Assembly: GCA_031425655.1 (NCBI GenBank)
Contig: JANPJS010000169.1
Location: forward strand, 1-21,231
Length of the DNA stretch: 21,231 nucleotides
Direction of reading: 5' to 3'
Origin: Abditibacteriaceae bacterium
GTDB taxonomy: Bacteria > Armatimonadota > Abditibacteriia > Abditibacteriales > Abditibacteriaceae
Below are positions 1 to 21,231 of this stretch, one piece after another. The first letter of the stretch is position 1, and every line of letters begins with the position of its first letter. The position numbers and the translations under genes were made by a program. Below the pieces are notes generated by a model, which was not told the origin of the DNA, made no database searches, and saw nothing but the letters and a program-made list of their open reading frames with translations.

Positions 1-124
1 AACGCAAACAATGCCCCCCAAAAAACATTTTTTGGTGCGGTGGTTTGAAAACTGCGCCCCCTACCCCCCCACAAATAAGCGCCCGCTTATATTTTGGCGG
101 CCGCTTCTTGCTTTTACTGCGAAG

Positions 125-2707
125 TTATCGCGGTGTGACGGTTACGGTGACGGGCGGCGATTTGCGGTTGAGTGTGTCGGTTTGCGTTGCGCTGATGACG
201 AACTTCAAATCTTCCACATCTTTGGCGGTCGGCAATTCGATAGCGCGCGTTACCCAGTTGCCGTTCACGTCGGCTTGCACTTGCTGCGTGCCAAGTTCCT
301 GGGAAAACGGACGACGGCTCTCGAAGACGAGCAGGCGGGTGATCTGCGTGCCTTCGGCGCGGATGCTGACATCCACAATCGCGCCGGGCAAGGCTCTACC
401 ACGCACCGTCAAAGGCGATTGCACTTGTGCGTCTCTGCCGGGCGCAGTGATGGTTAACGCCGCCGGCTGCGCGACGTTGGCAGCGGCCAAAGAAACCTGC
501 GTAGTGGCCTCGTTGGTCACAGGCTGGTTGTCGGCGCCGGTAAAGCGGCCCACGACGCGAAGTTTTGCCGTCGCTTCGTTGCCTTGAACGGTGTAAGTGC
601 CCTGATAACGGCCCGGCTCGATTTCGCGCATCGGGATGTTGTTGGCGATGAGGCGATTATTGTCGCCGACCAAGTCGAAGGTGGCGCGACCGTTGGCGGC
701 GCCGCGCAGTTCGGTAACCAGCACGTCGCCGGCGCGCATGGCGGCACGCGCATTGTGCGTGACCGAAGCAGCGGCGCGGTTGACGCCGACGACCGTGAAG
801 GTGGAAATCACCGGCGTGACATTGCCGGCAGCGTCCACGACACTGGCGTTCATGTTCACTTGTCCGGCGGGCAGGGCGCGCGGCGTTTCGCCACTGATGC
901 CGCCCACAACGACAACGGCGGGCACGTCAATTTTCTGGCCCGTGGCTGTCGTGAGAGTGATGGTGCCGCGTGCCAGTCCGCCGCCGCCGATGTCGTCGGC
1001 GTAAATGGCGATGTTCGGCATGGTGTTGTTGGTCTGGCTGCCGATGGCCGGGAAGATGCCGGTCACGCGCGGCGCCTGCGTGTCAATGGTGATCGGCGCC
1101 TGCGATTGCTGCACGTCCTGGGCGTTGTTCTGGCCGAGCATAGTGACGGTCACGCGCCCGTTCAGCACGTCGTCGCCGGGACGCACGTTGTAAATCGCCA
1201 CATAAGTGCCGGGACGATCCGGGCGCTCGCTGAGAGGCTGCGGCGCCATGCGCGGCGACAGCGTAAAGGTGCCGCGCAGGCCGGTGTTGGCGCGCACCAC
1301 AACTTGCACGGTTTGTGAAGCGCGCAACGGCAGCGTCGCGGTGTGCGCCACGCTTTGAATCTGTGGCGCGCCGGGCGGCGGGGTGCCGGGCTGTGTGCCG
1401 GGATTGGTGCCCGGAAAGGTTCCGGGATCAGTGCCGGGAATCAGTCCGCCCGGATTGGTGCCGGGAATTAAACTTCCGGGATTCGTTCCCGGCGGCGTGT
1501 TCGGCGTTTGATAAGCTGGGCCAGTGGCCGGATTGGGCTGGTTGCCGGTCATGCGCAAGTCGCTGGGGCGCGATGAAATTTGAAAAATCGTCATCGTCGA
1601 AGGCGCGATGTAGAGCGCGACGTTATCGCCGGCCTTGACATCGGGCGTCTTGATTTCACGATTGGCGGAACCCCAAAAGCGCACGCCGCCCTGTGCCGGA
1701 TCGCCGACGGCTAACGTAGTATTGCGTCCGTCGTCGAGGACAATGCGGTTGTTTTGCACCGAGCGCACGCGGGCCGGAGCCAGCAAAGTTGAGGCGCTGA
1801 CATCGGTTACGAGGTTGCCGGCGCCGATTCGCAAGGTCACTTCTTCACCGGGCGCGAGACCTCCGAAACTCAGGCGCACAGGCTGCCCGAAGTCGGGTGT
1901 GGCTCCGTTTTGTGGAATCTGCGCCGTAACGCGCGAAAGGCGCGCATCGTCGGCCACATTATAGGCCACAAGGCGCGATGTGCCATCGTTTGCGCGCACC
2001 CGCAGCGTCAGCGTGGCCGGCGGAGCCGCGTCTACTTTGACGACAATGCCACTGACTTCGTTGGCTTGGGGCACTCCGACTGGCGGCTGATAGCCCGGCG
2101 TTCCAGGAGTAACCGGCGGCGTCACAGGGTTGGGATTAATCGGTGGTGTGACAGGCGGCGTCACAGGATTGGGATTGATCGGCGGCGTGACCGGCACGGG
2201 TAAGCCTCCGGGCGGCCCCGCCTGCGTGTCGGTAATGAAGACCGCGCTCTGGATTTCGCTCCAGCGCACTTCGGCGCCCATCGCTTCGCCCACGAAACGC
2301 AGCGGCACCATCGTGGCGCCGGCGTAGAGCAGAGGCGGCTGGTCGAGCGTCACAGCTTGCCCGTTAATCGTGGCGTTGCGGTTGCCGATCTGCATTTGCA
2401 CCACGGTCGCGGCGCGCTGGGCGTTGATGCCCTGCGTGCCCGCATCCCATTGCACCTGAGCGCCCAATGCCTCGAAAATCGAGCGCATCGGCACCATGAC
2501 GCGCCCTCCGATGCGGGCCGGACGAGCGCCGGAAAAGCTCAACGGGCGCTCGTTGATATAAACCCCGATGTCGCGTCCTTGCGCCAAAGCGCGCGGCGCG
2601 GCGCCCGGCAAAACGATGGGAGCGCCGAAAGTCAGCACGGTCGCGCCTCCCATTATCAGTAAGCGTGCGGTCATGCGGTTCGGGCCTGTCTTGGAACGAT
2701 GTTTCAT
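125..2707 (-). CDS. Secreted/surface protein (~860 aa) with N-terminal copper amine oxidase-like (stalk) domain, Pro-rich linkers and C-terminal Ig-like beta domains
   Basis: Start trimmed from 2875 to ATG at 2707 (MKHRSK..., AAGGA upstream; alternative ATG at 2674). A signal-peptide-like segment ends ALA-Q. GRVMVPMRSIFEALGAQVQWD and GATMVPLRFVGEAMGAEVRWS match the Cu_amine_oxidN1 pattern. IDTQAPRV and DAAGN are typical of bacterial Ig-like repeats. Confidence 0.85.
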   Translation of the reverse strand: MKHRSKTGPNRMTARLLIMGGATVLTFGAPIVLPGAAPRALAQGRDIGVYINERPLSFSGARPARIGGRVMVPMRSIFEALGAQVQWDAGTQGINAQRAATVVQMQIGNRNATINGQAVTLDQPPLLYAGATMVPLRFVGEAMGAEVRWSEIQSAVFITDTQAGPPGGLPVPVTPPINPNPVTPPVTPPINPNPVTPPVTPGTPGYQPPVGVPQANEVSGIVVKVDAAPPATLTLRVRANDGTSRLVAYNVADDARLSRVTAQIPQNGATPDFGQPVRLSFGGLAPGEEVTLRIGAGNLVTDVSASTLLAPARVRSVQNNRIVLDDGRNTTLAVGDPAQGGVRFWGSANREIKTPDVKAGDNVALYIAPSTMTIFQISSRPSDLRMTGNQPNPATGPAYQTPNTPPGTNPGSLIPGTNPGGLIPGTDPGTFPGTNPGTQPGTPPPGAPQIQSVAHTATLPLRASQTVQVVVRANTGLRGTFTLSPRMAPQPLSERPDRPGTYVAIYNVRPGDDVLNGRVTVTMLGQNNAQDVQQSQAPITIDTQAPRVTGIFPAIGSQTNNTMPNIAIYADDIGGGGLARGTITLTTATGQKIDVPAVVVVGGISGETPRALPAGQVNMNASVVDAAGNVTPVISTFTVVGVNRAAASVTHNARAAMRAGDVLVTELRGAANGRATFDLVGDNNRLIANNIPMREIEPGRYQGTYTVQGNEATAKLRVVGRFTGADNQPVTNEATTQVSLAAANVAQPAALTITAPGRDAQVQSPLTVRGRALPGAIVDVSIRAEGTQITRLLVFESRRPFSQELGTQQVQADVNGNWVTRAIELPTAKDVEDLKFVISATQTDTLNRKSPPVTVTVTPR
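2115..2192. repeat. Intragenic 39-bp tandem duplication encoding a (VTPPINPNPVTPP)x2 linker
   Basis: 2115-2153 vs 2154-2192 match at 34/39 positions. A second low-complexity PGT(N/D/Q) repeat linker lies at about 1381-1500. Confidence 0.85.
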
Positions 2708-2885
2708 CTTTTTTCGCTTCCTTTTTCGGAAAATTCGCAGATTGATTGTCGCCCGGCTTTCAGCAAAGGCCGGGCCGGGCCGACAATTCCCAGCAAGTGG
2801 AAAACGGCGTTCGGCGTTGGACGACAGACAACGCACAGAGTTTACAAAAGCATTGGCCGCCAAACCGCGAGTCACGCGGCGCGAC

Positions 2886-2894
2886 TGCTAAACT
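2886..2894 (+). promoter_or_regulatory. Putative extended -10 element (TGcTAAACT) for the Gfo-like gene
   Basis: TGnTAnnnT motif 28 nt upstream of ATG 2923 in a divergent intergenic region. Motif match only. Confidence 0.3.
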
Positions 2895-2922
2895 GTGTCT
2901 GCCTTACGAGGCGAGATTTATT

Positions 2923-4179
2923 ATGCGACGTGTGCGAATCGGCATCATCGGGGCGGGCGCTCTCACCGAGTGGGCGCTTTTGCCGGCCTTATCCGGCCCG
3001 GACGCAGCGTTGCCGCCCGACACCGGCGCGTGGTGGGGCAGGCGTCCCGGCGCGCACTCGGAAATTCATTACCAGCCTCCGGCTTTGCCCGATGTCGCCG
3101 CGATTTGCGATGCCGATGCGGCGCGCGTGCGCCGTGTGGCCGAAGCTGGGCGTGTGCGCGCCGTTTACACCGACTGGCGCCAAATGCTGCGCGAAGTGCC
3201 TTTGGACGCGCTGTTTTGCGCCTCCGGCCCAGACGTGAATGCCGAAGTATTGCTGGCGATGCGCGGCGATTTAGGCCCGCGCCACGTCTGGGTTGACGGC
3301 CCGCCGGCGTCCTGCGCGCAAGCTGCCGCCGACTTGGAAAAATTGTTGTCGCCTTCCATTTCGGGGCGCCAATTACAATTATGGTGCGCTCGTCCTCTGC
3401 GTCAGGCGGCGGCGCATCGCGCAGCGTGGCGGCTACTCGAACGCGGCTCAATCGGCCCGGTTTCGGCATTGTCGCTGCGCTGGGGCGCCGGATTATTTCG
3501 TCCGCGCGATCCCGCCGCTAACGGCAACGTAAAACCGCTGACGCCCGACGGCGAGCGCGCGTTAGCATCAAGCTTTGCTGCTATTGATTTGCTTTTGGCG
3601 TTCGCCGCGCCGGTTAACACAGACGAAAAAGTCGCATGGGACGTGTCGGCGGCGCCTGTCGCGGTGTGTGGCTCGGAGCGCAACGGCGCGGCCACGTTAT
3701 GGATGCATTTCGCCGACGGCAGCGCCGCGACCGCGCTTTTCGCGTCCGCCGAAAACTGGAGTTCGCCGTTGCCACGTCTTGAAATCGTTGGCACCGAAGG
3801 CCGTTCGATCATATGCGAAGGCGGGCGCAGGCTTTGGCTGCACGAGCCGCGCGAAGCCGCGCGCTTGTTGGAGCCGCCCGGTCTGGCGGCACAGATTTCG
3901 GCGGCGAATTTAGTCGGTGTTGCCGAAGATATTAAGGCGTTTTTGGCGTGGAGCGTGGCAAAAAGCCGCGTTGTTGAGCAAGCGGAGCGGCGTCCGGCGT
4001 TGGAAGGCGCGATCCGGGTGTTGCGCGTTTTAGAAGCCGTGGGCGAATCGCTGCGCACCGGACGAATTGTAGAAGTCGAGCCTTCCGGGCCGCGTTCGAC
4101 ACTCGAAGAAACCGCGCCGGTCGCCGAGCTTTCTGCGCCTTCTGTAATGGCCACGCTGCCGCTGGACTGGGCGAACTAA
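2923..4179 (+). CDS. Gfo/Idh/MocA-family oxidoreductase-like protein (~418 aa), divergent
   Basis: Start trimmed to ATG 2923 (MRRVRIGIIGAG, Rossmann motif). Also has VAAICDAD, YTDWRQML..LDA and LEIVGTEG. The canonical EKP position reads DGPP. Confidence 0.8.
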   Translation: MRRVRIGIIGAGALTEWALLPALSGPDAALPPDTGAWWGRRPGAHSEIHYQPPALPDVAAICDADAARVRRVAEAGRVRAVYTDWRQMLREVPLDALFCASGPDVNAEVLLAMRGDLGPRHVWVDGPPASCAQAAADLEKLLSPSISGRQLQLWCARPLRQAAAHRAAWRLLERGSIGPVSALSLRWGAGLFRPRDPAANGNVKPLTPDGERALASSFAAIDLLLAFAAPVNTDEKVAWDVSAAPVAVCGSERNGAATLWMHFADGSAATALFASAENWSSPLPRLEIVGTEGRSIICEGGRRLWLHEPREAARLLEPPGLAAQISAANLVGVAEDIKAFLAWSVAKSRVVEQAERRPALEGAIRVLRVLEAVGESLRTGRIVEVEPSGPRSTLEETAPVAELSAPSVMATLPLDWAN

Positions 4180-4362
4180 GAGTCTGTGCTCAAATAAAGT
4201 TATTTGGGTAAAAACGGCCCAACGGCAAAAAATTGAGTGGCAAAAAATAAGGGCATCCATGGCATTTCGGATGAGAAATCCCACTTTTTCACCATTTTTT
4301 GCCATTCAATTTTTTGCCACTCAATGGCAACGGACTGAATAACTCTTTTTGAGCACAGACTT
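4180..4362. mobile_element. MITE-like element (183 bp) with IS5/IS1031-type ends and TAA target duplication
   Basis: Perfect 14-bp IR AGTCTGTGCTCAAA (4181-4194) / TTTGAGCACAGACT (4348-4361), extending to 22/24 (4181-4204 vs 4338-4361). Flanked by TAA at 4177-4179 (the upstream stop codon) and at 4363-4365. No transposase ORF. Confidence 0.65.
4224..4325. repeat. Internal inverted array of 15-bp GGCAAAAAATTGAGT-type units
   Basis: ATTGAGTGGCAAAAAAT (4232-4248) is a perfect 17-bp IR of 4309-4325. Each arm has two GGCAAAAAA units 15 bp apart. Confidence 0.8.
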
Positions 4363-4365
4363 TAA

Positions 4366-4469
4366 GAATTTAGAATTGCGAATGGAGAATGTAGAAACGG
4401 CGCTGCGGCGACAAATACGCTTCTTATAATCTCCGATTTTCTCAATTCTTCATTCGCAATTCCAAATTC
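4366..4469. repeat. Inverted heptamer-array element (GAATNNN)x4
   Basis: GAATTTA-GAATTGC-GAATGGA-GAATGTA-GAA (4366-4396) vs the reverse complement of 4439-4469, GAATTTG-GAATTGC-GAATGAA-GAATTGA-GAA: 27/31 match, 42-bp spacer. Confidence 0.85.
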
Positions 4470-4474
4470 AAACT

Positions 4475-5785
4475 ATGTCACGCCGCTCGTCGCTCGACGA
4501 AAACCAGAATTCGCACCAAGTGCTTGATCCACTTGGCATTTACGACACGCGCACCCAGCAGCGTCGGGTTGGCGCGCGGCGTCAGCGCATCGCGCAGCAA
4601 TTAGTGGCGTTGTTTGCTTTGGCCGGGTTGATCGGAGCGGCGCTGATATTTTTGCAGCGTCCGTTTCGGCCCGTTCTCAAAGGAGCGCGCGTGGCTTGGA
4701 TTCAGGCGCCCGGCGCGGCTGCGGTTTTGGCTTCGGATGCGCGCGGCACACGACTGCTTTTGCCTTCACAGAGCGGCGATTTGCAGAGTTTCGATCCGGC
4801 GAGCGGCGCTTTGACGACGCTGCTCGATACGGCGTTTCCGCTGCGCGCAACGCCGCTGGTGCTGCGTAATATCGCCTACGCGCCTTGCGAGGATGGCTCA
4901 CTTTACGCTGTGGATTGGCACACGGCTCGAACTCTCTGGCAGCGTCCGACCGGCGCCTCGCTCAGTGCGCGCCCGGCTTTAGTCGAAATCAATCTGCCGC
5001 CGCGTCCTCCGCTTTTGAGGAGCGTATTAAAACAGTTTGTGGTCATCGGAAACGATGCCGGACGCATTCAAAGTCTGGAAGCGGGCAGCGGGCGTGTGGC
5101 TTGGCAACGCTGGGCCGGCGCGCCGGTTGGCAGCGGTCTGGTGGCGGTTCCGGGCCTGAAAAACCAAGCGCCGCGCGTTTTGGTGCCTTTGATGGACGGA
5201 ACGGCCAACCGCGGCGGATTGTGGTGTCTGGATGCACGCTCCGGCGCGCCGTTGTGGAAGTTTCCGCGAGATAGAAAAACGCCGTCGCCTCAGTTGGCGC
5301 CGCCGGCTCTCGATGCCGCTGGCGACCGCGTATTTTGTGGCGACGATATGGGCGCTCTGACGTGTTTGCGTTTGCGTGACGGCGCACGGCTCTGGAAAAC
5401 CTACGCCCAGCCTCGGCCCGGCTCACGCGAAGCTGTTTTGCTGCGGGGCGAGCCACTTTTCCAGCGCGATAGATTTGGGGAGCGCGTGATCGTGGGCGCT
5501 AACGACGGCTTCGTGCGAGGCTTCGATGCCACTAAAGGCCGCCTTTTGTGGAGCTACTATGCCGGTGCGCCGGTGCGTTGTTTACCATTATCTCTACAAA
5601 GTGACGGGCGCCCGGCAGTCCTCGTCGGCTGTGACGGCCCGCAAATGTGGCTGCTCGATGCCCAAAGCGGTGGCATTCTGCGCGAACTGCGCACCGACGG
5701 CAACGCTTCGTTTACGCCGTTGGCATGGAATAACGCGTTCTACGTCGCCACGGCGCGCGGCAGTGTGGAAAAATTTCGCTTTTGA
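4475..5785 (+). CDS. Membrane-anchored PQQ-binding-like (BamB-like) beta-propeller protein, 436 aa
   Basis: N-terminal hydrophobic helix LVALFALAGLIGAALIFL. Repeated blades: DGSLYAVDWHTARTLW, GLWCLDARSGAPLW, DGFVRGFDATKGRLLW. Confidence 0.85.
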   Translation: MSRRSSLDENQNSHQVLDPLGIYDTRTQQRRVGARRQRIAQQLVALFALAGLIGAALIFLQRPFRPVLKGARVAWIQAPGAAAVLASDARGTRLLLPSQSGDLQSFDPASGALTTLLDTAFPLRATPLVLRNIAYAPCEDGSLYAVDWHTARTLWQRPTGASLSARPALVEINLPPRPPLLRSVLKQFVVIGNDAGRIQSLEAGSGRVAWQRWAGAPVGSGLVAVPGLKNQAPRVLVPLMDGTANRGGLWCLDARSGAPLWKFPRDRKTPSPQLAPPALDAAGDRVFCGDDMGALTCLRLRDGARLWKTYAQPRPGSREAVLLRGEPLFQRDRFGERVIVGANDGFVRGFDATKGRLLWSYYAGAPVRCLPLSLQSDGRPAVLVGCDGPQMWLLDAQSGGILRELRTDGNASFTPLAWNNAFYVATARGSVEKFRF

Positions 5786-5880
5786 GCGTCCCCTTGCGTG
5801 CGCGGCGATTGTCAAAGCGACCGTCGGCAGCAATTCCAACTTTCCTGCCGATCAACTCATTTTTTGTGGTGTTGCTTCTT

Positions 5881-8025
5881 ATGAACAAACGATTTTGTCT
5901 CGTTTTTCTTCCTTTTCTGTTGTGCAGCATGGTTGCGGCGCAAAACGCTCAGCGCGGTCGCGGCTTGCCCGATACGCGCGTTATGTTTGTGGACACGGCC
6001 ACGATTGACGGCCTGACCACACTCACGACGCGCGAAGACGTAGATGCCGTGACGTTGGACGTGACACGGGCGCAGTTAAACGCTCGTCCGGCGGCGGCGC
6101 AGGCGCTTTTATCGTGGGTGGCGCGCGGCGGCGTGGTTTATGTGCATAGCGATGCGGCGCAGCTTTTCGGTTACCGCACGGTTGTGGTGCGTCCCGGCAC
6201 AGCACGACAGGCCGGACAGTATTTCGGACGCGCCCGCGCTGCGCTGCCGCTCGGAGGGCACCGGTTGCTGTGGGGCAATGCCACGCGCCCGACGCGCGGC
6301 CCTCGTTCGCTGGAAGTGCGCGTGGTGTTTTATCAGATGACGGCGGGCGACCAACTCGTCGTAGATCATCCTGCCGGCGTGGGTTTGTTGGCCGTAACCG
6401 ATTTGGCCGGGCCGGCCACGGCTCGCCCGCTTTACGCCGCCGCGGCGGCTCCGTTTGGCGCCGGATGGGCGCTGTTTACACCGTATTTCGTGGAAACGCA
6501 TCGCGCCGATGGCGCCGCGTTCGCGCAAAACCTTTCGCGCTTCGCCGTCGAAGCCGGAGCCACGGCGCGCCATAATTTCAGCGGCAAATACGAAGATGCC
6601 GATTTAGTCGCGGTGCCCGGCTCCCTTCTTGACCGCGCGCCCGGCGTTGGTGAAGCGGGCGCGGCCACTTGGACGAATTTGCTGTTGCCAATCCGTGGCG
6701 CGACCACGCAAGGCGACACCGCCGTAATTGACGCCACGCCGCGCCCTGCTGCTCTGGAACCAGTGCTTTTGGCGACACGGCGCGATGTGCGCGCTTTGTC
6801 GTTTGGCCTCAGCCGCGATGCCGGCGAGCCGGCGCAAAACGCCGCCCGCGCTTTGCTGGCCACGCTGCGGGCGCGTCTGGCTTTGCAGCGCAATTTGCCG
6901 CAGCGCGCCGCCGACCAAGTTGCCGTCGCCGTGCAGTTTGCGCCCCAGGCTGCCGAAACGCTGTGGCTGCAAGGCGCTTTGGCGGCGGCGTTCGCACAAG
7001 ACCTCGGCCAATCGTCGCAAACGCGCGCCGTGGCGTTTCGTAACGCCGCGCAAAATTGGGACGGCGCCCTGCGCGGCACTTCGCTGTCGGCTTATTTAGT
7101 GGGACAAGACCCGGCCCGGCTGCCCGGCGCGACCACAAGTGCCGCCGCCACTTTAATCGCCGATGTGCCGCGCGATTTAGTGCAGTTATGGCGCGACAGC
7201 ACCGCGTTTTTAGCGGCTCAGGCCGCTGCCGAGCCGCCTTTGGTGCAAACGCTGGGAGCCGCAAGCGGAAATGCCACGGTGATGCGGTTTTTCGCCAATG
7301 ATCCGACGCTGAATGTGCTTGGCCCAACGGCGAATTTGCTGACGCGCGGCGATGCGACGGTCGGCTGGCGCGCCGACCGTCAGGAGGTGCTGCTTTTCCC
7401 CAACTTCAATTATCTTCGGTCTTATCGCGCGGCTGCCGGTGCTTATCCTCAGCAAGCGTTTTTGCCCGATCCGTGGCGCGGCGACGTGAACGGGCAGCGC
7501 ATTCTGATGTTGTCGGGTGCGCCGCAAACGCTGCTCGGCGGCCCCAATCCGATGCAGAATAACGCTCTTTCCATCGCCGGCCAAACGCCCGATTTGACGC
7601 CTGCGGTGCTGATGGCGCGTTTGCACGCTTACGTTCTCATTGACGCTTTGGCCGAAGGCGGCACGCCGGTGCCGCTGTGGATGCAGCTTGGTTTGTCGGG
7701 CATGGTCAACGCCGGCACGACCTCGAATTTAGTTGCGGCATCGCGCATGGCCCAAGCCACCACGGCATCGCTGCAATCGCGCGGCTTGTTCACGCCGGAG
7801 CAGTTCGCGCGCTCCGGCGTCCCCGTCAATACGCTGACCGGCGCCGAAGCGCAGGGCTTGCGCTTGATGCTCTTCTTTTACAATCGCTTCGGAGCGGGTC
7901 GCGTTGCTGAAACTTTGCAGCGTTTAGGCTCCGGTCAAAGCGTGGAAGCCGCGCTCCAGGCCACGACGGGTTTGACCGAAGCGCAGTTTTTCGCCGCATG
8001 GCAACAAGCCGAGTTTGGCCGCTAA
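5881..8025 (+). CDS. Secreted hypothetical protein (~714 aa): GATase1-like N-terminal fold, Ala-rich helical middle, degenerate peptidase-MA-like C-terminus
   Basis: Start trimmed to ATG 5881, giving signal peptide MNKRFCLVFLPFLLCSMVAA. LLSWVARGGVVYV resembles the class I GATase-like fold. PLWMQLGLS...FFYNRFGAGRVAETLQRLGSGQSVEAALQATTGLTEAQFFAAW resembles peptidase MA-like C-termini. Confidence 0.7.
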   Translation: MNKRFCLVFLPFLLCSMVAAQNAQRGRGLPDTRVMFVDTATIDGLTTLTTREDVDAVTLDVTRAQLNARPAAAQALLSWVARGGVVYVHSDAAQLFGYRTVVVRPGTARQAGQYFGRARAALPLGGHRLLWGNATRPTRGPRSLEVRVVFYQMTAGDQLVVDHPAGVGLLAVTDLAGPATARPLYAAAAAPFGAGWALFTPYFVETHRADGAAFAQNLSRFAVEAGATARHNFSGKYEDADLVAVPGSLLDRAPGVGEAGAATWTNLLLPIRGATTQGDTAVIDATPRPAALEPVLLATRRDVRALSFGLSRDAGEPAQNAARALLATLRARLALQRNLPQRAADQVAVAVQFAPQAAETLWLQGALAAAFAQDLGQSSQTRAVAFRNAAQNWDGALRGTSLSAYLVGQDPARLPGATTSAAATLIADVPRDLVQLWRDSTAFLAAQAAAEPPLVQTLGAASGNATVMRFFANDPTLNVLGPTANLLTRGDATVGWRADRQEVLLFPNFNYLRSYRAAAGAYPQQAFLPDPWRGDVNGQRILMLSGAPQTLLGGPNPMQNNALSIAGQTPDLTPAVLMARLHAYVLIDALAEGGTPVPLWMQLGLSGMVNAGTTSNLVAASRMAQATTASLQSRGLFTPEQFARSGVPVNTLTGAEAQGLRLMLFFYNRFGAGRVAETLQRLGSGQSVEAALQATTGLTEAQFFAAWQQAEFGR

Positions 8026-8085
8026 TCGCTGCGAACTGTTATTGGTGAGCAACTTTGGCCTTTGTTAACAGTTCTAAACAAGACA

Positions 8086-9432
8086 ATGGCGAGCCGAGAT
8101 TTTCATTCTGACGATGCACAGCGCGAATGCGCGCGAGCGGCACTGGCGCTGACGGCACTTTTCGATAGCGAGGCCAACCCGGACGATTCGCGGTTGGCTC
8201 AATCGCATCTGGAAGGCTGCGCGCAATGCGCGTGGTTGTGGCAATCGTGGACAGGTTCGCGCTATTTGCTGCGCCGTTTGCCCGTGCCGGAAGTCCCGCC
8301 CGCGTTGCTGATGCGCGTCTTGCTCGCCGTGCGCCTGATGTCGTTTTCCAAGCGAGGCGTCGGCGCCTCCGCTTTGCCGACGATGAATTTTGAGCCGCAG
8401 GCAATCGAAGCGCGCGATGCACGCCTGCTGGCCGAGACTCTGCTGTTCTCCGGCGCCAATCCGTTTGCGCCGCGCCGGCTGCGTAAACGCAGGCCGCCTG
8501 CCGAGCATTTGTTCGATTTGCCGCCGCTTGATGCGTCTTTGCCTCAACCGCCAGCCGACCTTCATGCTCTCATTTTGAATCGAACCGTGGGCAGTGCGCC
8601 GCTGGTTGAAACGCCGGTTGCGGTCACGCCGGTCGAGCAGTTCGAGATCGCTGCGAAATCTGCCCACGGGCCGAAATGGGCCGTATCTAAGTCGTTGAAC
8701 GCGATCTTGTTACCTGTAGCAGCGGCTTGGTTGTTCGCACTTGCCTGGTCGCCGCAATTGGCTGAAACGGTAAATCCAACCTCGCCACTCGCTGAAACGC
8801 CGGTCTTGACCTCGCCCGACCGGAGCGAAACGCGCTTGGCACGGCAACCGGTTTCTCCGCGCGTTGCCAGAAAAATCAACCGCGAACCGGCGTTCGTTAT
8901 CAGCGAAGTCATGGCAACCGGGCCTCGGTCCGCGTCCGATGGGCCGGATTTCGTCTCGCCATCGCTGCGCCGCGAAAATGCGCCGGTGATGGAAACCAGC
9001 ACCTCCGAAGCGGCGCTTATTCAGCCGGATGGAGTGCAGAACGCGGAGTTTACGCCGGTGCCTGCGGCTTCTCCCATCGTAAAGCCGCTCCCGAAGATCG
9101 CAAAGGCCGCCCACTTCGTGCCGGCGATTTCCGTGGCGCCGGTAGCGTGGCGCGAACGCCGCGCCACTTGGAGCGCGCCGGATGTCCCGACGCTCGACAA
9201 GCGCGCTACAAAATGGCAAGCCGTGCCGCGTAATGCGATGCCGCCTGCTGCGCTCGCCGAAGAGCGCGACGAAGACGATGCCGCTCCTGACGCCGCCGAA
9301 ATCTTCGATCACGCGGCGCGCCTGACCGACAGCCGGCCCGACGATGTGCGCGATGTCATGGACGATTTCCATTCTTCGCTGCTTGCTTCCACCGACGAAG
9401 CGACTGCCACCGATGAAGCGGAAACCGGCTAA
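8086..9432 (+). CDS. zf-HC2 (ZAS) anti-sigma-factor-like membrane protein (~448 aa)
   Basis: C-x7-LFDSE...HLEGCAQC (HxxxCxxC), then PVPEVPPALLMRVL, one transmembrane segment (AILLPVAAAWLFALAW) and a low-complexity acidic tail. ATG at 8086. Confidence 0.8.
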   Translation: MASRDFHSDDAQRECARAALALTALFDSEANPDDSRLAQSHLEGCAQCAWLWQSWTGSRYLLRRLPVPEVPPALLMRVLLAVRLMSFSKRGVGASALPTMNFEPQAIEARDARLLAETLLFSGANPFAPRRLRKRRPPAEHLFDLPPLDASLPQPPADLHALILNRTVGSAPLVETPVAVTPVEQFEIAAKSAHGPKWAVSKSLNAILLPVAAAWLFALAWSPQLAETVNPTSPLAETPVLTSPDRSETRLARQPVSPRVARKINREPAFVISEVMATGPRSASDGPDFVSPSLRRENAPVMETSTSEAALIQPDGVQNAEFTPVPAASPIVKPLPKIAKAAHFVPAISVAPVAWRERRATWSAPDVPTLDKRATKWQAVPRNAMPPAALAEERDEDDAAPDAAEIFDHAARLTDSRPDDVRDVMDDFHSSLLASTDEATATDEAETG

Positions 9433-9462
9433 GAAACGCGCTAAAAACACCAAAGAACTTCC

Positions 9463-9498
9463 AAAAGCGGCCCGATTTAGCAAATCGGGCCGCTTTTT
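9463..9498. terminator. Intrinsic terminator hairpin, possibly bidirectional
   Basis: AAAAGCGGCCCGATTT-AGC-AAATCGGGCCGCTTTT(T): perfect 16-bp stem 30 nt after the stop at 9432. Confidence 0.85.
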
Positions 9499-9753
9499 GC
9501 GGGGCTAATGCCCTCTTCCAAACAAAGTTTAGCACTCGTATGTTTGGAAGAGGGCGTCAGTCCATTGGCATTAAGTTAAGCGATTGCGAAACGTAGCTTC
9601 CCTCCCTCCGGGAGGCGGGTGCCCACTTGTGGGCAGGAAGGGAGGGCAAGACGGCGGCTTTGCCGCCGTCAACCCCCACCTAACCTCCCCCACAGGGGAG
9701 GAACTATGCTTCGGAACGCCTTAACTTAATGCCGTTGTCCGTTAGCCCCGCAA
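9497..9753. repeat. REP-like host hairpin interrupted by an insertion
   Basis: Perfect 12-bp IR TTGCGGGGCTAA (9497-9508) / TTAGCCCCGCAA (9742-9753), plus a perfect 15-bp stem GCCCTCTTCCAAACA (9510-9524) / TGTTTGGAAGAGGGC (9541-9555). Confidence 0.7.
9563..9737. mobile_element. MITE-like element (175 bp) with IS4-type terminal inverted repeats
   Basis: CATTGGCATTAAGTTAAG (9563-9580) / CTTAACTTAATGCCGTTG (9720-9737) match 16/18 with a perfect 14-bp core. The interior has several GC-rich hairpins. Flanks are degenerate direct repeats (CGTCAGTC / CGTTAGCC). Confidence 0.6.
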
Positions 9754-9755
9754 GT

Positions 9756-9784
9756 TTGAACTGTGTGTTACGCTGCGCTAAGAT
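9756..9784 (+). promoter_or_regulatory. Putative sigma70 promoter for cysC-ppk2
   Basis: TTGAAC (9756-9761), 17-nt spacer, TAAGAT (9779-9784), 41 nt upstream of the GTG start. Confidence 0.5.
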
Positions 9785-9825
9785 GAAATCGTCTTGAAAT
9801 TGACTGTTTTGAAGGGGTTTTTGCG

Positions 9826-10371
9826 GTGCATAAAGGTTTTACGCTCTGGTTCACAGGGCTTTCCGGTTCGGGGAAAAGCACGTTGACGGATCTGCTGCAC
9901 GAGGAATTTCAGCGCCGTGGCTACAAAGTCGAAGTGTTGGATGGCGACATTGTGCGCACCAATTTAAGTAAGGGATTGGGCTTCTCGAAAGAAGACCGCG
10001 ATACCAACATTCGTCGCATCGGTTTCGTGTGCGATTTGCTCAGCCGCAACGGTGTCATTGCGATTTCCGCCGCGATTTCGCCTTATCGTGCTGTGCGCCA
10101 CGACGTGCGCGAACTTATCGAAAGCAATGGCAGCGGTTTCGTCGAGGTTTTCACGCGCTGCTCGTTGGACGAACTGGTGCGACGCGATGTCAAAGGGCTT
10201 TATCGCAAAGCGCTTGCGGGCGAAATCCAAAATTTTACCGGCGTTTCCGACCCTTACGAGGAGCCGGAAAATCCCGAAGTGCTGATCGAGAGCGATAGCG
10301 AATCGGCGCAGCAAGGCTTCGCCAAAGTCATCGCTTTCCTCGAAGAAAAAGGACTCATCGGCAAAGAATAG
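9826..10371 (+). CDS. cysC: Adenylyl-sulfate (APS) kinase
   Basis: [13 protein letters not shown]-loop, [52 protein letters not shown]. Confidence 0.97.
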
Positions 10372-10376
10372 CCACG

Positions 10377-10441
10377 CACCACAAAGACACAAAGGCACAA
10401 AGAGCGATGAGTTATCTTTGTGCCTTTGTGTCTTTGTGGTG
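10377..10441. repeat. Perfect 27-bp inverted repeat built from three CACAAAG(A/G) octamers
   Basis: CACCACAAAGACACAAAGGCACAAAGA (10377-10403), 11-nt loop, then its exact reverse complement (10415-10441). Confidence 0.95.
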
Positions 10442-10452
10442 AAATAAAGCGC

Positions 10453-11259
10453 ATGAAAACAGGACTCGTTAAGGTCGTGCCGGGCAAGAAGATTCGCCTG
10501 AAAAACATGGATGCCAGCGACAGCGGCGGTTACAAGGTCAAAGAAGAATCGCTGGCACGCTTGGGCGAATTGCAGGAAAAACTGCGTGAACTGCAAGACC
10601 GCCTTTACGCCGAAGACAAGCGCAGTTTACTCTTGATTTTTCAGGCGATGGACACCGGCGGTAAAGACGGCGCCGTCAAAAGCCTGCTCACGGGCATCAA
10701 TCCGGCGGGCGTTCACGTCACGAGCTTCAAGGCGCCTTCGAGCGAAGAACTTGACCACGATTATTTGTGGCGCGTGCATCAGAAAGTGCCTGCGCGCGGC
10801 TTAATCGGCGTCTGGAATCGCTCGCATTACGAGGACGTGCTGATCGTGCGCGTCCATAAATTAGTCGAAACACAGGTGTGGAAATCGCGGTTTGCACAGA
10901 TCAACGCCTTTGAGGAATTGCTGGCCGCCAACGGCGTGACGATTCTCAAATTCTTCTTGCACATCTCGAAGGACGAGCAAAAAGAGCGACTGCAAGCGCG
11001 CTTGGACGACCCATCGAAACAGTGGAAATTCAACGTCGGCGACTTGAAAGAGCGCGCTTTCTGGGACGATTATCAAAACGCTTACGAAGACGCTCTTAAC
11101 GAGTGTTCAACGCCCCACGCGCCGTGGCACATCGTTCCCTCCGACAAAAAATGGGCACGCAACATCGCCGTCGCCGAGGCCGTCGGCGAAGCTTTAGAGG
11201 CCATGAAACCTCAATATCCGAAGGTCGAATTCGATCCACAAAAGATTGTGATTAAGTGA
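10453..11259 (+). CDS. ppk2: Polyphosphate kinase 2 family (class III-like polyphosphate:nucleotide phosphotransferase), ~268 aa
   Basis: QAMDTGGKDG Walker A, SFKAPSSEELDHDYLWR, NRSHYEDVL, KFFLHISKDEQKERL, APWHIVPSDKKW. Start trimmed to ATG 10453 because the upstream extension comes from the repeat. Confidence 0.93.
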   Translation: MKTGLVKVVPGKKIRLKNMDASDSGGYKVKEESLARLGELQEKLRELQDRLYAEDKRSLLLIFQAMDTGGKDGAVKSLLTGINPAGVHVTSFKAPSSEELDHDYLWRVHQKVPARGLIGVWNRSHYEDVLIVRVHKLVETQVWKSRFAQINAFEELLAANGVTILKFFLHISKDEQKERLQARLDDPSKQWKFNVGDLKERAFWDDYQNAYEDALNECSTPHAPWHIVPSDKKWARNIAVAEAVGEALEAMKPQYPKVEFDPQKIVIK

Positions 11260-11347
11260 GGCGGAATCTTGATACTCGATGCTCGATGACCGATAAGAAA
11301 CCTCATCTGCCCAGCATCAAGAATCCAGCATCAAGAATCCAGCCTCA
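11257..11347. repeat. Imperfect inverted heptamer-array element between convergent genes
   Basis: Left arm TGAGGCGGAATCTTGATACTCGATGCTCGATG. The right arm contains (CCAGCATCAAGAAT)x2 + CCAGC (11311-11343), and its reverse complement reads TGAGGCTGGATTCTTGATGCTGGATTCTTGATG. Both arms begin at the genes' TGA stops. Confidence 0.75.
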
Positions 11348-11974
11348 TCCCAACGAAACCACGATGTCTTCTTTGCGGCGGCATTGAGGACAAGCCAAGC
11401 TGCGCCCGCCGTCGCCGCCTCGCACCTCGAAGGCTAATTGCGGACCGGAAAAATCGCAGGCGCCGCAGCGTGCGAAGCCAATGGGAATTGGCGCTTCGGA
11501 CGGCGGTTTGTGCGAGGCCACAGGTTTTGGGCGCGGGGCCGCGCTGTGGATTGCGACCGGCGCATCGTTTCCGGTCTCTGCATCGTAAGCGTAAACGCGG
11601 CGCAAATGCGCCACCACACGCGTGACCAGCAACTTGGGATTAAATGGCTTGGCCACATAATCGTCGGCGCCCATTTTGAAGCATTGCAATTGCGGCTCTT
11701 CGCCCGATAAAGCGGTCATGATGATGATTGGGACGGTGCTGGTTTCGCGGATTTTCATACAAACCGCACGACCGTCCATGCCGGGCATCATCAAATCGAG
11801 CAAAACCAAATGCGGATCGGCTTCTTTAAAGGCGCTGAGTCCTGTAGCGCCGTCCGCCGTGTAACGGCAGTCTAGGCCGGCGCGGCCCAGGTTCAACAAG
11901 ATCAAACGCGCGACTTCGGCATCGTCTTCCACGACGAGGATGCGGAATTTTGCGCTGGGAGCAGGTAAAGGCAT
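11345..11974 (-). CDS. Response regulator: OmpR-type receiver domain plus C-terminal CxxC-x21-CxxC zinc ribbon (~209 aa)
   Basis: ILVVEDD, LVLLDLMMPGMDG, PIIIMTA, GADDYVAKPF, then a Pro-rich linker and CGAC...CPQC. ATG at 11974 preferred over TTG at 11998. Confidence 0.9.
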   Translation of the reverse strand: MPLPAPSAKFRILVVEDDAEVARLILLNLGRAGLDCRYTADGATGLSAFKEADPHLVLLDLMMPGMDGRAVCMKIRETSTVPIIIMTALSGEEPQLQCFKMGADDYVAKPFNPKLLVTRVVAHLRRVYAYDAETGNDAPVAIHSAAPRPKPVASHKPPSEAPIPIGFARCGACDFSGPQLAFEVRGGDGGRSLACPQCRRKEDIVVSLG

Positions 11975-12040
11975 AGATTTTAGTGTCTCTCGGAACAATT
12001 CGTCAGGCCGCGTGCAACACGATTCGCCTAACTACGCTTA

Positions 12041-12964
12041 TTACAGCAATGTTAATACAGCCACAAGTATCGCCCAAAACAGCATATTTATCATCAATGG
12101 TTTGTCGCGCAATAATTGCTCCGGCTCGCCGCCGACTGCCGACGAATGCGCCAGCAGCAAAAACCGAAAAATGCCGTAGACCACGAAGGGTATCGTAATC
12201 ATCAGCGATTGATGATTGCCGGCGACGGCTGTGCTTTGCGATGCCAGAAAGGTATAAAGCGAATACGACGTGATCGTGAGGCCGGCGGCGATGCCGATGA
12301 AAGTATCGAGAAGCGGCACCGAATAAAGCGGCAGCACACGCCGCGTTGCTTCCGAGTTTTCGCCCATTTCCAGCAACTCCGCGCGACGTTTGCACAAAGC
12401 CACAAACAGCGCGAGGGTGAACGTGCAGAAGACAATCCACTCGGAAATCGGGACGGGAATTGCCAGACAGCCCGCCGCCATGCGCAGCACGAAGCCCGCC
12501 GCGATCACCAAAACGTCTACGATGACCTCATTTTTCAAAACGAACGAATAAGCCAAAGTCAGCGCGAGGTAACTTGCCGCCACGATAGGAAACAGCCACG
12601 CCTTCGGCTCCAAAAGCGCCACTGACATCGCCGCCACCAACGCAATAATCAAACAACCGACGATCAATGCCAGCGCGCCGCGTTTTGAAATGCGTCCGGC
12701 GGCCAGAGGCCGATTTTTCTTAATTGGATGCAATCGGTCGCGCTCGATGTCGCGCCAATCGTTGATAACGTAAGCCGCGCCCGACAGCGCACAAAACGCC
12801 GTAAACGCCAGCAATACGCGCAGAATTTCGCCCGCGACCACCAGACGATGCGCTGGATTTTCCAAGCCGCGCAAATGCCCGGCGAAGAGAAAACCGGCGA
12901 ACAATAGCCCGTTCTTAGCCCACTGCCGCGTCCGCACGGCGCGCGAAATATCTCGGAGACTCAT
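12041..12964 (-). CDS. UbiA-family prenyltransferase, decaprenyl-phosphate phosphoribosyltransferase-like (307 aa)
   Basis: RTRQWAKN, YVINDWRDIERDRLHPIKKNRPLAAG, YSFVLKNEVIVDV, KRRAEL, and multiple transmembrane helices. Confidence 0.9.
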   Translation of the reverse strand: MSLRDISRAVRTRQWAKNGLLFAGFLFAGHLRGLENPAHRLVVAGEILRVLLAFTAFCALSGAAYVINDWRDIERDRLHPIKKNRPLAAGRISKRGALALIVGCLIIALVAAMSVALLEPKAWLFPIVAASYLALTLAYSFVLKNEVIVDVLVIAAGFVLRMAAGCLAIPVPISEWIVFCTFTLALFVALCKRRAELLEMGENSEATRRVLPLYSVPLLDTFIGIAAGLTITSYSLYTFLASQSTAVAGNHQSLMITIPFVVYGIFRFLLLAHSSAVGGEPEQLLRDKPLMINMLFWAILVAVLTLL

Positions 12965-12973
12965 AAATTCAAA

Positions 12974-13415
12974 TTAACCGCCGATGAACGCGGATAAACA
13001 CGGATTTTTAAGAAGATTCCATTTCGTTCCATAATAAGCGCATGAACGGAGTCGGGCGAAATACATTTGCGGGATCGTCTTCGTCAAAGAGACTCCAATA
13101 TTCAACTGTGGCCTTATTCAAATTCCAGTCCTGCCGCAGCAATCTGGCGATGCGCTCCCATAGCACCTCATTGTGTTCATCAACCAAATAGTCCTCGTAA
13201 GAAGCGGTGATGAGTTCCATGAGGCAAAATTTCTCAATGTCGGTCAATTCAGCCGACTCGTAAACGTCACAAAATTCGGCGATACGATTCTCATCGGCCA
13301 TTTCTAACCACCAATCCTGACAGGGCAGGGGTGGCGGAAACTTCAGCAGTTGAGACAGATATTCGAGTGGTTTTCTTTGCTCCATCTGTGTTTATCGGTG
13401 TTCATCGGTGGTTAA
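12974..13415. mobile_element. Putative gene cassette: 32-bp inverted arms of 10-bp tandem units enclosing one gene
   Basis: TTAACCGCCGATGAACGCGGATAAACACGGAT (12974-13005) vs the reverse complement of 13384-13415, TTAACCACCGATGAACACCGATAAACACAGAT: 28/32 match. TTAA lies at both outer ends. Confidence 0.65.
13008..13385 (-). CDS. Hypothetical acidic helical protein, 125 aa (cassette cargo)
   Basis: The ORF exactly fills the space between the inverted arms. It is AT-richer than its neighbours and rich in D/E/W/Y (QDWWLEMAD, EKFCLMELITAS, TVEYWS, TPFMRLLW). Confidence 0.8.
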   Translation of the reverse strand: MEQRKPLEYLSQLLKFPPPLPCQDWWLEMADENRIAEFCDVYESAELTDIEKFCLMELITASYEDYLVDEHNEVLWERIARLLRQDWNLNKATVEYWSLFDEDDPANVFRPTPFMRLLWNEMESS

Positions 13416-13694
13416 AAGAGCTTGTTTCACCGCCTCAACCGGCACGCGGGCGAATTTTTCGACGTGGCCTAAGCGCGTCGGCAAGATGAAATTCAAAGTT
13501 TTGCCGCGCGATTTCTTATCCAGCGCCATCGCCGCGAAAATCTCGGCTTCTTCCGCGTTCGGCGGCACTTGGGTTGGCAATCCGGTGCGCTCGAAAAGCC
13601 GCGTTTGGCGCGCAATTAAATTATCGGCTTCGTCGGTTGGCATCGTATTAAGAATCTTCGCCAAGCGTGCCGCGACGGTCATGCCGCAGGCAAC
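13392..13694 (-). pseudogene. aroB: 3-dehydroquinate synthase C-terminal fragment (5'-truncated)
   Basis: (VACG)MTVAARLA...GLPT...MALDKKSRGKTLNFILPTRLG matches the AroB C-terminus after HGEAVAxGM. The N-terminal portion of about 250 aa is absent and a repeat element lies in its place. Confidence 0.85.
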
Positions 13695-13790
13695 AACGGC
13701 ACGAAGACCGCCTGCGCGGCCTAAAAACCGAAATATCAGGCTCCGCAGGGAGCCTTCGTGTCGTTGTTGCCTGCGGCTTTAGCCGCCGGG
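13683..13790. repeat. REP-like composite palindrome with truncated left arm
   Basis: GCCGCAGGCAACAACGGCACGAAG (13683-13706) / CTTCGTGTCGTTGTTGCCTGCGGC (13754-13777) match 23/24. Internal hairpin AGGCTCC-GCAG-GGAGCCT. The terminal hairpin GCGGCTTTAGCCGC (13773-13786) is present only on the right arm. Confidence 0.8.
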
Positions 13791-13865
13791 GCACTCAGGC
13801 AAGGCCTCGAATAATTCCTATGCGTTTGCCCTGCTCAGGATTAATGACTATTCTCAGACAGCTTC

Positions 13866-14771
13866 TTAGCGCACTTTCCGGCGCCGCCAAACGAGCCAGA
13901 CCGGCACGCTAACGAGCGGCAGCACGACAATCCACGGCAATATTGCGACAACAAGCAGCACGATGCCCTTGCCGAAGTCGCGCAGTTGGCCGAGCGAGCC
14001 TTGAAACGTCCGCGCGATTTGGTCGCCGAATGTGGTGGGTTTGGGCGCCACATAGCCTTTGACTTCGTGGAGCGTCACGGTGATCGTGGTCAGCGAAGTC
14101 ATGTTGGCCAGCAGGCGAAGGCGTCCCTGCATTTGTTCGATCTCGCCGCGCACCCGGCTGAGTTCCTTTTCGACTTGCAAAACTTCACTCAATTTGGCCG
14201 TAGCGCGTTGCAAGAGCTGAAGCAATCGCTTTTCTTCGACTTGTTTGTTGGAAATGCGCGCCTGAAGATCGTAGAATTCGGCGGTCACGTCTTGCGAATC
14301 GGTGTGCGTGGTCTGGAGTTCGCCGAGTTTGACGACGGCGTTCATAAAAGCCTCGAACTGCTTTTCAGGAATGCGGATTTTCCATGTGCCCCGTCGCGGT
14401 GTGCCGGGCGTGCCGCCGACGTTGGTTTCGGCGATGTAACCGCCGTGTTTTTTTGCCAGCGCCAACAAATTCTGTTGCGCCAATGAAAAGTTATCGGAGA
14501 TGAGTTCTACCGTCGCGGTGTAAATAATTTTGCGCGGGACGGCAGACGCCGCTTGAACCAGTTGCCCCGTCGCCACCGCCGGCGCCGCTTCGTTCGAGGC
14601 CGATTTCGAAGCGTCATCGCTGGCCGTTACTGCGGGTGCGCCGACACTGCCGGGGGCAGCAGGAGGCGACATTGCTGATTCCGACTCGCTGGCGCCGCAA
14701 CCGGCGAAAACCAGCAAAGCGGCTAAAGACAGGCCCGATAAGATCGTCGTCAGTGTTCGCAAGGCGTTCAT
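13866..14771 (-). CDS. DUF4349 domain lipoprotein, 301 aa
   Basis: Lipobox LLVFAGC, RKIIYTATVEL, GGYIAET, SQDVTAEFYDLQARI, VEKELSRVRGEIEQMQGRL, C-terminal transmembrane segment LPW...WRRRK. GGAG RBS upstream. Confidence 0.9.
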   Translation of the reverse strand: MNALRTLTTILSGLSLAALLVFAGCGASESESAMSPPAAPGSVGAPAVTASDDASKSASNEAAPAVATGQLVQAASAVPRKIIYTATVELISDNFSLAQQNLLALAKKHGGYIAETNVGGTPGTPRRGTWKIRIPEKQFEAFMNAVVKLGELQTTHTDSQDVTAEFYDLQARISNKQVEEKRLLQLLQRATAKLSEVLQVEKELSRVRGEIEQMQGRLRLLANMTSLTTITVTLHEVKGYVAPKPTTFGDQIARTFQGSLGQLRDFGKGIVLLVVAILPWIVVLPLVSVPVWLVWRRRKVR

Positions 14772-14830
14772 AGATTTATTCTCCGCTCCGTTTGAGCCAC
14801 GCGCCGGGCTTTTCGTTCCCCCGCGCCCGA

Positions 14831-15808
14831 TTAATACGGCCCGCGAATGTGTTCTTCGACCTGCGTTTCGTAGAACTCGCGCAGTTTCGCGTGCAATTCG
14901 GCGCTGAGCGGCGGCAGATCGCTGGCCGAGACGTTGGATTGCACCTGCCGGACATTGCTGGCGCCGGGAATTATGGTGCTGACCGCTGGGAAATCCAAAA
15001 TCCAGCGCAGCGCCATTTGCGCCATCGTCATGCCTTCGGGCACCAGCGGCTTGATCGCATCTGCTAATTCGACGCCCTTTTCAAAAGGCAAACCCGCGAA
15101 GGTTTCGCCGACGTTGAACGCCTGCCCGTCGCGGTTGAAGTTGCGATGGTCTGCTTTCTCGAAGTGCGTTTCTTTAGTGAATTTGCCCGACAATAGCCCG
15201 CTCGCCAAAGGCAATCGCACGATCAGCGCGACGTTTTTGGCCTGCGCCGCCTCGAAAAGCGCCTCAATCGGCTTCTGCCGGAGGATATTGAAAATAATTT
15301 GCAGCGAAGCCAGTCCTTCTTGTTCGAGGCAAATGAGCGCCTCGTCCATGCTTTCGACGCTGGCGCCGAAGCGCCGAATCTTGCCTTCCTGCCGCAAAAC
15401 GCGCAGGTTATCGAAGATTTCGCCCTGCCGCAGCACGTCGGTCGGCACACAATGCAACTGCGTCAAGTCAAGCGTTTCGACACCGAGCCGCCGCAGCGAA
15501 TTCTCGCTATGAACGCGCATGGAATCCAACGTAAAATTAGCGGGCCAGCCGGGTTGTCCGCCGCGACCAAGCTTGGTCGCGACAAAAACATCGGCGCCGC
15601 TTTCCTGCAAAAAACGCCCGATCAGCTTTTCGCTGCGCCCGTCGCCGTAAACGTCGGCGGTGTCGAAAAAAGTCACGCCGCGCGCTGCGGCTTCGCGCAA
15701 AATGGCGAGGGATTCGTCTTCGCTGACTTCTCCCCACGAGCCGCCGATTTGCCATGTCCCCAGCCCGACTTCTGAGACTTGCGTATTCTCAAATTTTCTT
15801 GATTGCAT
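14831..15808 (-). CDS. Aldo/keto reductase (~325 aa)
   Basis: VSEVGLGTWQIGG, FFDTADVYGDGRSE, SLRRLGVETLDLTQLH, PLASGLLSGK, IPGA. Start trimmed to ATG 15808 with an AGGAG RBS at 15814-15818. Confidence 0.93.
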   Translation of the reverse strand: MQSRKFENTQVSEVGLGTWQIGGSWGEVSEDESLAILREAAARGVTFFDTADVYGDGRSEKLIGRFLQESGADVFVATKLGRGGQPGWPANFTLDSMRVHSENSLRRLGVETLDLTQLHCVPTDVLRQGEIFDNLRVLRQEGKIRRFGASVESMDEALICLEQEGLASLQIIFNILRQKPIEALFEAAQAKNVALIVRLPLASGLLSGKFTKETHFEKADHRNFNRDGQAFNVGETFAGLPFEKGVELADAIKPLVPEGMTMAQMALRWILDFPAVSTIIPGASNVRQVQSNVSASDLPPLSAELHAKLREFYETQVEEHIRGPY

Positions 15809-15819
15809 TGAATCTCCTG

Positions 15820-15937
15820 AAATTTTCAATAGAACACGGGCTTCGCACACGGATTACACGGATTTTCACGGTTTAAATCGAAAAAACCGTGAAAATCCGT
15901 GGCTGTTTCCGTGAAATCCGTGTTCCATTGAAAATTT
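15820..15937. repeat. Inverted array of CACGG(AT)-type 9-10 bp units without cargo
   Basis: Outer IR 15820-15839 / 15918-15937 matches 19/20. Inner IR CACGGATTTTCACGGTTT (15857-15874) / 15884-15901 matches 18/18, with a 9-nt loop. The element fills the ychF-AKR gap. Confidence 0.9.
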
Positions 15938-17027
15938 ACACGCTGAAGCGGAAGTGCATGACATCGCCGTCTTGCACAACGTAATCTTTGCCCTCGACGC
16001 GCAGTTTGCCCGCCGCTTTAGCGCCTTTTTCGCCGCCCAACTCGATGTAGTCGTCGAACGCGATGACTTCGGCGCGAATGAAACCGCGCTCGAAATCGGT
16101 GTGAATTACTCCCGCCGCCTGCGGGCCGGTGTTGCCAACTTCGATTGTCCATGCGCGCACTTCTTTTTCGCCCGCCGTGAAATAGGTTTGCAGACCCATC
16201 AGGCTGTAACCGGCGCGAACCACGCGATTGAGGCCCGGCTCAGTCATCTTCATTTCGGAAAGGAACTCGATCTTTTCTTCGTCGCTGAGATCAACCAGTT
16301 CCGATTCCAGCGCCGCGCAAACCGGCACGACCGGCGCGCCTTCGGTTTTGGCGCGTTCCTCAACTTTCGCCAGATACGGGTTGCCGGTTGGGTCGGCGTC
16401 GTTGATATTGGCGACATACATCACCGGCTTGGCCGTGAGAAAGGTGAAGGGTTTAATCAGCGCAAGCTGCTCGTCCGATAATCCCAGCGCGCGAATAGGG
16501 CGGCCTTCGTTGAGTTGCGGCTGGATTTGTTCCAGCAGCGCGACGGTTGGCGCCGCCATTTTGTCGCCGGCTTTGATTTGCTTGGTCATGCGCGAGATGG
16601 CTTTTTCCAGTGTCGTCATGTCGGCTAAAGCCAGCTCGATGTCAATGACTTCGATGTCAGCAATTGGGTCAACGTGTCCGGCGACGTGAACCACATCTTC
16701 GTTCTCGAAGCAGCGCACAACGTGCGCGATGGCGTCGGTTTCCCGAATATTCGCTAAAAATTGGTTGCCCAGTCCTTCGCCTTTTGAGGCTCCGGCGACC
16801 AGTCCGGCGATGTCCACGAACTCCGTCACAGCCGCCACCACGCGCTGCGGTTTGACGATGTCGGCGAGTTGCTGCATCCGCGCGTCAGGCACTTCGACGA
16901 TGCCGACGTTCGGCTCAATCGTGCAGAAAGGATAATTCTCGGCGGCGATGCCGGCGCGCGTTAAAGCGTTGAATAAAGTTGATTTGCCGACGTTCGGCAG
17001 GCCTACGATCCCACATTTCAAACTCAT
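15936..17027 (-). CDS. ychF: Redox-regulated ribosome-binding ATPase YchF (Obg family), 363 aa
   Basis: [51 protein letters not shown], and TGS domain [16 protein letters not shown]...[14 protein letters not shown]. Confidence 0.98.
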
Positions 17028-17062
17028 TTGATGGTTCAGTCCTCAGATAATTTGGCCCGCTA

Positions 17063-17068
17063 AGTATA
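17063..17068 (-). promoter_or_regulatory. Putative -10 box (TATACT) for ychF
   Basis: Near-consensus hexamer on the minus strand 35 nt upstream of the ychF ATG. The -35 region would fall in the adjacent repeat. Confidence 0.4.
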
Positions 17069-17075
17069 AGTTATG

Positions 17076-17235
17076 GCCCTCACCCCCGGCCCCTCTCCCC
17101 AAACGGCGGGGAGAGGGGAGCGAAAATCACAGCTTAATCGCATTTTGCGAAACGCGATTGAACTGAAGGTTGAGTCACCCCTCTCCCCGCCGTTTGGGGA
17201 GAGGCGGGTGCCCTCTGGGCAGGTGGGGTGAGGGC
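17076..17235. repeat. Paired CCCTCACCCC...CCTCTCCCC-N7-GGGGAGAGG REP-like element
   Basis: Perfect 27-bp IR 17092-17118 / 17178-17204, each arm itself a hairpin. Outer IR GCCCTCACCCC / GGGGTGAGGGC. Central imperfect hairpin at 17130-17165. Confidence 0.9.
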
Positions 17236-17289
17236 ATTCAAGCCCCGAATCTGTTAAACAGGGGAACGACATCACGAGGAAAGAAATAC

Positions 17290-19278
17290 ATGACAGACAA
17301 ATTAAGCTGGGGCATTTTGGGCGCCGGCAACATCGCCAGAACTTTCGCGCGCGGCGTGCAAGGCTCGACAACCGGACAACTGGTGGCTGTGGGCAGCCGC
17401 GCTCAGGAATCGGCGGACAAATTCGCCGACGAATTTGGCATTGCCACGCGCCACGCGAGCTACGAAGCGTTGCTCGCCGACCCGCAGGTGCAGGCCGTCT
17501 ACATTTCGACGCCGCATCCGATGCACGCCGAATGGGCCATCAAAGCCGCCGAAGCCGGCAAGCACATTTTGTGCGAGAAGCCGCTGACGCTGAATTACCA
17601 TTCGGCGGCGGCGGTCGTCCACGCGGCGCGCGAAAACGACGTGTTTTTGATGGAAGCCTTCATGTATCGCTGCCATCCGCAAACCGCGAAAATCGCCGAA
17701 TTGGTGCGCGAGGGCGCCATCGGTAAAGTGCAGATGATTCAGGCAACTTTCAGCTTTCAAGCCGGATTCAACGCCGAAAGCCGGCTTTTCAAGAACGAAT
17801 TGGGCGGCGGCGGCATTATGGATGTCGGCTGCTACGCGGCTTCGATGGCGCGTCTTATCGCCGGCGCCGCGAATGGAAAAGACTTTGTTGAGCCGCTGGA
17901 AATCAATGCCGTCGGGCATTTGGGCGAATCGAACGTGGACGAATACACCTCGCTCGTCGCCAAGTTTCCCGGCGACATCGTGGCACAGCTTTCAACCGGC
18001 GTGCGCGTCAACGGCGACAACAAAGTGCGCGTTTTCGGAACCGAAGGCAGCATTTTAGTCGAAGACCCGTGGATTCCCAGCCGCAACGGCGAGCCGACGA
18101 AAATCGTGCTCAATCAGAACGGAAAAGAGAGGCAGGAAATTGTTGTCGAAGTGCCGACGGGCGTTTATTCGCTCGAAGCCGACACGGTTGCGCGCAATAT
18201 CGAGGCGCGCCAATCGCGTGAAATGTCGCCCGACGACACGCTGGGCAATCTGCAAATGCTGGACAAATGGCGCGCGGCGATTGGCCTGACTTACGAAGCC
18301 GAGAAGCCCGTAAATTACACGCGCACTGCGGCCAACCGTGCGCTGGCGCGCGGCGCATCGCACAACATGAAATATGGCCGCGTGCCGGGGCTGGACAAAG
18401 ACGTTTCGCGTCTTGTCATGGGCTGCGACAATCAACGCTCGATGGCGCACGGCGCTACGATGTGGGACGACTTTTTCGAGCGCGGCGGCAACGCTTTCGA
18501 TACCGGCTACATTTACGGTGGCGGCTCAATTGAAAAGCTACTTGGCCAGTGGATCAAGAATCACGGTATCCGCGATCAAGTGACGGTCATCGTCAAAGGC
18601 GCGCACACTCCGGATTGTTATCCCGACCGGCTCACCAATCAACTAAAAATCAGTCTCGACCGCTTGCAGTTCGATTGCGCCGATATTTATTTCATGCACC
18701 GCGACAACCCGGAAATCCCCGTCGCGGATTTCATCGAAGAATTGAATGCGAACGTCAAAGCAGGCCGCATTAAAGCGTTTGGCGGCTCGAATTGGAGCGT
18801 TCAGCGCGTGCAGGAAGCCAACGATTACGCCGCATCAAAGGGTTTGCAGGGCTTTTCGGGCGTCAGCAACAATTTCAGTCTGGCGCGCATGGTTGACCCG
18901 GTTTGGAGCGGCTGCATTCACGCGTCGGACACCGCATCGCGCGCGTGGCTGACGCAAAATCAACTCGCACTTTTGCCGTGGAGCAGCCAGGCGCGCGGCT
19001 TTTTCGTGCGCGGCGACCGCAGTTTCACCGCCGACGAAGAACTGACGCGCTGCTGGTATGCCGACGACAACTTCGCGCGCTTGGAACGTGTGCAGCAAAT
19101 GGCCAAAGAACGCGGCTGGTCGCCGATCAACATCGCTTTGGCTTACGTTCTCAATCAGCCGTTCCCGACGTTCCCGTTAATCGGCCCGCGCACGCTGGAA
19201 GAAACCAAAAGCTCACTGGGTGGCCTCGACATTGAACTCACGCCCGCAGAGTTGAAGTGGCTCAACCTCGAAGATTGA
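17290..19278 (+). CDS. Gfo/Idh/MocA oxidoreductase fused to aldo/keto reductase (~662 aa)
   Basis: N-half: WGILGAGNIA, AVYISTPHPMH, GKHILCEKP, GGGGIMDVGCY. C-half: VSRLVMG, FDTGYIYGGG, SLDRLQ...DIYFMHRD, PWSSQARG, PLIGPRT. Start ATG 17290 with a GAGGA RBS. Confidence 0.93.
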   Translation: MTDKLSWGILGAGNIARTFARGVQGSTTGQLVAVGSRAQESADKFADEFGIATRHASYEALLADPQVQAVYISTPHPMHAEWAIKAAEAGKHILCEKPLTLNYHSAAAVVHAARENDVFLMEAFMYRCHPQTAKIAELVREGAIGKVQMIQATFSFQAGFNAESRLFKNELGGGGIMDVGCYAASMARLIAGAANGKDFVEPLEINAVGHLGESNVDEYTSLVAKFPGDIVAQLSTGVRVNGDNKVRVFGTEGSILVEDPWIPSRNGEPTKIVLNQNGKERQEIVVEVPTGVYSLEADTVARNIEARQSREMSPDDTLGNLQMLDKWRAAIGLTYEAEKPVNYTRTAANRALARGASHNMKYGRVPGLDKDVSRLVMGCDNQRSMAHGATMWDDFFERGGNAFDTGYIYGGGSIEKLLGQWIKNHGIRDQVTVIVKGAHTPDCYPDRLTNQLKISLDRLQFDCADIYFMHRDNPEIPVADFIEELNANVKAGRIKAFGGSNWSVQRVQEANDYAASKGLQGFSGVSNNFSLARMVDPVWSGCIHASDTASRAWLTQNQLALLPWSSQARGFFVRGDRSFTADEELTRCWYADDNFARLERVQQMAKERGWSPINIALAYVLNQPFPTFPLIGPRTLEETKSSLGGLDIELTPAELKWLNLED

Positions 19279-19297
19279 GGCGCGTTATGCATTTGGG

Positions 19298-19338
19298 AGC
19301 CGCTCATTAGTGGTTCTATGAATCACTAATGAGCGGCT
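19298..19338 (+). terminator. Long hairpin, likely terminator
   Basis: AGCCGCTCATTAGTGGTTC-TAT-GAATCACTAATGAGCGGCT: 18/19 stem 19 nt after the stop. The U-tract is weak. Confidence 0.6.
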
Positions 19339-19378
19339 TATCTGACCGAAAACGAAGAAGCACTCGCAAAATATTGTG

Positions 19379-19429
19379 AATTTTAGAAAAAAATTTCTAA
19401 ATTTTAGAAAAATTTGCTGCAAATTGACA
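19379..19429 (+). promoter_or_regulatory. Operator-like TTTAGAAA box array followed by TTGACA
   Basis: TTTAGAAA (19382-19389), TTTCTAAA (19394-19401), TTTAGAAA (19403-19410), then TTGACA at 19424-19429. No convincing -10 at 17-nt spacing. Confidence 0.4.
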
Positions 19430-19569
19430 CATATCTATTGGCTAAATACAGCCATGAGTATCCGAGGGGTTTTCGTTCCATGAGTGCACAAGCATTTTTC
19501 CAAGTCATAAAAAGCTAATCGCAAAGGGCAATTGAATCAACCACTGGTAGAGCAATGTTAGGAGGAAAG

Positions 19570-21094
19570 ATGCATAGGACGTTTTTGATTTGTCGGCGGG
19601 CAGTAGTATGTTCTCTCTTTTTGACAAGTCTCTCGTGCCAGCCAATGCATTCGGCGCCGAATCAAAAAGGGAAGGCAATAGCACCGGCACAAGACCTCAT
19701 CGAGAAGTCATCGGTAGGCACCCCACGTCCCTCTGGTGCCATAGTGGGTGAAGTCGCTAAAAGGCCGAGCACTCGACCATATTTAATTTTGGAAAAGCCG
19801 CAATTTCGTCCCTTTGTAAAAGCTGGTCAGATGGGGCCTGTTTCTATCAGTCTGGAGGCATCTATTCCAGGCCGTTTAGTCGCTGTATATAATGACAAAA
19901 AAGCGCATCGCTGTGGATTAGTTGTAGTTGATAGCGTCGGCACGAAGGATGGTAAGGATGCTTCAACACACGCAACAATGCAGATTTTCCCTTTGAGGAA
20001 ATTAGAATTTAAGACAAAATCGAATTACATTGTCTATTCTCCTCAATTTTCGCCGAGTGGCCGTTATGTGTTGTTCAAGTTTGGCAACCTGTTAGAGGCT
20101 CCTAATAAGTTCTGGCTATATATTCTCGATCTTCAGACTCAATCTCTGAACAAGGTAACTGACTTTGATTTGGCTTATGAATTTGTCTCATGGTCTCCCG
20201 ACGAAAACTATATAGCTTATGTTGCCGGCGGCGACTTCAGAGGGGGAACTATATTCGCGCTGTTTAATGAAGCCTACAATATCGGGCCTCAGGCATTGCT
20301 CGTCTGTAATCTTCGGAAAAATCTCCAGTATAGGGTGGCTACAAGTGATTATATTCGGGGGCCGTTCTACTGGGCTGCTCCTCATAGGCTCCTTTTCAGC
20401 CAATTGAAGGAGCAAGAAACAACCTTTCAAATTGGCGCTAAATCGTCTCCAGCGCCTACGACCAAATCTGCCCAAGCCAAGTCTCAGGAGGAAGATCAGG
20501 CAGCCGTGATCAAGCGACCAGACATTTACGAATTCAATGCTTTGCAGGGCAAAACGCGTGTAATTATCAAAGATGGCTTTCTACCCAATCCCTCTTTTAA
20601 CCAACATCTTGTGGCGTTTTGGGGCTCTAAAGATGTGGCAAGGCCCTCTCCACTGCCCTCCGGCTGGGCGGATTATGAAAACGATATGGCACTATCAGTC
20701 GCTCGGTATGATGGCAGCCAGCGGGTTCTACTGGATGCAGAAGAGGGGGAGTATCCTTTTATCATTTGGATGCCCGATAATCGTCATTTCCTTACAGTGC
20801 AGCAAGTAGCGGGAAGCCCAGAGGCTGAAGCGGAAATCAAGGAATGGAACGTTGGAGATCAACATTTTCGCCTGGTAGCTCACATTAAAGCTGTTGATTA
20901 CAAGCCAATTGAATCTGAGCGAGTTTTTCCTAAGTTCCGGCCTTTATACGTTACTTCCGATAGCTCATCGCTTTGGTTAATGGTGAATGAGTGGGTAGGG
21001 GGTGACAAAAAGTTTGTAGCTGATATAGGGTTGAAGACTCTCCAACTCATTGACTTGAAATCAGGAGTGGCTAAACCTAATTTTAAAGTGAAGG
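19570..21094 (+). CDS. TolB/WD40-like beta-propeller exported protein, 508 codons up to an IS insertion (absent from ORF track)
   Basis: Translated by hand: AGGAGG (19560-19565), ATG 19570, MHRTFLICRRAVVCSLFLTSLSCQP...PQFSPSGRYVLF...LYILDLQTQSL...VSWSPDENYIAY...IIWMPDNRHFL...LQLIDLKSG. No stop occurs in this frame through the window end. Confidence 0.85.
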
Positions 21095-21231
21095 TGACCT
21101 GCACCCCAAAAACTGATCCATTTGAAAGGTTAGAATCTCAGCCAAAGGAACGACGAGATGAAAACCCGACAGTGGAGCGAGGAACGGATTATCGGCCTGT
21201 TACAGCAGGCGGAAAAAGGCGAGACAACCAT
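21095..21231 (+). mobile_element. Left end of an IS3-family (IS407-group-like) insertion sequence
   Basis: Begins TGACCTGCACCCC (IS3-type TG end, IS407-like), has a TAGAAT -10-like hexamer at 21131, an AAGGA RBS and an OrfA start at 21158. Confidence 0.85.
21158..21231 (+). CDS. IS3-family transposase OrfA, N-terminal fragment (runs off window)
   Basis: MKTRQWSEERIIGLLQQAEKGETT resembles the MKKxRFTEEQIIxILxxAExG start of IS3 OrfA proteins. Confidence 0.85.
   Translation, partial: MKTRQWSEERIIGLLQQAEKGETT

Follow-up and report, generated by a model that had tools for sequence, protein, structure and literature searches.

A dispersed hairpin repeat at an aroB-ubiA junction encloses a gene that starts within the repeat arm

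The window, by which we mean the whole 21,231-nt stretch of DNA that was analysed, contains an aroB-ubiA junction in which a 125-aa open reading frame, here called the cargo, lies between two inverted arms. The features of the junction and its surroundings are as follows.

12041..12964, minus strand: UbiA-family gene (decaprenyl-phosphate phosphoribosyltransferase-like), the family-conserved downstream neighbour of aroB
12974..13005, plus strand: exit arm, an inverted copy of the entry arm (28/32)
13008..13385, minus strand: cargo ORF, 125 aa
13384..13415, minus strand: entry arm of three units of about 10 nt, source of the TAA that closes the aroB remnant and of the AT of the cargo ATG
13392..13682, minus strand: 3′ remnant of aroB, a 96-aa open frame that takes its final codons and its stop from the entry arm
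13683..13833, no strand: another multi-copy palindrome, truncated, with inverted arms at 13683-13722 and 13738-13777
13834..13869, no strand: lone end of a third repeat family

The arms form terminal inverted repeats of 32 bp, with 28 of 32 positions identical between 12974-13005 and 13384-13415. The cargo fills the loop between them to within 2 nt, the exit arm following 2 nt after the cargo stop and ending 9 nt before the ubiA ATG. Several features that had been read from the letters in the original prediction were borne out: a TAA in the entry arm closes the upstream frame (..LLTTDEHR*), the end of the same arm forms the cargo ATG 6 nt further on, TTAA is present at the outer ends of both arms, and deletion of the cassette in silico leaves, as had been claimed, just 4 nt between a stop and the ATG of ubiA. 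The cargo is also AT-richer than its neighbour (GC 46.6% versus 55.6% for ubiA; GC3 54% versus 67%). Scanning for promoters and terminators gave no signal specific to the cassette. In run X1, a Logan unitig equals window positions 12736-13833 with zero differences and, since this run may be the source sample, the match does not represent independent data. As for excised forms, the run X1 joints 13005-13381/13383 were rejected, the arm-to-arm matches fitting other copies of the repeat and the 37 letters between these joints fitting the copy on C308; this search used contigs, which cannot show rare circles. At least six further intergenic inverted-repeat families are present in the window (4176-4469, 9567-9733, 10377-10441, 13683-13777, 15847-15900 and 17092-17204), some with tandem arms of 7-9 nt and one containing a nested set at 4176-4366. 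The source genome (G000) is saturated with such hairpins.

The frame upstream of the entry arm had been taken to be aroB itself. This proved incorrect, as it covers only positions 259-342 of the 344 in the TIGR01357 profile, and an intact aroB lies on another contig (C34:19036-20124), ahead of an M16 peptidase gene. The remnant shares 89% DNA identity with the C34 aroB over their common part, with a dN/dS of 0.31 on 26 differences. aroB has been duplicated within the lineage, a 3′ remnant staying before ubiA and the intact copy having relocated, so that the arm now stops only a remnant, and translational coupling at the window locus would run from a 96-aa pseudogene remnant. Strain contamination is an unlikely origin of the second aroB piece, because the two copies have like depth (11.7 and 12.2) and the listed contamination is 0.45%. 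At 13683 the remnant is fused to the other palindrome, at a short near-identical stretch. Further upstream two repeat families meet abruptly at window position 13834, and the Logan unitig continues past 13833 with 799 other letters; the junction is possibly an assembly mis-join or a collapsed segment and, given this divergence, something other than the DUF4349 gene may truly lie next upstream.

Paired arrays of the same unit recur throughout the source genome. A regular-expression scan found 142 arrays of at least two units, versus none in one shuffled genome, and a weight matrix derived from 53 three-unit arms identified 95 arms (none in one shuffle). The arms are three tandem, non-palindromic 10-mers starting TTAACC, and by the strict matrix 72 of the 95 form 36 inward-facing pairs, with several of the 'unpaired' arms having a degenerate partner or lying at a contig end. 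At 28/32, the likeness of the two window arms is ordinary for the family (the mean for pairs is 28.4, and among unrelated arm pairs 25% score 28 or more). Loops consist of 7-81 nt of non-coding DNA in 30 of the 36 pairs (median 57) and 177-523 nt in the remaining six; their contents and lengths (7-523 nt overall) differ among copies, with no conserved interior. The six long loops comprise the window locus, one on C269 with two small ORFs, and four that, by eye, hold nested palindromes of other families (C16:581-821, C44:26297-26552, C107:3469-3829 and C296:3945-4354), from which it follows that loops accept insertions. According to a crude ORF call, which left six of the 36 pairs unclassifiable and misclassified the window locus because the remnant is short, flanking ORFs are co-directional in 24 of the 30 pairs that could be classified, against a background of 1315 of 2093, and the upstream stop falls inside the arm in nine of these 24 and no more than 15 nt from it in nine more.

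It had been proposed that the arms wire the cargo into the operon. The arm does supply both the stop and the ATG, but this is not specific to the cargo, since it is built into the 10-nt period of the arm. Units end in GATGA or GATAA, and reading inward puts TAA, TGA and TAA in successive frames; because each unit shifts the frame by one base, an entering frame is usually stopped, cargo or not. Read inward, stops occur in all three frames in 32 of the 95 arms (5% of shuffled arms) and in at least two frames in 83 of them (41% of shuffled arms), while an ATG lies inside 88 and 37 end in GATG. The missing Shine-Dalgarno sequence, previously read as a sign of coupling, turned out to be weak evidence at the cargo, because an SD-like word precedes only 27% of 2828 long ORFs (12% in shuffles), counts that are crude in that the first ATG was taken as the start.

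We found little to support insertion at TTAA with duplication of the target. The outer 4-mer is most often TTAA (47 of 95 arms), which accords with the proposal, but TTAA stands at both ends of only 14 of the 36 pairs and is the arm's own end. Three pairs that lack TTAA match as inverted ends, no direct duplication of 6-8 nt was found across the ends among the 36 pairs, and inverted similarity continues slightly beyond the 32-mers (3.1 versus 2.6 of 8; p = 0.03). The arm ends behave as part of the stem, that is, as inverted rather than direct repeats. Because TTAA reads the same on both strands, a former duplication of it could still be hidden in them.

The adjacency of aroB and ubiA is kept across the family, and the junction could be read in 24 of the 27 genomes of the family (not in G010, G017 and G038), the closest relatives being only about 70% identical. 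The tidy empty site expected from the in-silico deletion was seen in none of these 24 junctions. Arms of the same family are present at the junction in all four genomes of the genus (G000-G003) and in two of 13 genomes of genus g2 (G014 and G032), and in five of these six the arm extends and stops aroB, whereas in G002 the stop lies at the very start of a degenerate arm. Loops are short and non-coding in G001 (where the junction was read across two contig ends), G002, G014 and G032. The cargo was found at aroB-ubiA in G000 and G003 only, and in G003 an entry arm is followed by a frameshifted cargo homologue with no clear exit arm. Cargo-less alleles do exist, in that the same arms stand at the same site without the cargo, but the predicted clean, arm-free site was not among the 24 junctions. 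With arms in all four genomes of the genus and cargo in two of them, it is the arms that stay at aroB-ubiA while the content of the loop changes. A metagenome scan with ubiA yielded one locus, with an exit arm and no upstream DNA. Other inserted genes, without these arms, lie at the junction in four members of another genus (L014, L130 and L132 in G012, G031 and G037; L136 in G036), making aroB-ubiA a general insertion hotspot.

In trees of aroB, ubiA and both (22 genomes; G012, G015 and G037 omitted), G000 branches outside a group of G001, G002 and G003 with support of 97-100. On this topology the simplest reading, which rests on four genomes, is that an ancestral cargo was lost twice, though the cargo may instead have been gained independently or exchanged between alleles by recombination. 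The element itself appears to have been at aroB-ubiA since the genus ancestor. The short loops of G001 and G002 do not resemble the cargo (equal or better scores came from 48 and 55 of 100 shuffles) and so are not visible deletion scars; compared with GxxExxY DNA, the empty loops gave a few weak scores to flanks, likely from arm overlap.

The G003 loop, by contrast with these, holds a specific relative of the cargo: in frameshift-aware comparisons it scored 136 against this cargo and 241 against the homologue P0009, versus at most 79 for 137 other homologues. P0009 starts with MNTD, an arm-type start, and the G003 frame with MDTD, which places its arm ATG one unit earlier than in G000. The start of the cargo within the arm is thereby seen in two lineages, and that both are in frame via different arm ATGs suggests that the arm start is used. 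The G003 copy has seven frameshifts and a stop, versus two frameshifts each in aroB and ubiA. Decay and assembly error are not separable here, and since P0009 is open for 90 aa some of the breaks may be assembly error. Frameshifts in G003 (L023, L216) affect aroB, ubiA, ppk2, a response regulator and folP, as is typical of unpolished long reads, which makes pseudogene calls in that assembly unsafe.

Persistence of this kind could also be expected if the arms were RNA elements kept by the host as mRNA stabilisers, processing sites or translation insulators and spread by gene conversion, with an incidental cargo; the locus would then be one more copy of a common repeat. Such a role would fit the retention of arms at the junction across a genus in which ubiA genes are only about 70-76% identical, the bias towards co-directional junctions, the three-frame stops and a predicted RNA fold in which the arms pair. 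Yet the fold of the 491-nt region reaches only z = -1.7, three-unit arm counts range from 3 to 41 among five relatives, and the other 18 readable junctions have unrelated palindromes, other genes, short spacers or almost nothing, so that no specific element is needed there. We regard this account as very unlikely.

A second operon junction offers a parallel. In the source genome, folP runs into a stop in the entry arm at folP-folB (C269:1758-2344, L191). Two small ORFs of membrane type, related to each other and 75 and 82 aa long, occupy the loop; the longer begins with MDTD at an inner arm relic, and a search with this one of the two found only itself. The same arms with a short loop are present at folP-folB in G001 and G002, and only a relic in G003. 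Viral contigs gave 43 distinct arm matches, 24 with a partner arm, and in 20 of those the loop is at most 101 nt; a GxxExxY gene was found in none of the 24 partnered loops. In two viral contigs the loop is filled by a putative ORF that starts at the arm ATG, one of 81 aa (L146:898-1200) and one of 189 aa with two CxxC motifs (L179:1358-1991). Neither has a PHROGs match, and a homologue search with the L146 ORF recovered that ORF alone. In the viral contigs L182 and L189, it is a single arm that opens a long ORF.

The cargo belongs to a widespread unnamed protein family. A word-index protein search found one homologue, whereas a full HMMER scan recovered 652 representatives at E ≤ 0.001, with conserved QDW and YW motifs. 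No significant family was found for the cargo in NCBIfam, Pfam, PADLOC or PHROGs, and it has neither a GxxExxY motif nor a TIGR04256 match. The predicted structure is all-alpha (pLDDT 94); Foldseek returned no match to it at E ≤ 0.001, and the best VIA-align result (Z 8.0, rmsd 3.2, 91 aligned) was to generic helical repeats and is uninformative. To place homologues in their genomic context, 60 loci from many phyla were retrieved with a pattern from a narrower alignment (A2), a broad one (A1) having given no usable pattern, and the set is consequently biased to one motif. Neighbours were scanned at 46 of the loci, after 14 that were short or near-duplicates had been set aside. In three of the 46 a homologue directly follows an Rhs gene, with a gap of 17-46 nt, and colicin D or Imm9 neighbours occur at two more; the remaining neighbours mostly have no annotation or bear no relation to toxins. 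Among three Atlas clusters, one carries the automatic name 'putative CdiI immunity protein'. Orphan immunity proteins of polymorphic (Rhs/CDI) toxin systems are small, acidic and helical. The cargo is likewise small, acidic and, by its model, helical; it differs in that no Pfam immunity family matches it, no clear structural match was found and no toxin gene adjoins it at the window locus. From its sequence relatives and their neighbours, the likeliest identity of the cargo is probably that of an orphan polymorphic-toxin immunity protein.

These results bear on the central claim of the original prediction, namely that the locus is a transposase-free arm-cargo-arm cassette that inserts at TTAA with duplication and is built for translational coupling. 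Some observations are what such a cassette would produce: the tight fit of the cargo in the loop, the two lineages with different arm ATGs in frame with it, the prevalence of TTAA at arm ends, and the arm-started, loop-filling ORFs of the two viral contigs. Against this, the cargo is single-copy in the source genome, and its sampled homologues elsewhere are not arm-flanked: none of the 60 loci is bracketed by an inverted repeat scoring at least 14 (the window locus scores 22), and none of four homologues within the same family is arm-bracketed, one of these four having been read on the opposite strand, to which an inverted-repeat score is indifferent. Nor was the predicted empty site present in any of 24 junctions, the ends behave as inverted repeats, the upstream frame is only a remnant, and the viral ORFs lack PHROGs matches and, for L146, any other homologue. 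There is no sign that the arm-plus-cargo unit moves as such, and we consider this reading quite improbable. The related suggestion that cargo is exchangeable survives in a narrower form: loops can hold genes other than GxxExxY, but an arm-cargo-arm unit was not seen moving.

The proposal that similar arms flank GxxExxY genes was, on the other hand, supported in this genome. The source genome has nine TIGR04256 (GxxExxY) matches. The window's arm family encloses one such gene directly (C298:36393-36884), and on C126 another sits between two whole hairpins of the family; most GxxExxY genes in the genome are enclosed by inverted tandem-unit arms of other sequences. Inverted repeats bracket 26 of 29 sampled GxxExxY loci, versus none of the 60 cargo-homologue loci. 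The window arms fit the layout of these cassettes, with inward arms of tandem 8-10-nt units between co-directional genes, and the window copy, lacking GxxExxY, constitutes a non-autonomous, cargo-bearing copy of the arm cassette. A short GC-rich module recurs within one arm unit at the aroB end of G001 (L139), the folP end of G002 (L198) and C298 of G000 (L192), marking a sub-family common to the GxxExxY-bearing copy and gene-less copies. By co-location with the arms, the GxxExxY nuclease is a candidate for their driver; the different arm sequences around most GxxExxY genes of the genome, and the lack of such a gene in the 24 partnered viral loops, count against it. We take TIGR04256 and PF13366 (PDDEXK_3) to be one family. 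The available part of PMC3424549 lists PF13366 PDDEXK_3 with 'Unknown' function, and nothing specific to such arms appears in the accessible portions of PMC4679880 and bioRxiv 10.1101/2021.01.26.428298. A literature search, which fell short of most subscription papers and supplements, found no description of GxxExxY arm cassettes.

Other repeats of the source genome also enclose genes. Heptamer-armed inverted repeats (C74:24225-24832, C262:62-517, C92:12200-12637, C26:13314-13891 and C54:18914-19357) contain ORFs of 115-140 aa that presumably resemble four-helix-bundle (23S rRNA IVS-type) proteins. Further palindrome families (C244:30832-31272, C70:3268-3836 and C12:4653-5191) bracket a presumably DUF559-like ORF or Y1 transposase genes (RAYT-like); the DUF559-like ORF and the Y1 transposases are candidate drivers of these other repeats.

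The arrangement on C126 raises the question of whether the cargo was once flanked by two entire hairpins, either because it landed between them or because a second one arrived on its far side, with both inner arms subsequently deleted. Many ordinary genes in the genome have hairpins on both sides, the C269 loop retains an internal arm relic, and the two window arms are no more alike than is usual for a pair, all of which would fit such a history. However, no inner-arm relic is visible at the window locus, where the cargo spans from arm to arm, and relatives carry a single hairpin at the site, which leaves this route unlikely.

What is found at the locus is a real, well-defined hairpin repeat that holds a foreign gene started from the arm and has empty alleles in congeners. 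It appears fairly likely that a dispersed hairpin repeat, itself likely a gene-less form of the GxxExxY cassette, has stood at the junction since the genus ancestor and that its loop took up an unrelated gene. By this mechanism, the cassette in its usual form would contain a small gene for a GxxExxY nuclease (PD-(D/E)XK family), which may cut or spread the arms, and arms without that gene would be its gene-less form. AT-rich foreign DNA might then enter the loop by illegitimate recombination or repair, where a gene would find a ready start codon in the arm and a frame running into the arm would be stopped. Alleles in frame with the arm ATG could be retained and read on the operon mRNA, and the cargo may later have been lost in G001 and G002, leaving the arms behind. 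The loops are thus probably landing sites in which stray genes settle, and not parts of a cassette that moves along with its cargo.

A bolder version, which we hold to be doubtful, would make GxxExxY hairpins an integrase-free gene-capture platform, in which foreign DNA is written into a loop that the nuclease has opened, and the arms, with their three-frame stops and the ATGs at their unit ends, serve as a universal translation adaptor. If so, a promoterless gene, for example an orphan immunity gene, would be expressed at once from a housekeeping operon, and could later be replaced or lost with the arms remaining in place. More generally, if stray genes are routinely taken up and expressed in loops at operon junctions, such loops would constitute an overlooked entry route for orphan genes into core operons, one that would need no promoter, ribosome-binding site, integrase or transposase. 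The matched empty and gene-filled alleles at aroB-ubiA and folP-folB make the idea of loop capture testable, and the arms offer a concrete candidate substrate for the uncharacterised GxxExxY nuclease family. A practical lesson is that, in annotations, these arms alter the C-terminal and N-terminal ends of proteins (MNTD/MDTD starts).

Comparison with known systems sets the element apart from each of them in some respect. Unlike the GxxExxY protein whose gene is enclosed by the same arm family at C298, the cargo lacks the motif and has an all-alpha model. No cassette array of the integron type is apparent at the window site. The arms share terminal inverted repeats with MITEs and TTAA-target transposons but lack a conserved interior sequence and length. 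MITE-type repeats are described, in the available text of PMC3184786, as extending the 3′ or 5′ ends of genes, supplying a start (neisserial REP2) and bracketing foreign genes. The integron mobilization unit (IMU) and NFM2-MITE in that portion of the review (Delihas 2011, PMC3184786) have two whole MITEs around the cargo, NFM2 with a 5-bp duplication, whereas the gene at the window locus lies within a single arm pair and no duplicated target was found. GGGAATC heptamer arrays of Xanthomonas, as far as the accessible part of Rehm et al. 2015 (PMC4692102) describes them, occur as convergent pairs, 70-75 per genome; like our arms they are tandem-unit pairs near stop codons between aligned ORFs, and they differ in their 7-nt, G-rich units, interpreted as quadruplex-forming, with no enclosed gene or link to mobility noted in that part. 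REPINs are inverted doublets linked to RAYT transposases, according to the available sections of Bertels & Rainey 2011 (PMC3116915) and Nunvar et al. 2013 (PMC3686654). As in the REPIN/RAYT system set out there, the arms form dozens of extragenic inverted doublets that fold into hairpins and are mostly gene-less, a few copies flank a candidate mobilising enzyme gene, and copy numbers are lineage-specific. Their units, however, are tandem, non-palindromic and 10 nt long, rather than a short REP palindrome with a GTAG/GTGG-type end (PMC3686654, available part), and the enclosed gene is GxxExxY (PD-(D/E)XK) instead of an HUH transposase. When a cognate RAYT (Y1/HUH) gene was sought, none of the 95 arms was found on the six contigs with Y1_Tnp matches, in an assembly fragmented into 327 contigs. 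The element works like a REPIN, yet by these comparisons it departs from both REPINs and MITEs in defining features.
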